A DNA stretch of 64,000 nt from Opitutales bacterium (GCA_028042835.1 JAOFOL010000008.1:674-64673), one strand, 5' to 3'; counted from the stretch's first letter, positions 1 to 64,000 are shown. Notes: generated from the letters alone by a model not told the origin. A program made the numbers and translations.

Positions 1-309
1 AAGTTCAGTGGAAAAATTGATGTTCCTGACCTGATCCAAGGGCATGCATGGCATTTATATGTTATTCGCTTTACCCTCGATAGTGCAAGGGATGAAGCCT
101 ATCACTTCCTCAAAAACAGAGACATTATTAGCCAAGTCCACTACATACCTCTTTACAGGCATCCGTTTCATGCTTCGGCTTATAAAGTTGAGGATTTCCC
201 TGGCTCCGAATATTATTTTAATCGGTGCCTGAGCATACCTATGCATCCTGAGTTAACCCATGATGAACAGGATAAAATCATTTCATCACTAAGTGACTTT
301 ATTACCTAG
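1..309 (+). CDS. DegT/DnrJ/EryC1/StrS PLP aminotransferase, PseC-like (5'-truncated by window edge)
   Basis: Not in the ORF track. My frame +1 translation gives HAWHLYVIR...QVHYIPLYRHP...CLSIPMHPEL ending at TAG 307-309, the typical C-terminus of DegT-family sugar aminotransferases. Confidence 0.85.
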   Translation, partial: KFSGKIDVPDLIQGHAWHLYVIRFTLDSARDEAYHFLKNRDIISQVHYIPLYRHPFHASAYKVEDFPGSEYYFNRCLSIPMHPELTHDEQDKIISSLSDFIT

Positions 310-311
310 GT

Positions 312-956
312 ATGGATTTCAAGAAATTTACTGCCTCATCTACACCCAAGACCGTACCCGCGAAAGGAGAAATTCTTGGCTATAAGATATTAAAAGGTAT
401 GGATATTAACTTTCAGGGACATATGATTAAGCCTTTATTGAGTGATGATGCCCCTAAGCTCTATGCTTGGTACAAGCAAAAAGCATCTTCATTACTGCCT
501 GATCATCCGCTAAACGGAGTTGAGGAAAATGAGTTCCTTACTGCAATCAAAGAGACTCTGCTATCTTCAGAACCAAAATCTGTCCATTTGCGACTTGATC
601 ATACAGATACATTAATCGGAATTGCTGGTTTCACCGACATCAAATGGGATAATCTAAATGCTAAAACTTATTTTTTCCTGGATCCTGACAAGTCTGATAA
701 TCCAGCATTATTTGGGCGTTACTGCAGTATTATCCTGCATTTACTGATGAAATGTGCATTCACTACTTTAATGTTAGATAAAATAGCGGTCGAGACACCG
801 AGTTCCGAAATTATGCTTGTTCATACGATCGAAGCATCAGGATTTAAAAGAGAGGCTGAGTTCAAAGATTACGCTCAAATTAACGGTCGTACTATCAACA
901 TGATATACGCGTCTTGCACAAAAGAGGATTATTTTAGAGTCTTCCCCAATTTGTAG
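312..956 (+). CDS. GNAT (RimJ/RimL-type) N-acetyltransferase, probably nucleotide-sugar pathway
   Basis: IGIAGFTDIKW, AF-x2-L-x-L-x-KI and GFKRE motifs; starts 2 nt after the aminotransferase stop. Confidence 0.7.
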   Translation: MDFKKFTASSTPKTVPAKGEILGYKILKGMDINFQGHMIKPLLSDDAPKLYAWYKQKASSLLPDHPLNGVEENEFLTAIKETLLSSEPKSVHLRLDHTDTLIGIAGFTDIKWDNLNAKTYFFLDPDKSDNPALFGRYCSIILHLLMKCAFTTLMLDKIAVETPSSEIMLVHTIEASGFKREAEFKDYAQINGRTINMIYASCTKEDYFRVFPNL

Positions 957-1002
957 ATAAAAACTCTAAGTTCTTCTGAATTTAACCACTCACCTTTGTA
1001 TC

Positions 1003-1030
1003 TCGACAGAATCTTTAATCGTGCTAATTT
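1003..1030 (+). promoter_or_regulatory. candidate sigma70 promoter of parA
   Basis: TCGACA-N16-TAATTT with extended TGn; 8 nt before ATG 1039. Confidence 0.4.
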
Positions 1031-1038
1031 AACGACCC

Positions 1039-1821
1039 ATGCCAGCAGTTGTACTAGCCATTGCTAATCAAAAAGGAGGTGTCGGTAAGACAACAACAAC
1101 CGTTAACTTAGGTTCAGCTCTCAGTAATCAGGGTATCCCCACCCTCATTATCGATATGGACCCTCAGGCAAACGCGACCAGTTCACTGGGCCTTGATAAG
1201 AAACCAGGCAAAGGTGTTTATGAACCTTTATTATCAGGATCCGATCTATCCTCACGAGTTATTTCAACTGGCAGAAAAAACTTATGGATTGTACCATCTG
1301 AGCTAGATCTGGCTGCAGCGGAACTTGAACTCAGTTCGGAGTCGAATTATCTTACTAAACTCCGCTCATCCATCAACCGTTTGCGCAACGAATATGGATT
1401 GCGTTGCATTTTAATTGATTGCCCTCCAACCCTTGGTCTTTTGTCAATGAACTCACTTTGTGCAGCTGACCACCTACTGGTAACACTTCAGTCCGAGTAT
1501 CTTGCACTTGAGGGACTGGGGCAAATTGTCGGTGTAATCGACCAGCTGAAAACCGCTGGAGCTAATCCTCTTCTTTCCCTAGGTGGAATAGTTATGACAA
1601 TGTATGATAACCGCACGCGTCTTTCATACGAAGTTTGGCAGGAGGTTGCTAATCACTATCCAAAGCAGGCTTTCCGTACGGCAATCCCGCGAACAGTAAG
1701 ATTGAGCGAAGCACCAAGTTTCGGGAAAACAATATTCGAATATGACCCAGCGAGCTTGGGTGCAAAGGCTTATTCTGCGTTCACAAAGGAAGTAATTGCT
1801 CGCTTCCTTACTGAGTCTTAA
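1039..1821 (+). CDS. parA: ParA/Soj family ATPase
   Basis: ANQKGGVGKTTT deviant Walker A, DMDPQANAT, IDCPP, VRLSEAPSFG. Confidence 0.95.
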   Translation: MPAVVLAIANQKGGVGKTTTTVNLGSALSNQGIPTLIIDMDPQANATSSLGLDKKPGKGVYEPLLSGSDLSSRVISTGRKNLWIVPSELDLAAAELELSSESNYLTKLRSSINRLRNEYGLRCILIDCPPTLGLLSMNSLCAADHLLVTLQSEYLALEGLGQIVGVIDQLKTAGANPLLSLGGIVMTMYDNRTRLSYEVWQEVANHYPKQAFRTAIPRTVRLSEAPSFGKTIFEYDPASLGAKAYSAFTKEVIARFLTES

Positions 1822-1870
1822 TACCCGCCAAAGCTCTGCATATTGATTTAAGCCTGTTTCAACCAAACTA

Positions 1871-2596
1871 ATGAGTGATAAAGAGAATCTCTTACTTTTT
1901 CAGGAACAAATCGGGTACAGATTCGAAGACGAATCCTTACTGCTTCTTGCTTTAACCCATCCATCGTATCATGAGCACGATAGGACGAAATCGAATAATC
2001 AAAGACTCGAGTTTTTAGGCGACTCAATATTGAGCCTAATTCTAACTGATGAATTGTATCACAAGTTCCCCCATGCCGATGAAGGCGAACTTACTCAGCG
2101 TCGCTCCAGTCTAATAAGAGGTGAGTCATTAACCGGTCTAGCACGCCAAATAAAAATCGATAGTTTCATTCTCCTGAGCGTTTCCGACAGAAAAAACAAT
2201 GGTCACTTGAGGGATTCAACATTAGAGGATGCGATGGAGGCACTTATTGGTGCTATTTACCTTGATGGTGGCTTGGGTCCAGTGAGGGATTTGGTAATGA
2301 AATGGATAACTCAATTTGTCGGAAAAATTGAGGAGAACGAGATTACACATAATCCTAAAGGGCGATTACAGGAGTGGATTCAGGAAAATATGGCTGATGC
2401 TAAAATTAAATATCAAATAAGTAAGGAGAGTGGTCCCGCTCATAATAAACATTTTGAAGCAGAGATTTTAATTAAAGGTAAGGTTCATGGTTTTGGAGTA
2501 GGGAAAAGTAAAAAAGCTGCAGAAAACATTGCAGCCCTAAAGGCTTTTGAATTTTTGTGTAATGATAAGAGAGAACAACGCCCTGCTGGACCGTGA
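1871..2596 (+). CDS. rnc: ribonuclease III
   Basis: NQRLEFLGDS signature, EALIGAIYLDGG, C-terminal dsRBD (NPKGRLQE...SKKAAE). Confidence 0.97.
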   Translation: MSDKENLLLFQEQIGYRFEDESLLLLALTHPSYHEHDRTKSNNQRLEFLGDSILSLILTDELYHKFPHADEGELTQRRSSLIRGESLTGLARQIKIDSFILLSVSDRKNNGHLRDSTLEDAMEALIGAIYLDGGLGPVRDLVMKWITQFVGKIEENEITHNPKGRLQEWIQENMADAKIKYQISKESGPAHNKHFEAEILIKGKVHGFGVGKSKKAAENIAALKAFEFLCNDKREQRPAGP

Positions 2597-5500
2597 AAAG
2601 AATAGCTCTTCCTAAAAAAGCAAATGCTCTATTCTACCCTTCCCTTCCTGAGTCCGCTCATGCCTGTCTTACTGCAAATTCATGGCTCAACGGCTCAAAC
2701 CAAGTTCTACTGCTAATCTCTGACTCTATCACCAAATCCGAGTCATGGGGCGAGGATGTAGCTGGGATTGCTGAGGAACTTTTCCCTGGTCTGACAATAC
2801 ATTTTCATTTATTCGACGAGACACCAAACCCAACTCATCCAGATGCTTTTGAAAGAAATTGTGAGCGAGCAAGCACGCTTTCCTTGCTCACTGAATTTGC
2901 TGAGGGGAAATCAAGCAAACACAGATTAATCATAGCAAGTACACCTGAAGCACTTAGGTCGGCATGCCCGATCTTAGATAGTTCTACTGATAGTGAAATT
3001 AAAATCAATGCCGGGCAAGAAGTCGATTTTGCAAGAATCACCCAAATGCTTGCTGGAAAACTCGATTATTCATCCGAGATTCTATGTGAAGAGCCCGGTC
3101 AATTTTCAGTACGCGGGGGATTGATTGATGTCTATCCAATCAATGCAACCACTCCCTATCGAATCGATTTTTTTGGTGATGAGGTTGAAGAAATTAAAAC
3201 CTTCGACCCAACCAGCCAGCGTACGGATAAAAAAATTTCATCCATACGTATTTCATCCTGTAAGCAAGAAGGATCGGGTTTAATGGAAGGTGCGTTTTTT
3301 GATTATGTTATGAATTCTACAACTTGGGTATTTCAAGAACCGGAACTGATGTTTTCCCAATTCCCTCTTTGTTTTCATCAATCTGAAAAAGTAGCCATGA
3401 ATAAAGTTACTCTTTCTGGAATATGGTCTGAGGATCAGATAGTAAGAAATGAATATATAGGTTTCAGCGAAATAGATGCAGGCAGTGGTATATTTGAGCA
3501 TGCAATAAGAAAAGAACTGATTATTCATTCGTGGACTAAATCAGAGCGTTCAATTTCCACAAACCTTGAGCTTACTAAAACTCTTGAAAATGAAAAGGGG
3601 CAAAGAGTTAATCGTCTTTTTGAACTCCTGAAAATTCAGGATCAGCAAAACGGTGAAATCATAATTGCAGCTGGAGCTGAGACTGAGATAAAGCGAATTA
3701 AGGAAATAATAACAGAGGAATCTTCGCTGGAGCGGCTAAATCCAAGGTTCCTGCCCCTTGGATTGTCAGAAGGTTTTATGTGTACCGCCCCTTTTGCAGG
3801 CGAAAACTTCCAATCTTTTCTTATCGATAAAACAAGAGGTATTATACTTGCAACAAGTCGCGAAATCCTGGGGAGAGAAAGAAGTCGCCGACCAATGAGA
3901 TCGAGAAAAGCTCATGTTCAAAGGAAGGAAGTCGACCAAGCATTGGACTTTTCTGAACTCGTTCACGGTGACTATCTTGTTCATCATCAGCATGGAATTT
4001 GCCGATTTTGCCAGATGGGGAAAATTGAAGACGATTCGATCACCGAAGAAGCCATTACCTTAGAGTTTGATGATGGTATCATTCTTCACTTACCTCTACA
4101 GGAATCACATTTGTTGTCCCGATATGTTGGATTGAGAAAAGCAAAGCCAAAGCTAGCTAAATTAGGTGGCAAGGCATGGGCAAAAACTAAAAGTGAAGCT
4201 GAGCGAGCTGCTCTCGACCTTGCCGCTGATCTACTACGCCTGCAAGCTACTCGTCAGGCAAATCATGGATTTGCTTACTCTCCAGATGATCAGTGGCAAA
4301 AGGAATTTGAAGACGCATTCCCCTTCACAGAAACCCCTGATCAACAAAAAGCAATTGATCAGGTCAAGGTTGATATGGAGAGTGCTGAGCCAATGGATAG
4401 ACTAGTCTGCGGGGATGTAGGTTTTGGCAAAACCGAAGTAGCAATAAGAGCAGCCTTTAAAGCAGTCATGGACGGCAAGCAGGTAGCCATGCTTGCCCCT
4501 ACAACTATATTAAGCCAGCAGCACCTCAATCACTTCCGGGAGCGCATGTCGGATTTCCCGATAGCAATAGAAATGATGAGTCGATTCCGAACTCCTTCTC
4601 AGCAACGAAAGATTGCCCAAGCAACATCTGCTGGAAGCATAGATATCCTTATCGGCACGCATCGCTTACTTAGTAAAGATTTGGACTACAAGGACCTTGG
4701 CCTACTAATTATTGACGAAGAGCAAAGGTTTGGTGTTCAACACAAAGAAGCGATTAAAAAAATGCGATCGAGTATTGATGTGCTGACTTTAAGTGCCACT
4801 CCCATACCCCGCACCCTTTATTTCGCAATGGTAGGAGCAAGATCTCTTAGTGCTATCGAAACTGCTCCTGTCAATCGTCGGCCAATCCGAACAGATGTAG
4901 TTCAAAAGTCAGATGAATTATTAAAAAGAGCAATTGGTTTAGAGGTTCGTCGCGGAGGTCAAATTTTTTATCTTCATAACCGAGTTAAGACAATACACTC
5001 AGTTGCCAGTAATTTAGAGAAACTTTTCCCCAAACTCAGAATTGCTGTAGGTCATGGGCAAATGAATGAGGAAGAGCTTGAATTAGTGATGACCGAGTTT
5101 GTAGCTGGAGAATATGATATTTTGGTATGCACAACTATAATTGAATCTGGACTGGATATTCCTAATTGCAATACGATGATTATTGAAGGGGCAGACAAGT
5201 TTGGTCTCTCCCAACTCTATCAACTACGAGGCCGAGTCGGGCGATTTAAAAGACAGGCATATGCATACTTATTCGTTAACCAAACTATGGGTATCACGGA
5301 CAAAGCTCGAAAAAGACTGTCTTCAATCAAGCAGATTAATAGCTTTGGCGCAGGTTTTAGAATCGCACTTCGAGACCTCGAGTTACGGGGTGCTGGAAAC
5401 TTATTGGGCAGCGAGCAGAGTGGCCATGTCGCTGGAGTTGGATTTGAAATGTATTGTAAATTACTAAAAGAAAGCGTCTCACGGCTAAAAGGCGATGAAG

Positions 5501-5955
5501 TTAGTTTGCGACCGACCGCATCAGTCAGACTTGATTTCCTTATTAATGGAGAAAGCAGTGAAATAAAAAAGGCAGCGGGAGCATACCTACCTGATACTTA
5601 CATACTTGAACCACGCCTTCGCATAGAATTTTACCGAAAACTTTCATCAGTAACAACATCCGAAGATGCCGACCGACTTGAAGAAGAACTTAAAGATCGC
5701 TTTGGAGAACTCCCAGATGAAGTGAAGGCACTTATCCTTGAGTCAAGATTACGCTGCCTGACTGAGCAGGCCAACTTCGATCTTATTGAAACAAAAGAGA
5801 ATGAACTATTACTTAGACATGCAAGGAAAGGAAAAGCAGGTGAGCGGACATTTCACCGAATTGTAGGTCGATTACCTAAGCTTAAGCAGAAAAAACCACT
5901 TTTAAAGTTGAATGAAATTATAGAATTCCTCAAGATACTCATCCATGGGAACTAA
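2593..5955 (+). CDS. mfd: transcription-repair coupling factor
   Basis: PGQFSVRGGLID UvrB-like module, CarD-like RID, GDVGFGKTEVA, DEEQRFG, QLRGRVGR, TRCF C-terminus; GTG overlaps the rnc stop. Confidence 0.97.
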   Translation: MKRIALPKKANALFYPSLPESAHACLTANSWLNGSNQVLLLISDSITKSESWGEDVAGIAEELFPGLTIHFHLFDETPNPTHPDAFERNCERASTLSLLTEFAEGKSSKHRLIIASTPEALRSACPILDSSTDSEIKINAGQEVDFARITQMLAGKLDYSSEILCEEPGQFSVRGGLIDVYPINATTPYRIDFFGDEVEEIKTFDPTSQRTDKKISSIRISSCKQEGSGLMEGAFFDYVMNSTTWVFQEPELMFSQFPLCFHQSEKVAMNKVTLSGIWSEDQIVRNEYIGFSEIDAGSGIFEHAIRKELIIHSWTKSERSISTNLELTKTLENEKGQRVNRLFELLKIQDQQNGEIIIAAGAETEIKRIKEIITEESSLERLNPRFLPLGLSEGFMCTAPFAGENFQSFLIDKTRGIILATSREILGRERSRRPMRSRKAHVQRKEVDQALDFSELVHGDYLVHHQHGICRFCQMGKIEDDSITEEAITLEFDDGIILHLPLQESHLLSRYVGLRKAKPKLAKLGGKAWAKTKSEAERAALDLAADLLRLQATRQANHGFAYSPDDQWQKEFEDAFPFTETPDQQKAIDQVKVDMESAEPMDRLVCGDVGFGKTEVAIRAAFKAVMDGKQVAMLAPTTILSQQHLNHFRERMSDFPIAIEMMSRFRTPSQQRKIAQATSAGSIDILIGTHRLLSKDLDYKDLGLLIIDEEQRFGVQHKEAIKKMRSSIDVLTLSATPIPRTLYFAMVGARSLSAIETAPVNRRPIRTDVVQKSDELLKRAIGLEVRRGGQIFYLHNRVKTIHSVASNLEKLFPKLRIAVGHGQMNEEELELVMTEFVAGEYDILVCTTIIESGLDIPNCNTMIIEGADKFGLSQLYQLRGRVGRFKRQAYAYLFVNQTMGITDKARKRLSSIKQINSFGAGFRIALRDLELRGAGNLLGSEQSGHVAGVGFEMYCKLLKESVSRLKGDEVSLRPTASVRLDFLINGESSEIKKAAGAYLPDTYILEPRLRIEFYRKLSSVTTSEDADRLEEELKDRFGELPDEVKALILESRLRCLTEQANFDLIETKENELLLRHARKGKAGERTFHRIVGRLPKLKQKKPLLKLNEIIEFLKILIHGN

Positions 5956-6958
5956 TTTAAATTTTTACCGTGGAGTCTTGGCGGCCTCCTGTGTTTCACT
6001 ACTTTTTAATCATTGCCTTCAGGCAGAAGATAATTTGGTGGAAATCAATCGGGTTGCAGCCAAGGTTAATAACGAAATTGTTACCTGGGGTGAAATTGAT
6101 CGTGCGATGACATCGCTCAATTTCACCAGTTCTGAAAAAAAAGATCGGGCGTCGGAATTTGTGGATGGGAAAGTGGACCGCCTTCTTTCCATCTATGCAT
6201 TTAACGCAAAAGGAATGGCTATCCCTGATTCTTACATTGAACAGGAGTATAACAAAAGATTGATTCGTGAATTTAATGGGGATCGTCGATTATTTCGCGA
6301 TGTTCTCCGTAGTAAAGGCATGTCACAAATGGAATACCGTGACAGTATTCGTGAGGAGATTATTTACCAGCACATGATGGCAATCCGCAAACGCTTGAAG
6401 GAAGATGTGAGTCCAGATCGAGTAGAGGATTTTTACAAAAAAAACGAATATCGTTTTAGGACAGATCAAAAAATTCGTTTAAAGGAAATCGTATTTTCAC
6501 CTATAGCTGACGAACCTCTTTCAGTGCTTATGCAGCAGGCAAGAAAGGTTCGAGGCAACATCGCTGCTGGTGACAAATTTGAGGATGTGGCTATGAAGCA
6601 GGGTCAAAGTCCCTACCGAGAAAATGGTGGCGACTGGGGTGTTATGACATCCAGTCGAGAAATTCGCAGTATCGAAATCCGCGAGCAAGCATTTGAACTC
6701 AAAGAGGGAGATATATCTCAACCTTTTAAAGTAGAGTTACTCGAACGGAAGCAGGATGGAAGTGTTGGTAAATCTGGAAAAATCGCCGTTTATATTTTAA
6801 AGGCTGAAAAGGTGGAGAACTCTGGTATTCGTCCTCTTAACGAAGTTCGAGATGAAATCGAATCCCTGATTGCACAGGAAATTGAGGCTGATGCACAGCG
6901 TAAATGGCTAACCAATGTAAAAGCCGATGCGTATGTGCGTATCAATCTACCCAAGTAG
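5945..6958 (+). CDS. SurA/PrsA-like parvulin peptidyl-prolyl isomerase
   Basis: Signal peptide, VAAKVNNEIVT SurA N-domain, FEDVA...ENGGDWG rotamase motif. Confidence 0.85.
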   Translation: MGTNLNFYRGVLAASCVSLLFNHCLQAEDNLVEINRVAAKVNNEIVTWGEIDRAMTSLNFTSSEKKDRASEFVDGKVDRLLSIYAFNAKGMAIPDSYIEQEYNKRLIREFNGDRRLFRDVLRSKGMSQMEYRDSIREEIIYQHMMAIRKRLKEDVSPDRVEDFYKKNEYRFRTDQKIRLKEIVFSPIADEPLSVLMQQARKVRGNIAAGDKFEDVAMKQGQSPYRENGGDWGVMTSSREIRSIEIREQAFELKEGDISQPFKVELLERKQDGSVGKSGKIAVYILKAEKVENSGIRPLNEVRDEIESLIAQEIEADAQRKWLTNVKADAYVRINLPK

Positions 6959-6982
6959 CTTTAGTGCCAAGCTTCGGGTTCG

Positions 6983-7702
6983 ATGAATTCTGATCGTTCC
7001 CACCCTGCCAAGCTTAAGGATCTGCCCGAGGAAGATCGTCCGCAAGAACGGCTAGAGAGACTTGGATCTGCCGCCCTATCCGACCGTGAACTACTCGCAA
7101 TGGTTATTCGTTCAGGGACTGCAAAAAAAGATGTTCTTGCCCTAGCTGATGAATTATTGAAAAAAGCGGGCTCACTCTCCGGTTTATTACGATGGGATAC
7201 AACTGACTTTCAGCAAATATCCGGTATTGGTAAAATAAAAGCCCTTCAGTTGAGCACGCAAATCGAAATTGCCAAACGAATGATACGCGGCGAACGGAAT
7301 CTGGAAGTTATTCTGGATGAGCCTCAGAAGGTGTGGGAATATCTATATCCTGAAGTACGCTCAGATAGTGTGGAACGGGTATGGGTGTTATGTCTCGATC
7401 GTAAAAATAAATTAATCCGAGCCGAATCCGTTACCTCGGGGACAGCTACCGGGAGTTTGGTGCACCCCAGAGAAGTTTTTCGCCCAGCAATTCGCCACGG
7501 GGCAACCGCCATAATCCTGGCTCACAATCACCCGAGTGGTGATCCCACTCCAAGCTCTGCGGATTTACGGGTAACCAAAAAAATATTAGAAGCCTCCAGA
7601 ACTGTGGATTTGGAAATGCACGACCATGTAATTCTGGGGGAACCGGAACACTGCCCACAAGGAATGGGGTATTACAGTTTTTCTGACTCTGGTCAAATTT
7701 AA
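6983..7702 (+). CDS. radC: RadC/JAB-domain protein (UPF0758)
   Basis: RPQERL..LSDRELLA, HhH GIGKIKA, VHPREVF, HNHPSGDPTPS, DHVILG. Confidence 0.95.
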   Translation: MNSDRSHPAKLKDLPEEDRPQERLERLGSAALSDRELLAMVIRSGTAKKDVLALADELLKKAGSLSGLLRWDTTDFQQISGIGKIKALQLSTQIEIAKRMIRGERNLEVILDEPQKVWEYLYPEVRSDSVERVWVLCLDRKNKLIRAESVTSGTATGSLVHPREVFRPAIRHGATAIILAHNHPSGDPTPSSADLRVTKKILEASRTVDLEMHDHVILGEPEHCPQGMGYYSFSDSGQI

Positions 7703-7785
7703 GACTAGCCTTGGTAGTTTTAGAGGACAAGCAGTCAGTTTTGAGTAGGAATCCTAAGTTTAGTACAGTTAGGAACTGTGTCTAA

Positions 7786-9960
7786 TTATTGCACAAATGA
7801 CAGAATCCGAACACTCCAACGACTAACTGAAAAGCTTAGTCCATAGGGCTGGCCATTTCTAGCCTCACTGAAGGTGTAAAAGCATGTTCCGCCAGCTGAA
7901 CCACCCCCATTGTAATCAGGAGAATCGGAATCCATAACAACTCGCCACTCCCCTCCGTGGGGACAACCCCAGTCGCGATGTTTTAATTCATCTGAGAAAT
8001 TACAAGCTACAAGCAAAGTGTCTTCCGCTAAATCACCAAATTTAAGAAATGATAAGGTTTGCCCTTGGCGATCATCGCAATCAACCCATTGAAATTTCTC
8101 AGAAGTGTGATCATATTTCGCCCAGGTTTTATGGTTACTGTAAAGTTTGTTCAAATCGCTTACTAATTTACGAACCCCGTTATGCTGCGGAAAATCAAGC
8201 AAGTTCCAATCAAGGGCTGAATCAACATCCCATTCCTTCCATTGGGCGAACTCGCATCCCATGAAAAGCGTCTTTTTACCAGGCCATGTCCACTGAAGTG
8301 CGAGGAGGGACTTTAAATTCGAAATCCTATCCCCTTCATTTTTTATATTTATTTTATTCACTAGTGAACCTTTTCCATGAACGACCTCATCATGTGAAAA
8401 AGCTTGAACGAAATTTTCCGTAAACTGATACATCGCCCCGAAAGTGAGATGATCATGGGAAGATGAACGATCCTTCGGTGCAGTAGAGAAGTAATCGATC
8501 ACATCATGCATCCATCCCATATTCCATTTAAAATCGAAACCTAATCCACCGACATCAGGAGGCAGAGTAATTTTTGGGAAAGAAGTAGATTCCTCAGCAA
8601 TACTTATTACATTCGGATACTCCTCATGAATCGACTGGTTGAATTGCTTAAGGAAATCAATCGCTTCATAATTATAATTGCCGCCATTTTTATTAGGAAT
8701 CCATTGCCCGTCTTGCCGTCCGTAATCAAGGTACAGCATGGAGGCAACTGCATCTACCCGAAAGCCATCAACTCCAAATCGATCGAGCCAAGAAATAGCG
8801 CTACCAATTAAAAAGCTCCGCACTTCAGGTCGTCCATAATTATAACACAAGGTGCCCCACTCCTCATGTGCACCCTGTCGTGGATCTTGGTGCTCAAAAA
8901 GACAGGTACCATCGAATCTAGAAAGGGCAAATTCATCAGATGGGAAATGTGCGGGAACCCAATCCATGATGACCCCAATTCCAGCATCCTGGACAGCTTC
9001 CACAAGTTGTGTAAATTCTGCCGGGGAACCATATCGGCAAGTAGGGGAATAATAGCCAGTCACTTGATATCCCCATGACGCACCATACGGGTATTCGCTA
9101 AGGGGAAGGAATTCAACATGAGAGAAACCATTTTCCACCAAATACCGAGGTAATTCCTCAGCCAATTCGACATAAGATAATGGACGGTTTTCTACCGCAT
9201 GAAATTTCCACGACCCAACATGCATTTCATACACAGATAGAGGCTTTGAGTGGGGACACGCGCTTTGATCGCTAACAACATGCTTCCCTACATCCCGGGT
9301 TGAAATAATCGATGCATTTCCAGTAGGAGGTTCAAATAGCCAACCGAAAGGGTCTGCCTTTTCTCTAATCATTCCATCTGCACCGTGAATTCGAAATTTG
9401 TATTTATCTCCTTCTTTAGCAAAAGGAACGAAAAGCTCCCTGCATCCTGAAAAACCAAGAGAACGCATAGGCAAAGAGTTTGCGTTCCAATGATTAAAGT
9501 CCCCAATGAGGTGAACGCTCTTGGCTGAAGGTGCCCACACCACGAAAGATACTCCTTTAATATTTTGATGAACGCACGGAATAGCTCCAAGCTTAGTAAA
9601 AGGTCGACGATCATGACCCTCCGTAAATGCAACTAAGTCACTTGAGTCAACAGAGGTTGAAAAGGAATAGGGATCGATTATTTCATTCTCTACTTTACCA
9701 AATATAGCTTTAATTGAATACTTAAACGGTTCATTGATCTGTGGTAGATGTAGTTCAAAGAAACCTCTCTGATCTAACATTTCCATTCTGTATTTCATGG
9801 ATTGATCAAAGCTGATTACAAAAACATCAGTAGCCTCAGGCAACCATGCCCGAACTACACAACCTGGGTAATCCTTAAGTGGATGCATGCCAAGAAATTG
9901 GTGTGGGTCGCCAAGTGAGCCACTTATACACATTTCCATTTCTTCGGAACGAATGATCAT
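7786..9960 (-). CDS. glgB: 1,4-alpha-glucan branching enzyme (GH13_9)
   Basis: DPHQFLGMH, WAPSA, SWGYQ, DWVPAHF, RVDAVASMLY, AEES, SHDEVVHGK. Confidence 0.97.
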   Translation of the reverse strand: MIIRSEEMEMCISGSLGDPHQFLGMHPLKDYPGCVVRAWLPEATDVFVISFDQSMKYRMEMLDQRGFFELHLPQINEPFKYSIKAIFGKVENEIIDPYSFSTSVDSSDLVAFTEGHDRRPFTKLGAIPCVHQNIKGVSFVVWAPSAKSVHLIGDFNHWNANSLPMRSLGFSGCRELFVPFAKEGDKYKFRIHGADGMIREKADPFGWLFEPPTGNASIISTRDVGKHVVSDQSACPHSKPLSVYEMHVGSWKFHAVENRPLSYVELAEELPRYLVENGFSHVEFLPLSEYPYGASWGYQVTGYYSPTCRYGSPAEFTQLVEAVQDAGIGVIMDWVPAHFPSDEFALSRFDGTCLFEHQDPRQGAHEEWGTLCYNYGRPEVRSFLIGSAISWLDRFGVDGFRVDAVASMLYLDYGRQDGQWIPNKNGGNYNYEAIDFLKQFNQSIHEEYPNVISIAEESTSFPKITLPPDVGGLGFDFKWNMGWMHDVIDYFSTAPKDRSSSHDHLTFGAMYQFTENFVQAFSHDEVVHGKGSLVNKINIKNEGDRISNLKSLLALQWTWPGKKTLFMGCEFAQWKEWDVDSALDWNLLDFPQHNGVRKLVSDLNKLYSNHKTWAKYDHTSEKFQWVDCDDRQGQTLSFLKFGDLAEDTLLVACNFSDELKHRDWGCPHGGEWRVVMDSDSPDYNGGGSAGGTCFYTFSEARNGQPYGLSFSVSRWSVRILSFVQ

Positions 9961-10035
9961 AAAGAAAAAACAATTATCTTTGATAAATGAATTTGCGAGC
10001 TTTGTTATTTAGAAATAATTTCGTATTTCTTTCTT

Positions 10036-12177
10036 GTGACTGAGACAGTTCACCGCATCGTACGACCTGTGTATTTATTTCGTTATCTATTTTTAATCTC
10101 AATATTACTTTTCACTCTATCCCTTTCTGCATATGGGCAAAACAGGGAGGAATCGCATGGATTGGTATTGGACGCGGAACAACCCCTGGAGTATGATGAT
10201 CGGAATCAAACTATAATAGCCCAAGGCAAGGCAATGCTTCAGGGAGATGGGATCCTGCTAATTGCTGAACGTATTTCATGGGACAGGCTAAATGCGATCA
10301 TTCAAGCAGAAACAGATGTAACACTAGGCGTGACCGGCTATAGGTTACTTGCCGAAAACTTAGTCCTTGATTTAAAAACCGGAACATTCACAGCAGATGG
10401 AGTAAAGACCGGAATTTATCCTTGGGTAATCGACGCGGAGCAACTAATTGCAACTGACTCGAATTATACATTTTCAAATGCTAATTTTAAGCATGAGAAT
10501 CATCAGTCTCTTTCTCCGAATTTAGAAATTACGGAAGCAACTTATGATGAAAATAGTTCAATCATTCGGTCCAAAGGAATAGGATTAAAAATCGGCAACA
10601 CCTTAATCGGAAAATTACCATCCATAAAACATGAAGTGGGTAAAGTTGAATCGAGGTATGAACTTCTGGGCGGAGAAGAGCAACCATTAGGTTGGTACAC
10701 TGGTATTAGGTTCGATCTGCACAGAGGACAAAAGATTGAATCTGAAATAAAAGCTGTCTCTTATTTTGATAGAGGCATTTACTTTAGACCTCAATTTTCT
10801 TACACTCAGGCAGACAATGAAGAATTGGGTACTCCTTACCAAAACTGGGATGTGACCCTTGCCGGCATACAGGATGATGGATCTATTGGAACTGACCGCA
10901 GAGGATTAACCATTGATCGAGAGAGAGGATATCTACAGGTTTTTGGAATTAACAGATGGGACGAAAAGTGGAGAACCGCCCTTGAGATAAACGCCTTTTC
11001 TGACTCTGAGGTATACCGAGATTACGACCGCAAGGGGTTTGAATCGAATCAATGGCAGAATAATGCATTTGAAATAGCTTACGACGGGAACGACTTGTCC
11101 GTTTCAGTTGCCACAAGATGGCAAGGTAACGAATATGCTTCTCAGGTTGAAACTTCACCTAATATACTTTTCACCTACGGACCCAAATCACTATGGAGTC
11201 AATGGTTGCACGATACTATTCATGTAGAATATTCCAAAATGAATAAGCGCGATTCCTTAGGAGTGAAAAGAGAATCGTATTCAAAATTAGATCTTGGTTA
11301 CAAAACACAAAGCACTTTATATCTCGCCAGAGGGGTGACCTATATCCCCTCCTTGAGTTTCCGCTGGCAAAGCTATGCAAAGGACAATGGGGGTAATCCT
11401 ACACGTAGTTTTTGGGAAACAGGAAATGAAGTCCGTTATAGTGCTCATGCCGATTATCAATGGGATAATAAAATATGGAAAGTTGATTCACTCAGGCATG
11501 TAATGACATTCAGCCTAAAGCATTGTCACACTCGCGCACTCAAAATAGCACAAACTGGCACTATACCTATAATTGAACCTTACATTGAGAACCCGAACTT
11601 GGGTCCGATCGAACTCCTTGATTATATCGAATCCGATAATCTGTCTCCTTATGAGGTAATTCGTGCTGGATGGGAACATGAACTCTTAGCTCAAAATAAC
11701 GGATCATTCAAGAAGTGGCTAGACCTACAGTTATATCAAGATATTTGGGTGGATAATAAGTCGGAGATAAGCCCCAATCCTTATTTTTACAGTCAAGCCC
11801 GAGCCTTCCCCGTTCGGTGGATAAGCTTTGATCTTCAAGCAAAAATAAATACGGAATCAGGAATTTTAAAGAGAAGTTCCTACGGAGTGAGACTGATTGA
11901 CGGAAAGGTGAATGACTTATCCGTTCGATATCTCTCTTATGATTCCGCGAATGACAACCTTCAATCACAGATTACCCATCATGTTGATGATTCGGTGACA
12001 GTAACCGGGGCTGTCAGATATGACCCAGAAACTAATACAATTCCCTTTTGGTCTAGTACACTATCCGTAAGGAAACCTATCGGTTGGGAGTGGACAATAT
12101 ATTTAGCTCAACGTAGAGGAACGCTAAAGGAAAATGACCTGAACTGGGGTATGGGTGTCAATTTATTTAGCTTTTAA
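10036..12177 (+). CDS. lptD: LPS-assembly outer-membrane protein LptD-like
   Basis: Signal peptide, OstA-like N-domain (LEYDD..IIAQGKA..LLIAERISWD), long beta-rich barrel, C-terminal Phe. Confidence 0.7.
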   Translation: MTETVHRIVRPVYLFRYLFLISILLFTLSLSAYGQNREESHGLVLDAEQPLEYDDRNQTIIAQGKAMLQGDGILLIAERISWDRLNAIIQAETDVTLGVTGYRLLAENLVLDLKTGTFTADGVKTGIYPWVIDAEQLIATDSNYTFSNANFKHENHQSLSPNLEITEATYDENSSIIRSKGIGLKIGNTLIGKLPSIKHEVGKVESRYELLGGEEQPLGWYTGIRFDLHRGQKIESEIKAVSYFDRGIYFRPQFSYTQADNEELGTPYQNWDVTLAGIQDDGSIGTDRRGLTIDRERGYLQVFGINRWDEKWRTALEINAFSDSEVYRDYDRKGFESNQWQNNAFEIAYDGNDLSVSVATRWQGNEYASQVETSPNILFTYGPKSLWSQWLHDTIHVEYSKMNKRDSLGVKRESYSKLDLGYKTQSTLYLARGVTYIPSLSFRWQSYAKDNGGNPTRSFWETGNEVRYSAHADYQWDNKIWKVDSLRHVMTFSLKHCHTRALKIAQTGTIPIIEPYIENPNLGPIELLDYIESDNLSPYEVIRAGWEHELLAQNNGSFKKWLDLQLYQDIWVDNKSEISPNPYFYSQARAFPVRWISFDLQAKINTESGILKRSSYGVRLIDGKVNDLSVRYLSYDSANDNLQSQITHHVDDSVTVTGAVRYDPETNTIPFWSSTLSVRKPIGWEWTIYLAQRRGTLKENDLNWGMGVNLFSF

Positions 12178-12194
12178 CAGAATATTCTGTGAGG

Positions 12195-12224
12195 TTGACT
12201 AAATCGCAAACACGTTAATATATT
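12195..12224 (+). promoter_or_regulatory. candidate sigma70 promoter
   Basis: TTGACT-N18-TATATT, 8 nt before ATG 12233. Confidence 0.45.
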
Positions 12225-12232
12225 ATTAACTG

Positions 12233-12511
12233 ATGACAAAACGCTTTAATCCAAACCCGCAACTGCCTGTCAAAGACCAAAAGGTAATGGCTCATCTTTT
12301 GGGACTTGGTCTCGATTGTACAGACGGTCATAAGAGGATTACACAGGCTGATAAATTTTCTATCATGGGAGGTTCTGAAAAAACTCATGATCACATGACA
12401 GAAACCTTGTGCAAGACCGTTGAAGATCTTAAAATTAAAGGTAAAACACTCGAGAATGCTTCCATGGAAGAGATTTCTGATTTAATCAAAAAGAATACTC
12501 CTAAACTATAG
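12233..12511 (+). CDS. conserved small hypothetical protein
   Basis: LLGLGLD-x-DGHKRIT...GGSEKTH-x2-M resembles an uncharacterised PVC-superphylum family (from recall); has its own promoter candidate. Confidence 0.7.
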   Translation: MTKRFNPNPQLPVKDQKVMAHLLGLGLDCTDGHKRITQADKFSIMGGSEKTHDHMTETLCKTVEDLKIKGKTLENASMEEISDLIKKNTPKL

Positions 12512-12535
12512 AAGACCTCTTACCCAAAATGTAAA

Positions 12536-13195
12536 ATGGCAGCTCTACCACCAGAACCTCCTCGACCATCATTAAAACTTACACCGAAAGAAGGTGAGCC
12601 GATAAAACCTCTTCCTCCAGGTGCACCCAAATTTAAAGTTACTAAAACGCCTTTTACCGGGCAAACTCCTGCCCCACCAGCACCTGTCGCACCATCGCCT
12701 GCTGTTGCGGCTATCCCACCAGCACCTTCACCAGCACCACCATCTTCCCCATCACCAGTACCATTGCCCCCATCTGCTGGGGCACCCATTCCCTCTGCTG
12801 CGGGTATCGTAGCACCTTCGGCACCTCCTCCCGCACCATCTCTTTCCCCTACCCCGTCTCCAGTTCAACCTGGTGCAACAAAACCCGGGATTCCCCCTTC
12901 ACTTAGTGGAGGTCCTCCGACTCTTGGTCCAAAGCCAGCCATGCCTGCGATGCCTTCTGTTGCACCTACAGGGCTACCTGCACTTGGCGGAGGGACAAAA
13001 CCTCCCATGCCCGCAGCTGCTCCTCCGGTTACGCCCACTCCTGGCAAACCTGCACCCAATCCGACTCAAGTCAATGGGCCTGATTCTAAAGGTAGTTCAG
13101 CCAAAGCTAAACCAAGTATTCTATTTCTACTTCTTGATCTACTGGTATTTGGTGGCTCAGTCGCGGGGTGCGTATTACTTTTCATCAATTACTAG
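12536..13195 (+). CDS. proline-rich protein with C-terminal membrane anchor
   Basis: About 63 of 219 residues are Pro; a single hydrophobic helix at the extreme C-terminus; packed between neighbours on the same strand. Confidence 0.75.
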   Translation: MAALPPEPPRPSLKLTPKEGEPIKPLPPGAPKFKVTKTPFTGQTPAPPAPVAPSPAVAAIPPAPSPAPPSSPSPVPLPPSAGAPIPSAAGIVAPSAPPPAPSLSPTPSPVQPGATKPGIPPSLSGGPPTLGPKPAMPAMPSVAPTGLPALGGGTKPPMPAAAPPVTPTPGKPAPNPTQVNGPDSKGSSAKAKPSILFLLLDLLVFGGSVAGCVLLFINY

Positions 13196-13201
13196 ATTTA
13201 A

Positions 13202-13519
13202 ATGAGCGAACCTATAAACTTAAATAAAGAAAGCTTTAGCAAAGCTACATCTTCGAACGACAAGCCATCCTTGGTAGACTTTTGGGCACCTTGGTGTGGC
13301 CCTTGCAAGGCTTTATCCCCTATTCTGGAAGAAATCTCCACAGAACTGAAGGATGAGGTTAACATCTATAAGGTAAATGTAGACGAAAATACAGAGTTGG
13401 CGCAAGAACATGGAGTTCAATCCATACCTACAATCTTAGTTTACAAAAATGGAAGCCTTTCCGAAACTTTGGTAGGACTTAAATCTAAGGATGAGCTAAT
13501 TGAGATTTTAAAGTCTTAA
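13202..13519 (+). CDS. trxA: thioredoxin
   Basis: VDFWAPWCGPC, SIPT. Confidence 0.97.
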   Translation: MSEPINLNKESFSKATSSNDKPSLVDFWAPWCGPCKALSPILEEISTELKDEVNIYKVNVDENTELAQEHGVQSIPTILVYKNGSLSETLVGLKSKDELIEILKS

Positions 13520-13520
13520 G

Positions 13521-14252
13521 TTATTTTTTCCCACCCCTGCCTCCACATATCCTGCAATCAATTCCGTCGGGTTTTGCAGTGAGGGTCCCTCGCCCTCGTT
13601 CGTAAAATGTGCAACTAGGTCGGTGTATCTTTCCAAAGCTAGTCAACCAATACGAAATCTGAGGTAGCATCTGGTTGTTTCGTAAGTAAGCACTTGATAA
13701 ATTGGGCTTGGGTTTCTGGAGAAATGGTTGCTTTGCGTCATAGTTAAAACCTGTCTTCCAAATACCTTGATTTGCCCTTTTAGCTTTCAGTTGTGCAAGT
13801 ACCATGGGTCCGAACCTTCCTGTTTCCTTCTCATCATGCCAGCCGTACCCTAAGGATATACATTCGGTTGCAAAATCAGTCCTGCCTTGATTGATCCTAA
13901 CTTTTACGACTTTAAGATTTCTTTCGTCAAAAACGCGCTTAACTTCCAGTTCGGGTTTAACAGATAACAAATTTTTTTCACAAAATGCAATTGCTTCATT
14001 AAAACCAGGTTGACCTCTAGTAGGAAAAGAAATGCCCCAAACTCTCATTCGTATGACGAAATCTCTGGACTGAATATCAAAAACTCCTGGCATAATAATT
14101 CGTATAATTTCATTTCTTATTGTTTCATTTTGATCTGAAATTTGAAGATCTTGACCCTTCACTTGGCCGTTTAATTTAAAAAGTGAAAAGAATATTATCC
14201 CTAGGATAAGTAAGAAGGATTTGAAGATTGTAATCTGCATATAATATTCCAC
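13521..14252 (-). CDS. exported thermonuclease (SNase)-like protein with C-terminal Ada-type metal-binding motif
   Basis: Signal peptide (ATG 14240 is an alternative start), RVWGI-x2-P, GYGWH, AKRANQGIW, then GKIHRPSC...CRICGG. Confidence 0.7.
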   Translation of the reverse strand: MEYYMQITIFKSFLLILGIIFFSLFKLNGQVKGQDLQISDQNETIRNEIIRIIMPGVFDIQSRDFVIRMRVWGISFPTRGQPGFNEAIAFCEKNLLSVKPELEVKRVFDERNLKVVKVRINQGRTDFATECISLGYGWHDEKETGRFGPMVLAQLKAKRANQGIWKTGFNYDAKQPFLQKPKPNLSSAYLRNNQMLPQISYWLTSFGKIHRPSCTFYERGRGTLTAKPDGIDCRICGGRGGKK

Positions 14253-14339
14253 CCTTTAGTCACTTTTATCAATGCTTGCAAAAAAATAAAAAAATCATAA
14301 AGATGCATATTGTTCCAATTAATTTGCAACAAACAACCC

Positions 14340-15227
14340 ATGCCCTCAAAAAAGAGACCCAAAGCATCCACGATTGGTACCCCCATATACCACCGAAAGA
14401 GACGGAATTGGGAAGATGATCGCAATTTACTAACTGAACTAGCGGGAGTGGTCAGTAAAATTGATGGGCCTTATGACTATTTTGCGCCTAACTCTAAAGG
14501 GTTCAGTAATAAAATTGACGCCATAAAGCAAAAAGGGTTTGAAGAGAACCCTGACGCGTATTTTCTAGCCATGTGGGTGCGTGAAAAACTAAGCGACCTG
14601 CTTATACAACAGGGTTCCTATAACCTCCTTATTCATCCTTTACAATTACCTGATGATATAGAAAAAGTCATCAAACTCGAAGAGAAAAAGGTTACAAAAG
14701 GAGGACATGATGGAAAGACTAACATATCACTCGCAACTCTCTTTCCTAACCCTAGGTTACGGGCGTTTGCATTAGAACGTGTCCAGATGTTGCATCGCGG
14801 AGACTTGATAGCTTACTTATCATCTCTAGTGGCAAGGGAAAGAGAGTCCCTGATGTCGAGTTCCGCAAGTATCATGGACCTTATTCATATATGTGAACAT
14901 AAACTAAACCTTCGCAAACTAAGTATTAAGAAAAGGTTTTCAGTGGGTGAGACTGACCTTTGGGTGCCATCGCTATCGCTAGGTGTAGAGGTTAGAGATA
15001 CCTGGAATACGAATGAAGAAATCAAGATCATTCGTGTTTTAAGTGATACAAACTTCAGGTTACAAGCAAGCAACTTATGCCTAGTAACTCCTGATGATTT
15101 ATCAGACGAAGCTTTCCTTAAACTAAGAGAAATTGAAAAACGAGGAGTAATCGAAAACTTATCTGTTATTCGGATAGGAGATTTCGGAAGTTATTTAGAT
15201 CAATTGATGACAGATCAAAATATATAG
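14340..15227 (+). CDS. hypothetical protein, possible C-terminal PD-(D/E)xK-like fold
   Basis: ORF of about 295 aa (ATG 14340 preferred over TTG 14310); E...TDLWV...GVEVR pattern. Confidence 0.6.
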   Translation: MPSKKRPKASTIGTPIYHRKRRNWEDDRNLLTELAGVVSKIDGPYDYFAPNSKGFSNKIDAIKQKGFEENPDAYFLAMWVREKLSDLLIQQGSYNLLIHPLQLPDDIEKVIKLEEKKVTKGGHDGKTNISLATLFPNPRLRAFALERVQMLHRGDLIAYLSSLVARERESLMSSSASIMDLIHICEHKLNLRKLSIKKRFSVGETDLWVPSLSLGVEVRDTWNTNEEIKIIRVLSDTNFRLQASNLCLVTPDDLSDEAFLKLREIEKRGVIENLSVIRIGDFGSYLDQLMTDQNI

Positions 15228-15233
15228 CCTTAA

Positions 15234-15809
15234 TCAAGGAAGCATTTCTTCCCGAATCAGGCGCCCGGCCTCATCCCACAATCTTCTTCCGCGATAATTT
15301 CCCTCGCTCCAATATTCCTCTTCTCTAATCAAGCCATTTCCCCACCATCTACTTTTAATACCAGATAGTCTTCCGTTATCAAAAGTTGCTTCAAGTGCAG
15401 GGTTTCCACTCTCGAAATACCTTATTTGAATACCATGAGGGAGTCCGTTAAGGTATGAGGAATCCATCATTACCCCACCATCATCAAATCGATCTATAAT
15501 CCGGCCTGTGAAAGGATCTTCTAATCCCTGCCTGTACACCAATCCCCCCTCGCCAGAGGTTGATTCATTCGAAGATATAGCAGGATAACTTACCAAAGGT
15601 TTCTCGTAATCTGATAAAATTTCGACTGTGTTCCTATCTTTTGAAATGAACCTAGGATTTACAATGATGTTCTCATCGTTTTCCATAATCGAAGGTTGTT
15701 GATAATTTTGCTTACTTTCAACACCCTCGTCATCACAACCTAAGGAAAGTAAACTCAGTACGGCAAAAAAAGTTACTAAGCACTTCCTTGAGTAAATATT
15801 TTTAAACAT
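15234..15809 (-). CDS. lipoprotein with MORN-variant (YwqK-like) repeats
   Basis: Lipobox LSLGC; PFTG then repeated Y-x-NG-x2-HG-x3-YFESG / F-x-NG-x3-G-x4-WW-x-NG units. Confidence 0.8.
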   Translation of the reverse strand: MFKNIYSRKCLVTFFAVLSLLSLGCDDEGVESKQNYQQPSIMENDENIIVNPRFISKDRNTVEILSDYEKPLVSYPAISSNESTSGEGGLVYRQGLEDPFTGRIIDRFDDGGVMMDSSYLNGLPHGIQIRYFESGNPALEATFDNGRLSGIKSRWWGNGLIREEEYWSEGNYRGRRLWDEAGRLIREEMLP

Positions 15810-15848
15810 TATTTTCTTAGGAGAATTAAAACAAGATATTCCAAGCAA

Positions 15849-16145
15849 CTACCATTTTTCATCCGCAAGGATTCTTGATGCCACGAACTCCATAGGATCA
15901 ATTGAATCTTGCATACCAAGATTTGGTACAGAATGGGGATCGTCTGGCATCTTCATTAATTTATCAACAAATCTACCGATATATTCTTTGCTAATTTCAT
16001 TATCTGTTGAAAAATTTACTAGGTTATCAACAGAGGTAGTTGTTTCTAAATTAGTTTTTTTGGATGGTTGGGATGGTTTAATATAGTCTTTGATATGAAT
16101 CACAATGGTTAAGCCTAAATGGCAGAATAATGAATTGTGATTCAC
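15849..16145 (-). CDS. small hypothetical protein, possibly FlgM-like anti-sigma28 factor
   Basis: 98 aa; AGGAGG 5 nt before GTG 16145 (in-frame alternative GTG 16103); polar N-half and helical C-half; lies downstream of a sigma28 promoter. Confidence 0.55.
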   Translation of the reverse strand: MNHNSLFCHLGLTIVIHIKDYIKPSQPSKKTNLETTTSVDNLVNFSTDNEISKEYIGRFVDKLMKMPDDPHSVPNLGMQDSIDPMEFVASRILADEKW

Positions 16146-16196
16146 TCCAACCTCCTGTGGGACTGAATCCTGAAATTAAGGTCACATCCGTGTGAC
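16146..16196 (-). promoter_or_regulatory. leader with three CsrA/RsmA-type GGA sites
   Basis: Hairpin GUCACA-CGGA-UGUGAC (16196-16181), CAGGAU (16172-16167) and CAGGAGG (16157-16151) overlapping the SD. Confidence 0.65.
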
Positions 16197-16204
16197 AGTT
16201 ATCA

Positions 16205-16231
16205 TAATCGGCAGATTTACTTTGAACTTTA
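16205..16231 (-). promoter_or_regulatory. sigma28 (FliA/SigD) promoter
   Basis: TAAA(GTT)-N15-GCCGATTA against consensus TAAA-N15-GCCGATAA; exact 15-nt spacer, intergenic, oriented toward the 98-aa ORF. Confidence 0.75.
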
Positions 16232-16285
16232 GGGAAAAATTCATTTTTTTCTTTCCTCCAGAGTAATTGAGGCAAATGATGCTGT

Positions 16286-17098
16286 ATGGAATCAGAAATA
16301 AAAAAGGCCTACAATAATAAGGAATTTCTTAACGGAAAGGAAGCTCGCCCGATTCGTGTACTTTGCGAATTAATTGAACCAGATGAAAGGTTAGATGAGC
16401 AAAATGTGGAGAATACTATCGTTTTTTTTGGATCAGCTAGACCTAAGCCATATGAAGCTGCTGAACGGGAACACGATGATTTTGAAAAGAAAATAAGCTC
16501 GAGCACCGAACTTTCCGATAAGGAAGAACAAAATCTTAACCGCCTGCGACGAATTAAGAAATTATCGAAATATTATGATGAAGCTGTAAATTTAGCAAAC
16601 AAGGTTAGCAAATGGTCGAGGAGTATAGAAACAAACTTACGTAACTGTTTTATTTGTTCGGGCGGGGGACCCGGAATCATGGAGGCGGCTAATCGCGGTG
16701 CAAATAATGCAGGGGAAAAATCAATTGCTTTAGGTATAAGTCTACCATTCGAGCAGGGAGTAAACAAATACGCCACACCTGAACTTTCATTTGAATTCCA
16801 CTACTTTTTTATTCGTAAATTCTATTTTTTATATCACGCAAAAGCAGTTTTTGTTTTCCCTGGTGGGTTTGGTACGATGGATGAATTATTTGAAACCCTT
16901 ACGCTCATCCAAACAGGTAAATTAGACAAGAAAATGCCGATATATCTTTTTGGTCGTGAATTTTGGGAAGGACTTATCAACTTTAATCAATTCGTTGAGT
17001 GGGGTGTCATATCCCCTAATGACATATCCCTGTTTAAAATAGTAGATAGCGTGGACGAGGCATACAAATTACTTGTTCATGACTTGGAATCATCATAG
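16286..17098 (+). CDS. LOG family nucleotide phosphoribohydrolase (long type)
   Basis: VFFGSAR, SGGGPGIMEAANRGA, FFIRK, PGGFGTMDE. Confidence 0.92.
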   Translation: MESEIKKAYNNKEFLNGKEARPIRVLCELIEPDERLDEQNVENTIVFFGSARPKPYEAAEREHDDFEKKISSSTELSDKEEQNLNRLRRIKKLSKYYDEAVNLANKVSKWSRSIETNLRNCFICSGGGPGIMEAANRGANNAGEKSIALGISLPFEQGVNKYATPELSFEFHYFFIRKFYFLYHAKAVFVFPGGFGTMDELFETLTLIQTGKLDKKMPIYLFGREFWEGLINFNQFVEWGVISPNDISLFKIVDSVDEAYKLLVHDLESS

Positions 17099-18021
17099 TT
17101 GAGGTTGCTTATATAAGTCTGCATATCGGGAGGTAACTCAGCGGAGAATACCATTATCTTTTCAGAAATCGGATGCTTAAAGCTTAACTCCCTAGCGTGA
17201 AGCATAACCCTTATTGCTGGATTACTTGATGGGTATTTATTGGAATTATAACCATAGGTTTTATCACCAACTAAAGGGTGTCCATAATTTGAAAAATGTA
17301 CTCGTATTTGGTGAGTTCGCCCTGTTTTAAGATTACAGTCGACTATTGAAAATTGCTTATTGGAACCATCTATCAGTTTCCAGTCAGTACGGGCTTTCTT
17401 TCCAGACTTAACGACTGCCATCTTAACTCTTACTTTAGGATGCCTGCCGATAGGGTCAGTGAATGAACCTCTCACTATCTTCATTTTTCCAGCGACAATA
17501 GCCGTATACTTTTTTGTAACAGTTCGATTAGCGAATTGTTGGACAAGGTGGTGATGAGGGAACTCCTTTTTAGCTACTACCATAACCCCACTCGTATCTT
17601 TATCGAGTCTATGAACGATTCCCGGACGCTTAGGCGCACCGACCGGACACAACTCTTCAGGGCAGTGATTCAGTAACGCATGAACTAAAGTTTCGTTATT
17701 GGTTCCATCACCTGGGTGAACAACCATACCCGAAGGTTTATTAATTAAAATTAAGTATTCATCTTCATATAAAACATTCAGAACCGTCTCAAATGGTTCC
17801 AATTTAGCAACTTCTGGGTAAAATAAGTTAACTATTAGAACTTCTCCAGGGATCAATTTCGTCTTAGGTTCCAACTTGGTTCCATCTAAGCGAGTGATAT
17901 GCCCACTATCAATGGACCTCTTAATTAAAGAACGACTAGTATCTGGGAATGCATTAGACAAGATTTTGTCAGCACGGTCTGCTTCCCCGCAGGGAACTCT
18001 AAACTCTTCACCCGACTCCAT
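17077..18021 (-). CDS. rluD: RluD-type 23S rRNA pseudouridine synthase
   Basis: S4 domain, NKPSGMVVHPG, HRLDKDTSG, TGRTHQIRVH; true start probably ATG 18021. Confidence 0.9.
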   Translation of the reverse strand: MESGEEFRVPCGEADRADKILSNAFPDTSRSLIKRSIDSGHITRLDGTKLEPKTKLIPGEVLIVNLFYPEVAKLEPFETVLNVLYEDEYLILINKPSGMVVHPGDGTNNETLVHALLNHCPEELCPVGAPKRPGIVHRLDKDTSGVMVVAKKEFPHHHLVQQFANRTVTKKYTAIVAGKMKIVRGSFTDPIGRHPKVRVKMAVVKSGKKARTDWKLIDGSNKQFSIVDCNLKTGRTHQIRVHFSNYGHPLVGDKTYGYNSNKYPSSNPAIRVMLHARELSFKHPISEKIMVFSAELPPDMQTYISNLNYDDSKS

Positions 18022-19012
18022 TACCTTTAAAATCGTCCCACAAGAGATCAATTTCCCTGTAGAATGTATTCTTCTCTGATTGAGTGAGGCTTGAAACTCC
18101 AAAACCGTTTTTCACTAGTGTAATGAGTTGGTCTATTGGCATGCTCAACTTATCACTGCATGCCATGTACTCATCTACTAGATTATTATTGAACGAAAGT
18201 GGATCATCAGTACTAAGGGTACACTTTATACCACGATTTAGGAAATCACCCAAAGGATGATCAATCCATTCATCAATAACTCTTAGTTTAAAATTACTTA
18301 TGGGGCACATATCGAGACAAACATCATGATCTAGAAGTTTTTGCATTAAACTTTCCGATTTGATGGCGGCAACACCGTGCTGAATTCGTTTTACCCCAAG
18401 GTTAGAAATAGCATGCTCGATATTAGAAGCAGGACCAAATTCACCTGCGTGAGCTTTCAATACCAGTCCATTATGTTTAGCTTTCGCCCATAAAGGTTCC
18501 GTCCATGTATCTAAAGGAAGATCCTCTGGGCCATGCAGGTCAATTCCACTCAAACCCTCCCAAGACTCCACGGCACTTTCAAGTTTTGGAGCAAGATAAT
18601 CCGTATATGCATTTCTACTTATCCCTAGAAAAACACGTACTTCAAGTCCGACTGGTACAGCAGATAAAATAGCATGTAAGATTTCTTGTCCCGGAACACC
18701 AAGAAACTCGATCATTCCAGCATGAAAACTAGTTTCTAAATAACGAACATTTAGATCTAACAGTGAGTTGAAAATTGATTTGGCAACATCATGATAATCT
18801 TGAGGCGAAGAAAATATTTCCATCGCATGATCAATAAGAATTGATTCAAATTGAGCAAAGTTATCGTATCTAAAGTCAGGAGATCTAAAAACAGGTTCAT
18901 CCGTAAAGCGCACAGGATCTTTACGAACAAGAAACTCCCATGGCAATGCGCCTTCAATGTGAAGATGAGTCTCAGTCTTGGGTAATGCTCGTATGAACTT
19001 TCTAAGATCCAA
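18008..19012 (-). CDS. add: adenosine/adenine deaminase
   Basis: LPKTETHLHIEG, HAGE, RIQHG, STDDP; TTG start. Confidence 0.9.
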   Translation of the reverse strand: MDLRKFIRALPKTETHLHIEGALPWEFLVRKDPVRFTDEPVFRSPDFRYDNFAQFESILIDHAMEIFSSPQDYHDVAKSIFNSLLDLNVRYLETSFHAGMIEFLGVPGQEILHAILSAVPVGLEVRVFLGISRNAYTDYLAPKLESAVESWEGLSGIDLHGPEDLPLDTWTEPLWAKAKHNGLVLKAHAGEFGPASNIEHAISNLGVKRIQHGVAAIKSESLMQKLLDHDVCLDMCPISNFKLRVIDEWIDHPLGDFLNRGIKCTLSTDDPLSFNNNLVDEYMACSDKLSMPIDQLITLVKNGFGVSSLTQSEKNTFYREIDLLWDDFKGNGVG

Positions 19013-19039
19013 AACTAGTGAGGGAAATAAATAAACCGA

Positions 19040-20152
19040 TTAACTTAACAAATATTCAGGATTCAACTTCTTTAAATCATCTGGAAGAAAAATTCCATCC
19101 TTACGAATTAATTCGCCATCAAACCAAATTTCACCTCCACCCCATTCTTCCCGCTGAATATTTACCATATCCCAATGAACCTGAGATTCGTTGCCATTAT
19201 TAGCTTCTTCATAAGCTTGCCCAGGAGTAAAATGAAATGACCCACAGATTTTCTCATCAAATAAGATATCCAACATAGGCTCGCGAATCATCGGATTAAA
19301 AGCGATAGCGAATTCACCTATAAAGCGAGCCCCAGCATCAGAATCAAGGATTTCATTCAACTTATCTTCGCTCGATGATGCAGTTGCTTCGACAATCCTA
19401 CCCTTCTCGAACTTCAGGGAAATATCTGAAAAAGAGGTTCCCTGATAAATGGTATCTGCATTAAATGAAATCACGCCTTCCACGCTATCCTTCACAGGAC
19501 AAGAAAATACTTCACCATCTGGAATATTATGAGTTCCACCACACGCAACAGCATCTATTCCCTTGATTGAGAAACGAAGGTCAGTGCCTGAACCGATGAT
19601 TTTAACACTGTCGGCACTCTTCATCCTTCTCTCTAATGCACGCATTCCCTCGTTCATTCGGGAATAATCCATACAGCACGCCTCGAAATAAAATTTCTCA
19701 AAAGCCTCAGTACTTTTCTTAGCCTGTTGAGCCATGGAAGGTGAAGGCCACCTTAATACACACCATTTTGTCTTTTTGACACGCCAATCAAGCACAGGCT
19801 TTAAAATTTTCATCGCCCGTCTCATGTCATCAGGTGGTAGGTCCGAGTTTTCAAACACATTACTTGACCCCCTCAATGCAATATATGCATCCATTTTTTT
19901 CATTCTTTCTAATTCCCAGTGAGAAGACGCCTCGAACTGCTCGCCTGCACCGTTAAGAATGCATTCGCGATCAAGAATTGCTGATTGAACTTGAACAAAT
20001 GGGATTGCCTTTCTTGCCCGGACTGCCCGAATTAAAGCAAGTGTCATCTTATCAGGAATATCAAAGGCATGAAGAAGTACCTTTTCTCCAGGTTGAAGAT
20101 TGGTCGAGTGAGATACCAAATTTTGAGCAAGTAATGTGTATCTAGGGTCCAT
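19040..20152 (-). CDS. M29 family aminopeptidase (AmpS/PepS-like)
   Basis: [18 protein letters not shown]-x-[12 protein letters not shown]. Confidence 0.92.
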
Positions 20153-20184
20153 AATGTATGTAGGGTATAAGTGAAATATCTGAA

Positions 20185-21459
20185 TTATCCACGTCGTATT
20201 TTCGATCCAGAAAAATTAATTCTAACTCTGTAGACTTTCTTTACACGGTTGATGATTTCATAACTCTTGGGATCAATCCTGGATGGAATTTCCATCCTTC
20301 GGATATCAACAACAGCGGTGAAGCCTCTTTCTGTAAAAACATCAATAAGTATTGCAATTGCCAGAGGATCATCAAAGACAGAATCTTCTGAATTAATGTA
20401 AGCCAAGCCAGATATTGAATGTTTTTCAACAATAGGAATAAATTTTGACTTAATTAAGCGAACAACACGGTCGAAAAGCTCAGAATGAAACTTTTCGTAT
20501 GAATCTAATCTATGAACGAGTAGTTGCCGAGCATGCAATGAAAGTTTATCAGCAAGTGGGATTGCGGAGATACGATCATAGGTTGCCTCATCCAATTCTA
20601 ATGAACTTTGATACTTAAGTTCCTGTATTATTCTTTGCTGAACCTCCTTAACCGTTCCATGAGCATTGATAAAATGATAATGGAAGAGTTCCCTAAGCGT
20701 GGTAAGGGAATCATAAGTAGACTCCTTGAAGGTTTTATACCTTAGGTGTGCAGCATCTTCCTCTAAGTCAGTTCTTCTAACCTCCCACTTTTCTCCAACA
20801 CCAGACGCCTCCACTTCCGCATTATGAGCAATGGACCTTTGCCCACGAAGTAACTGCCGACGTACGCTTTCCTCCTCATCAATGAAAAGCATGATGATAT
20901 GAAACCTTGGTTTGGGAAATTGAGTTTCCTGTAATGTGCCTAGATACTTACCCCTCAGTTCACTCAAACGGTTGTGAAACAACTTGAGGCATTCAACCTG
21001 GGACTTAGTGCGGGGGTAACCGTCGACGATAGCCCCACTTTCATATTCAGGGTTCAATAATGATCGGAATACTAGTTTGGTCACCTCGCGGTCGCCCGCA
21101 AGCAATCCTGCATCAATTTTCTTCCTAGCCTCAGGTGACTTAAGGAGCTCACTTACAATAATCGGTTTCTCAGTAAGATCCCGAAATTCCATAATGAAAG
21201 CAGTCTGCGTACCCTTTCCAGCACCTGGTGCACCATTAAGCCAAAATATTTCAGCGGGAAACTTAAGGTTCTCGGCTCCCATTTCCTGTTCCAGTTCCTG
21301 CCAAACAGTTTGAAATATGAGTTGTGCATCTTTTACTTCCAAATCCTCAACCTTCTTAGTGGGTTTAATTTCACGCGAGGAATTAGCCGTATTTTCACTC
21401 CCATCGAGGAAGCCTTCATTAACTCTTTCTTTAGAAATATTGGTACTCAATTCAGACAT
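20185..21459 (-). CDS. adenylate-kinase-like nucleoside monophosphate kinase with long extensions
   Basis: [10 protein letters not shown]-loop and DGYPRT; 424 aa. Confidence 0.8.
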
Positions 21460-21466
21460 TTTATAA

Positions 21467-21495
21467 GAAATAAATCATCCAATAGATTGCGTCAA
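21467..21495 (-). promoter_or_regulatory. candidate sigma70 promoter
   Basis: TTGACG-N17-TATTTC-N7-ATG(21459). Confidence 0.45.
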
Positions 21496-21518
21496 TCTTA
21501 CGAAACATATCAATAAAA

Positions 21519-22325
21519 CTAGATCCCTCCACCAGACTCATATTCTTTCATGCTATTGATAGTATGGTTCATATCAAGAGATGGAGAGCTCTGACTATTC
21601 ATTTGTCCGATCACTCGGGATGGTACACCAGCAACCGATACATTTGCAGGGACATCAGATAAAACGACACTACTTGCACCAACTCGTGCACCTTGGCCTA
21701 CCTCAACATTTCCGAGTATTTTTGCTCCGGCACCAATTAATACTCCAGACCGGATCTTTGGGTGCCGATCGCCCCCCTCTTTACCCGTCCCACCTAAAGT
21801 TACCTCATGAAGTATAGATACATTATCCTCAATTACAGTAGTTTCACCAGCAACAAAACTCGTTGCGTGATCAAGAAGTATTCCCTTCCCTATTGTTGCG
21901 GCCGGATGGATATCAACGGAATACACAATTGAAATTAAACTCTGAAGATATAGAGCAATGTCCTTTCGATTAACATTCCAAAGATAGTTAGATGCACGAT
22001 AAGCACACAAGGCTTGAAATCCTTTAAAATAAAGGAATGGGCTAATGAAATCCTCACAAGCGGGATCCCTATCCTTTACTGCGATTAAATCTGATTCGAT
22101 TTTATCAATTATAGAGTCAGACTTTTCGAAACTTGAAAACAAAAGCTCTTTCAGATCGTTAGCTGGAACAGATCCAGTGGCAAGCCTGGAAGAAATTCGC
22201 CAACTTAAGGCATCAGCAAATGATTTTCTTTCTAAAACATATTCTGTAATAATTTTTGAAAGAATTCTTTCAGTAGAAGCGATTCTGGAAGCTTCCTCCC
22301 GCAATTTTTCCCAAATTTCGCTCAT
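21519..22325 (-). CDS. cysE: serine O-acetyltransferase
   Basis: RDPAC, FKGFQAL, DIHPAA, LGGTGKEGGDRHPKI hexapeptide region. Confidence 0.96.
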   Translation of the reverse strand: MSEIWEKLREEASRIASTERILSKIITEYVLERKSFADALSWRISSRLATGSVPANDLKELLFSSFEKSDSIIDKIESDLIAVKDRDPACEDFISPFLYFKGFQALCAYRASNYLWNVNRKDIALYLQSLISIVYSVDIHPAATIGKGILLDHATSFVAGETTVIEDNVSILHEVTLGGTGKEGGDRHPKIRSGVLIGAGAKILGNVEVGQGARVGASSVVLSDVPANVSVAGVPSRVIGQMNSQSSPSLDMNHTINSMKEYESGGGI

Positions 22326-23006
22326 TTATTTTGTCGGTTTACATTTATCATTAGAATCATCTGTGCTGTAATATTTCTTTCCAATCTCGACCTTACCTCG
22401 CCCTTGAGATGTTCGCCATTTATTTGTGTCACGCAGGGAATAAACGCATCCACAATATTCTTGCTGGTAAAAATTTTCTCTTTTGGAAGTTTCAATCATT
22501 CTTTGAGAACCACCAGATTTCCTCCAGTTGTATGTCCAGTAAACCAAGTCTTGGTATCTTGCTGCTGCTCTTTCCCCGCAACCATTAATCTGTTTCATAT
22601 TTTTCCACCTAGATATGCCTAGACTACTTGAGAAAACCGAAAATCCGTTTTCAGATGCATAAAGAGCTGTTCTTTCGAACCTCATATCAAAACACTGCGT
22701 GCAACGCGACCCTCTCTCAGGTTCCCATTCTAAGCCTTTGATTCGTTCGAACCAAGTCATTGGGTCGTAATCGACATCTACATGCAATACTCCTATTTTT
22801 TCACAAAATCTCTTATCCTCTTCCTTCCTGATCTCATATTCTTTCTTGGGATGAATATTAGGGTTATAGAAAAATACAGTCGGCTGAATCCCTGAATGAA
22901 GTAGTGTCTCTAAGACCTCACCCTCACAGGGCGCACAGCAGGAGTGCAAAAGGAGACTACTTGCTCCTTTCGGAGCCTCTAATTTAGGTCTTTCCGCAGA
23001 ATTCAT
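22326..23006 (-). CDS. queH: epoxyqueuosine reductase QueH
   Basis: [17 protein letters not shown]-x2-EY, RC-x2-[10 protein letters not shown]. Confidence 0.93.
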
Positions 23007-23048
23007 TCCTGTTTGGTGAAATACGTAACTGTAAGGATGGGGTCATTA

Positions 23049-24068
23049 CTAAAGACTCTCTCGCTTAAGTTCTCGCCCCATAAGATCATCTAGAGCTTTA
23101 CTTGGTTTCTTTCCTTTAAATAAGATTTGATGAATTTCGTTTAAAATGGGCATTTCTACACCCATCCTGTGGCATTTTTCGAAAAAACACTTTGTTGCCG
23201 AATATCCTTCAACTACTGTCTTTTGCGAATCCTTTACCTCAAGTGGAGTCTCGCCAGAAGCAATTGATAGCCCAAATCTCCTATTCCGACTCCATTCTCC
23301 CATGCAGGTACCTATTAAATCACCAAACCCACTTAAACCAAAGAAAGTTTCTTGTTGCCCACCAATCGAACAGCCAAGAGAAATCATTTCGTTCATGCTT
23401 CTTGTGAGTAGAGCGGCTCTCGCATTATCACCAAAACCTAAACCATCCGATAAACCGGTTGCAATTGCGTAAACATTTTTCAGGCAACTCCCCAGTGCTA
23501 CTCCGATTAGGTCAGTCGTACTGTAAATCCTCATTCGAGGAGAACTTATTGCATCCCGAAGAGTGCTCAAATCTTCAACATTTAAGTTCATGGCTAAAGA
23601 CATAGCAGAAGGCTTACCAATCGCAACATCATGAGCGTGGCTTGGACCCGTTAAGTAACCTGCCGCAATGCCTTGGTTTAACTCCGAACTTATCACATCG
23701 TGGGCAAATAAATTAGTTCCTGGCTCGAGCCCCTTACATAGTGCAATAGCTCCCTTTAGATTCCATGAAGAAGAGTCATAAAAGGATGCTTGCTTACATG
23801 TCTCCCTGAGAGCATGGGAGGGGCAAGCAAAGAATATATAATCAGCCTCCATCATGGAAGGCTTCAGATTTGCGCCAATTTGCAAGTCCTCAGGAAACTC
23901 TACATTAGGGAGATAATCTTGGTTAGACCTGTCGCTAGAAAGTTTTAATGCATGCTCATACCTTCGAGGTACAAGGGTAGTTACATGGCCATTACTTGCA
24001 AGGTGTACAGCAACAGCAGTGCCCCAAGCACCAGCTCCAATGACGCAAAAATTCATAGAATTTACCAA
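23049..24068 (-). CDS. gpsA: NAD(P)H-dependent glycerol-3-phosphate dehydrogenase
   Basis: GAGAWGTA, GPSHA, LKNVYAIA-x-G, GDL-x2-TC...SRN. Confidence 0.96.
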   Translation of the reverse strand: MVNSMNFCVIGAGAWGTAVAVHLASNGHVTTLVPRRYEHALKLSSDRSNQDYLPNVEFPEDLQIGANLKPSMMEADYIFFACPSHALRETCKQASFYDSSSWNLKGAIALCKGLEPGTNLFAHDVISSELNQGIAAGYLTGPSHAHDVAIGKPSAMSLAMNLNVEDLSTLRDAISSPRMRIYSTTDLIGVALGSCLKNVYAIATGLSDGLGFGDNARAALLTRSMNEMISLGCSIGGQQETFFGLSGFGDLIGTCMGEWSRNRRFGLSIASGETPLEVKDSQKTVVEGYSATKCFFEKCHRMGVEMPILNEIHQILFKGKKPSKALDDLMGRELKRESL

Positions 24069-24071
24069 TAA

Positions 24072-25010
24072 TTAGTTCGAACGAATATCACGAACATATT
24101 TATTTAGAGAATCAGCTACCACCTTATTAAGATTCGCATATGGTTTGACGAATTTAGGAACCATTCCATTCGACCAACCTAGGAGGTCCGTGGTAACTAA
24201 AATTTGACCATCGCAACCGGTTCCACTTCCTATTCCAATCAATGGCGGTAGGATTTGCCTGGAAAGTTCAGTTGCTACCTGCTCATGTAACATCTCGCCA
24301 ACAACAGCGAAGCAACCTGCTTCTTCTAGTGTAATGGCATCAGTATAAATATTTTCAGCCTCTTCGCGAGTTTCACCAAATTTTCTGTACCCTCCAATTG
24401 CCTTAACTGTTTGTGGCAAAAGTCCGATATGACCGAGTACAGGAATTCCTGTAGCTACCAATTTTTCTACATCGTCAGCAACATCCCTGCCTCCCTCAAT
24501 CTTAACTGCATCAGCTCCACCTTCCTGCATAAGCTTGCGAGAAGATTCAAGCAGGCGGTCAAAAGAAAAACTAGCTTCCCCAAAAGGTAAATCAGCAACA
24601 AGTAAGCATTTCGGATTCGACCTACGAACAGCAGCTGTATGCCTAATCATATCCTCTAAAGTCACTGAAATTGTGGTATCATATCCTAGGAGTGTTGTCC
24701 CCAAAGAGTCACCCACTAGAATAAAGTCAACATTAGCAGCTGAAACAGCCGCACCAAGTATCGTATCGTACGCAGTTAGACCAACGATCTTACGCTTACC
24801 CTTAAGATTCTTGATGTAAGTTGTCGTTGGCAAAATCCCCAAATCCTCTAAAACTTCTGGCTTTGGCGAAACTTTTCGATTACTGCCCTGTAATTTATTT
24901 GGCTCTTTATCACGATTCGGTCTTCCTCGCTTAGTTTTTAAAGCTGTGCTTTTAGGTTTTCTTTCTGATGCTGTAGCATCGGAATCTTCACTTTCAGTTT
25001 CTTTGGACAT
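24072..25010 (-). CDS. panB: 3-methyl-2-oxobutanoate hydroxymethyltransferase
   Basis: LTAYD, ILVGDSLG, VKIEGG, GHIGLLPQ, IGIGSG-x2-CDGQILV; N-terminal extension of about 60 aa. Confidence 0.95.
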   Translation of the reverse strand: MSKETESEDSDATASERKPKSTALKTKRGRPNRDKEPNKLQGSNRKVSPKPEVLEDLGILPTTTYIKNLKGKRKIVGLTAYDTILGAAVSAANVDFILVGDSLGTTLLGYDTTISVTLEDMIRHTAAVRRSNPKCLLVADLPFGEASFSFDRLLESSRKLMQEGGADAVKIEGGRDVADDVEKLVATGIPVLGHIGLLPQTVKAIGGYRKFGETREEAENIYTDAITLEEAGCFAVVGEMLHEQVATELSRQILPPLIGIGSGTGCDGQILVTTDLLGWSNGMVPKFVKPYANLNKVVADSLNKYVRDIRSN

Positions 25011-25996
25011 TATACTTTTGATTCATATCTATCGAGCACTTGATTTATGGCATCGACTTCATCCTCGAATAGAGGTTTTTCGCTAACCGCACAAATTTCT
25101 TTTATTTGACCTGCTTTCCTCGCCCCGACAATAGCGGAAGAAATCTCACTTCTGCGTAATACCCAAGCCACTGCGAGCTGCCCAACTGAACTTCCTCTAT
25201 TTTGGGCAAGTGCGGATAACTCAGATTGGAATGAGAGGAAATGAGCCAGCCCCTCTTCACTCTGAAGTGGGCTCACCACGGGATGATCAACCTTATGCTT
25301 CCTCCAGTCATTCGATGGCAGGGAATCGAGCCAACTTCTGGAAACCTTTCCCGTCAATAAGCCCGACTGCATAGGACTATACGCTAGAACTCCAACTGCA
25401 TTATTTTCACACCAAGGCAATACCTCACTCTCAACTGTCCGTTCAAGCATACTGTACATCGGCTGATTTGAAGTAATCGCTTCAGGATCTCCAAGGATTC
25501 CAAGCTCATCGATAAAGCAATTACAGACTCCAATGTACCTAATCTTCCCTTGTTTTTTTAAATCGATCAAAGTCTCCCAAGAATCATGAAGATTTTCTAA
25601 TGGCGAGGGCCAGTGAATTTGATAGAGGTCAATGACATCTCTTTTCAATCGCTTCAATGAACCCTCGATCTCTTCGCGAATTGATTGAGGAGAAATAAAA
25701 CGAATCGGTTTATTTCCCTCTTCAGGCAAAACTCCACATTTAGTAGCTATAATTACGTGCTCTCGCCATTCAGAGAGCACTTTACCAATTACTTCCTCTG
25801 CTAAGCCAAATCCATAAGCGTGAGCTGTATCAATCCAATTTATACCCGCCTCCAAAGCTTCAATAATTGCTTCCGTAGAGTCTTCTTCCGACTGATTACC
25901 CCAGCCCATGCCCCAATCACCACCTCCGATGGCCCAAGTTCCCATACCTATTTCACTAAGGTTGAGTTCTGAATTACCCAATTGACGATATTTCAT
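25010..25996 (-). CDS. aldo/keto reductase
   Basis: GMGTWAIGG, IDTAHAYG, DLYQIHWP, AYSPMQSGLLTGK. Confidence 0.93.
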   Translation of the reverse strand: MKYRQLGNSELNLSEIGMGTWAIGGGDWGMGWGNQSEEDSTEAIIEALEAGINWIDTAHAYGFGLAEEVIGKVLSEWREHVIIATKCGVLPEEGNKPIRFISPQSIREEIEGSLKRLKRDVIDLYQIHWPSPLENLHDSWETLIDLKKQGKIRYIGVCNCFIDELGILGDPEAITSNQPMYSMLERTVESEVLPWCENNAVGVLAYSPMQSGLLTGKVSRSWLDSLPSNDWRKHKVDHPVVSPLQSEEGLAHFLSFQSELSALAQNRGSSVGQLAVAWVLRRSEISSAIVGARKAGQIKEICAVSEKPLFEDEVDAINQVLDRYESKV

Positions 25997-26051
25997 AAAA
26001 CTACATCAAACTATATTTACAAGATAGGTTAAAGAGTAAACGGCGAATAGC

Positions 26052-26080
26052 TTGTCCTGCAAGATGATCTTAAGTATAAA
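26052..26080 (+). promoter_or_regulatory. candidate sigma70 promoter
   Basis: TTGTCC-N17-TATAAA-N6-ATG(26087). Confidence 0.55.
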
Positions 26081-26086
26081 ATGGGC

Positions 26087-26788
26087 ATGAAAAGAATACT
26101 TATAACTGGAGCATCTAGGGGTATTGGACTTGAATTAGCTCGTCAATTACTCAAAGAAGGAAACACGGTCTATGGTACCTATAGAAACAAAAACTCCTCT
26201 AAAAACCTTTTTCAGCTGGCGGAAAATGAAAATAAACTTCAACTCGTTTGCCTAGATGTTAATTCATCTGAATCGATCAAATCCGCAATCAGAACCATTG
26301 AAGAAAATTCTCCTTCCTTAGATCAGGTTTTCAATAATGCCGGAATTCTTGACTGGAATTCTTTGAAACAGATTTCAGTCGATTCATTTAAAGAGATTTA
26401 TGAAACAAATGTAATTGGAGCATTTCAGGTAAGTCAGGGGGCTCTGCCTCTACTTCAAAAAGGGAAAGATCCACTCATAATAAATCTTTCATCCAGACTT
26501 GGTTCGATTGGGCTAAGGGGAGAAACGCAATTAGGGGGAGCTATTGCTTACCAATGCTCGAAAGCAGCCTTAAATATGCTAACGAAACAATCATCCATTG
26601 ATTACCTTGAATACGGTGTAAGGGTGATATCAATAAGCCCTGGATGGGTAAAGACAGATATGGGAGGACTTGAAGCTAAATATGAAGTGCCTGAATCCGT
26701 TAAGCTTATTTTGTCTCTTTTAGAAAATCTCCCTACACATTCAACAGGTATCTTTGTTGGAGAAGATGGAGAAACTATACCTTGGTAA
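26087..26788 (+). CDS. short-chain dehydrogenase/reductase (C-factor-like)
   Basis: TGASRGIG, NNAG, YQCSK (YxxxK), PGWVKTDMGG; ATG 26081 is an alternative start. Confidence 0.92.
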   Translation: MKRILITGASRGIGLELARQLLKEGNTVYGTYRNKNSSKNLFQLAENENKLQLVCLDVNSSESIKSAIRTIEENSPSLDQVFNNAGILDWNSLKQISVDSFKEIYETNVIGAFQVSQGALPLLQKGKDPLIINLSSRLGSIGLRGETQLGGAIAYQCSKAALNMLTKQSSIDYLEYGVRVISISPGWVKTDMGGLEAKYEVPESVKLILSLLENLPTHSTGIFVGEDGETIPW

Positions 26789-26837
26789 AGAAAAGGATTA
26801 GCTTGTGCACATGCTTATTTCCTTCTAAGCCATTGCC

Positions 26838-27404
26838 ATGACCATACATCCTTTCTTTCTCATGTTCTTTTTAACATGTACCCATGGGGTTTCATTTGCG
26901 ATTGATCTAGGCTCACCTGCCCCAGCCTTTTCATTAAAGGATGAAAATGGAAAAGTTTTTAATTCTAAAGACAGCCTATCAAAAAAGCATCTTCTCGTAT
27001 TTTTTTATCCAGCGGCATTAACCGGTGGGTGCACTAGGCAAGCGTGTTCCTACAGAGATGACCTACTTAAATGGAATTCAAAAGAAGTGAAAATCATTGG
27101 CATTAGCGGAGACTCACCTGCAAACTTGAAATTATTCAAAAAGACGGAACACTTAAACTTCACATTACTTTCAGATCCGGCGGGCAAAACTGCAAAGGAA
27201 TTTGGCGTCCCAGTCAGCAAAGGCGGTACCATCCAGAAATTCATACAAGGAGAACGATTCTCGCTGGAAAGAAGTGCTACAGCAAAAAGATGGACTTTTA
27301 TTATATCCAAGAGTGGTGAAGTGATTTACAAAAACAACAAAGTGAATGCCGTCAAGGACAGTGCCGATGCCATGCATTTCATTTCTAAATTTTTAAAATT
27401 ATAA
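26838..27404 (+). CDS. exported BCP/PrxQ-type peroxiredoxin
   Basis: Signal peptide; FYPAALTGGCTRQAC. Confidence 0.85.
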   Translation: MTIHPFFLMFFLTCTHGVSFAIDLGSPAPAFSLKDENGKVFNSKDSLSKKHLLVFFYPAALTGGCTRQACSYRDDLLKWNSKEVKIIGISGDSPANLKLFKKTEHLNFTLLSDPAGKTAKEFGVPVSKGGTIQKFIQGERFSLERSATAKRWTFIISKSGEVIYKNNKVNAVKDSADAMHFISKFLKL

Positions 27405-27414
27405 CCTTATATCT

Positions 27415-27675
27415 ATGAATGGTAACACTAGAAGAAAATTTAAATCCATAGCAAAAGTAAGATCAGTCGATTTGAAAATTGGAAAAAAGGGTATGACCGA
27501 TACTTTCTTAAACGAAGCCCGTACCATACTGACTAAAGACGGTATGATTAAATTTTCCCACACAACCTCAAAAGACAATACACAAGAGCTTATCGACAAA
27601 ATTATTTTACTTTTAAATGCAGTACTAGTACAAAAAGTTGGCAAAACTTTAACTTTTATAAATGTCGAAAATTAA
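27415..27675 (+). CDS. yhbY: YhbY/CRM-domain RNA-binding protein
   Basis: IGKKGMT, MIK, LVQKVGKT; 86 aa. Confidence 0.75.
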   Translation: MNGNTRRKFKSIAKVRSVDLKIGKKGMTDTFLNEARTILTKDGMIKFSHTTSKDNTQELIDKIILLLNAVLVQKVGKTLTFINVEN

Positions 27676-28147
27676 TGCCACTCCACTCTCTGAAGGAAAT
27701 AAAGTTCCAGTATTTAATACAAGCGATGACTCAGGTTTCACTTATTCGAACGAAAATCTATTAGGCTCGAACTTCATTATTTATTTTTACCCAAGGGACA
27801 ATACTCCGGGATGTACAATGCAAGCATGTGATATTCGTGATTCATTTAACGAACTTAAAAAAATACCAATTAAAATACTCGGTGTTTCTGGATGCTCTAT
27901 GTTATCACACAAAAAATTTAAATCTAAGAATTCACTACCCTTCCCTCTTCTGATGGACGAAGACCACAAATTAGCCAAAGCATTTGGGGTTTGGGGTGAA
28001 AAAAAGTTTATGGGAAAAACCTACGATGGAATCCATCGTACCACTTTTATAATTTCCGCGAAAGGGATGGTACTCAAGGTATATTCAAAGGTTAAGCCTA
28101 AATCACACCTAATCGGGCTTATGGATGACTTAAATGGACTCCTCTAA
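27662..28147 (+). CDS. bcp: thioredoxin-dependent thiol peroxidase
   Basis: YFYPRDNTPGCTMQAC, GVWGEKKFMGK, RTTFII. Confidence 0.93.
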   Translation: MSKINATPLSEGNKVPVFNTSDDSGFTYSNENLLGSNFIIYFYPRDNTPGCTMQACDIRDSFNELKKIPIKILGVSGCSMLSHKKFKSKNSLPFPLLMDEDHKLAKAFGVWGEKKFMGKTYDGIHRTTFIISAKGMVLKVYSKVKPKSHLIGLMDDLNGLL

Positions 28148-28166
28148 GTTCTCAGTAAAGCTTTAT

Positions 28167-28931
28167 TTAGTCACCTGTTGCCGCTTCGACTATAGAGCAG
28201 AATGACCGTGCGTTAAGGGAGGCTCCTCCTATAAGACCGCCATCAACATCCGGTTGTGCGAGCAACCCTTTCGCATTTTCAGGTTTCATTGACCCACCGT
28301 AGAGAATTCGGACTCCGGATGCAGCAGTGTCCCCAAAAATATCCGTAAGTAATTTGCGAACATAGGCATGTACCTCTTGGGCCATTTCATTCGTTGCTGT
28401 TTTACCAGTACCAATTGCCCAAACCGGTTCATAGGCTAAGACAAGATTATCAACTTCTGATAGAGGGTAGTTTGCAAGCCCTTCGTAAATTTGTGTTTTT
28501 ATAACGGCAAGAGTTTGATCCGACTCTCGTTCCTCTAGTGTTTCACCGATACAGTAGATTGGCTTAAGGTTATTTTCAACAGCTGCCAAAACTTTGCGAT
28601 TAATAGATTGGTTTGATTCCCCGAAGTATTCCCTTCTCTCGCTATGACCCAAAATGACAAATGTGACATATAAATCACGAAGCATACCAGCAGAGATCTC
28701 TCCAGTAAAAGCACCCGAAGGTTCTGAAGACATGTTCTGTGCACCAAGATGAACCTCTGACTGTTCGACTAAAGACGAAGATTTTTGCAATGAAGTAAAA
28801 GGCGGGCAGATACAAACTTGAGTATGGATTTGCTGCCCAACCAATGAATTAATTTCAGAAATTAAATCGACAGACTCAGATGCCGACATGTTCATTTTCC
28901 AATTTCCGGCGATAAGATATTTTCTAGACAT
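28167..28931 (-). CDS. tpiA: triose-phosphate isomerase
   Basis: AGNWKMN, GHSERR, AYEPVWAIGTG, YGGS. Confidence 0.98.
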   Translation of the reverse strand: MSRKYLIAGNWKMNMSASESVDLISEINSLVGQQIHTQVCICPPFTSLQKSSSLVEQSEVHLGAQNMSSEPSGAFTGEISAGMLRDLYVTFVILGHSERREYFGESNQSINRKVLAAVENNLKPIYCIGETLEERESDQTLAVIKTQIYEGLANYPLSEVDNLVLAYEPVWAIGTGKTATNEMAQEVHAYVRKLLTDIFGDTAASGVRILYGGSMKPENAKGLLAQPDVDGGLIGGASLNARSFCSIVEAATGD

Positions 28932-28953
28932 AATTTGAGTGGCTGAAGGTGAA

Positions 28954-30153
28954 TTATTTTAGATCAAGAATCGAGACGCCAGGCAATTCCTTACCTTCAA
29001 GATATTCGAGGGATGCTCCGCCACCAGTACTCATAAAAGTCACATCAGCAGAGTATCCGCTGCGATTAATAGCTTTCACGCTATCTCCTCCACCGATAAT
29101 GGAAATGGCTGTACTTTTAGCCACAGTTTCCGCAACTGCAAACGTACCTTTATTTGACTCCTCAATTTCAAAAACTCCCATCGGTCCATTCCAAAGAATA
29201 GTTTGAGCGTCAGCAATTGATTGCTGGTAAAGGGCTATTGTCTTTGGTCCAATGTCAACGCCTTCCCAACCATCTTCAATATCACCTTCCACAACTTTAG
29301 ATGAACCGAGAGATTTAGCGTCAAAATCTAAACCGTCGGTAACCAAAGTATCAATTGGTAAAAGAAAATTAACTCCATTTTCACTTGCTTTTAAAAGAGC
29401 ACTTTTAGCTAACTCCACTTTATCAGGTTCACACAGGCTATTTCCTACGCTTTTTCCATTCGCCAATGCAAAGGTGTATGCCATCGCTCCCCCAATTATG
29501 ATAGAATCGGCTTTATCTAAAAGTTTGTCTATAACTGTGATTTTGTCGCTTACTTTAGCACCTCCTAGAATCACCACAAAAGGTCTGTTGGGAATTTTTG
29601 TTTTTTCACCTAAAAACTCCAACTCTTTCGCTATTAGGTATCCAGATACTTTATCGCTTAACAGTGAGGGAAGTCCGTATGTGGATGCATGTGCACGATG
29701 AGCTGTACCAAAAGCATCATTAACATAAACATCACACAATTTTGCAAGTTCAGCAGAAAATCCTGAATCATTATCAGTTTCACCTTTATGAAACCGAAGG
29801 TTTTCAAGGAGTGCAACTTGACCATCCTCTAAAGAATTTACCGAAGACTCGATATCTTTTCCAATACAATCATTTAGGAACAAAACCGTCGTGCCCAATT
29901 TGCTTGCAAGTAAAGGAGCGACAGGGGCTAAGCTCAATCGATCATTTCGTTCACCTTTAGGTCGCCCCAAATGACTGGCAAGAACAACTTTAGCACCTTT
30001 TTCCTGCAACTCTTTAATTGTCGGCAAGGCAGCATTAATCCTTGATTCATCAGTGACAGAACTATCTGCATCCAATGGGACATTGAAATCTACACGAACG
30101 AACACGCGTTTCCCTTGAAGATTTAAATCATCAATGGTTTTTACACTAGACAT
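28954..30153 (-). CDS. pgk: phosphoglycerate kinase
   Basis: RVDFNVP, SHLGRP, NDAFGTAHRAH, WNGPMGVFE, STGGGASLE. Confidence 0.98.
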   Translation of the reverse strand: MSSVKTIDDLNLQGKRVFVRVDFNVPLDADSSVTDESRINAALPTIKELQEKGAKVVLASHLGRPKGERNDRLSLAPVAPLLASKLGTTVLFLNDCIGKDIESSVNSLEDGQVALLENLRFHKGETDNDSGFSAELAKLCDVYVNDAFGTAHRAHASTYGLPSLLSDKVSGYLIAKELEFLGEKTKIPNRPFVVILGGAKVSDKITVIDKLLDKADSIIIGGAMAYTFALANGKSVGNSLCEPDKVELAKSALLKASENGVNFLLPIDTLVTDGLDFDAKSLGSSKVVEGDIEDGWEGVDIGPKTIALYQQSIADAQTILWNGPMGVFEIEESNKGTFAVAETVAKSTAISIIGGGDSVKAINRSGYSADVTFMSTGGGASLEYLEGKELPGVSILDLK

Positions 30154-30194
30154 ATCGAATTCCTTAAGGGAGTAAGACTATTTTTAGATAAATT

Positions 30195-31229
<1,035 letters not shown>

Positions 31230-31378
31230 TTATGAGTGATGGAAATGTTGAAATATTCTGAAATGAAGAATTCAGCTAAAATAGCAAGGCTTAACCTAAA
31301 TAACTGTAATACAAATATTATAAAATTTACTAATTATGCGAAAAATTTCTCTAAATCCTCATTTCGCTAGAAAAAGTA

Positions 31379-32287
31379 TTATGAATTACTCGCAAGCATT
31401 GAACAGAACTCATTAGTTAATTGGAGTTCTCCAGAAATTGATTCAAGAATCTGATCAATGTAAGCAGGGGAAAGATTGAGCCGTTGTAATAAAGCATCAG
31501 AGGGATGGTCAGGTGATTCATGTCCGCTAAAGCCAAACTTAAGGTGATTGACTGCCCAATTAGCTAAGATCACAAGATCTATTGCCTCGCCAGCTTCTTC
31601 ACTGAGTACTTTCTGCCTAGATTCAGGGTTAGGCTCATGATGCCAACGTACTACACTTTCAACATAGTTTGATAGCCCCCAATTTTTGCAAATGAGGTAA
31701 CCCAAGTAATCGTGCCTTGCACTCTGGTTAACTAGTTCAGCCTTGAATAGGTTAATATTCTTATCCAGAGCCAACTGGGAATCAGCTATGAAAAGCTTAG
31801 AATCATCGAGTTCATCTAACTTATATCTTGCCACTTTTCCAATGTCATGAACCAGCCCGCAAGTATAAGCCCTCTCGTGCCAAGATTTCCCTAGCCATTT
31901 AGCTAAGGTTCGGGAAGCAGAAGCAACTCCTAGGCTATGCTTCCATAAATCTTCAAGAGTGAAACGATCTTGGGCACTTTCATCTTTGAACATCTTGAAA
32001 ACAGAAGTTGTCAAGATAACATTTCTAATTTTCTCAAACCCAAGTGTTCCAATGGCTTCGCTGGCATCCGTTACTCTATCGTCCCGACCACCGCGATAAA
32101 ATGAAGTATTGGCAACTCTGAGAATCTTCATGGTCATCGATTGATCAGATGTCATCACTTCTTCAACTGCGAAAGTTGAGGAATCCGGGTTTTGCAAAAC
32201 ATTGGTCAGTTCGTTGACGATCGTGGGAAGCGTTGGTAAGTTACGCTGTATTTGATTGATCAGAAAATTGTAGTCGATGGCACTCAT
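31379..32287 (-). CDS. stand-alone HDOD-domain signalling protein
   Basis: LPTLP, D-x5-ILRVAN, LG, WKHSLGVA, GLVHDIGK, H-x3-G...W, HH. Confidence 0.9.
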   Translation of the reverse strand: MSAIDYNFLINQIQRNLPTLPTIVNELTNVLQNPDSSTFAVEEVMTSDQSMTMKILRVANTSFYRGGRDDRVTDASEAIGTLGFEKIRNVILTTSVFKMFKDESAQDRFTLEDLWKHSLGVASASRTLAKWLGKSWHERAYTCGLVHDIGKVARYKLDELDDSKLFIADSQLALDKNINLFKAELVNQSARHDYLGYLICKNWGLSNYVESVVRWHHEPNPESRQKVLSEEAGEAIDLVILANWAVNHLKFGFSGHESPDHPSDALLQRLNLSPAYIDQILESISGELQLTNEFCSMLASNS

Positions 32288-33901
32288 TTAAATAGGTCTA
32301 AAGGCAGTTGGTTTTATCTTTTGGATGAAATATGAACTAAATATTACTAAAACTAGACACAATGCTACAAAATAATCACCTCTTTTTGAATAAAATGTAT
32401 TTTTGGATGGAGGAACCGAAATTTCCAGAACGGAAGCACCTTGAAAATATACACTCTCATCTTGATCTCTCATCACTTCCCGGATAACTCCGTTTGGCGA
32501 TATCCAACCAGACCATCCAGCGTTTCCACACCGAAGAACACTTACTCCAAGTTCAAGAGCTCTTATCACAGAATGAGACGCATGCTGCTCAGCACACCCC
32601 TCCTCTCCAAACCAGGCATCATTCGTGGTAACAAAAAGCAGGGTATTTTGATTTACAGGTACATCTTTTACTAAACCGGGAAAAATGTCTTCATAACAGA
32701 TTACAGGCACTATTGAGATCGTTTGATTGTACTCGTTAGCAACCGTAAAAGAATGAAAGCAATTTCCCTGAGTAAAGTTGCCTACTGGACCCACTAAGCG
32801 AGTTAATCCGGGAATCAAGCTTAGCGGCGCGGGGATATGCTCGCCAAAGGGCACCAATACCTGCTTCGCATACCACTCTTGCTCAAGTCCATGAAGAGGG
32901 TCAATCTTAACGACACTATTGTAACTAAGTTCATTTTCCTTAATGATAGCGCCAGCTAAAATGGGAGTGTCTCCTTCTTTGCTTAATTTCTCAACCCAAC
33001 CTCTATCTAAGTTCACGGCATAAGGTGTTGATGCCTCTGGCCATACAATTAAATCCGGACGTAGCGAGGAAAGAACATTTGTTTGCTCAATTAGCGTCCT
33101 TTTGTTGTGAGCAATATTTTCAGGAGCCCATTTATTGAGCAAATATGGTTGGCAAACTCCAACTTTGACAGAAACGGACTCAGCTAGTTCGCTTTTTTTA
33201 CTTCGCAAGATCAATGGTAAGAGCATGATCAAGAAAAATGCCATACAGATATAGAAATCTGGGCACATAGAAGAAAAATAGCCACTTCTGTCTTGCCTCC
33301 TCCTTCGAACTAGAAGGTGGTGTAAATAGGAAGCCAAGCATAGATTGAAAAAAACCAAAAAGAAAGAAACTATCCATCCACCCGCGTATGGAACAAGCTG
33401 CAGGAGAGCTGGTCTTTCCCATTGCGTTACAGAAAGCGGGCACCATGGAAAACCTAAAGGAAAGAGACTCCGAGCCCACTCAATCGTAACCCAAAGTGCT
33501 GAAAGTCCAAAAATTCCGGAAAATCTAACCCCAAAAGGTCCATCCGCACATTTATATACCCACCTGCTTGCAATAATAAACCAGGGCAGTTGGTAGATGG
33601 TCACAACCAAGCAAGCCAGCAGCATCCCCACCGGACTCACATGCCTTATCCATCCTATTAAACCTATGTTGTAAATAAATCCACTTAAAATAAGGGAAAC
33701 ATAAATAGCTTTACTTTTAGGCTCAAAATAGAGCCATACCAGAAGAGGTACCAGAAAGAAGTATGCGGCTTCAGGAAATTCGCCTGGTGGTTGGGCGAGA
33801 TAAAGAAGGAGAAAAGTTGAACCTGTTGCTAAAATACCAGGACTCCAAGTCTTGAAGAATAAAATACAGTCTAGGCGATACGAATGATAAAAAGTTCGCA
33901 T
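32288..33901 (-). CDS. lnt: apolipoprotein N-acyltransferase
   Basis: Multiple TM helices, GFPW, VWPE, K-x2-LVPFGE, ICYED, NDAWF. Confidence 0.95.
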   Translation of the reverse strand: MRTFYHSYRLDCILFFKTWSPGILATGSTFLLLYLAQPPGEFPEAAYFFLVPLLVWLYFEPKSKAIYVSLILSGFIYNIGLIGWIRHVSPVGMLLACLVVTIYQLPWFIIASRWVYKCADGPFGVRFSGIFGLSALWVTIEWARSLFPLGFPWCPLSVTQWERPALLQLVPYAGGWIVSFFLVFFNLCLASYLHHLLVRRRRQDRSGYFSSMCPDFYICMAFFLIMLLPLILRSKKSELAESVSVKVGVCQPYLLNKWAPENIAHNKRTLIEQTNVLSSLRPDLIVWPEASTPYAVNLDRGWVEKLSKEGDTPILAGAIIKENELSYNSVVKIDPLHGLEQEWYAKQVLVPFGEHIPAPLSLIPGLTRLVGPVGNFTQGNCFHSFTVANEYNQTISIVPVICYEDIFPGLVKDVPVNQNTLLFVTTNDAWFGEEGCAEQHASHSVIRALELGVSVLRCGNAGWSGWISPNGVIREVMRDQDESVYFQGASVLEISVPPSKNTFYSKRGDYFVALCLVLVIFSSYFIQKIKPTAFRPI

Positions 33902-35004
33902 TACTTGCAGCCTATATTGCCAGAGGCACAGTCAGCAGACGATCCTTTTCCAAAACTAATCAATGGTTCAGGTAAAATCTCTAAATAACCATTACTGTCA
34001 TTACTTAAATGCCTGTCGAATACGGAAAATAATTCATTTTTAGTAGAAGAACGACGCATTTCTCTAAGGAAAACACCATCTTTATCAATCGACTGCCCCA
34101 CATAATTTAAGAATTTCTTAATTCTTGAGACCAACCTTTTATCGTCCATCCTTGGGGTGGAAAGCTCATTGTATAACTCTACGCAATACTCGTGAACATT
34201 TTTTCTCGTAGGAATGAAGGGCGGCAAACCAGAAGCAATCTCCCTAATTTGTCGAAAGATCCAGGGATTTCTAATTGCGGCCCGGCCGATCATGACACCC
34301 CGCGTCCCTAACTTAACTTTAAGATTATTTGCCTGCTCCGCAGTTTCAATACTACCATTTACTAAAACAGGGCAATGCCCATCGAGGTACTGCACCGCCT
34401 TAGAAACATAAGTGTAATCAGGAGCAGAATTGTAGCCCCCAGTAACCGTTCTTACATGGATACTTAAGAGATTAACTTGGTTTATTTTAATAGCTTTAAG
34501 TATCTCATCGAAATTGCGGTCATCATCAAAACCAATTCTCATTTTAACCGTCAAATTCCCCTCAATATTGGAACGCATTTCGGATAATATAGAATTAACT
34601 TTTTCAGGATCCCTAAGTAATCCTCCTCCCACATTCTTCTTATATACTCTCGGTGCGGGGCACCCCATATTCAGATCCACACCCGCAATTGGATATTTTT
34701 TTAAATCAAGAATTGTCCGTTTGATATCACTTATGTTTTCCCCGATAATCTGTGCATAAACTGGTTTCGCCGTTGGGTTCTCAATAATAGAACTTAGGAT
34801 TTCCGGACTCAGCCTAGAGTTTACATGAACTCGAAAAAACTCAGTAAAAAATAAATCAGGCTCTCCCCTCCTCGCGATTACTCGCATAAAAGGTAATCCA
34901 GTAACATCCTGCATCGGAGCCAATGCCGAAGGGCAGAATACTTGATCTTCGATTCCTAGCTCAAAACGAGGACTAGGAACTCCAGTCTTTACGACAGAGA
35001 CCAT
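33901..35004 (-). CDS. tRNA-dihydrouridine synthase family
   Basis: LAPM, DLNMGCP, TVKMRIG, NG-x-I, MIGRAA-x2-NPWIF. Confidence 0.93.
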   Translation of the reverse strand: MVSVVKTGVPSPRFELGIEDQVFCPSALAPMQDVTGLPFMRVIARRGEPDLFFTEFFRVHVNSRLSPEILSSIIENPTAKPVYAQIIGENISDIKRTILDLKKYPIAGVDLNMGCPAPRVYKKNVGGGLLRDPEKVNSILSEMRSNIEGNLTVKMRIGFDDDRNFDEILKAIKINQVNLLSIHVRTVTGGYNSAPDYTYVSKAVQYLDGHCPVLVNGSIETAEQANNLKVKLGTRGVMIGRAAIRNPWIFRQIREIASGLPPFIPTRKNVHEYCVELYNELSTPRMDDKRLVSRIKKFLNYVGQSIDKDGVFLREMRRSSTKNELFSVFDRHLSNDSNGYLEILPEPLISFGKGSSADCASGNIGCK

Positions 35005-35023
35005 TTATCGATACATAATTGAT

Positions 35024-35467
35024 CTAGTCCTGCTTTTTAAGGATGCGATCGAGTATCTCTGACATATCTTCAACATTCTCTAAGACTTTATTGGCTACAT
35101 GGATTGGTTGTTTCATTTGCAGTGCCAAAACAATTGAATCACTCGGACGTGCGTCAAGTTCGATAATCTTTTTACCCAATTCATTCTCCATCCTAAGAAT
35201 TATTCTAGCAAAAAAAGTGCCCTCATCTACATCATTAATTAAAACTCTCTCAATTGACGCCTCAAGTCCCTTTAGTATCAACCCGATAAGATCATGAGTT
35301 AAAGGCCTTTCCTTCTTCACCTGATTAATTGTCATGTTGATCGCATTACCTATTGCGGGATCTACATAAATTACAAAAGTCTTATCATCATTGCCCAAAA
35401 ATATGGCACAACCATTCGATGTAGGCATGACTCCCTTTACTGTAACTTCACTCGAATCAATATTCAT
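35024..35467 (-). CDS. bifunctional nuclease family (DUF151)
   Basis: RPLTHDL, GTFFA, DARPSDSIVLAL. Confidence 0.93.
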   Translation of the reverse strand: MNIDSSEVTVKGVMPTSNGCAIFLGNDDKTFVIYVDPAIGNAINMTINQVKKERPLTHDLIGLILKGLEASIERVLINDVDEGTFFARIILRMENELGKKIIELDARPSDSIVLALQMKQPIHVANKVLENVEDMSEILDRILKKQD

Positions 35468-35473
35468 GTTGTC

Positions 35474-35502
35474 ATTATCTAGATTATGGATTTCGTTCGC
35501 AA
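35474..35502 (-). promoter_or_regulatory. candidate sigma70 promoter
   Basis: TTGCGA-N17-GATAAT-N6-ATG(35467). Confidence 0.55.
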
Positions 35503-35546
35503 GAACTTATGAATTATAGAATTTCAGAAACCAAACTTTTTCCCAA

Positions 35547-36074
35547 GTGAAAAAATTAAGGACTAATATATATCTAATAGGAATGATGGGCTCAGGTAAG
35601 TCTGCCGTGGGTGAATTAGCGGCGGAGCGGATGCAAATGGAGTTTTTAGATTCAGATCGTTCGATTGAAAAGATTGCAGGTAAAAAGATTAGCGAAATTT
35701 TCAAAACTGACGGAGAACTGCATTTTAGAGAAATGGAAAGATCTTTTATTAAAAGCGGCCACCCGGCTCATGGCTGCTTAGTCTCATGCGGTGGCGGCTT
35801 AGCCTCAATTGAAGGAATGGCAGACCAACTTAAGTCAAAGGGCTTAGTTATCTGCTTGTGGGCAAACCCAGAAACCATTTACCAACGAATAAAAGATGAC
35901 CAAAATCGGCCACTCTTACGAGTGAAGAACCCGCTGGCCGAGATTCAAAAACTAATTGAGGTTAGGAAAGAAATCTACCTGAATGCTGATTTGGTTATTC
36001 AAACAGACAAACTAACACTTTCTCAAACTGTAGATACTGTTATATCGGGGCAGAATTCAATACTGGAAGATTAA
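35547..36074 (+). CDS. aroK: shikimate kinase
   Basis: GMMGSGKS, D-x-D, GE-x2-FR, CGGG, RPLL. Confidence 0.95.
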   Translation: MKKLRTNIYLIGMMGSGKSAVGELAAERMQMEFLDSDRSIEKIAGKKISEIFKTDGELHFREMERSFIKSGHPAHGCLVSCGGGLASIEGMADQLKSKGLVICLWANPETIYQRIKDDQNRPLLRVKNPLAEIQKLIEVRKEIYLNADLVIQTDKLTLSQTVDTVISGQNSILED

Positions 36075-36481
36075 ATCATATTATTCTTAAATTTTTTCAT
36101 CTGCTCCTTAAAAACTTTTGGTGGTCTAATCACTTTACCGTTTTCATTTACAAAGGCATGCGTTGTCTTCGCGGTTGCCAAAATTTCCTCACCTTTCCGA
36201 ACAAAGTAATTTGCCTGAATACGAACCTGATCAACCTTTGGAATAGACACCTCGATGGATAGCAAGTCGTCAAAACGAGCCGGCATCTTAAACTCACATG
36301 AACAACTAAGTACGGGAAGAAAGTAACCACTTTCCTCCAACTTTCTGTATGGGCATTCTATTTGCTCAAGAAGGTTTACCCTCGCAACCTCAAGCCATGT
36401 AAAATAATTGGCATGGTAGACGATGCCCATTTTATCAGTCTCTTGATACCTAACTTTGATTGAAGTTGTTGCGGAAAACAT
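36071..36481 (-). CDS. acyl-CoA thioesterase (YbgC/4HBT family)
   Basis: VRYQETDKMGIVYHANY-x2-W-x-E-x2-R. Confidence 0.92.
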   Translation of the reverse strand: MFSATTSIKVRYQETDKMGIVYHANYFTWLEVARVNLLEQIECPYRKLEESGYFLPVLSCSCEFKMPARFDDLLSIEVSIPKVDQVRIQANYFVRKGEEILATAKTTHAFVNENGKVIRPPKVFKEQMKKFKNNMI

Positions 36482-36487
36482 AGATTT

Positions 36488-36517
36488 ATTTTATCTAAAT
36501 TCTCGAAACTGTTTCAA
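36488..36517 (-). promoter_or_regulatory. candidate sigma70 promoter
   Basis: TTGAAA-N18-TAAAAT-N6-ATG(36481). Confidence 0.5.
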
Positions 36518-36529
36518 GCTAGATAAATT

Positions 36530-37135
36530 ATGTCCTTAAATAAAAAAGATAGAAGAATTTCAATATGGATTGGCGTGGTTATTGGCGTAACAATATCATC
36601 ACTACTTTTCAAATATGCTATAACTGAAAAAAATCAAAGAGCATCCCAGAGAAAAGGCTCCTATGATTCAAATTTTACAGCGGTCAATAATGTTCGATTC
36701 CCCAAAATACCTTCTTCGATTAAAGAATGTATTCCGCACGGACTTATTCTTTTCTATGAAAGTAACCGGTCCATCTCAGGTAACTTCACGGAACATCCAA
36801 ATTCTTGCTGGATTATTGAATGCGCGGGAGTCCTGAGGTCGGAAAGATTGTTTGTCCTTGCAGAAACTTCTTCAGGCAAACCTGAAAGAACATTATTTTT
36901 CAGAGCGAGTGAGTTGTATATTACTGCTAGTCCTGAAATAACTCAGGAAATGTTAGAAAAGAACTTGCCGGAATCAGAATTTAGGATTTTAGGAAAAAAT
37001 CAAATGACACAAGAATTTATCGTACAAATCAAAGAATTTTCACCCGACAAAATTAAGTTTTACCTTAATCAACTTAACTCTGAATACCCTCAGATTAATA
37101 AAGTCAGACTATGCCCATGGTTACCGCCAGCATAA
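36530..37135 (+). CDS. membrane-anchored hypothetical protein
   Basis: N-terminal TM helix; 201-aa ORF filling the gap. Confidence 0.7.
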   Translation: MSLNKKDRRISIWIGVVIGVTISSLLFKYAITEKNQRASQRKGSYDSNFTAVNNVRFPKIPSSIKECIPHGLILFYESNRSISGNFTEHPNSCWIIECAGVLRSERLFVLAETSSGKPERTLFFRASELYITASPEITQEMLEKNLPESEFRILGKNQMTQEFIVQIKEFSPDKIKFYLNQLNSEYPQINKVRLCPWLPPA

Positions 37136-37140
37136 GGTAT

Positions 37141-37169
37141 TTGACCAAATGCAACTCTCGCAATATCAT
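37141..37169 (+). promoter_or_regulatory. sigma70 promoter of tig-clpP-clpX
   Basis: TTGACC-N17-TATCAT. Confidence 0.65.
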
Positions 37170-37215
37170 GAATTTTAATCATCACCCCTTAAACTTCTTC
37201 AACTAAGACATTATT

Positions 37216-38547
37216 GTGAACCTTGAATTAAAAGATGCGGGAACAGCCCGAAAAATAGCTATTGTTTCCTTTGACTCGAATGAAATTGAGTCAAAAGAAA
37301 ACGAAGCGTGTAAAGAAATCGGTAAACTTGCCAATATTCCTGGTTTCAGGAAAGGTAAAGCCCCATCTCATGTCATTCGTAAAAGATACGCTAAAGAACT
37401 TAGAGACGAACTTACAAGAAAAGTGTCAACTGATGCCTATGAATCAGTCTTGGATCATAAAGAAATTAAAGTTTTTTCCATCCTTAAAGTTGATCCTGGT
37501 GAATTCTCTAAAGAGTCGGGCGTCAGTATCGAAGTTACGGTTGATTTGGAACCAGAATTCGATCTTCCAGACTACGAAAATTTTGAACTTACAACCCTAT
37601 CAGTTGAAGTCGGAGATGACGACATTGAGAAAGAACTTTCGACTTTGAGAGACCAAAGAGCTTCTTTCGATATTGTAGAGAGAAAAGCAAAGAAAGGTGA
37701 CTATATCAAATGCAGTTATGAAGGAGAACTTGATGGGAAACCAGTGGCTGAAATCCTTCCAGACAAACCCATGTACGGGAAGCAAACAAACACGTGGGAA
37801 GAAGCGGGTCAGGCAAAGGGTTTGGGAGTAGATGCTATTGCAGACGGAGTAGTAGGAATGAAAAGTGGTGATGAAAAAGAAGTCGAAGCTTCATTTGACG
37901 ATAGTTTCGAAGTAGCTCCACTTGCAGGGAAAACTGTATTGTACAAACTTAAAGTCCATGAAGTTAGGGAAAAAAAGCCTCCGACCATGGATGAAGAATT
38001 TTTTAAATCTTTAAAAGTGGAAAATCTTGAGGAATTAAAAGATCGTATACTTACCGATTTAGAATCTCGAAAAGAGCAGGAAAATCAAAATGCGAAACGT
38101 AGCCAAATAACGCAAAAGATTTTAGATCTTCCCGATTTCCCCCTCCCTCAGCAAGCTGTGGATGATGAATCCAATTCTATCTTCCAGTCGCGGGCTCAAC
38201 GTGCGATCCAACAGGGGACAAAACAGGAGGAAATTGAATCCAAAAAAGACGAGCTGTGGAAAGAGGCAAAGACCCAGGGAGAAGCGCGCGTCAAACTTAC
38301 TTTAACTCTTAGCAAAATAGCAGAAAAAGAGAAAGTTGATGTGAGTAATGAAGATCTAGCTAGAGCGGCAACTCAAGAAGCGATGATGCTAAGAAAAGAT
38401 CCTGCCGCCTACGTGAAAGAATTATCTCAAAATCGACAACAACTGCAAAGATTAAGGCAAGATATTCTTCACGATAAAACACTTAATTTAATTACAACTA
38501 AATCCAAAGAAATTACAGGTGATACCGAGGGTGATAATACCCAATAA
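37216..38547 (+). CDS. tig: trigger factor
   Basis: [10 protein letters not shown] ribosome-binding motif, FKBP domain, upstream of clpP-clpX. Confidence 0.95.
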
Positions 38548-38572
38548 TTTCCACCAATTACACACAAATAAA

Positions 38573-39172
38573 ATGGGAGCATATTTACCTTTACCGTATG
38601 TTTACGAAAGAGAAGGCAGGCAGGAACGAGCTTGGGATATCTACAGTAGACTTTTAAGAGACCGTATCGTCTTTGTTGGGACACCAATTGATGATTATGT
38701 GGCAAATTCAATTATTGCCCAATTACTATTCCTGCAGATGGAGGATCCTAAAAAAGATATTCATGTATACATCAACTCACCAGGCGGGAGTGTTTCCGAC
38801 GGAATGGCTATTTATGACACACTCAACTTCATGCAATGCGACATTGTAACTTATTGCATAGGAATGGCAGCAAGCATGAGCACGGTACTTCTTGCAGCTG
38901 GAACACCCGGTAAAAGATACGCACTACCAAACAGTCGTGTCATGATACACCAACCAAGTGGCGGAGCTGGTGGTCAAACTTCCGATATATCAATCGCTGC
39001 GAAAGAAATTTTACGATGGAGGAAAACTATCAATAATATTCTTTCCAAACACAGCGGTAAATCAATTGAGCAGCTTGAAAAGGATTCCGATCGCGACTAC
39101 TACATGTCAGCAGAAGAAGCGAAAGATTACGGTTTGGTAGACGAAGTAATCTATCAAAAACCATCCGAATAA
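38573..39172 (+). CDS. clpP: ATP-dependent Clp protease proteolytic subunit
   Basis: DIYSRLL, YINSPGG, AASM, MIHQP; start corrected to ATG 38573. Confidence 0.97.
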
Positions 39173-39180
39173 ACCGACTC

Positions 39181-40482
39181 ATGGCTAAACCTACTAAAAT
39201 CAACTTCTGTTCATTCTGTGGGAAACCTCAGGGTGAGGTTAAGAAGATGATTGCGGGTCCAGCTAGTGTTTTTATTTGTGACTCCTGTGTTAGAGTTTGT
39301 AAAACCATTATTGATCGCGAACTCGGAGAGAAAGAAACCCCCGTTAAAGCGAGTGGAGAAAAGCCAATTTTCAACTTGCTTAAGCCTGCAGCAATTAAAG
39401 CACATTTAGACGAACATGTAATCGGTCAAGATCATGCCAAGAAGGTGCTTTCTGTAGCGGTGCATAATCATTATAAACGCCTTGCCTGCGAAATGGGAAT
39501 TAATACAGGTGACGCCTCCCCTAATCTCTTCGCCTCTGAGGACCTCAAGGGAGTTGAGATTGAAAAAAGTAATGTGCTGCTTCTGGGTCCAACAGGAAGT
39601 GGCAAAACTTACCTTGCCAGAACACTTGCGAACCTTCTGGATGTTCCCTTCGCAATAGCTGACGCAACTACTCTAACGGAGGCTGGTTATGTAGGGGATG
39701 ATGTTGAAAACATTGTTCTTCGACTACTTCAGTCTGCAGACCAAAATGTCGAAAGAGCACAGTGCGGAATCATTTATGTAGATGAAATTGATAAGATTGG
39801 ACGGAAAACAGACAATGTTTCTATAACTAGAGATGTTTCAGGTGAAGGCGTTCAACAAGCATTACTTAAGATTCTTGAAGGCACAGTTTGTAATGTGCCT
39901 CCTCAAGGCGGTAGGAAGCACCCGAACCAAGACTACATTCAACTCGATACAGCAAATGTTCTTTTTATATGCGGGGGTGCATTTGTGGATCTTGATCAGA
40001 TAGTTGAGCAGAGGGTTGGCAACCGTATGGTTGGTTTCAATTCAGATACACCAAAAGACAAGGAAGATTTGCTCGGCGATGTAAGACCCGAGGATCTCGT
40101 AAAGTACGGCTTAATTCCTGAGTTTATTGGTCGACTGCCTATAGTTTCAGTCTTAGAAGAACTTACCCAAACTGAACTTGTCAGGGTTCTAAAGGAGACT
40201 AAAAATTCTCTTTTAAAACAATACAGGAAACTCTTCCTCATGGAAGGAGCTGAACTTCATTTTACTAGGGAAGCTATCCTGTCCATTTGTGAACAAGCGA
40301 TCTTAATGAAGACAGGAGCCAGAGCCTTAAGATCAATCATGGAAAACATCATGCTTGATGTTATGTACGATCTCCCCTCAATTGAAGAACCTGTACGAGT
40401 AACAATAAGCGCTGCAGTTGTTCGGGGAAAAGGAAAAGCTAAAATATCACAACTCCCTCAAAATAAAAGAGACGCAGCCTAG
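39181..40482 (+). CDS. clpX: Clp protease ATP-binding subunit
   Basis: CSFC...CDSC zinc domain, [22 protein letters not shown]. Confidence 0.98.
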
Positions 40483-40492
40483 ATTAGAACTT

Positions 40493-42100
40493 CTAAGGAA
40501 GAACTAAGACACTTGTTCTTTTATTATTCTCGGGGTTTTGATCCTTTTGATTATTTAAAGTTACTTCAGAGTAAATAGCTAATTCACCTTGGCGATTACC
40601 TGCATCAAAGTACAATTTCTCACTTTGGATTTCTCCTTTTGCAAGATTTCCAATCATGAAAATCTTCTCTAAACCTTTATATTTAATTTTCAATTCCATA
40701 CTCTGAATCCATGATGTTCCTTGGTTCTGAACGGTTACTGAAAAAGGCTTGGTTCCCGATGAAGAAAGGTTTTTTGAATCAAAATAATACCCTACTATTG
40801 CAGCATCTACAATACCGGGGGTGTCCCTCTGTTCAAGTCTGCGAATATTAAGCACTCCATTACCGGACCATTGATCGAAGCCAGGCTTTTCGGTCTCGTC
40901 AGCATTCTCATATAAAGAGCTCAATAAACCTGTAGGAGTATAAGACTGAGATCTTGATATTTCAGAAGCAATAGTCCCTGTTACAAAAGCGGCAGCAATG
41001 GATGTCCCACTAAAGTTAACATATTCATCATCTTCCCAGGCAGTAATAACGCCGACGCCGGGGGCAGCTATATCAACCTCTTCTCCATAATTAGAGAAAG
41101 TAGAAACCCGCGACTTAGCATCTACAGATGATACAGCTACTACATCCTTGTGCCTTGCCGGATAAGCAATTTTGGGTGCCCCATCGTTTCCAACAGCAGA
41201 TACAAGTATTACACCTTTTGAATTTGCAACTTGAATGGCATGATCAAGGACAGGGGATGAAGTCATCCCTCCAAGACTCAAGTTTATAACCTGAGATCCT
41301 TCATCTACAGCCATTAATATACCTTTAGCTATTGTGAAGGCGTCACCCTGTCCGTTCTCATCAAGTACCTGAACTGAAAGAATCTCACTGGATGGAGCAA
41401 GACCAAGTAATGATGAAGATTGTCCTGCTATAATTGATGCAATTCCAGTGCCATGACCTAAAGCCCTATTACTATTACTTTGAAGTAAGGAAACCTGGCG
41501 AATGGCCAAACCGTCCAGAGATGGGTGGGATATATCAACACCAGTATCTAAAATTGCTACTTTGACTCCCTGTCCTCTGGATTGACGATCCTCACTTACC
41601 CCTAACCAGGTCATGGAATTAAAGCTAAAGGGAGCTTCAGCTTCAAGTATTCTAGCTTCTGGTAAAGCTGGTGTACTTAATCTAACATTTCTCTCCAGCT
41701 TAAAGGTTCCCTCTATGTCTGACAGTATTTCTGCAAACCGGATAGGATCACTGACTCTTAAACGCATAACTCCGAGTTCTTCAATCGTATCAATGACTGA
41801 AAAACTGGACTCAGTTGGATTCTTTTGAACTTCCATCAGTCCTGTAGGGTCGTCTATCGAAATTAAAATATCATTTAGTTCGGGATATTCAGAGATAGGC
41901 ACTTCCCAATTGGGGTCTAAATTTATATTCGATGATTCATCTTCGAAAAAAACAGGTTTATCTACGATAAATTTGGTCTGTTGACCCAATGACTCATCTT
42001 GCCTCGGTATTTGGCTTTCGTTAGATATAAATAGTGAATCTATTAATAAGAAAAGGCTAAGTAGAATAAAAAACAAAAAAAATTTAAAATAAGCCCTCAT
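40493..42100 (-). CDS. S8 subtilisin-family serine peptidase with C-terminal CARDB-like domain
   Basis: Triad ILDTG / HGT / SGTS; N-terminal signal or anchor; TVQNQG...DQNPENN C-domain. Confidence 0.9.
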   Translation of the reverse strand: MRAYFKFFLFFILLSLFLLIDSLFISNESQIPRQDESLGQQTKFIVDKPVFFEDESSNINLDPNWEVPISEYPELNDILISIDDPTGLMEVQKNPTESSFSVIDTIEELGVMRLRVSDPIRFAEILSDIEGTFKLERNVRLSTPALPEARILEAEAPFSFNSMTWLGVSEDRQSRGQGVKVAILDTGVDISHPSLDGLAIRQVSLLQSNSNRALGHGTGIASIIAGQSSSLLGLAPSSEILSVQVLDENGQGDAFTIAKGILMAVDEGSQVINLSLGGMTSSPVLDHAIQVANSKGVILVSAVGNDGAPKIAYPARHKDVVAVSSVDAKSRVSTFSNYGEEVDIAAPGVGVITAWEDDEYVNFSGTSIAAAFVTGTIASEISRSQSYTPTGLLSSLYENADETEKPGFDQWSGNGVLNIRRLEQRDTPGIVDAAIVGYYFDSKNLSSSGTKPFSVTVQNQGTSWIQSMELKIKYKGLEKIFMIGNLAKGEIQSEKLYFDAGNRQGELAIYSEVTLNNQKDQNPENNKRTSVLVLP

Positions 42101-42107
42101 GATTCAA

Positions 42108-42136
42108 ATTATTTCACTGATTTCCTTCGTTCGCAA
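42108..42136 (-). promoter_or_regulatory. candidate sigma70 promoter
   Basis: TTGCGA-N17-AATAAT-N7-ATG(42100). Confidence 0.5.
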
Positions 42137-42160
42137 ATTGAATTATAAACTATTAGGTTT

Positions 42161-43183
42161 ATGTTATCTGTACTTGTAGTTGGTCACGGTCTCTCTGGTG
42201 CTATCATTGCCCATACATTAACAGACTATGGGTTGGAGGTACATTGTATTGAAGGGAGAGTACCTCATTCAGCAAGCCAAGTTGCTACTGGGTTAATTAA
42301 TCCGTTTATTGGTCCAAAACTAAATACCCCAACAGAAATTGATGAGTGCCTTTTTGCAAACCAAGAGTTCTTCAAGAAATGGGAAGAAATGAGCAACCAA
42401 AAGCTCTATTATAAAGACTCATTAATCAGGGTTTTTAGAACCGAGCAACAATTACTAAAGTGGAGGTTACTCGAAAATGAAGACCTATCGTCGAAATTCG
42501 CCACATCTCTTGCTTCAAAACATGAGATTAAAAATGTAGGACTTACAGCTCCATTCGGAGCAGGAATCACGCTCTCTTACAGATTAGATATACTAGCTTA
42601 TTTAAAACTATCTAAAGAAAGGCTCATTGCCAAAAGTAGATGGACTTCAACTTTATTCGAAGAATCAATGATCAATGAATTTGACATCACCATCTTTGCA
42701 GAAGGTCATAATGTCTCAGCAAACCCATACTTCAACTGGTTACCTTTTGCGCCGGCTCAAGGAGAAATACTCGAATTGGATGGTCCTCGTTTACCTCTAT
42801 GTAGTAACGGAACGTGGTTCCTTCCCCATTCAAGCAAAAATGCCAAGGCAGGCTCAACCTGGAAGCATGAGGATTTAAAATCTGGTCCTACTGACAAAGG
42901 AAAAAAGACTATATACAAGAATCTTAATTTTTTACCGATCGACCAATTTAAACTAGTTAACCATTTGAGCGGAATAAGATCAGGCACTATGGATCGAAGC
43001 CCCATAATCGGAAGGCATCCAAAGATAAGTAAGCTCTACATATTTAATGGTTTTGGATCTAGAGGTTCTACTACAATAAAAATGAATGCCGAACGCCTGG
43101 CAGAATTTATAATCCTTGAGAAACCGCTTAATCAAAATATTGACCTCAATCGATTTAAGAAAAAAATTCGATGCCCTACCTAA
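42161..43183 (+). CDS. FAD-dependent oxidoreductase, DAO/MnmC-oxidase-like
   Basis: VVGHGLSG, AS-x2-A-x-G, QGE, GIR-x4-DR-x-PIIG, NGFGSRG. Confidence 0.88.
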   Translation: MLSVLVVGHGLSGAIIAHTLTDYGLEVHCIEGRVPHSASQVATGLINPFIGPKLNTPTEIDECLFANQEFFKKWEEMSNQKLYYKDSLIRVFRTEQQLLKWRLLENEDLSSKFATSLASKHEIKNVGLTAPFGAGITLSYRLDILAYLKLSKERLIAKSRWTSTLFEESMINEFDITIFAEGHNVSANPYFNWLPFAPAQGEILELDGPRLPLCSNGTWFLPHSSKNAKAGSTWKHEDLKSGPTDKGKKTIYKNLNFLPIDQFKLVNHLSGIRSGTMDRSPIIGRHPKISKLYIFNGFGSRGSTTIKMNAERLAEFIILEKPLNQNIDLNRFKKKIRCPT

Positions 43184-43184
43184 C

Positions 43185-43736
43185 ATGAGACTTGTACAAA
43201 AAGCACACGATTTTATTTCTTGTAGTATTACTAAAGGGTCTACCGTAATTGATATGACATGCGGAAATGGAATTGACACATTATATCTTAGCAATTCCGT
43301 TAAAAAAAGCGGAAAAGTGTTTGCTTTCGATAAACAAGATGAGGCAATCCTGAGAACAAGAAAAATGTTAGAAGAAAGCAAATCTTCAGAAAATGTAGAG
43401 CTTATAAAAGCTTGCCATAGCCAAATCGATAAACACTTACCTTTGGAAATAAAAGGTTTGATAGGTGCGATTACGATAAATCTTGGCTACCTTCCGAATG
43501 GAGACCACTCAGTAATCACAACTGCTTCGACCACAATAACCGCAATAGAGATAGCTTATGAATGGATGCAAGTCGGTGCAAAAATGACTATTATTGTATA
43601 TCGAGGCCACTATGGAGGTGATAAAGAAGCTATGGCAGTAAAAAATTTACTCACTATTAAAGAGTGGCAAGTTACCAAATGCACAGGGCATGAGAAGCCG
43701 GACTCCCCAATCCTTTACATGGTTACAAAGCGGTAA
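43185..43736 (+). CDS. mnmM: MnmM/YtqB-family SAM methyltransferase
   Basis: IDMTCGNGIDT, AFDKQ, NLGYLPNGD-x2-V-x-T, YRGHYGG-x2-E; ATG 1 nt after the oxidase stop. Confidence 0.8.
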   Translation: MRLVQKAHDFISCSITKGSTVIDMTCGNGIDTLYLSNSVKKSGKVFAFDKQDEAILRTRKMLEESKSSENVELIKACHSQIDKHLPLEIKGLIGAITINLGYLPNGDHSVITTASTTITAIEIAYEWMQVGAKMTIIVYRGHYGGDKEAMAVKNLLTIKEWQVTKCTGHEKPDSPILYMVTKR

Positions 43737-44922
43737 AAGGAGAAATCAAATCCACTTCTTTTTCGTAATCAACTCCATCAATACCAAAACCAAATAATTT
43801 AAGAAATTCCTTCTGATATTCATCAAAATTCGTTCTCTCCCTTAGATTATCCGAGGTAATTTCACCCCAAGAATCAATAATCTCACTTTGCACAATTGGA
43901 TCCATTTCCCAATCATCAAGACGAATCCGACCACTTTCATCGACATCGACAACACCTTTTTCATGGTAGAGCCTATCATTGAAAAGCCTAATAATTTGCT
44001 CAATACATCCCTCATGAGTTCCCTTCTGGTGCATAATCTTAAAAAGTAAAGAAACATAAAGAGGCACTACTGGTATTGCTGAACTAGCTTGCGTGACTAC
44101 AGCCTTATTCACGGAAACGAATGCCCTCCCCTCACAATTATCCCTCATTATCTCGTTTATTGAATGTCCAGTTTTCTCAAGGTGTTCTTTGGCCATTCCG
44201 ATTGTGCCATGCCTGTATATTGGCTGCGTAACTTCTGGACCAATATAAGAATAAGCAATATTGGTGCAGCCGGTAGCCAAAAGATTTTCTTTCAATAAAA
44301 GTTCTGTCCACAACATCCAGTCATCACCTCCCATTACCTTCTGAGTACTTTCAATATCATCCGGAGTGGCAGGTTCTAAGACAACCTCCTTTATTTCGCC
44401 TTTATCTGTGTCCAATGTTTTGTTCTTATATACTGCACCTATAGGCTTAAGGCAGGCTCTGTAAGTCTTGCCATCTTTCGGGTCGGTTCTTCTCGGCGAT
44501 GCTAAGCTGTAAATCACGAGATCAAAAGCTCCACCAAATTCTTTAGCTTTTTCAATGACAGCTGTCTTACATTCCTCAGAAAAAGCATCTCCATTAATAT
44601 CCGCATGCTTCGTGGATAAATCTTTGGTTAATTCATTAAATGCCATTGAATTATAAAAACCAGCACTCGCAGGTTTTTCTTCTTTGGGCGGTCTTTCGAA
44701 ATAAACGCCTAGTGTATCTGCATTTGCGGAAAACGCGGAAGCGATTCTACTGGAAAGCCCGTATCCTGTTGATGCACCTATCACTAATACACGCTTAGGT
44801 TTGTCTACAATGCTTACTTGATTACTGACCGCTAAATCCGCCTGCTCCTTGACCGATGATAAGCATCCCATTGGATGAGAGGTTATACAGACAAATCCTT
44901 TAATTCTTGGTTTAACTATCAT
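43723..44922 (-). CDS. fabV: enoyl-ACP reductase FabV
   Basis: HPMGC, GASTGYGL, YSLASPRR, VMGGDDW, TQASSAIP. Confidence 0.96.
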   Translation of the reverse strand: MIVKPRIKGFVCITSHPMGCLSSVKEQADLAVSNQVSIVDKPKRVLVIGASTGYGLSSRIASAFSANADTLGVYFERPPKEEKPASAGFYNSMAFNELTKDLSTKHADINGDAFSEECKTAVIEKAKEFGGAFDLVIYSLASPRRTDPKDGKTYRACLKPIGAVYKNKTLDTDKGEIKEVVLEPATPDDIESTQKVMGGDDWMLWTELLLKENLLATGCTNIAYSYIGPEVTQPIYRHGTIGMAKEHLEKTGHSINEIMRDNCEGRAFVSVNKAVVTQASSAIPVVPLYVSLLFKIMHQKGTHEGCIEQIIRLFNDRLYHEKGVVDVDESGRIRLDDWEMDPIVQSEIIDSWGEITSDNLRERTNFDEYQKEFLKLFGFGIDGVDYEKEVDLISPFTAL

Positions 44923-45008
44923 ATTGAAAAAATTTAAAATTTAGTATGTTCATATCATTAGTCACATCCAATCTAAATACTTAATTATTATCATCTTTCC
45001 GTAAAACA

Positions 45009-45371
45009 GTGAACTTAAACGAAAGAAAACTAATTGCAGACTTCACGGGTTTGCCACTTGAAGGGGATCCAAGAAAAAATCGTCCACCCGCAACCATGGA
45101 GGATATTGTAGAAAAGATATGGGGAACATGGAAAATAGGTGCAGAAAGCAGCCCTGAGCAAATTATATCTGAAAACTGGGGCAAAATTGTTGGACACGGA
45201 TTTGCCAACAAATGTGCCCCAGAAAAACTAGATGTAACTCGAGGTGTATTAATTATTAAAACTTCAGGCGGAGCAATTAAACAGGAGCTCGCATTTAAAA
45301 GAAAATCAATTCTTAAGAAGATTTGCCAACTAGATTCAACATGGAAAATCAAAGATATTCGCATCCATTAA
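45009..45371 (+). CDS. dciA: DUF721/DciA helicase-loader family protein
   Basis: W-x2-IVG-x2-FA-x2-C-x-P-x6-L-x-I...QEL-x-F-x4-IL. Confidence 0.75.
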   Translation: MNLNERKLIADFTGLPLEGDPRKNRPPATMEDIVEKIWGTWKIGAESSPEQIISENWGKIVGHGFANKCAPEKLDVTRGVLIIKTSGGAIKQELAFKRKSILKKICQLDSTWKIKDIRIH

Positions 45372-46819
45372 GACTCATGGAGATGCTCAACAATCTTATA
45401 TGATCGAGAAACAAATATGAATGCAATGGCGGTAACTACGATTAATACAGTCCAAAAACAAAATTCCTGAATTTCATTCATTATCGAAGTCCCATCCTCC
45501 TGAATCAAGAGGAATTTCACTTGTGAAGTTAAGAAATTCCCGAATGATACCGTCAGTAGGAAAAAGCCCATGACCAAAGACTTCATTCTCCTTGGTGCTT
45601 GCGTGTAGGCGAACTCAAGGCAGGTTACAGAGATCAATACCTCAGAAGCCGTCAGGAAAAAACAGGCAAGTATTTGCCACCCAACGGATAAGCTAATCTC
45701 ACTATCGACAAAATATTGTATTACGGTGACTATACAAAAAGCAAAAGCCATTACCCAGAAACCAATGGACATTTTCCGTAGTGGAGTTAAGTCCAGAATC
45801 TTTCCGGTCATCGGATAAATAAAAATCGAGAATACTGGTATTAATATTAGTATAAAAATAGGATTCCATACCGCAGCAACCTGAGAGGCTAACATCTCAC
45901 CCCCTGCAAAAAAAGGCACCCAATCTGGAATGGTTCGGTCTAAACTTCGAGCTTGAATTTGCCATGAAGTTCCAATCTGGTCAAATAATGCCCAGAACAT
46001 GATTACGAAAGAAAAGATAATGCTTAGTCGAAAAATTGGCTTAAGGTTTTCAAAAGTAAAAGTTTCGGTGAAATACTTCCCTCCTTGGGGAGGAATATGA
46101 GCAAAATCTTTTCGGCCCAGCCAAAAAATAAATGTAGCAACTCCCATCAGTAAACCTGGTAAACCAAAAGCATAGTGAGGACCAAAAATAATTTCACCCT
46201 CATTCCTAAAACCAATCAATGGTTCTATATTTAAGAAAACTGCTCCCCCAAATGTACCCGGTAGATTTCTTGCTTCCAATAGGAACGGAGTGAGTAGTCC
46301 TGAAAGAAATGCACCAAGATTAATGGAGAAATAAAACCAACCAAAAACCTTTGATAAAAGAGACTTATTCTGAACAGAAAATTGATCACCTACATGCGAT
46401 GAAACGCACGGTTTAATCCCTCCTGAACCAACAGCAATGAGAATTAAACCTCCAAGTAACCACAGTTTAGTATCCCCCATAAATCCCATGAAAGCCAGGC
46501 ATCCGTGTCCCAAGCAGTAGACAATCGACAAATAAATAATCGTTTTATACTTCCCTAGATAAGCATCAGCTAAAATTCCTCCTAGTATAGGAAAAAAATA
46601 TGCAGAAGCCATGAATAGGTGATTCAAAGCTTCGGCTTCTTTGACTGAAAAAATATCTAAGGTGCCATCAGGTTGAGTCAGGTAAGAAGTCATGAAGACC
46701 AAAAGAATACTTTTCATCCCATAGAATGAAAACCTCTCGGCGGCTTCATTACCAACAATGAAAGGCAAACCTGGGGGCAGTGTCTCAGTATCTAAAGGTT
46801 TCTGGCGATATAGACTCAC
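45368..46819 (-). CDS. POT/PTR proton-dependent oligopeptide transporter
   Basis: NEAAERFSFYGM, GGIKPCVS-x3-GDQF, FYFSINLG, LEFAYTQAP. Confidence 0.94.
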   Translation of the reverse strand: MSLYRQKPLDTETLPPGLPFIVGNEAAERFSFYGMKSILLVFMTSYLTQPDGTLDIFSVKEAEALNHLFMASAYFFPILGGILADAYLGKYKTIIYLSIVYCLGHGCLAFMGFMGDTKLWLLGGLILIAVGSGGIKPCVSSHVGDQFSVQNKSLLSKVFGWFYFSINLGAFLSGLLTPFLLEARNLPGTFGGAVFLNIEPLIGFRNEGEIIFGPHYAFGLPGLLMGVATFIFWLGRKDFAHIPPQGGKYFTETFTFENLKPIFRLSIIFSFVIMFWALFDQIGTSWQIQARSLDRTIPDWVPFFAGGEMLASQVAAVWNPIFILILIPVFSIFIYPMTGKILDLTPLRKMSIGFWVMAFAFCIVTVIQYFVDSEISLSVGWQILACFFLTASEVLISVTCLEFAYTQAPRRMKSLVMGFFLLTVSFGNFLTSQVKFLLIQEDGTSIMNEIQEFCFWTVLIVVTAIAFIFVSRSYKIVEHLHES

Positions 46820-46823
46820 TCAA

Positions 46824-47117
46824 TTAATTCCTTTCTATAATTCGTAATGCTTTCCTTCTTTCTAATTCAGAATCTAAATCAGTCATAATTTCCTGCTTTG
46901 CAGCAGGGTTCTCTACAACGGCAGAAGAATCAGCTTTTTTTTCAAAGGATTTGCTGATCATCAAAGATTTCAAAAGACCAAAACTATTTAACCCAAAAAT
47001 TATAAAATAATGAATAACTATTAGAAAGTAACTGGCACTCAATATTTCAAGCACTACAATTGAAGAAATCAAAGTAAGGTTTATGCCAAAAAGTAGCAAA
47101 AGTGTATTTCTTGTCAT
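46824..47117 (-). CDS. small two-TM hypothetical protein
   Basis: Two hydrophobic helices and a charged tail; 4 nt from the POT start. Confidence 0.6.
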   Translation of the reverse strand: MTRNTLLLLFGINLTLISSIVVLEILSASYFLIVIHYFIIFGLNSFGLLKSLMISKSFEKKADSSAVVENPAAKQEIMTDLDSELERRKALRIIERN

Positions 47118-47195
47118 ATCCTTTGAGTCGAATGGTAATTAGAAAAATATTCTAATGATCTTGCATAGAATCTCTTTTTCTAAAAGAAACATTCA

Positions 47196-47975
47196 ATGAA
47201 GTTTAAACTTATCATAATTTCAGTATATATAATCTTATTGTGCTCATGTGAGCAACTTAAAGAATTTAATTCACCTAAGTCTGAGAATAATGAGTCTTCC
47301 AATGTACCAGCCTCTGTTCCTGGGAATGATAAACCATCTCGAAAAGTGGATGAAGTAGATTCTTCAATCAGTAAAAATGAACCCCCGGTTATAAAAACTA
47401 TAGTTTCTGCACCTCCTCCCGAAAAGCCTGAGTCATCAATAATTAAAACTAAAGTAAAACCGGAGCAACCCGAGTTTAGTCCAGAATTATTATCCGCAGT
47501 AAAAAACTGGCAACTCATTCCTAAATCCGTATTTCCGTTATCAGCGGTAACCATAAACCAACCTATCGAATTTGTTGCTAAAACTCAGAGTGGACAGATT
47601 ATTGCAACAGCTTTAAAGAAACCGGGCGATGAAGTTGTTGCAGTAGGTTCATCAGGGAAATACCTAAGTGTTGCACCAAGTTTAAAGACAAAGATGCGCG
47701 GGCAAATACTTCTTGAGCAAACTGACTTCAAACAAGGAGTTGCTTACCTTTTCGAATTACGAAAAAAACAAAGAGAGGACTACGAAAGGAAAAAAGCTGA
47801 ACTTGCTGAACTTGGAAATTCCAGCGATGACTCTCTTTCCCGGGAAACAAGTACTCAAGAGCAAGCATCTTTATTTGAAGACTTGCCTATCCCAGGAGAT
47901 TTCGGCCATGGGAAATTTTGTATTTGCAAAGATTGTCGCGATAAAAGATTGGCAGCAACAGGATCAATGAAATAA
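47196..47975 (+). CDS. putative lipoprotein with C-terminal His/Cys motif
   Basis: Lipobox LCSC, Ser/Pro linker, HGKFCICKDC near the C-terminus. Confidence 0.7.
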   Translation: MKFKLIIISVYIILLCSCEQLKEFNSPKSENNESSNVPASVPGNDKPSRKVDEVDSSISKNEPPVIKTIVSAPPPEKPESSIIKTKVKPEQPEFSPELLSAVKNWQLIPKSVFPLSAVTINQPIEFVAKTQSGQIIATALKKPGDEVVAVGSSGKYLSVAPSLKTKMRGQILLEQTDFKQGVAYLFELRKKQREDYERKKAELAELGNSSDDSLSRETSTQEQASLFEDLPIPGDFGHGKFCICKDCRDKRLAATGSMK

Positions 47976-47993
47976 TTATAACTTTCCCCTATT

Positions 47994-48572
47994 ATGAAGA
48001 ATGGAATAAAGAAAAAGAATATTCGCGAAGTTGAAATTGGCGATCATGTTAAACAAACAATCGCTACCGGCGGTAAGAAAAAATGTGGCGAAGTATTAAT
48101 GATACTTCAGGATAACCCTGGAGATCCAACATTAGAATGTGCTGAAGTAAATCCCGACGACCTCACACCTCTTGAAAAAGGATCTGAAGGCATAAGGACA
48201 TTCAAATCAAAGCGTTCTAAGCTTAAAATGTATACCCCCCGCAAGAAACTTTTTACCAAAAAGACTTTTGAAAAAGGAGATGTAGTACAAAGCAAAAGAG
48301 GAGGTACAGTTAGGTTTGGCAGGATTGTATGCTTTGTCCACCCTGATGGATTATATTCCACTTCTCACGAAGAAGGATATAATGGAAAAGATCTTCTTGA
48401 ATGTGTTGAAATTGAAAAGAAACCTGGACTTATGCAAAAAATGGATTCCGATGGTGAACCCAAACGATTCCAGGCACAGGGAAAAGATTGTAAAATCATG
48501 AAGGTTATAACGACAGACTCAAAAGGTGAACCTACAACAATGCACCGTTTAGACATTCCGGCAGAAGATTAA
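47994..48572 (+). CDS. hypothetical protein with two SH3/KOW-like repeats
   Basis: GD-x-V...G...G-x-(V/I)...LEC-x-E occurs twice. Confidence 0.65.
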   Translation: MKNGIKKKNIREVEIGDHVKQTIATGGKKKCGEVLMILQDNPGDPTLECAEVNPDDLTPLEKGSEGIRTFKSKRSKLKMYTPRKKLFTKKTFEKGDVVQSKRGGTVRFGRIVCFVHPDGLYSTSHEEGYNGKDLLECVEIEKKPGLMQKMDSDGEPKRFQAQGKDCKIMKVITTDSKGEPTTMHRLDIPAED

Positions 48573-48811
48573 TATTCACTGAGAAAATATCTATCCATAT
48601 CAAATTTTCGCAATCTAACAATATTACTTTTACTACATTTGTAAGCATCAAACTTAACATTTCCCCGTTGCCGATCACTCCCTTCAAAAGTTATTCTAAT
48701 TTTACCATTCTCCCAACGAGTCATGCACCACTTTAATTTGTAAGCGGATGTTAAATAATCGATGGTCTCCGACCTATTAAGGTAGTATTCGTCTTTAATT
48801 TTACGCACCAT
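48569..48811 (-). CDS. small hypothetical protein, Xis/HTH_17-like
   Basis: Start moved to ATG 48811, downstream of the terminator; YLNRSETIDYL...VRLRKFDMDRYF. Confidence 0.55.
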   Translation of the reverse strand: MVRKIKDEYYLNRSETIDYLTSAYKLKWCMTRWENGKIRITFEGSDRQRGNVKFDAYKCSKSNIVRLRKFDMDRYFLSEY

Positions 48812-48818
48812 TGACAAT

Positions 48819-48845
48819 AAAAAAGGTCGCAATGTGCGACCTTTT
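48819..48845 (-). terminator. Rho-independent terminator after the HTH gene
   Basis: AAAAGGTCGCA-ATG-TGCGACCTTTT with a U6 tract on the minus strand. Confidence 0.8.
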
Positions 48846-48870
48846 ATAAATACATATTTTTTATAATTTA

Positions 48871-49272
48871 CTAAGAATCGTAATCGCCTTTTTTAATTTT
48901 TTGGCAAGTAGCTGTTGAAACCCCGATTAACTCTGCTGTTTCGGCAAGAGTTTTCCCTTGAGCTAGTAGATCCTTTGCAGAATTGATCACCTCAATAGTG
49001 ACACGCCCTCTTTTGCTCTCTATACCAAATCTGTTATAGAATGCTGATTTAGCTACAGGAGGGAGGCCATTAATATAGCATTCCAAATAATCAACTACAC
49101 CTCGAAAAACTTTCCTTCCATCCTCGCGTCTATGCCTTTCATGATCTTTTTTAATAAGTTCATATAGGGCAACTTGATCAGTCTTTGTTGTTTTTTTTGC
49201 CTCAATTTGTTTTTCGATTTTACGTTTCAAACGTTCTAAATCTTTTAATGAATGATTATCGTTAATTTCCAT
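48871..49272 (-). CDS. small basic DNA-binding protein (N-terminal coiled coil, C-terminal HTH)
   Basis: SLKDLERLKRKIEKQIEAKK; LLAQGKTLAETAELIGVSTATCQKIKK. Confidence 0.75.
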   Translation of the reverse strand: MEINDNHSLKDLERLKRKIEKQIEAKKTTKTDQVALYELIKKDHERHRREDGRKVFRGVVDYLECYINGLPPVAKSAFYNRFGIESKRGRVTIEVINSAKDLLAQGKTLAETAELIGVSTATCQKIKKGDYDS

Positions 49273-49336
49273 AATATTTGAATATATATATATTAACTAG
49301 TGAAATAAAAAATTATTGTAAAGTAATAATATTAAA

Positions 49337-50875
49337 CTAAATATTTCTATCTAAACTACGATACTGGATGGCTTCAAGAAGATGTTTTTTTTGAATCCTT
49401 AATGATTCATCGAGATCTGCAATTGTACGAGAAACTTTCAGAATTTTATTATAAGCTCTTGCAGATAAAGATAACTGTTTCATTGCATTGCGAATGAGTT
49501 TCTGTTCCTGAGGGCCAATTTCACAGATTTCATCCATTAAATGTTGCGGAATATTAGAATTTGTAGTTCCGTTTATTCCGAATCTTTTGGATCTTTCTCC
49601 CTGAAAATCCCTACAATTCTCTACTCGAAGGCGGATTGCGTTAGATGGTTCACCTGAATCACGACTTTGTAACTCTTCTATTTTTACCGCGGGAGTATCC
49701 ACATGAATATCTATTCTATCAAGTAATGGACCACTTATTTTAGCTCTGTACTTTTGAATTTGGGGAATTGAACAACGGCAGTTATTCTGAGGGTCGCCCA
49801 AAAATCCGCAAGGACAAGGATTCATCGCTGCGACAAGCATAAAACGACAAGGAAGTGTTACTTTGCCAGCGCTACGAGAAATCGTAACAATACCATCCTC
49901 TAAGGGTTGTCGTAGTACTTCGAGTGCTGATCTTTTAAACTCAGGCAATTCGTCGAGAAATAATATTCCGTTGTGAGCGAGAGAAATTTCGCCTGGTCCT
50001 GGTATTGTACCGCCTCCAAGTAACCCGACATCACTAATTGTGTGATGCGGAGAACGAACAGGTCTTTGCATACCTTTAGAAAGAATGAATTTTGAATCTC
50101 CTTGGATCGAATAAATATTTAATATTTCTAAGAATTCCTCCATGCTCGGCTTTGGTAGGACTGATGGAATGCGCTTAGCAACCATCGACTTGCCGGCACC
50201 CGGCGGTCCTATGACAAGAAGATTATGCCCTCCTGCTACAGAAATCTCTACAGCACGTCTTAACGCATGCTGCCCCTTCACATCAGAGAAATCTTCGGCA
50301 GATTGGGATTTCTTTACTTTTGAAAAAGGGCTGTCAATAGGAAGCAGAGGGGCTTTATCATAATCGCCTTCGAAGAAACTTACAGCCTCCGCCAGACTTT
50401 CTATCCCGTAAATTTCAATACCCTCAATTAAACAAGCCTCCAATGCAGACTGCTTTGGTAAAAGGATGCCTTTTTTCCCGGTTGCACGTGCAAGTACTGC
50501 CATTGCGAGTCCTCCCTTAACACCTCTAACCTCTCCAGACAAAGCAAGTTCCCCTGCAATTAAAAATTGATCGAGGCGATTATTTTGTATCTGCCCGGTT
50601 GATGCCAGGAGAGTTAATGCAATGGGTAGGTCAAATGCTGCACCTTCTTTTTTTAAATCTCCTGGTGCTAAATTTATTGTCACATGAGTTCTCGGTTTAT
50701 TAAACCCAGCATTACTTATGCTTGAAAAAACTCGATCCATTGACTCCTTCACAGATGCATCAGGTAACCCAACCAAAACACACTTTGGGTCCCCTTTTTC
50801 TCCGCTATTAGACTCAACCGTTACTTGCAATGCTGATACACCTGAAAGGGTTGCTGAGAATGTAGTAGACAGCAT
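49337..50875 (-). CDS. comM: YifB/ComM Mg-chelatase-like AAA+ ATPase
   Basis: [48 protein letters not shown]. Confidence 0.95.
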
Positions 50876-50881
50876 ATAAAT

Positions 50882-51472
50882 TTATTCCGTTCGTTCTTTA
50901 ACTAATTTAGCAATATCCTTAAATGAAGGATGATCAGAATTATTTAAATATGAATATGCAATTGTCTCAAGTGGAATGATGCAACAATCAAAGGATCTAA
51001 GTTGATTTAAGGCCATATAAGCATCATCTGCTCGCCTGGCTCCGACGCAGTCGGACAAAACTGTTACATTAAGCCCTTCCCTTAAAGCATCAACGCAAGT
51101 TTGGTATACACAAATTGTCGTTTCTATACCTAAAATTAACAAATGAGATATTTTATTACTTTTAACCCAATCCAAAAATTCAGGGGAACCGAAAGCTGAA
51201 AATGTATTTTTTTCGAAAACTGGTACTTGAGTCGTATCTTTTGTTAACTCTGCTATGGTTGTGCCAAGCTTTTGCGGGACCTGCTCAGTAAAACAGAATG
51301 GGATCTGCAAGACCCTCAAAATGTCAGCCCCTAAAACAATACTTTCCTTTAGTCTAATTCTATCATCAATTGCGTTAAGAAGGTTATCCTGGACATCCAT
51401 TATGACTGCTCCAAGTCGATTATGTTCTTTGCTATTTATGGTACTAGATTTTTTATTATTTTTAAACTTCAT
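50882..51472 (-). CDS. isochorismatase-family cysteine hydrolase
   Basis: DVQ, TEQ-x-P-x2-LG-x-T, K-x2-FSA, GIETTICV-x-QT. Confidence 0.9.
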   Translation of the reverse strand: MKFKNNKKSSTINSKEHNRLGAVIMDVQDNLLNAIDDRIRLKESIVLGADILRVLQIPFCFTEQVPQKLGTTIAELTKDTTQVPVFEKNTFSAFGSPEFLDWVKSNKISHLLILGIETTICVYQTCVDALREGLNVTVLSDCVGARRADDAYMALNQLRSFDCCIIPLETIAYSYLNNSDHPSFKDIAKLVKERTE

Positions 51473-51550
51473 TGCCAAGATGGGTTCTATTCCTGATAAA
51501 AGAAAAGTACGACCCTCTATTTATTTAATGATAAAACTTTCAATTCAACC

Positions 51551-52033
51551 ATGAAAAAATTTGGATTTTTAATACCAATTCTTCTTTGCGTTTTCTTTAT
51601 AAGCATTACCAACTGTAGAAATCGTCGATCAGACCCAAGTAAAATTACCATGCGACCAAGGGTTTTCATAGAAAATGCGACTCCAGTTCCCATTATTGAC
51701 GAATACGATTTCACTGGCGTCCAAGTTGGTACAATCGAAAACATTTTCACTGAAGATTTAGAGGATAGAACATATGCACTTTGGTTCACATTAGATAGAA
51801 GAAGTGCAATCACCCTGCAAAAAGCCTCAATTCGTAACAGAGGCCGTGTCCTTCAGTTAATTATTGGAGGACAGGTTGTGGGGTTCCATGTTGTACAAAA
51901 AGCAATTACGAACGGAGTTATTCCGTTTGTTCTGGCAACCAAGCTTTCTGAAGAGAATGCAATGCTCCTTTATCGTGAGTTAGCCCAATCTATTACTCAC
52001 CTTCAGGCCGAATTAGAAGATCAAAAAGGATGA
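51551..52033 (+). CDS. exported protein resembling an isolated SecD/SecF P1 head subdomain
   Basis: Signal or lipoprotein N-terminus; L-x-F...NRGRVLQLIIGGQVV...I-x-NG. Confidence 0.55.
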   Translation: MKKFGFLIPILLCVFFISITNCRNRRSDPSKITMRPRVFIENATPVPIIDEYDFTGVQVGTIENIFTEDLEDRTYALWFTLDRRSAITLQKASIRNRGRVLQLIIGGQVVGFHVVQKAITNGVIPFVLATKLSEENAMLLYRELAQSITHLQAELEDQKG

Positions 52034-53064
52034 TGAATAAGGGTCACCAATTTTTGATATTTTTTTGCAATTGCTGCTTTTATTTGACCAAGGCATTTAG
52101 TTTAGAAGTAGCCCCAAATTTTCAGTTGTCGTGGCCAACGCCAAATCCAGCATTTGCCCAAGGAATGGGGTACTCCGCATTCCTACAAAAAACTGGTCCC
52201 GGTAAGGCATTTTCATCAGGGTCATTTGGCTGTGTTAGAAACAATGGATACAAATTTCATGAAGGCTTAGATCTCTATCCACTAAAAAGAGATTCCAAAG
52301 GTAGAGCAACAGATGCGATTTATTCGGCAATGGAAGGCGTGGTCAGTCATGTGAACAATGTCTCAGGCTACAGTGCATATGGTAAATATATCGTATTGAC
52401 CCACAATCAAGTTAAACCAGCTTTGTATTCCTTATATGGTCACTTAGCATCCGTTGATTTAAAAGTCAAAGTTGGCGCAAAGATTAATGTGGCTCAAGAA
52501 ATCGGAAAAATGGGTAATAGTGCATCTTACAGTATCCCGTTAAACCGTTCTCATTTACATTTTGAAATCGGACTTCGTCTAACAAACCGTTTTCAGGATT
52601 GGTTTAATAAAAAGTCATTCAGCACGATAAATCGCCATGGAAACTACAGTGGTTTCAACCTTGTTGGCATCGACCCCCTTCCCTTTTATTCTGAATTCCG
52701 TAAGAAATCCTTCAAGATGCCCGTTGACTACATCAAATCACTTCCACAAGAAGCTAAAATCAGAGTGAAGACTAGTGTGATTCCAGATTTTACGAAAAGA
52801 TACCCTGAATTGAGCCATTTTTTCCCTGAAAATAAAAAATGGAATGGATGGGAATGTATATTTGGACCTTATGGATTACCTATTACATTGCAGCAGACTG
52901 ATCAATGCATCGCAAGTGAACCGGACTTAAAGGTAATTAGTTACGATCAACAAAATGATGATCGTAAGTGCAGAAAGCTCGTCGAAAAAAGAAATGGTAA
53001 GATCGTGCCAGCTGAACAAATGAAACTCTACCTTGAGCTCTTATTTGGATTAAAACTTGGATAA
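52030..53064 (+). CDS. M23 family metallopeptidase
   Basis: HEGLD (HxxxD), YGKYI, YGHL, HLHFEI. Confidence 0.9.
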   Translation: MMNKGHQFLIFFCNCCFYLTKAFSLEVAPNFQLSWPTPNPAFAQGMGYSAFLQKTGPGKAFSSGSFGCVRNNGYKFHEGLDLYPLKRDSKGRATDAIYSAMEGVVSHVNNVSGYSAYGKYIVLTHNQVKPALYSLYGHLASVDLKVKVGAKINVAQEIGKMGNSASYSIPLNRSHLHFEIGLRLTNRFQDWFNKKSFSTINRHGNYSGFNLVGIDPLPFYSEFRKKSFKMPVDYIKSLPQEAKIRVKTSVIPDFTKRYPELSHFFPENKKWNGWECIFGPYGLPITLQQTDQCIASEPDLKVISYDQQNDDRKCRKLVEKRNGKIVPAEQMKLYLELLFGLKLG

Positions 53065-54166
53065 AGTTTATCAGATTGCAGTTTTTGTATCTGACCATGG
53101 ATTTGGACACGGCACGAGGACATGTTCTGTTTTAAAAGAAATTGTCAAATTAGTAACTTGCGAGCTAACGATCTTCTCCAATCTTCCTAGTTGGTTTTTT
53201 GATCAAAACCTCGGAAAGGCTACTAAATTTAAACATTACCAATTCAAAGTGGATATTGGCCTTATACAAAATGGCCCCTTCATTCATGATGTTAAAAAAA
53301 CGATTAAGTTGTTAATCGAGTTCTTAGAATTCAAAAGTTGCGAGGTCGAAAACATAGAAGAAATTTGTAGTAAACAAAGTCATGATTTAATTATTTCAGA
53401 TATTTCTCCATTAGGAATTCATTTAGCAGATAAATTAAACATTCCATCGGTATTGGTTGAAAACTTCACTTGGGAATGGATTTACGAGGAGTATCGGAAG
53501 GAATTTCCTGACATTGAGTTTGTAATTATGTTGATGAGAAGAATATACGAACGCGTAAATTTACGAATTCAAGCGACGCCATTTTGTAATAAAATATCAT
53601 CCGCTATTCCCGTACCTCCGATTTCAAGAAAGTTAAAAGAAAAACCTTATGAAATTAAAAAGAAATTAGGTATACCTATTTTTTCTAAAGTTTTTTTAAT
53701 TACTACCGGTGGCATTTTCAAGAAAGTCTACAGTGCTGATAAAATGGCCAAGCATGAAGATTGTACATTCATCTGCTCAAGTGAAGAACCTGAAATAAGG
53801 CATGAAAAAAACTTAATTTCTCTGCCTCTAAAATCTGAAATACATTATCCAGATCTAGTCAATACCTCAGATTTAGTTGTAGGGAAAGTAGGCTATGGCA
53901 CATTAGCAGAGTGTTGGCTTACAGATACTCCTTTACTCGGATGCTTCAGAGAAAACTTTAGGGAATCCCATATACTTCAAGAATATGCTAATAAGCACTT
54001 ACATTCTCATGAATTATCTGTCGATGAGTTTGAGAAAATGAATTGGATAGAAAGAGCTATTGGTATTTTAGAAATTAGTAAAAGGGAAAAGTTGCTATCA
54101 AAAGTGAACGGTGCAGAAGTGGCTGCACAATCTATTGCTAAATTCATTAGTAAGATAAATCGATAA
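53057..54166 (+). CDS. GT-B glycosyltransferase-like protein
   Basis: SDHGFGHGTR, ENFTW, K-x-GYGT-x2-E, F-x-E, NGA; TTG start. Confidence 0.75.
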   Translation: MDKVYQIAVFVSDHGFGHGTRTCSVLKEIVKLVTCELTIFSNLPSWFFDQNLGKATKFKHYQFKVDIGLIQNGPFIHDVKKTIKLLIEFLEFKSCEVENIEEICSKQSHDLIISDISPLGIHLADKLNIPSVLVENFTWEWIYEEYRKEFPDIEFVIMLMRRIYERVNLRIQATPFCNKISSAIPVPPISRKLKEKPYEIKKKLGIPIFSKVFLITTGGIFKKVYSADKMAKHEDCTFICSSEEPEIRHEKNLISLPLKSEIHYPDLVNTSDLVVGKVGYGTLAECWLTDTPLLGCFRENFRESHILQEYANKHLHSHELSVDEFEKMNWIERAIGILEISKREKLLSKVNGAEVAAQSIAKFISKINR

Positions 54167-54218
54167 TTTGAAAAATTCGGTTCGTAATCTGTCTCAATAT
54201 CTGAGCAAATAGAACCTA

Positions 54219-55031
54219 ATGAAATCATGCGTAACTATTTCTCTGGTACCATCACTTAAAGGAGGTCCATGGATTCTGTGGGGTAAATTAGAAGAGGCTT
54301 TACAATCTGCTTCAGAAATGGGCTTTGATGGCATTGAGCTCTTTACAGAATCACCTTCGCTAGACTCACCCGATGATCTGGGTGCACTACTCGCCAGATA
54401 TAATCTTTCCCTCGGTGCAGTAGGTACAGGTGCAGGGAAGGTTATTCACGGTCTTTCCCTAACGGATCCAGATAAAGAAGTTCGAAGTAAAGCCATCACT
54501 TTTATTAAGAACATGATTGATTTTGGTGCACAATTCGGTTCACCGACCATACTCGGCTCGATGCAAGGTGGCTCAACTAAAGATGTGCCAAGAGATACAG
54601 CTTTAGATTACCTTTCACAAGCCCTTGAAGTACTTGGCGAGCATGCAAAGGCGGGCGGGACATTCTTTATTTATGAGCCATTAAATCGTTACGAAACAAA
54701 TTTATTCAACCATTTCAACGAGGCTGCCACTTTCCTAAAAGGTTTATCAACCGACAGTGTCAAACTCTTAGCTGACCTTTTTCACATGAACATTGAAGAA
54801 GAAAATATTGCTGAAGCGATAAAGTCAGACTCCAAGCATCTTGGTCATGTACACTTTGCGGATAGTAATCGTAGACCCGTTGGTTATGGGCATTCAAACA
54901 TCACCCCAATCGCCGCATGTCTCAAGGAAATCAACTTCAAAGGGTATATCTCGGCTGAAGCGTTCCCTTGGCCTGACCCTCAACTTGCCGCCCAAAAAAC
55001 TATTGATTCCTATCGTAAGTTTTTCACCTGA
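54219..55031 (+). CDS. sugar phosphate isomerase/epimerase (AP2Ec TIM barrel, IolO-like)
   Basis: GFDGIEL, EPLNRYE, DLFHMNIEE, HVHFADSNR, SAE. Confidence 0.9.
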   Translation: MKSCVTISLVPSLKGGPWILWGKLEEALQSASEMGFDGIELFTESPSLDSPDDLGALLARYNLSLGAVGTGAGKVIHGLSLTDPDKEVRSKAITFIKNMIDFGAQFGSPTILGSMQGGSTKDVPRDTALDYLSQALEVLGEHAKAGGTFFIYEPLNRYETNLFNHFNEAATFLKGLSTDSVKLLADLFHMNIEEENIAEAIKSDSKHLGHVHFADSNRRPVGYGHSNITPIAACLKEINFKGYISAEAFPWPDPQLAAQKTIDSYRKFFT

Positions 55032-55234
55032 CCAGAAATTGCATCGGTATGAAAAAAAGAACCAATGAAATTCTGATTATAAAAAAGTCAAGGACACCGC
55101 AAAAAGTGAACTGAGTAACTTGAAAGTGATAAGTTATATGACAAATCCTATTTTTTAGATTTATCCAAAGTAAGTAAAAGCCAAATATCATTAACACAGA
55201 AAAAACAAAAACGAAAAACCCGCCAAAGACTACC

Positions 55235-56716
55235 TTGGGCATCTTAAGGAACCTTGGACCAGGTCTAATACTTGCCGGTTCAATCGTCGGTTCAGGCGAA
55301 CTTATTGCAACGACGAGAACTGGAGCTGAAGCTCATTTTGATTTCCTATGGTTAATCATAATTGGATGCGTAATAAAAGTTTTCGCACAAATCGAATTTG
55401 GGCGTCATGTAATAACATTTGGAAAGTCCTCCCTTGAGTCCCTTAACGAACTCCCTGGACCCTGCTTTCATTCGACCAATAAGCATGGGAAAATTCGTGC
55501 TAATTGGATACTAATATTTTGGGTTGTGATGTTTCTCTCGATACTCGGGCAACAGGGTGGAATCGTGGGAGGCGTAGGGCAGGCATTAGCAATTACCCTT
55601 CCGATCACGGAGCAAGGTGCTGAAAAAAACAAGATATTAAGCGACAAAGTTTCGCTTACGATTAAATTGAAAGAAGCAGAGTCTAGTATTGACCATGAAT
55701 CGATTGAACTGCTTAAGTCAAAAATCAAGAATCTGCCTCCTCTGCCTGAGGCTAATGATGATTTATATTGGTCCTTACTTATTTCAGGTCTCACAATATT
55801 CCTGTTATTGAATGGAAAATTCTCACTGATTGAAAAATTCTGTATAATATTGGTTTCAAGTTTCACTCTTATTACTATACTGAATTTATTTGCTCTGCAG
55901 GCGAATGAATCATGGGCAATCAAATTGGATGAAATAATTCATGGATTAAGTTTTTCATTTCCGAAGAACGAAAACGGGCTTAATCCATTAATGACAGCAT
56001 TGGCTACCTTTGGTATTATTGGTGTCGGGGCATCTGAAATACTAGTTTATCCCTATTGGTGCACAGAGAAAGGTTATGGTGCATTCACCGGTAAAAGAGA
56101 CCAGAGTATAGAATGGCTAGCTAGAGCTAAAGGCTGGATTAAAGTCATGAAATGGGATGCCTGGGGTTCGATGTTAATTTATACTTTTTGCACGATTGCT
56201 TTTTATCTCTTAGGTGCTTCTATTTTGGGTAGATCCGGATTAGTGCCTGCTGGTTCAGAAATGATCCAGACCTTATCATCTATGTATTCTCCAGTCTTTG
56301 GGAAATGGGCTCAGATCATTTTCCTTGTTGGTTCTGTCGCAGTACTATTTTCTACTTTTTTTGTGGCACTTGCTGGTCAAAGCAGGATGGCGGTTGATGC
56401 TCTTGTAACATCAGGATTGATTCCCAATGAGTCCACCTTAAGGGGGAAACTTATTAAAAGCCTTGGCGTTGCTTTACCGCTGATCTGTGTAACTTGTTAT
56501 GCATTTTTCCCTAAACCAGTACTACTAATACTTATATCAGGATCAATGCAGGCACTAATGCTACCAATTGTAGGTTTTGCAGTTCTTTATTTCAGGTATA
56601 AAAAATCTGATAAACGAATCGGTCATTCAAAGCTTTGGGATACCATGCTTTGGATATCTTTTATCAGCTTTCTTATCCTTGGTGCATACCAATTGTATTC
56701 TAAACTTTTTTCTTAA
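55235..56716 (+). CDS. NRAMP-like (APC superfamily) transporter
   Basis: LGPGLILAGSIVGSGELIATT, FGIIGVGASE-x3-YPYW, about 11 TM helices; the start may lie upstream (see findings). Confidence 0.85.
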   Translation: MGILRNLGPGLILAGSIVGSGELIATTRTGAEAHFDFLWLIIIGCVIKVFAQIEFGRHVITFGKSSLESLNELPGPCFHSTNKHGKIRANWILIFWVVMFLSILGQQGGIVGGVGQALAITLPITEQGAEKNKILSDKVSLTIKLKEAESSIDHESIELLKSKIKNLPPLPEANDDLYWSLLISGLTIFLLLNGKFSLIEKFCIILVSSFTLITILNLFALQANESWAIKLDEIIHGLSFSFPKNENGLNPLMTALATFGIIGVGASEILVYPYWCTEKGYGAFTGKRDQSIEWLARAKGWIKVMKWDAWGSMLIYTFCTIAFYLLGASILGRSGLVPAGSEMIQTLSSMYSPVFGKWAQIIFLVGSVAVLFSTFFVALAGQSRMAVDALVTSGLIPNESTLRGKLIKSLGVALPLICVTCYAFFPKPVLLILISGSMQALMLPIVGFAVLYFRYKKSDKRIGHSKLWDTMLWISFISFLILGAYQLYSKLFS

Positions 56717-56738
56717 TCTCATTTCTGTTATCAATAAG

Positions 56739-57815
56739 GTGAAAGAAGGAAGTTTCATTCCAAATTCAAGTAACTTACATTCCAACCTTTTTGGATTAGT
56801 TGTTTCAAGTCTATGCTTAATTGCACTAGTAAGCTTTCATGAAACGCCATTGACTAGAGCAAGTCATGTAATTCCTCAAAAAAAAGTTAAATCCATCGAA
56901 GTTCAATGGGCAATAAAACCTGTAGTCGAACCTGAAAAGGATTCGAAGAGATTTGTTGAAGCCAACCCCAACAGTCCATTAAATCAACCCGATAAAACAA
57001 ACAACTTTTCTTTCCGAGATCAACAAGCGGCGCAACCAACTATATCAAAACAAAAAAAAACTGGAGAAATGCCTGAAACTAAAGGAGTTGAATTCTCATC
57101 TAAGATATCTCCCACAGCAAGAGAATCACCTGCAAGCAAAAGATTAAAACCAGTAACTCCTCAAAAACAAAAGCCTAATAAGTCGAATCAGAAAAAGGAG
57201 CAATCACCTCCCAAAACACCTCCAGAAGAGTTCAAGGATAAGCCATTGAGTGATGAGGGACTGGCAGTTAGAGGTTCTGAAAAAGATGGAGTCAATAAGA
57301 TTATTGATCTTAGCAAAAAAAATAAATCAAAAGATCAAAAGAAAAAAATAGACGAAGGAGAAAATACAATATCACCATCACAAGAAATTAACACTATAGC
57401 AACGAGACCACGCCCCAAACTCTCTCCTGACTTATTGCGGGGACCACTAATGAAAACCGTATCAAGTGCACCGCGAATGGGCGTTTTAGCGATTGAGTGC
57501 AGATTGCACCCCTACGGAGTTTATGTGCAAGAAATGCTTCGTTCAATTGAAGATCAATGGCATCATCTAGCCCATGGTTCATTACATTTTTTACAAAACG
57601 ATAAATTAAAATCTAAAATAACCTACCGGTTCACCTTAAAGGCAGATGGTACAATACAAGGACTTCTTTTAACGAGTAATGAAAAGACTTCACTTCCTGC
57701 GGAATTATGTAGGCAAGCAATTGCTTCAAGGGTACCTTATGGGGAATGGACCCAACAGATGATTGATGACTTCGGTCAGACTGACGAAATCACAATACAT
57801 TTTAATTACAAATGA
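56739..57815 (+). CDS. TonB/TolA-like membrane-anchored protein
   Basis: GTG 56739; TM helix, Lys/Pro-rich linker, C-domain YVQEML-x2-I-x2-QW...F-x-L-x2-DG-x-I. Confidence 0.65.
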   Translation: MKEGSFIPNSSNLHSNLFGLVVSSLCLIALVSFHETPLTRASHVIPQKKVKSIEVQWAIKPVVEPEKDSKRFVEANPNSPLNQPDKTNNFSFRDQQAAQPTISKQKKTGEMPETKGVEFSSKISPTARESPASKRLKPVTPQKQKPNKSNQKKEQSPPKTPPEEFKDKPLSDEGLAVRGSEKDGVNKIIDLSKKNKSKDQKKKIDEGENTISPSQEINTIATRPRPKLSPDLLRGPLMKTVSSAPRMGVLAIECRLHPYGVYVQEMLRSIEDQWHHLAHGSLHFLQNDKLKSKITYRFTLKADGTIQGLLLTSNEKTSLPAELCRQAIASRVPYGEWTQQMIDDFGQTDEITIHFNYK

Positions 57816-58567
57816 ATAAAGTAAGTGAACTAGGTATTCCGCTAGATAAAAATTGCCAACTTATTGAACACCATTCTTCTGGTGTTTTTGCCTTTGAAAA
57901 AGCACCCGGCGTGCTAAGTCATCCAAATAATAAGTTGTCCAAGAAATCCCGTTCTCTTCTAAATGCAGAATATTGCAAAGAAGAGGAATGCTATGAATGG
58001 CAAAATAGCGATGGAACAAAAAAGAAATTATACCTATGCCACCGTTTGGACTCACCTACGTCTGGAATTATCATTGGTTCAACTGATTCAAAAATAGCAG
58101 AAAATCTCAAAAAGAAATTTGAAAATAGAGAAGTCGAAAAAACATACCTGGCAATTACTCCGCACAATCCTAAGGTTAGAGAAGGGATTTGGCGGGATAG
58201 GCTTATTGAAAAAAGGAATGATGGAAATTTGAGAGTTGTTCGGGGGAATGGACCAGAATGCTTGGTTAAAGTGAAAATTCTCAGAAGAAATTGCTCAAGG
58301 TATAATCTACAACTGATCGAAATGAAACCTCTTACTGGCAGAACCCACCAGCTCAGGGTTCAAAGTATGCTGAGGAGGGTCCCTATCCTTGGAGATAAAA
58401 CATATGGAGACTTTTCCCTGAACAGAAGAATACAAAAAGCTACTAAACTAGATCGTTTGTGCCTTCACTCTGCAGAAATCAGATTTACTTATGATTTCGA
58501 AAATAAGGAAGTCGAATTTAGATGCGAATGTCCTCTTCCAAGATTGATGGGAAAAATACTGACATAA
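57812..58567 (+). CDS. RluA-family pseudouridine synthase (no S4 domain)
   Basis: K-x2-G-x2-SHP, HRLDSPTSG, TGRTHQLRV, PILGDKTYG. Confidence 0.92.
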   Translation: MNKVSELGIPLDKNCQLIEHHSSGVFAFEKAPGVLSHPNNKLSKKSRSLLNAEYCKEEECYEWQNSDGTKKKLYLCHRLDSPTSGIIIGSTDSKIAENLKKKFENREVEKTYLAITPHNPKVREGIWRDRLIEKRNDGNLRVVRGNGPECLVKVKILRRNCSRYNLQLIEMKPLTGRTHQLRVQSMLRRVPILGDKTYGDFSLNRRIQKATKLDRLCLHSAEIRFTYDFENKEVEFRCECPLPRLMGKILT

Positions 58568-58575
58568 GGCATATT

Positions 58576-59565
58576 TTATAAGTCAAAGTTCGCAGAAGCT
58601 ACAAATATATGGCTACTTATTCGGTCATAAGCATCCTCTGCGGCAGAGAGGAAGTATCTGTAGTCGATCCCTAAGCTTAAGTTTTCACGAAATCTGTACC
58701 CTACCCCGATTACAAAATCATAAATAAAACTTTCGCCTGAGTATTCCTGGGAGTCTTCTATCGAGATAAACCCAACTCCCATACCTAATCCTGCTCGTAA
58801 ATCAAAAGATTCACCGAGCTCATGCTCAATAACAAGTCGAGTTAGCAATCCATGAGAACCGACTTTATAATTGTTTCCACCACCAATTGCTTGTCCATCG
58901 AAACCTTGAAAAGAATATTCCGCCTCCCATCTTACTGTATCAAAATCTTTACCAAATTGAAGTCCAAGCAAATAGCCACTTTCAGATTCAAATGGTATTT
59001 TCCCGTTTACGAGATCACGAACAGCCCCATCTTTAGGAAAAGTAAAACCTATGAGCGGCCCAAAATAATAACCTTCATGACGTTCATAAACGATAACTTC
59101 AGTTGATACAGAGTCTGCATTGTCGCTGTTAGATGGATTAGTAGCATCATCAGGGTCGCTTAATTCTAAGCCCTTGGACAAATTTGATTCATTATTTTCC
59201 GCAGAGGTAACACTTGAAACTTGTGGTAGCGTGCTTGGTACAACCGTTTTATTCGGAACTGAAATTTCTCGAGGTTTTTTAACTTCGTAATACTCGGGGA
59301 CAGGTAAGTACGGAGCAGGAGGAACAGGGGGCATAGACTCTAATGAAGGTACTTTATTAGTTCTTCTTACTGGAAGATCAAAATTGGTAGGAGTAAGGTT
59401 ACTTTCAGATAGTAACTCAGAAATCTGCCTCTCGTGTTCAGAAGACTTTGATTTTAACGCAGAGACTTTATCAGAAAATGCATAATTCTTATCGGAAGGA
59501 ACTTGAGCAAGTACAGAGCACTTCAGTAAGGCGAGAGAAGATATCCACAAAATAGAAAATTTCAT
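58576..59565 (-). CDS. outer-membrane small beta-barrel protein with long N-terminal low-complexity extension
   Basis: Signal peptide; C-terminal amphipathic strands RWEAEYSF, AGLGMG, GVGYRF, DYRYF. Confidence 0.75.
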   Translation of the reverse strand: MKFSILWISSLALLKCSVLAQVPSDKNYAFSDKVSALKSKSSEHERQISELLSESNLTPTNFDLPVRRTNKVPSLESMPPVPPAPYLPVPEYYEVKKPREISVPNKTVVPSTLPQVSSVTSAENNESNLSKGLELSDPDDATNPSNSDNADSVSTEVIVYERHEGYYFGPLIGFTFPKDGAVRDLVNGKIPFESESGYLLGLQFGKDFDTVRWEAEYSFQGFDGQAIGGGNNYKVGSHGLLTRLVIEHELGESFDLRAGLGMGVGFISIEDSQEYSGESFIYDFVIGVGYRFRENLSLGIDYRYFLSAAEDAYDRISSHIFVASANFDL

Positions 59566-59618
59566 ATATAAGATAAACCACTCTCTAATTTATTTCCGAA
59601 AAAGAAAAGTCTGAAAAC

Positions 59619-59664
59619 AAAAAAAAAAGCGCCGGGCGGTAGATTGGCGGGAACCGCCCGGCGC
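59619..59664 (-). terminator. strong Rho-independent terminator
   Basis: Perfect 12-bp stem GCGCCGGGCGGT/ACCGCCCGGCGC, 12-nt loop, U10 tract on the minus strand. Confidence 0.88.
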
Positions 59665-59710
59665 GGGTGTGGTGGATGGGAAATAAAGTTATTAACAATG
59701 AAGCGTTTTG

Positions 59711-61114
59711 TTATTCAATGCAATATAAATTTTCGTTAGTCCTGATGTAGAGATTTGCCTGAGAAATAGCAATCGATGACCTTGTATTATCATCGTACGA
59801 TCCACCCATTTCTGCTTGGTTCAATATTTTCCCTGAACTCGCGGAAACAACAATTACCATAGCATTATGATTCATGATATATATTTTACCGTCTCCTGCA
59901 GTAGGTGAACTACGCCATTTATATTTACCGGGTAAGTCCACACTCCATTGAGTGGAACCAGTTTGTGGATCTACCTGAAATAACTTTTTCTTGAGATCAC
60001 TAAGTATGTAGAATTTTTTTCTATAAAAGAGCGGAGTCGGAACATCCGAAGTTAAGAGAGGATCTGCTGATGTCTCCCAACGTAATCTACCCTCCCCCCC
60101 CTTTTCTGATTCATTCAGCTTTATAGCAAATACAGGGGCTCGCTTTGGAGCACAGACCAAGGCAACTCCGCCCCCAATTACCGGAGAAGGAACAAGTCTC
60201 CACCATTGCTCTTTATGACCGGGGTTCCATGTACCCCAACGCCACAACTCTTCTCCTGTATCTGGATGATGAGAAGTCAATACATCCCCGCCAGCAATAT
60301 ACAACTTTTCATCAAACGGGATGATTGTACCAAAGGATTCAAGGGATTCTTTTTGTGCATTTGAATCACGCACATGCCTCCACAATGTTTTGCCACTAAG
60401 AGGATCGATACAAAGTATATAGGATTCAGCATTTTCTTTCCCTCGACCATGAACAGGTTCGTTTCTCTGCAAGATTGGCAGATATAACTTTTTTTTCCAA
60501 TAAGTGGGTGAGGCCGAGAATGTCCATTGAAAGCAAAAGTCTCCGTAGTCTTTCTGTAAATTCCTACTCCATTTCTTATTACCATCAAAATCAAAAGCTA
60601 ATAAGTCTCCATTTCCATAAAAAAAGAAAACGGAATCATCCCCTATTACTGGTGATGGACTCGCATAGTTAGAACGATCATGTAGCATAAAATCAAACCC
60701 ATCTTTTTGTCCTGGTCTATATCCACTACCGGCATTTTTGTCCCATAGTACCTTACCACTTTTTGCATCAAGGCAAAGGGCTCGTAATTCTCCACGCCCT
60801 TCACTTTTCTTACCTGCAGTGATAAAGATAGATGGTACGAAAACCCGGTCTTCATAAATGATCGGAGTTGCTGCGGAAGAACCAGGAAGTCTGGTTTTCC
60901 ACTTCACTCCCACAGAATCATCGAAGATTTCAGGCAAAGAAGATGTTGACTGTGATGATCCATCAAAATTAGGCCCCCTCCAATTAGGCCAGTTCCCAAA
61001 AACGAAGATGGGAATCAAAGTCGAACAAAACAGGAAAGTTTTTATGGAAAAAAGTATCAAGTTATTGATTTTAAGATTCATAACTTTATCACTAGGCAAA
61101 CCTCGGTTTCCCAT
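59711..61114 (-). CDS. PQQ-like beta-propeller repeat protein
   Basis: WPNWRGP, repeated CLD-x2-SG-x2-LW and SSP motifs; ATG 61081 is an alternative start. Confidence 0.88.
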   Translation of the reverse strand: MGNRGLPSDKVMNLKINNLILFSIKTFLFCSTLIPIFVFGNWPNWRGPNFDGSSQSTSSLPEIFDDSVGVKWKTRLPGSSAATPIIYEDRVFVPSIFITAGKKSEGRGELRALCLDAKSGKVLWDKNAGSGYRPGQKDGFDFMLHDRSNYASPSPVIGDDSVFFFYGNGDLLAFDFDGNKKWSRNLQKDYGDFCFQWTFSASPTYWKKKLYLPILQRNEPVHGRGKENAESYILCIDPLSGKTLWRHVRDSNAQKESLESFGTIIPFDEKLYIAGGDVLTSHHPDTGEELWRWGTWNPGHKEQWWRLVPSPVIGGGVALVCAPKRAPVFAIKLNESEKGGEGRLRWETSADPLLTSDVPTPLFYRKKFYILSDLKKKLFQVDPQTGSTQWSVDLPGKYKWRSSPTAGDGKIYIMNHNAMVIVVSASSGKILNQAEMGGSYDDNTRSSIAISQANLYIRTNENLYCIE

Positions 61115-61198
61115 CGAGAAAAAAAGGTCTTCATGTAGTAAATGATTTTTTACCTTTCTGGCACAGAAATCTGGGAAAATGATAGAAAAATAGAAAAT

Positions 61199-61438
61199 TC
61201 ACACTTCCTTACTAATTTTTTCTTCAAGTTGAATATCTTCAAACCATTCAACAATCCCATCTAGGTCGTCGGCATCAAAATCCTCTTTTTCATTATGACC
61301 AAGATTGAATTCATCCATCAAATCACATTCGATTTCATTTAAAAGCCTCTCATTATCTCGAACCCGTACTTTCTTGCCAAAATGAAGGGCTAAGAAGATT
61401 AATAATATTGAAATTAGACTAACGAAAAATATATCCAA
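61199..61438 (-). CDS. small single-TM protein with acidic tail
   Basis: TTG start 7 nt after the pqiC-like stop; TM helix followed by a D/E-rich domain. Confidence 0.55.
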   Translation of the reverse strand: MDIFFVSLISILLIFLALHFGKKVRVRDNERLLNEIECDLMDEFNLGHNEKEDFDADDLDGIVEWFEDIQLEEKISKEV

Positions 61439-61445
61439 AATTCAA

Positions 61446-62318
61446 TTATCGAACAGGAGCAAAGATGATATCTGTAGCAGTAAAACTAACGGTAGCACCG
61501 AATTTATCTCCAATTGTGTTAATTACATCGATCAAGAATTCGCTATCAGTTTTAAAAGATAATACATTTGGATTTGTTGATGCATCAAAGTTTTTAAAAT
61601 GGACATAAAGCTGCTCAGTAGAACTAGAGTGATCGGTTAATAAATCCTCCACAATTGCCAATGATTGCTCAAGATTTTGTTCTTTAAATGACAAATCCTT
61701 ACATCTGATCCGTAGTGCTTGACTTAAAGGAAACGAATGAATCGTTTTAGCAACCTCTGCGGAAAGCATAGAAAGCGCAAAGCTCAGAGCCTGCGTCTCG
61801 TCATGGACGCTTTTTCCTTCAATCCAAATAGATCTGTTAAAATAAAAATTGGATACTGGTTTACTTTTGTGAAAAATATCAACGATAGCGCTGACAATAA
61901 CATTATCACTACCCGTCACTTCAAATCTCTCCAATGAAATCCCTATTTCGTAATGACAACCAATTTTTGGTCGCTGGGGATATGATGAGTATAGAAGGGT
62001 ACTAAACATTTCTGCAAGATTTAGACCAACCACTCGTGAAATCCCTTCCCCGAAGGGTTCTCCCCAGCGATGATTCTCCAAGTATTTAATCGTGGAATTA
62101 TCCGTACGGCGCACTAAACGGTTTTCATCTAAATATGGAGGAAGAGAAACTTCCCTAATGTGAAAAGAAACCATCGGAAGAGCACGGCTTTTGTTCTCAT
62201 CAGCAATGCTTTTTGTAAGCAGGTGATATTCGGGTTCGACATGATTGGATTCTGGAATTACGCAACTCTGTAAAACAAAAAGAGCCAGAATTACATAAAG
62301 TAACGAGTATTTCATCAT
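61446..62318 (-). CDS. PqiC-family ABC auxiliary lipoprotein with extra C-terminal domain
   Basis: Lipobox LQSC, LPPYLD-x3-LV-x-R, HRWGEP-x3-GI-x-R. Confidence 0.85.
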   Translation of the reverse strand: MMKYSLLYVILALFVLQSCVIPESNHVEPEYHLLTKSIADENKSRALPMVSFHIREVSLPPYLDENRLVRRTDNSTIKYLENHRWGEPFGEGISRVVGLNLAEMFSTLLYSSYPQRPKIGCHYEIGISLERFEVTGSDNVIVSAIVDIFHKSKPVSNFYFNRSIWIEGKSVHDETQALSFALSMLSAEVAKTIHSFPLSQALRIRCKDLSFKEQNLEQSLAIVEDLLTDHSSSTEQLYVHFKNFDASTNPNVLSFKTDSEFLIDVINTIGDKFGATVSFTATDIIFAPVR

Positions 62319-63229
62319 TCCTTGGAATTTGAAGGTTTTCCGATCAGAAAAGCTTGAGGGTTTCTCTCGAGTAGGTCGGAAAGCCTTTTTAGTGATTTTG
62401 ACATCAGGCTAACATCACGCAGTGTATCCGAAAATTGAAACCGGATTTCAGAGTCGGGTTGTATCATCAGATTGACTGCTTTTGATAGAGTCGAAATATC
62501 TTTTAAGGTTAGATTAGCTTGCGCAGATGCGTCGGTCAATTGTGGTCCCAACGCTGAATAATTATCAGAAAAAACATTCAAAAAATCACGAAACGCTGTG
62601 TTCGACTTTGCAAAGTCAGACTGTAGATTTGGAAAATCAATTTCAGCCAATCTTTTAGCAGCGACATCCAACAACAAACTGACCTGAGTACTCATTTTTT
62701 CAAAATTAATTTTCTCACTTAATTCCGCAAAAATTGAATCTTTTGTCCTTAGTTCTGGGTACCCGTATAATTCATTAGTTTCTGCAGGTAACTCTCCATC
62801 CTGAGAATTGTCGGTAGTCAAATTTATGTAGAGTATTCCGGTTACAAAGCTTTCTTGAATTAACTGACCCTCAAGTGTCCTCACAATCTCTTTTTTAAAT
62901 CTACCTTCTTTGTCAAAAATCTCATTTCCGGTATCAACCATATGTCGGTTAACCAATTTTCTGTTAATTTCAACTAATACAGGAACGGGTGCATCCTCAA
63001 TAGCATCCCCTAAGAAAAAACGCTCTACACGACCAATCCTAACTCCATTCAGGGTAACTTTACCTCCCTCATATAATCCATACATGTTTTCATGAAAAAC
63101 TAATACAAATCTTTCATTCTTACTCCTGAAGGAAGAAAAACCTCCAGTGAAAACCGTAAAGCCAAGCAGCAATACGATTGCCCCAAGGGTAAATATTCCT
63201 ACTAAAAATCTGTTACCGTTTTTCTTCAA
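62315..63229 (-). CDS. MlaD/MCE-domain protein
   Basis: VGIFTLG TM, GL-x2-G-x2-V-x2-NGV-x-IG-x-V, TGILYI, helical tail LERNPQAFL; likely start TTG 63229. Confidence 0.9.
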   Translation of the reverse strand: MKKNGNRFLVGIFTLGAIVLLLGFTVFTGGFSSFRSKNERFVLVFHENMYGLYEGGKVTLNGVRIGRVERFFLGDAIEDAPVPVLVEINRKLVNRHMVDTGNEIFDKEGRFKKEIVRTLEGQLIQESFVTGILYINLTTDNSQDGELPAETNELYGYPELRTKDSIFAELSEKINFEKMSTQVSLLLDVAAKRLAEIDFPNLQSDFAKSNTAFRDFLNVFSDNYSALGPQLTDASAQANLTLKDISTLSKAVNLMIQPDSEIRFQFSDTLRDVSLMSKSLKRLSDLLERNPQAFLIGKPSNSKE

Positions 63230-63277
63230 AACTAGAATTAACCATGAAGGTTGTAATCGAATCAATCAACATTGTTC

Positions 63278-64000
63278 TCATGAGGTGGATGATTCACTTC
63301 TTTTCAGGAAATCAGTAATCCTAACAAAACGACTGTTTTTCACCAAATCATCAGGCTTACCTTGATCCAATAGTGATTTTGATTGTGCATCCAGAAAAAT
63401 TGAGTCATCAGCAATTTCAAAAATACTTGCTAGTTCATGTGTCACCACCACGAAAGTGATCCCCAGGCTTTCTTTCAGTTCAGTAATTAGATCATCTAGC
63501 CTTCGAGAAGTTATGGGATCAAGCCCCGCCGAAGGTTCGTCAAAAAAAAGTATATTTGGATCTAAAGCCATTGCTCTGGCCAATCCCGCTCTTTTTTTCA
63601 TTCCACCACTTATCTCAGACGGGTAGAAATCTTCAAAACCAGACAGTCCAACCAAGCTCAGTTTATAACGGACTAAGTCATCAATGTCCTGATCTTCTAG
63701 ATCTGTGTAGATTTCTAAAGGCAGAGATACATTTTCTTTAATGGTCATGGCACTCCATAAAGCTCCGCCTTGGAACAACACACCAAATTCTTTTAAAATA
63801 CTATTATCTGTTTTATCACCTGCCCAAAGATTTCGACTATTAATTTCAATTTTCCCAACTGACGGTTCTAAAAGACCAACTAGTGATTTTAATAAAGTGC
63901 TTTTACCGCAACCGCTTCCGCCCATGACAACAAGGCATTTACCCCTTTGAACTTCAAAACTTACATCTTCAAGAACCAAGTGGTTACCGTAAGCTAAAGT
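63278..64000 (-). CDS. MlaF/Mkl ABC ATPase (5'-truncated by window edge)
   Basis: GGSGCGKST, ISGGMKKRAGLARA, FDEPSAGLDP, VTHE; the frame is open to the window end. Confidence 0.93.
   Translation of the reverse strand, partial: TLAYGNHLVLEDVSFEVQRGKCLVVMGGSGCGKSTLLKSLVGLLEPSVGKIEINSRNLWAGDKTDNSILKEFGVLFQGGALWSAMTIKENVSLPLEIYTDLEDQDIDDLVRYKLSLVGLSGFEDFYPSEISGGMKKRAGLARAMALDPNILFFDEPSAGLDPITSRRLDDLITELKESLGITFVVVTHELASIFEIADDSIFLDAQSKSLLDQGKPDDLVKNSRFVRITDFLKRSESSTS

Follow-up and report, generated by a model that had tools for sequence, protein, structure and literature searches.

Introduction

Sigma-28 or sigma-D promoters combined with CsrA sites make up the architecture of hag in Bacillus subtilis and flaA in Campylobacter jejuni, where FliW, CsrA and flagellin form a partner switch. 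In Escherichia coli, ymdA and moaA are activated by CsrA, the binding of which remodels an inhibitory structure. The structure of the complex between sigma-28 and FlgM has already been solved. A study of C. jejuni reported that numerous flagellar mRNAs of classes 2 and 3 are copurified with CsrA and that CsrA causes a shift of flgM RNA in vitro (Dugar et al. 2016, PMC4894983). For flgM the evidence consists of enrichment in co-immunoprecipitation and of a gel shift only, and no dedicated structured leader is described (PMC4894983).

Here we analyze a minus-strand locus in a stretch of 64,000 nucleotides from an Opitutales bacterium (GCA_028042835.1, JAOFOL010000008.1:674-64673), which is referred to below as the window. 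The first-pass annotation, made from the sequence alone, had read this locus as a sigma-28 promoter feeding directly into a CsrA-type leader with three GGA sites, on the model of hag. The elements to which we refer are the following (positions are those of the window).

16226..16232, minus strand: -35 element CTAAAGT of a sigma-28 (FliA)-type promoter, identified from the conservation of 41 leaders
16204..16212, minus strand: -10 element GCCGATTAT, core CGAYTR, with CGA invariant and the next T(A/G) nearly so in 41 leaders
16181..16196, minus strand: hairpin HP1, GUCACA-CGGA-UGUGAC, perfect, about 8-9 nt after the -10 element
about 16172-16167, minus strand: CAGGAU, a middle GGA site present only in the closest clade
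16164..16170, minus strand: segment A, GGAUUCA, 5' arm of the outer HP2 helix and candidate anti-sequestor
16146..16162, minus strand: inner HP2 hairpin, UCCCAC-AGGAG-GUUGGA, presenting ACAGGAGGU, the second GGA site
16134..16145, minus strand: segment B, GUGAAUCACAAU, which pairs with A (through GAAUC) or with C and contains GTG 16145
16113..16123, minus strand: HP3, a small hairpin within a variable spacer, capping the sequestering helix
16095..16106, minus strand: segment C, AUUGUGAUUCAU, holding the start GUG (16103-16101) and perfectly complementary to B
15849..16103, minus strand: gene of an 84-aa acidic, largely disordered protein with two helices, a candidate FlgM-like anti-sigma-28 factor
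15234..15812, minus strand: downstream lipoprotein-like gene, about 192 aa, with a weak MORN_2 match, 36 nt past the stop of the 84-aa gene

The hairpins, the CAGGAU and the GTG described in the first-pass annotation are all present on the minus strand where it had placed them. The locus resembles hag and flaA in its sigma-28-type promoter, in its 5'-proximal hairpin with a GGA loop, in a second GGA in an AGGAGG context and in a csrA gene beside fliW, and the same layout is also seen in the flagellin leaders of this genus. Unlike hag and flaA, the gene here does not encode a flagellin and its CsrA sites are predicted; the second GGA lies 47 nt upstream of the true start without overlap with a Shine-Dalgarno (SD) sequence, and the leader adds a helix that sequesters the start codon and has an alternative pairing. 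The comparison with hag was apt, as the same promoter type precedes flagellin genes with GGA-hairpin leaders, but it failed in the assignment of the SD and of the start. With ymdA and moaA the locus shares an initiation region sequestered by a helix and GGA sites upstream of the start site, and it is thus compatible with activation by remodelling of the structure; there is, however, no homology, and it is the start codon that is hidden here and not the SD. As for flgM of C. jejuni, the mRNA of an anti-sigma-28 factor (here a candidate one) would be the target of a FliW-controlled CsrA (PMC4894983), whereas the protein encoded here is unrecognizable as a Pfam FlgM and its mRNA carries a conserved structured leader of 95 nt.

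Results

Distribution of the leader

Searches with DNA and with a protein profile found the small gene in 42 of the 76 genomes of the family, including 32 of 43 in the genus of the window and 9 of 20 in a second genus. The leaders of the two genera comprised 41 distinct sequences in the alignment and 47 after the search with a covariance model. Common to the 47 are the promoter, a covarying hairpin of the CsrA consensus, a covarying AGGAG hairpin and the start-codon helix. The covariance model found one copy of the leader in this genome and no match in a sample of 145 genomes drawn from the order's other families, and a scan of the whole window against Rfam gave no family at the gathering threshold. 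The leader always directly precedes the conserved ORF, tandem duplicates included. It is almost certainly a real, conserved and lineage-specific cis-regulatory element.

Tandem duplicates of the small gene were observed in the relatives G069, G050, G073 and G046 (L048, L050, L055 and L057), at distances of 500-640 nt, each copy with its own promoter and full leader.

The promoter

The promoter consists, on the minus strand, of CTAAAGT (16232-16226), a 15-nt spacer and CCGATTAT (16211-16204). The TAAA-N15-GCCGATTA of the first-pass annotation was found at 16231-16205, with TAAA at 16231-16228 and GCCGATTA at 16212-16205, and the -10 element has one mismatch to the textbook sequence, GCCGATAA. 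In the aligned leaders the pattern reads (C/T)T(A/T)AAG-N16-CGA, followed by (T/C)T(A/G). Within it, T-AAG-N16-CGA is invariant in all 41 and the remaining A of TAAAG is nearly so; CGA follows the -35 element at a constant distance of 16 nt, across a spacer of unconserved sequence.

The loose pattern alone (TAAA-N14-16-GCCGATAA, with at most one mismatch) occurs at chance level, with 30 matches in the 2.1-Mb genome against about 32 expected by our own estimate from base composition. A scan with fixed spacing gave 11 intergenic matches, none of them near flagellar genes in this fragmentary MAG. The promoter is nevertheless non-random, because it is conserved across the leaders. We also scanned five relatives with genomes at least 95% complete for the strict pattern CTAAAG-N16-CGAYTA and obtained 16 matches, compared with 2 for the reversed pattern used as a control. 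Four of the 16 are the leader studied here and six lie in flagellin clusters, where four precede a giant flagellin of about 1000 aa (Flagellin_N, E = 2.5e-24). In the genome of the window, the one fully readable flagellin promoter (C73) showed no clear match to the sigma-28 motif, and a flagellin-family gene on C45 is preceded by TAAA-N16-CGAATAT. The cognate sigma factor is encoded at C15:20124-20798 (TIGR02479, 200.6 bits against a cut-off of 189.6), and FliA was found in 41 of 44 genomes of the genus. Taken together, the promoter is very probably of the sigma-28 type. Transcription would then start a few nucleotides before HP1, a position of the RNA 5' end that we infer from the promoter.

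Several other observations concern the promoter region and its motif. Directly upstream of the -35 element most leaders carry an A-tract, 3-8 nt and a T-tract (AAAAAAATGAATTTTTCC; 16233-16262 on the minus strand of the window), a possible UP-like element or binding site. On the plus strand, a weak sigma-70-like GTCACA-16-CATAAT (9/12, 16181-16208) overlaps HP1 and faces the divergent gene of the LOG family at 16286-17098; a match of this quality is within chance expectation. This genome has a single further strict CTAAAG-N16-CGAYTA match (C23:8749-8776, minus strand), which lies just past a long unannotated ORF and before a gene that looks leucine-rich-repeat-like by eye. In the relative G036 (C93:24417-24444, L148) the same strict motif precedes a secreted LRR protein confirmed by Pfam, and the LRR gene downstream of the motif may belong to the sigma-28 regulon without being flagellar.

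The start codon

In the first-pass annotation GTG 16145 was taken as the start of the gene and AGGAGG as its SD, the only strong one noticed in the window. None of these three points was borne out. The window contains 36 copies of AGGAGG on its two strands, 14 of which read AGGAGGT. The homologues of the protein begin at V/M-IHIKDYIK, which corresponds to GTG 16103, and AGGAGG is located 47 nt upstream of this codon. The 98-aa ORF that begins at GTG 16145 has six database homologues: three of 84-85 aa and one of 86 aa, all starting at the downstream GTG, and two longer calls of 113 and 141 aa that run into the leader (by another count in our analysis, the longer calls are three). In a 95%-identical relative, GTG 16145 is thrown out of frame by a deletion of 1 nt between the two GTGs. 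Within this 42-nt interval (16145-16104) another clade has an in-frame TAA, and in yet another GAG replaces the first GTG. Among the 41 leaders the triplet at this position is GTG, ATG or TTG in some and GAG, CTA, TCG, GCG, TTA, ACG or TCA in others, and the peptide between the two GTGs is unconserved among the relatives. Because of the indel, the stops or the missing start codon in relatives, we regard 16145-16104 as non-coding, and the comparison of homologues indicates that the true start codon is GTG 16103, which gives a protein of 84 aa. A leader peptide translated from 16145 under the control of AGGAGG was also considered and was rejected, as its start triplet, its frame and its peptide are all unconserved.

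The absence of an SD at GUG 16103 is normal for this genome, since SD motifs are not enriched before starts: they were found before 9.7% of starts and 14.5% of intragenic controls in a rough, ORF-based estimate over the whole genome. Without a general use of the SD, it should therefore be the accessibility of the start codon that decides translation. The AGGAGG, in turn, is not the SD of the true start, and its conservation thus needs another explanation. The strong AAGGAGG motifs that we encountered in the genome were in flagellar leaders.

Structure of the leader

In HP1 the loop has the form CA-N-GGA-U-G; CANGGAUG is constant while the stem covaries, with compensatory changes at three pairs (CG/UG/UA, CG/UA and GC/AU/GU). 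In the inner HP2 hairpin two pairs covary (AU/UA/GC/GU and UA/CG/UG), and the second loop reads ACAGGAGGU in 40 of 41 leaders; the single natural variant, ACAGGAUGU, keeps the GGA and loses the complementarity to the anti-SD. Of the three GGA sites proposed in the first-pass annotation, the HP1 loop and the ACAGGAGGU loop are therefore conserved, whereas the middle CAGGAU is confined to the closest clade. The promoter together with these two loops is conserved in 40-47 leaders. HP1 is weakly flagged as an intrinsic terminator in the sequence of the window, and we rejected this assignment, as the U-run after HP1 is unconserved.

The start-codon helix (8-12 bp) pairs AUCACAAY with RUUGUGAU. Its 8-bp core is about 98% paired and its top pair covaries (CG in 25, UA in 12 and UG in 6 cases). 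The sequence of HP3 is unconserved, yet the hairpin is predicted in most leaders, with compensatory changes at 6 of 6 pairs in an alignment that was fitted by the covariance model and so leans towards the structure. MFE folding of the 41 leaders one by one left the start codon paired in nearly every case. The mean probability that the GUG is unpaired was 0.016, compared with 0.19 when the upstream part was shuffled, and 38 of 40 leaders had a value below 0.1. Neither the 75-nt nor the 121-nt fold was unusually stable in comparison with shuffled sequences (z = -1.07 and -1.23). The covariation score of the whole structure was 0.344, compared with 0.157 for shuffles and at most 0.086 when the partners were slid, and RNAalifold, run independently, agreed with the pair counts on four helices including the start-codon helix. 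In the outer HP2 helix and in most of the start-codon helix the sequence is conserved rather than covarying, and for this reason the pairing is inferred there mainly from complementarity.

The 5' arm of the start-codon helix, in segment B, overlaps GAAUC. In all 40 of 40 leaders the G(A/G)UUC of segment A can pair with GAAUC in the correct register, with one-sided changes only. As the arm may pair either upstream or with the start region, two mutually exclusive folds are expected, one with the start hidden and one with the start free; for the sequence of the window they were calculated at -27.6 and -25.0, a gap of 2.6 kcal/mol. Judged from these predicted pairings, the anatomy of the leader is that of a sequestor/anti-sequestor switch.

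The link to CsrA

The genes named in the first-pass annotation as those to look for, fliA, csrA, fliW and flagellin, are all encoded in the genome, the last in several copies. The csrA gene adjoins fliW at C15:5602-6386, within the flagellar cluster. CsrA is encoded in 60 of the 76 genomes of the family, and co-occurrence across the family was uninformative, CsrA being nearly universal there.

Together with its closing pairs, the HP1 loop, ACA(A/C/U)GGAUGU, corresponds to the published CsrA/RsmE consensus. The leader has two conserved GGA motifs, of which the one in HP1 stands in a hairpin loop matching (A/U)CANGGANG(U/A). No GGA overlaps an SD or the start codon, the nearest conserved one being the GGA located 47 nt upstream of GTG 16103. 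Thus, occlusion of the hag type is not applicable, and the direction of control is not readable from the sequence.

Hairpins of the type CA-N-GGA-N-G with a stem of at least 4 bp occur 68 times in the genome, and only about five of them are intergenic: the leader studied here, two before the C45 flagellin-family gene, one terminator and one that is unexplained. In the high-quality genomes of the genus, CA-N-GGA-N-G motifs together with AAGGAGG were carried by 21 of 25 flagellin leaders, the hairpin status of these motifs being mostly read by eye. The C73 flagellin leader of this genome has GCGUACAAGGAUGUCGC in a bulged hairpin and then AAGGAGG. The leader of the giant flagellin, about 110 nt long, has three GGA motifs that look hairpin-like by eye, the last one at an SD-like AAGGAGG. 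These data make CsrA the most economical putative ligand of the leader, a reading that we hold on balance, and the leader is probably a CsrA-controlled leader of the late flagellar type. ACAGGAGGU varies less than a GGA site alone would require, which could point to a different partner, for example 16S rRNA or another protein.

As regards the flagellin genes themselves, the 441-aa flagellin-family gene on C45, outside the window, has its two GGA hairpins, GGAAUUGCAAGGAUGCAAUU and AAGCAAGGAGGCUU, at C45:51830-52010 (plus strand); downstream of the AAGGAGG there, a 12-codon ORF comes first, before the flagellin-like start some 24 nt farther along. Genomes of the genus contain up to 17 flagellin paralogues (G036, G051, G059, G068 and others; L139-L141, L150), including forms of about 960-1010 aa with GTG starts.

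The 84-aa protein and the downstream gene

The proteins of the family are acidic, 82-97 aa long, and share the motifs (V/M)I(H/Y/F)(I/F)xDYL, EEIGKWVDxLMxMPE and DPxxxVAERILSEE. An exhaustive profile search of 1.84 billion representatives returned only 73 clusters, and none of these small relatives formed a bridge to FlgM. No Pfam family was matched, and PF04316 gave no match in 68 members (38 + 30) at a permissive E-value. A profile search of the PDB found no match, the best one (rabphilin, E = 0.48) being judged as chance. Comparison by hhalign with the Pfam-positive FlgM of a sister genus was not significant (probability 0.9%), and no similar leader was evident by eye in the region upstream of that flgM.

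In the AlphaFold (AF2) model the chain is disordered apart from two helices (pLDDT 69, pTM 0.26). In the predicted complex with the FliA of this lineage the median score was 0.74, compared with 0.01 for the best control, both values being model confidence; the prediction thus passes the mark for a complex, which is reached by 58 of 80 solved complexes and by 2 of 110 mismatched pairs. The runs with FliA showed at least 73% agreement of contacts and a pLDDT of the partner of at least 56. According to the model, the C-terminal helix is placed on region 4 of FliA (residues 201-262) and the middle helix on region 2 (residues 39-76). Since a solved sigma-28/FlgM complex exists, the score may partly reflect likeness to it and not binding.

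The protein resembles FlgM (PF04316) in its size (about 85-95 aa), in being largely disordered with C-terminal helices, in the sigma-28-type promoter of its gene and in the predicted contacts to regions 2 and 4 of FliA. It differs from FlgM in the conserved N-terminal (V/M)I(H/Y/F)(I/F)xDYL and in having no canonical central helix, and its gene is not located beside flgN-flgK. A Pfam FlgM was found in none of the 63 genomes of the two genera with the 84-aa family and in both genomes of the sister genus without it, and two further genera have neither. The flagellar cluster of this genome has FlgN and no FlgM beside it. Taking the predicted complex into account, an FlgM-like function of the 84-aa product appears rather probable. 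The gene is, as the first-pass annotation had stated, not a flagellin gene, and we refine its description to that of a probable diverged FlgM-like gene with a predicted FliA complex.

Two further ORFs of the flagellar cluster were noted, an 88-aa ORF without a Pfam family between motB-like and flgF-like genes (C15:18108-18374, minus strand) and a 113-aa unknown ORF just upstream of fliA.

Terminator prediction between the 84-aa gene and the lipoprotein-like gene was negative. The neighbourhood of the two genes is kept in close relatives and lost in more distant leaders, and in the closest clade the lipoprotein-like gene is possibly co-transcribed with the 84-aa gene.

Discussion

Our results are best explained by a promoter and a 5' leader of about 95 nt that belong to a late-flagellar, FlgM-like gene and are tuned by CsrA, a reading to which we assign a probability of roughly 55%. 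The FliA-type promoter would drive transcription of the leader, beginning a few nucleotides before HP1. The leader would then alternate between two states, one in which the long helix hides GUG 16103 and one in which the GAUUC-GAAUC pairing frees the start. A CsrA dimer might bridge the two GGA loops, which are about 34 nt apart, and in this way shift the equilibrium of the folds, so that the FliW-CsrA-flagellin checkpoint would set the synthesis of the 84-aa predicted sigma-28 binder. As to the direction of control, we lean towards activation via a stabilized anti-sequestor fold, because the default fold hides the start codon; repression is the alternative.

The conserved switch may possibly respond to a ligand other than CsrA, with the GGA and AGGAGGU loops serving another partner, such as the anti-SD of 16S rRNA (ribosome standby or tethering), an sRNA or another RNA-binding protein, or it may couple translation to the flagellar type III secretion of the product. 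The nearly invariant ACAGGAGGU is a full SD complement and is the more conspicuous as the SD is otherwise unused in the genome, and the sequestered start codon implies that some activator is needed. However, the HP1 loop fits the CsrA consensus and recurs in the flagellin leaders of the genus, the one loop variant that drops the SD complementarity retains the GGA, and AGGAGGU lies at 33-75 nt from the start codon with no start following it consistently. Control of flgM by sRNAs is known from E. coli and C. jejuni (PMC7549644, PMC11187230), and this speaks for a partner of that kind.

Very improbable, in our opinion, is the arrangement known from hag, with GTG 16145 as the start, AGGAGG as its SD and CsrA as a repressor occluding it. 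AGGAGG does stand 5 nt before GTG 16145, in frame with the ORF, and some relatives have ATG, TTG or GTG at this position; yet in the database the 84-86-aa homologues begin at the second of the two GTGs, other relatives have the 1-nt deletion, the in-frame TAA or a non-start triplet, and the intervening peptide is unconserved, so that this model is contradicted by the comparative data. Equally hard to sustain is the alternative, raised in the first-pass annotation, of a separate sigma-28-driven small RNA that sponges CsrA, for which the two or three GGA motifs in loops, the titration of CsrA by the C. jejuni flaA 5'UTR (PMC4894983) and the weakly terminator-like HP1 of this one sequence might be quoted, but only two GGA sites and no U-run after HP1 are conserved, no terminator separates the leader from the ORF with which it is always fused and contiguous, and the leader is present here in one copy per genome and has no Rfam match.

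Returning to the proposed CsrA-tuned leader of a FlgM-like gene, what is new in comparison with the described systems is a dedicated, covarying two-state leader and a start-codon sequestor in a genome that is not reliant on the SD, to which a candidate anti-sigma-28 family in Verrucomicrobiota-like marine bacteria, proposed on the basis of the modelled complex, may be added. The leader is a defined RNA element with 47 distinct copies and no entry in Rfam, in which covariation is clear and the two-state design explicit. It also offers a case study of translation governed by start-codon accessibility in a lineage with no reliance on SD pairing. For two genera in which a Pfam FlgM went undetected in 63 genomes, the 84-aa protein provides a candidate anti-sigma-28 factor. 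The locus also suggests a link between the two classical checkpoints of flagellar assembly in marine Verrucomicrobiota. In the most far-reaching version, which we regard as speculative and rather doubtful, CsrA would be an activator that clamps the GGA loops, frees the GUG and raises the level of a new kind of anti-sigma-28 factor, and so links the checkpoints. If this were true, then upon stalled flagellin export FliW would be occupied by flagellin and CsrA would be free; the free CsrA would block the translation of flagellin and, via the leader, would switch off transcription by sigma-28. In this way a single circuit would join the FliW-CsrA checkpoint to that of FlgM and FliA.
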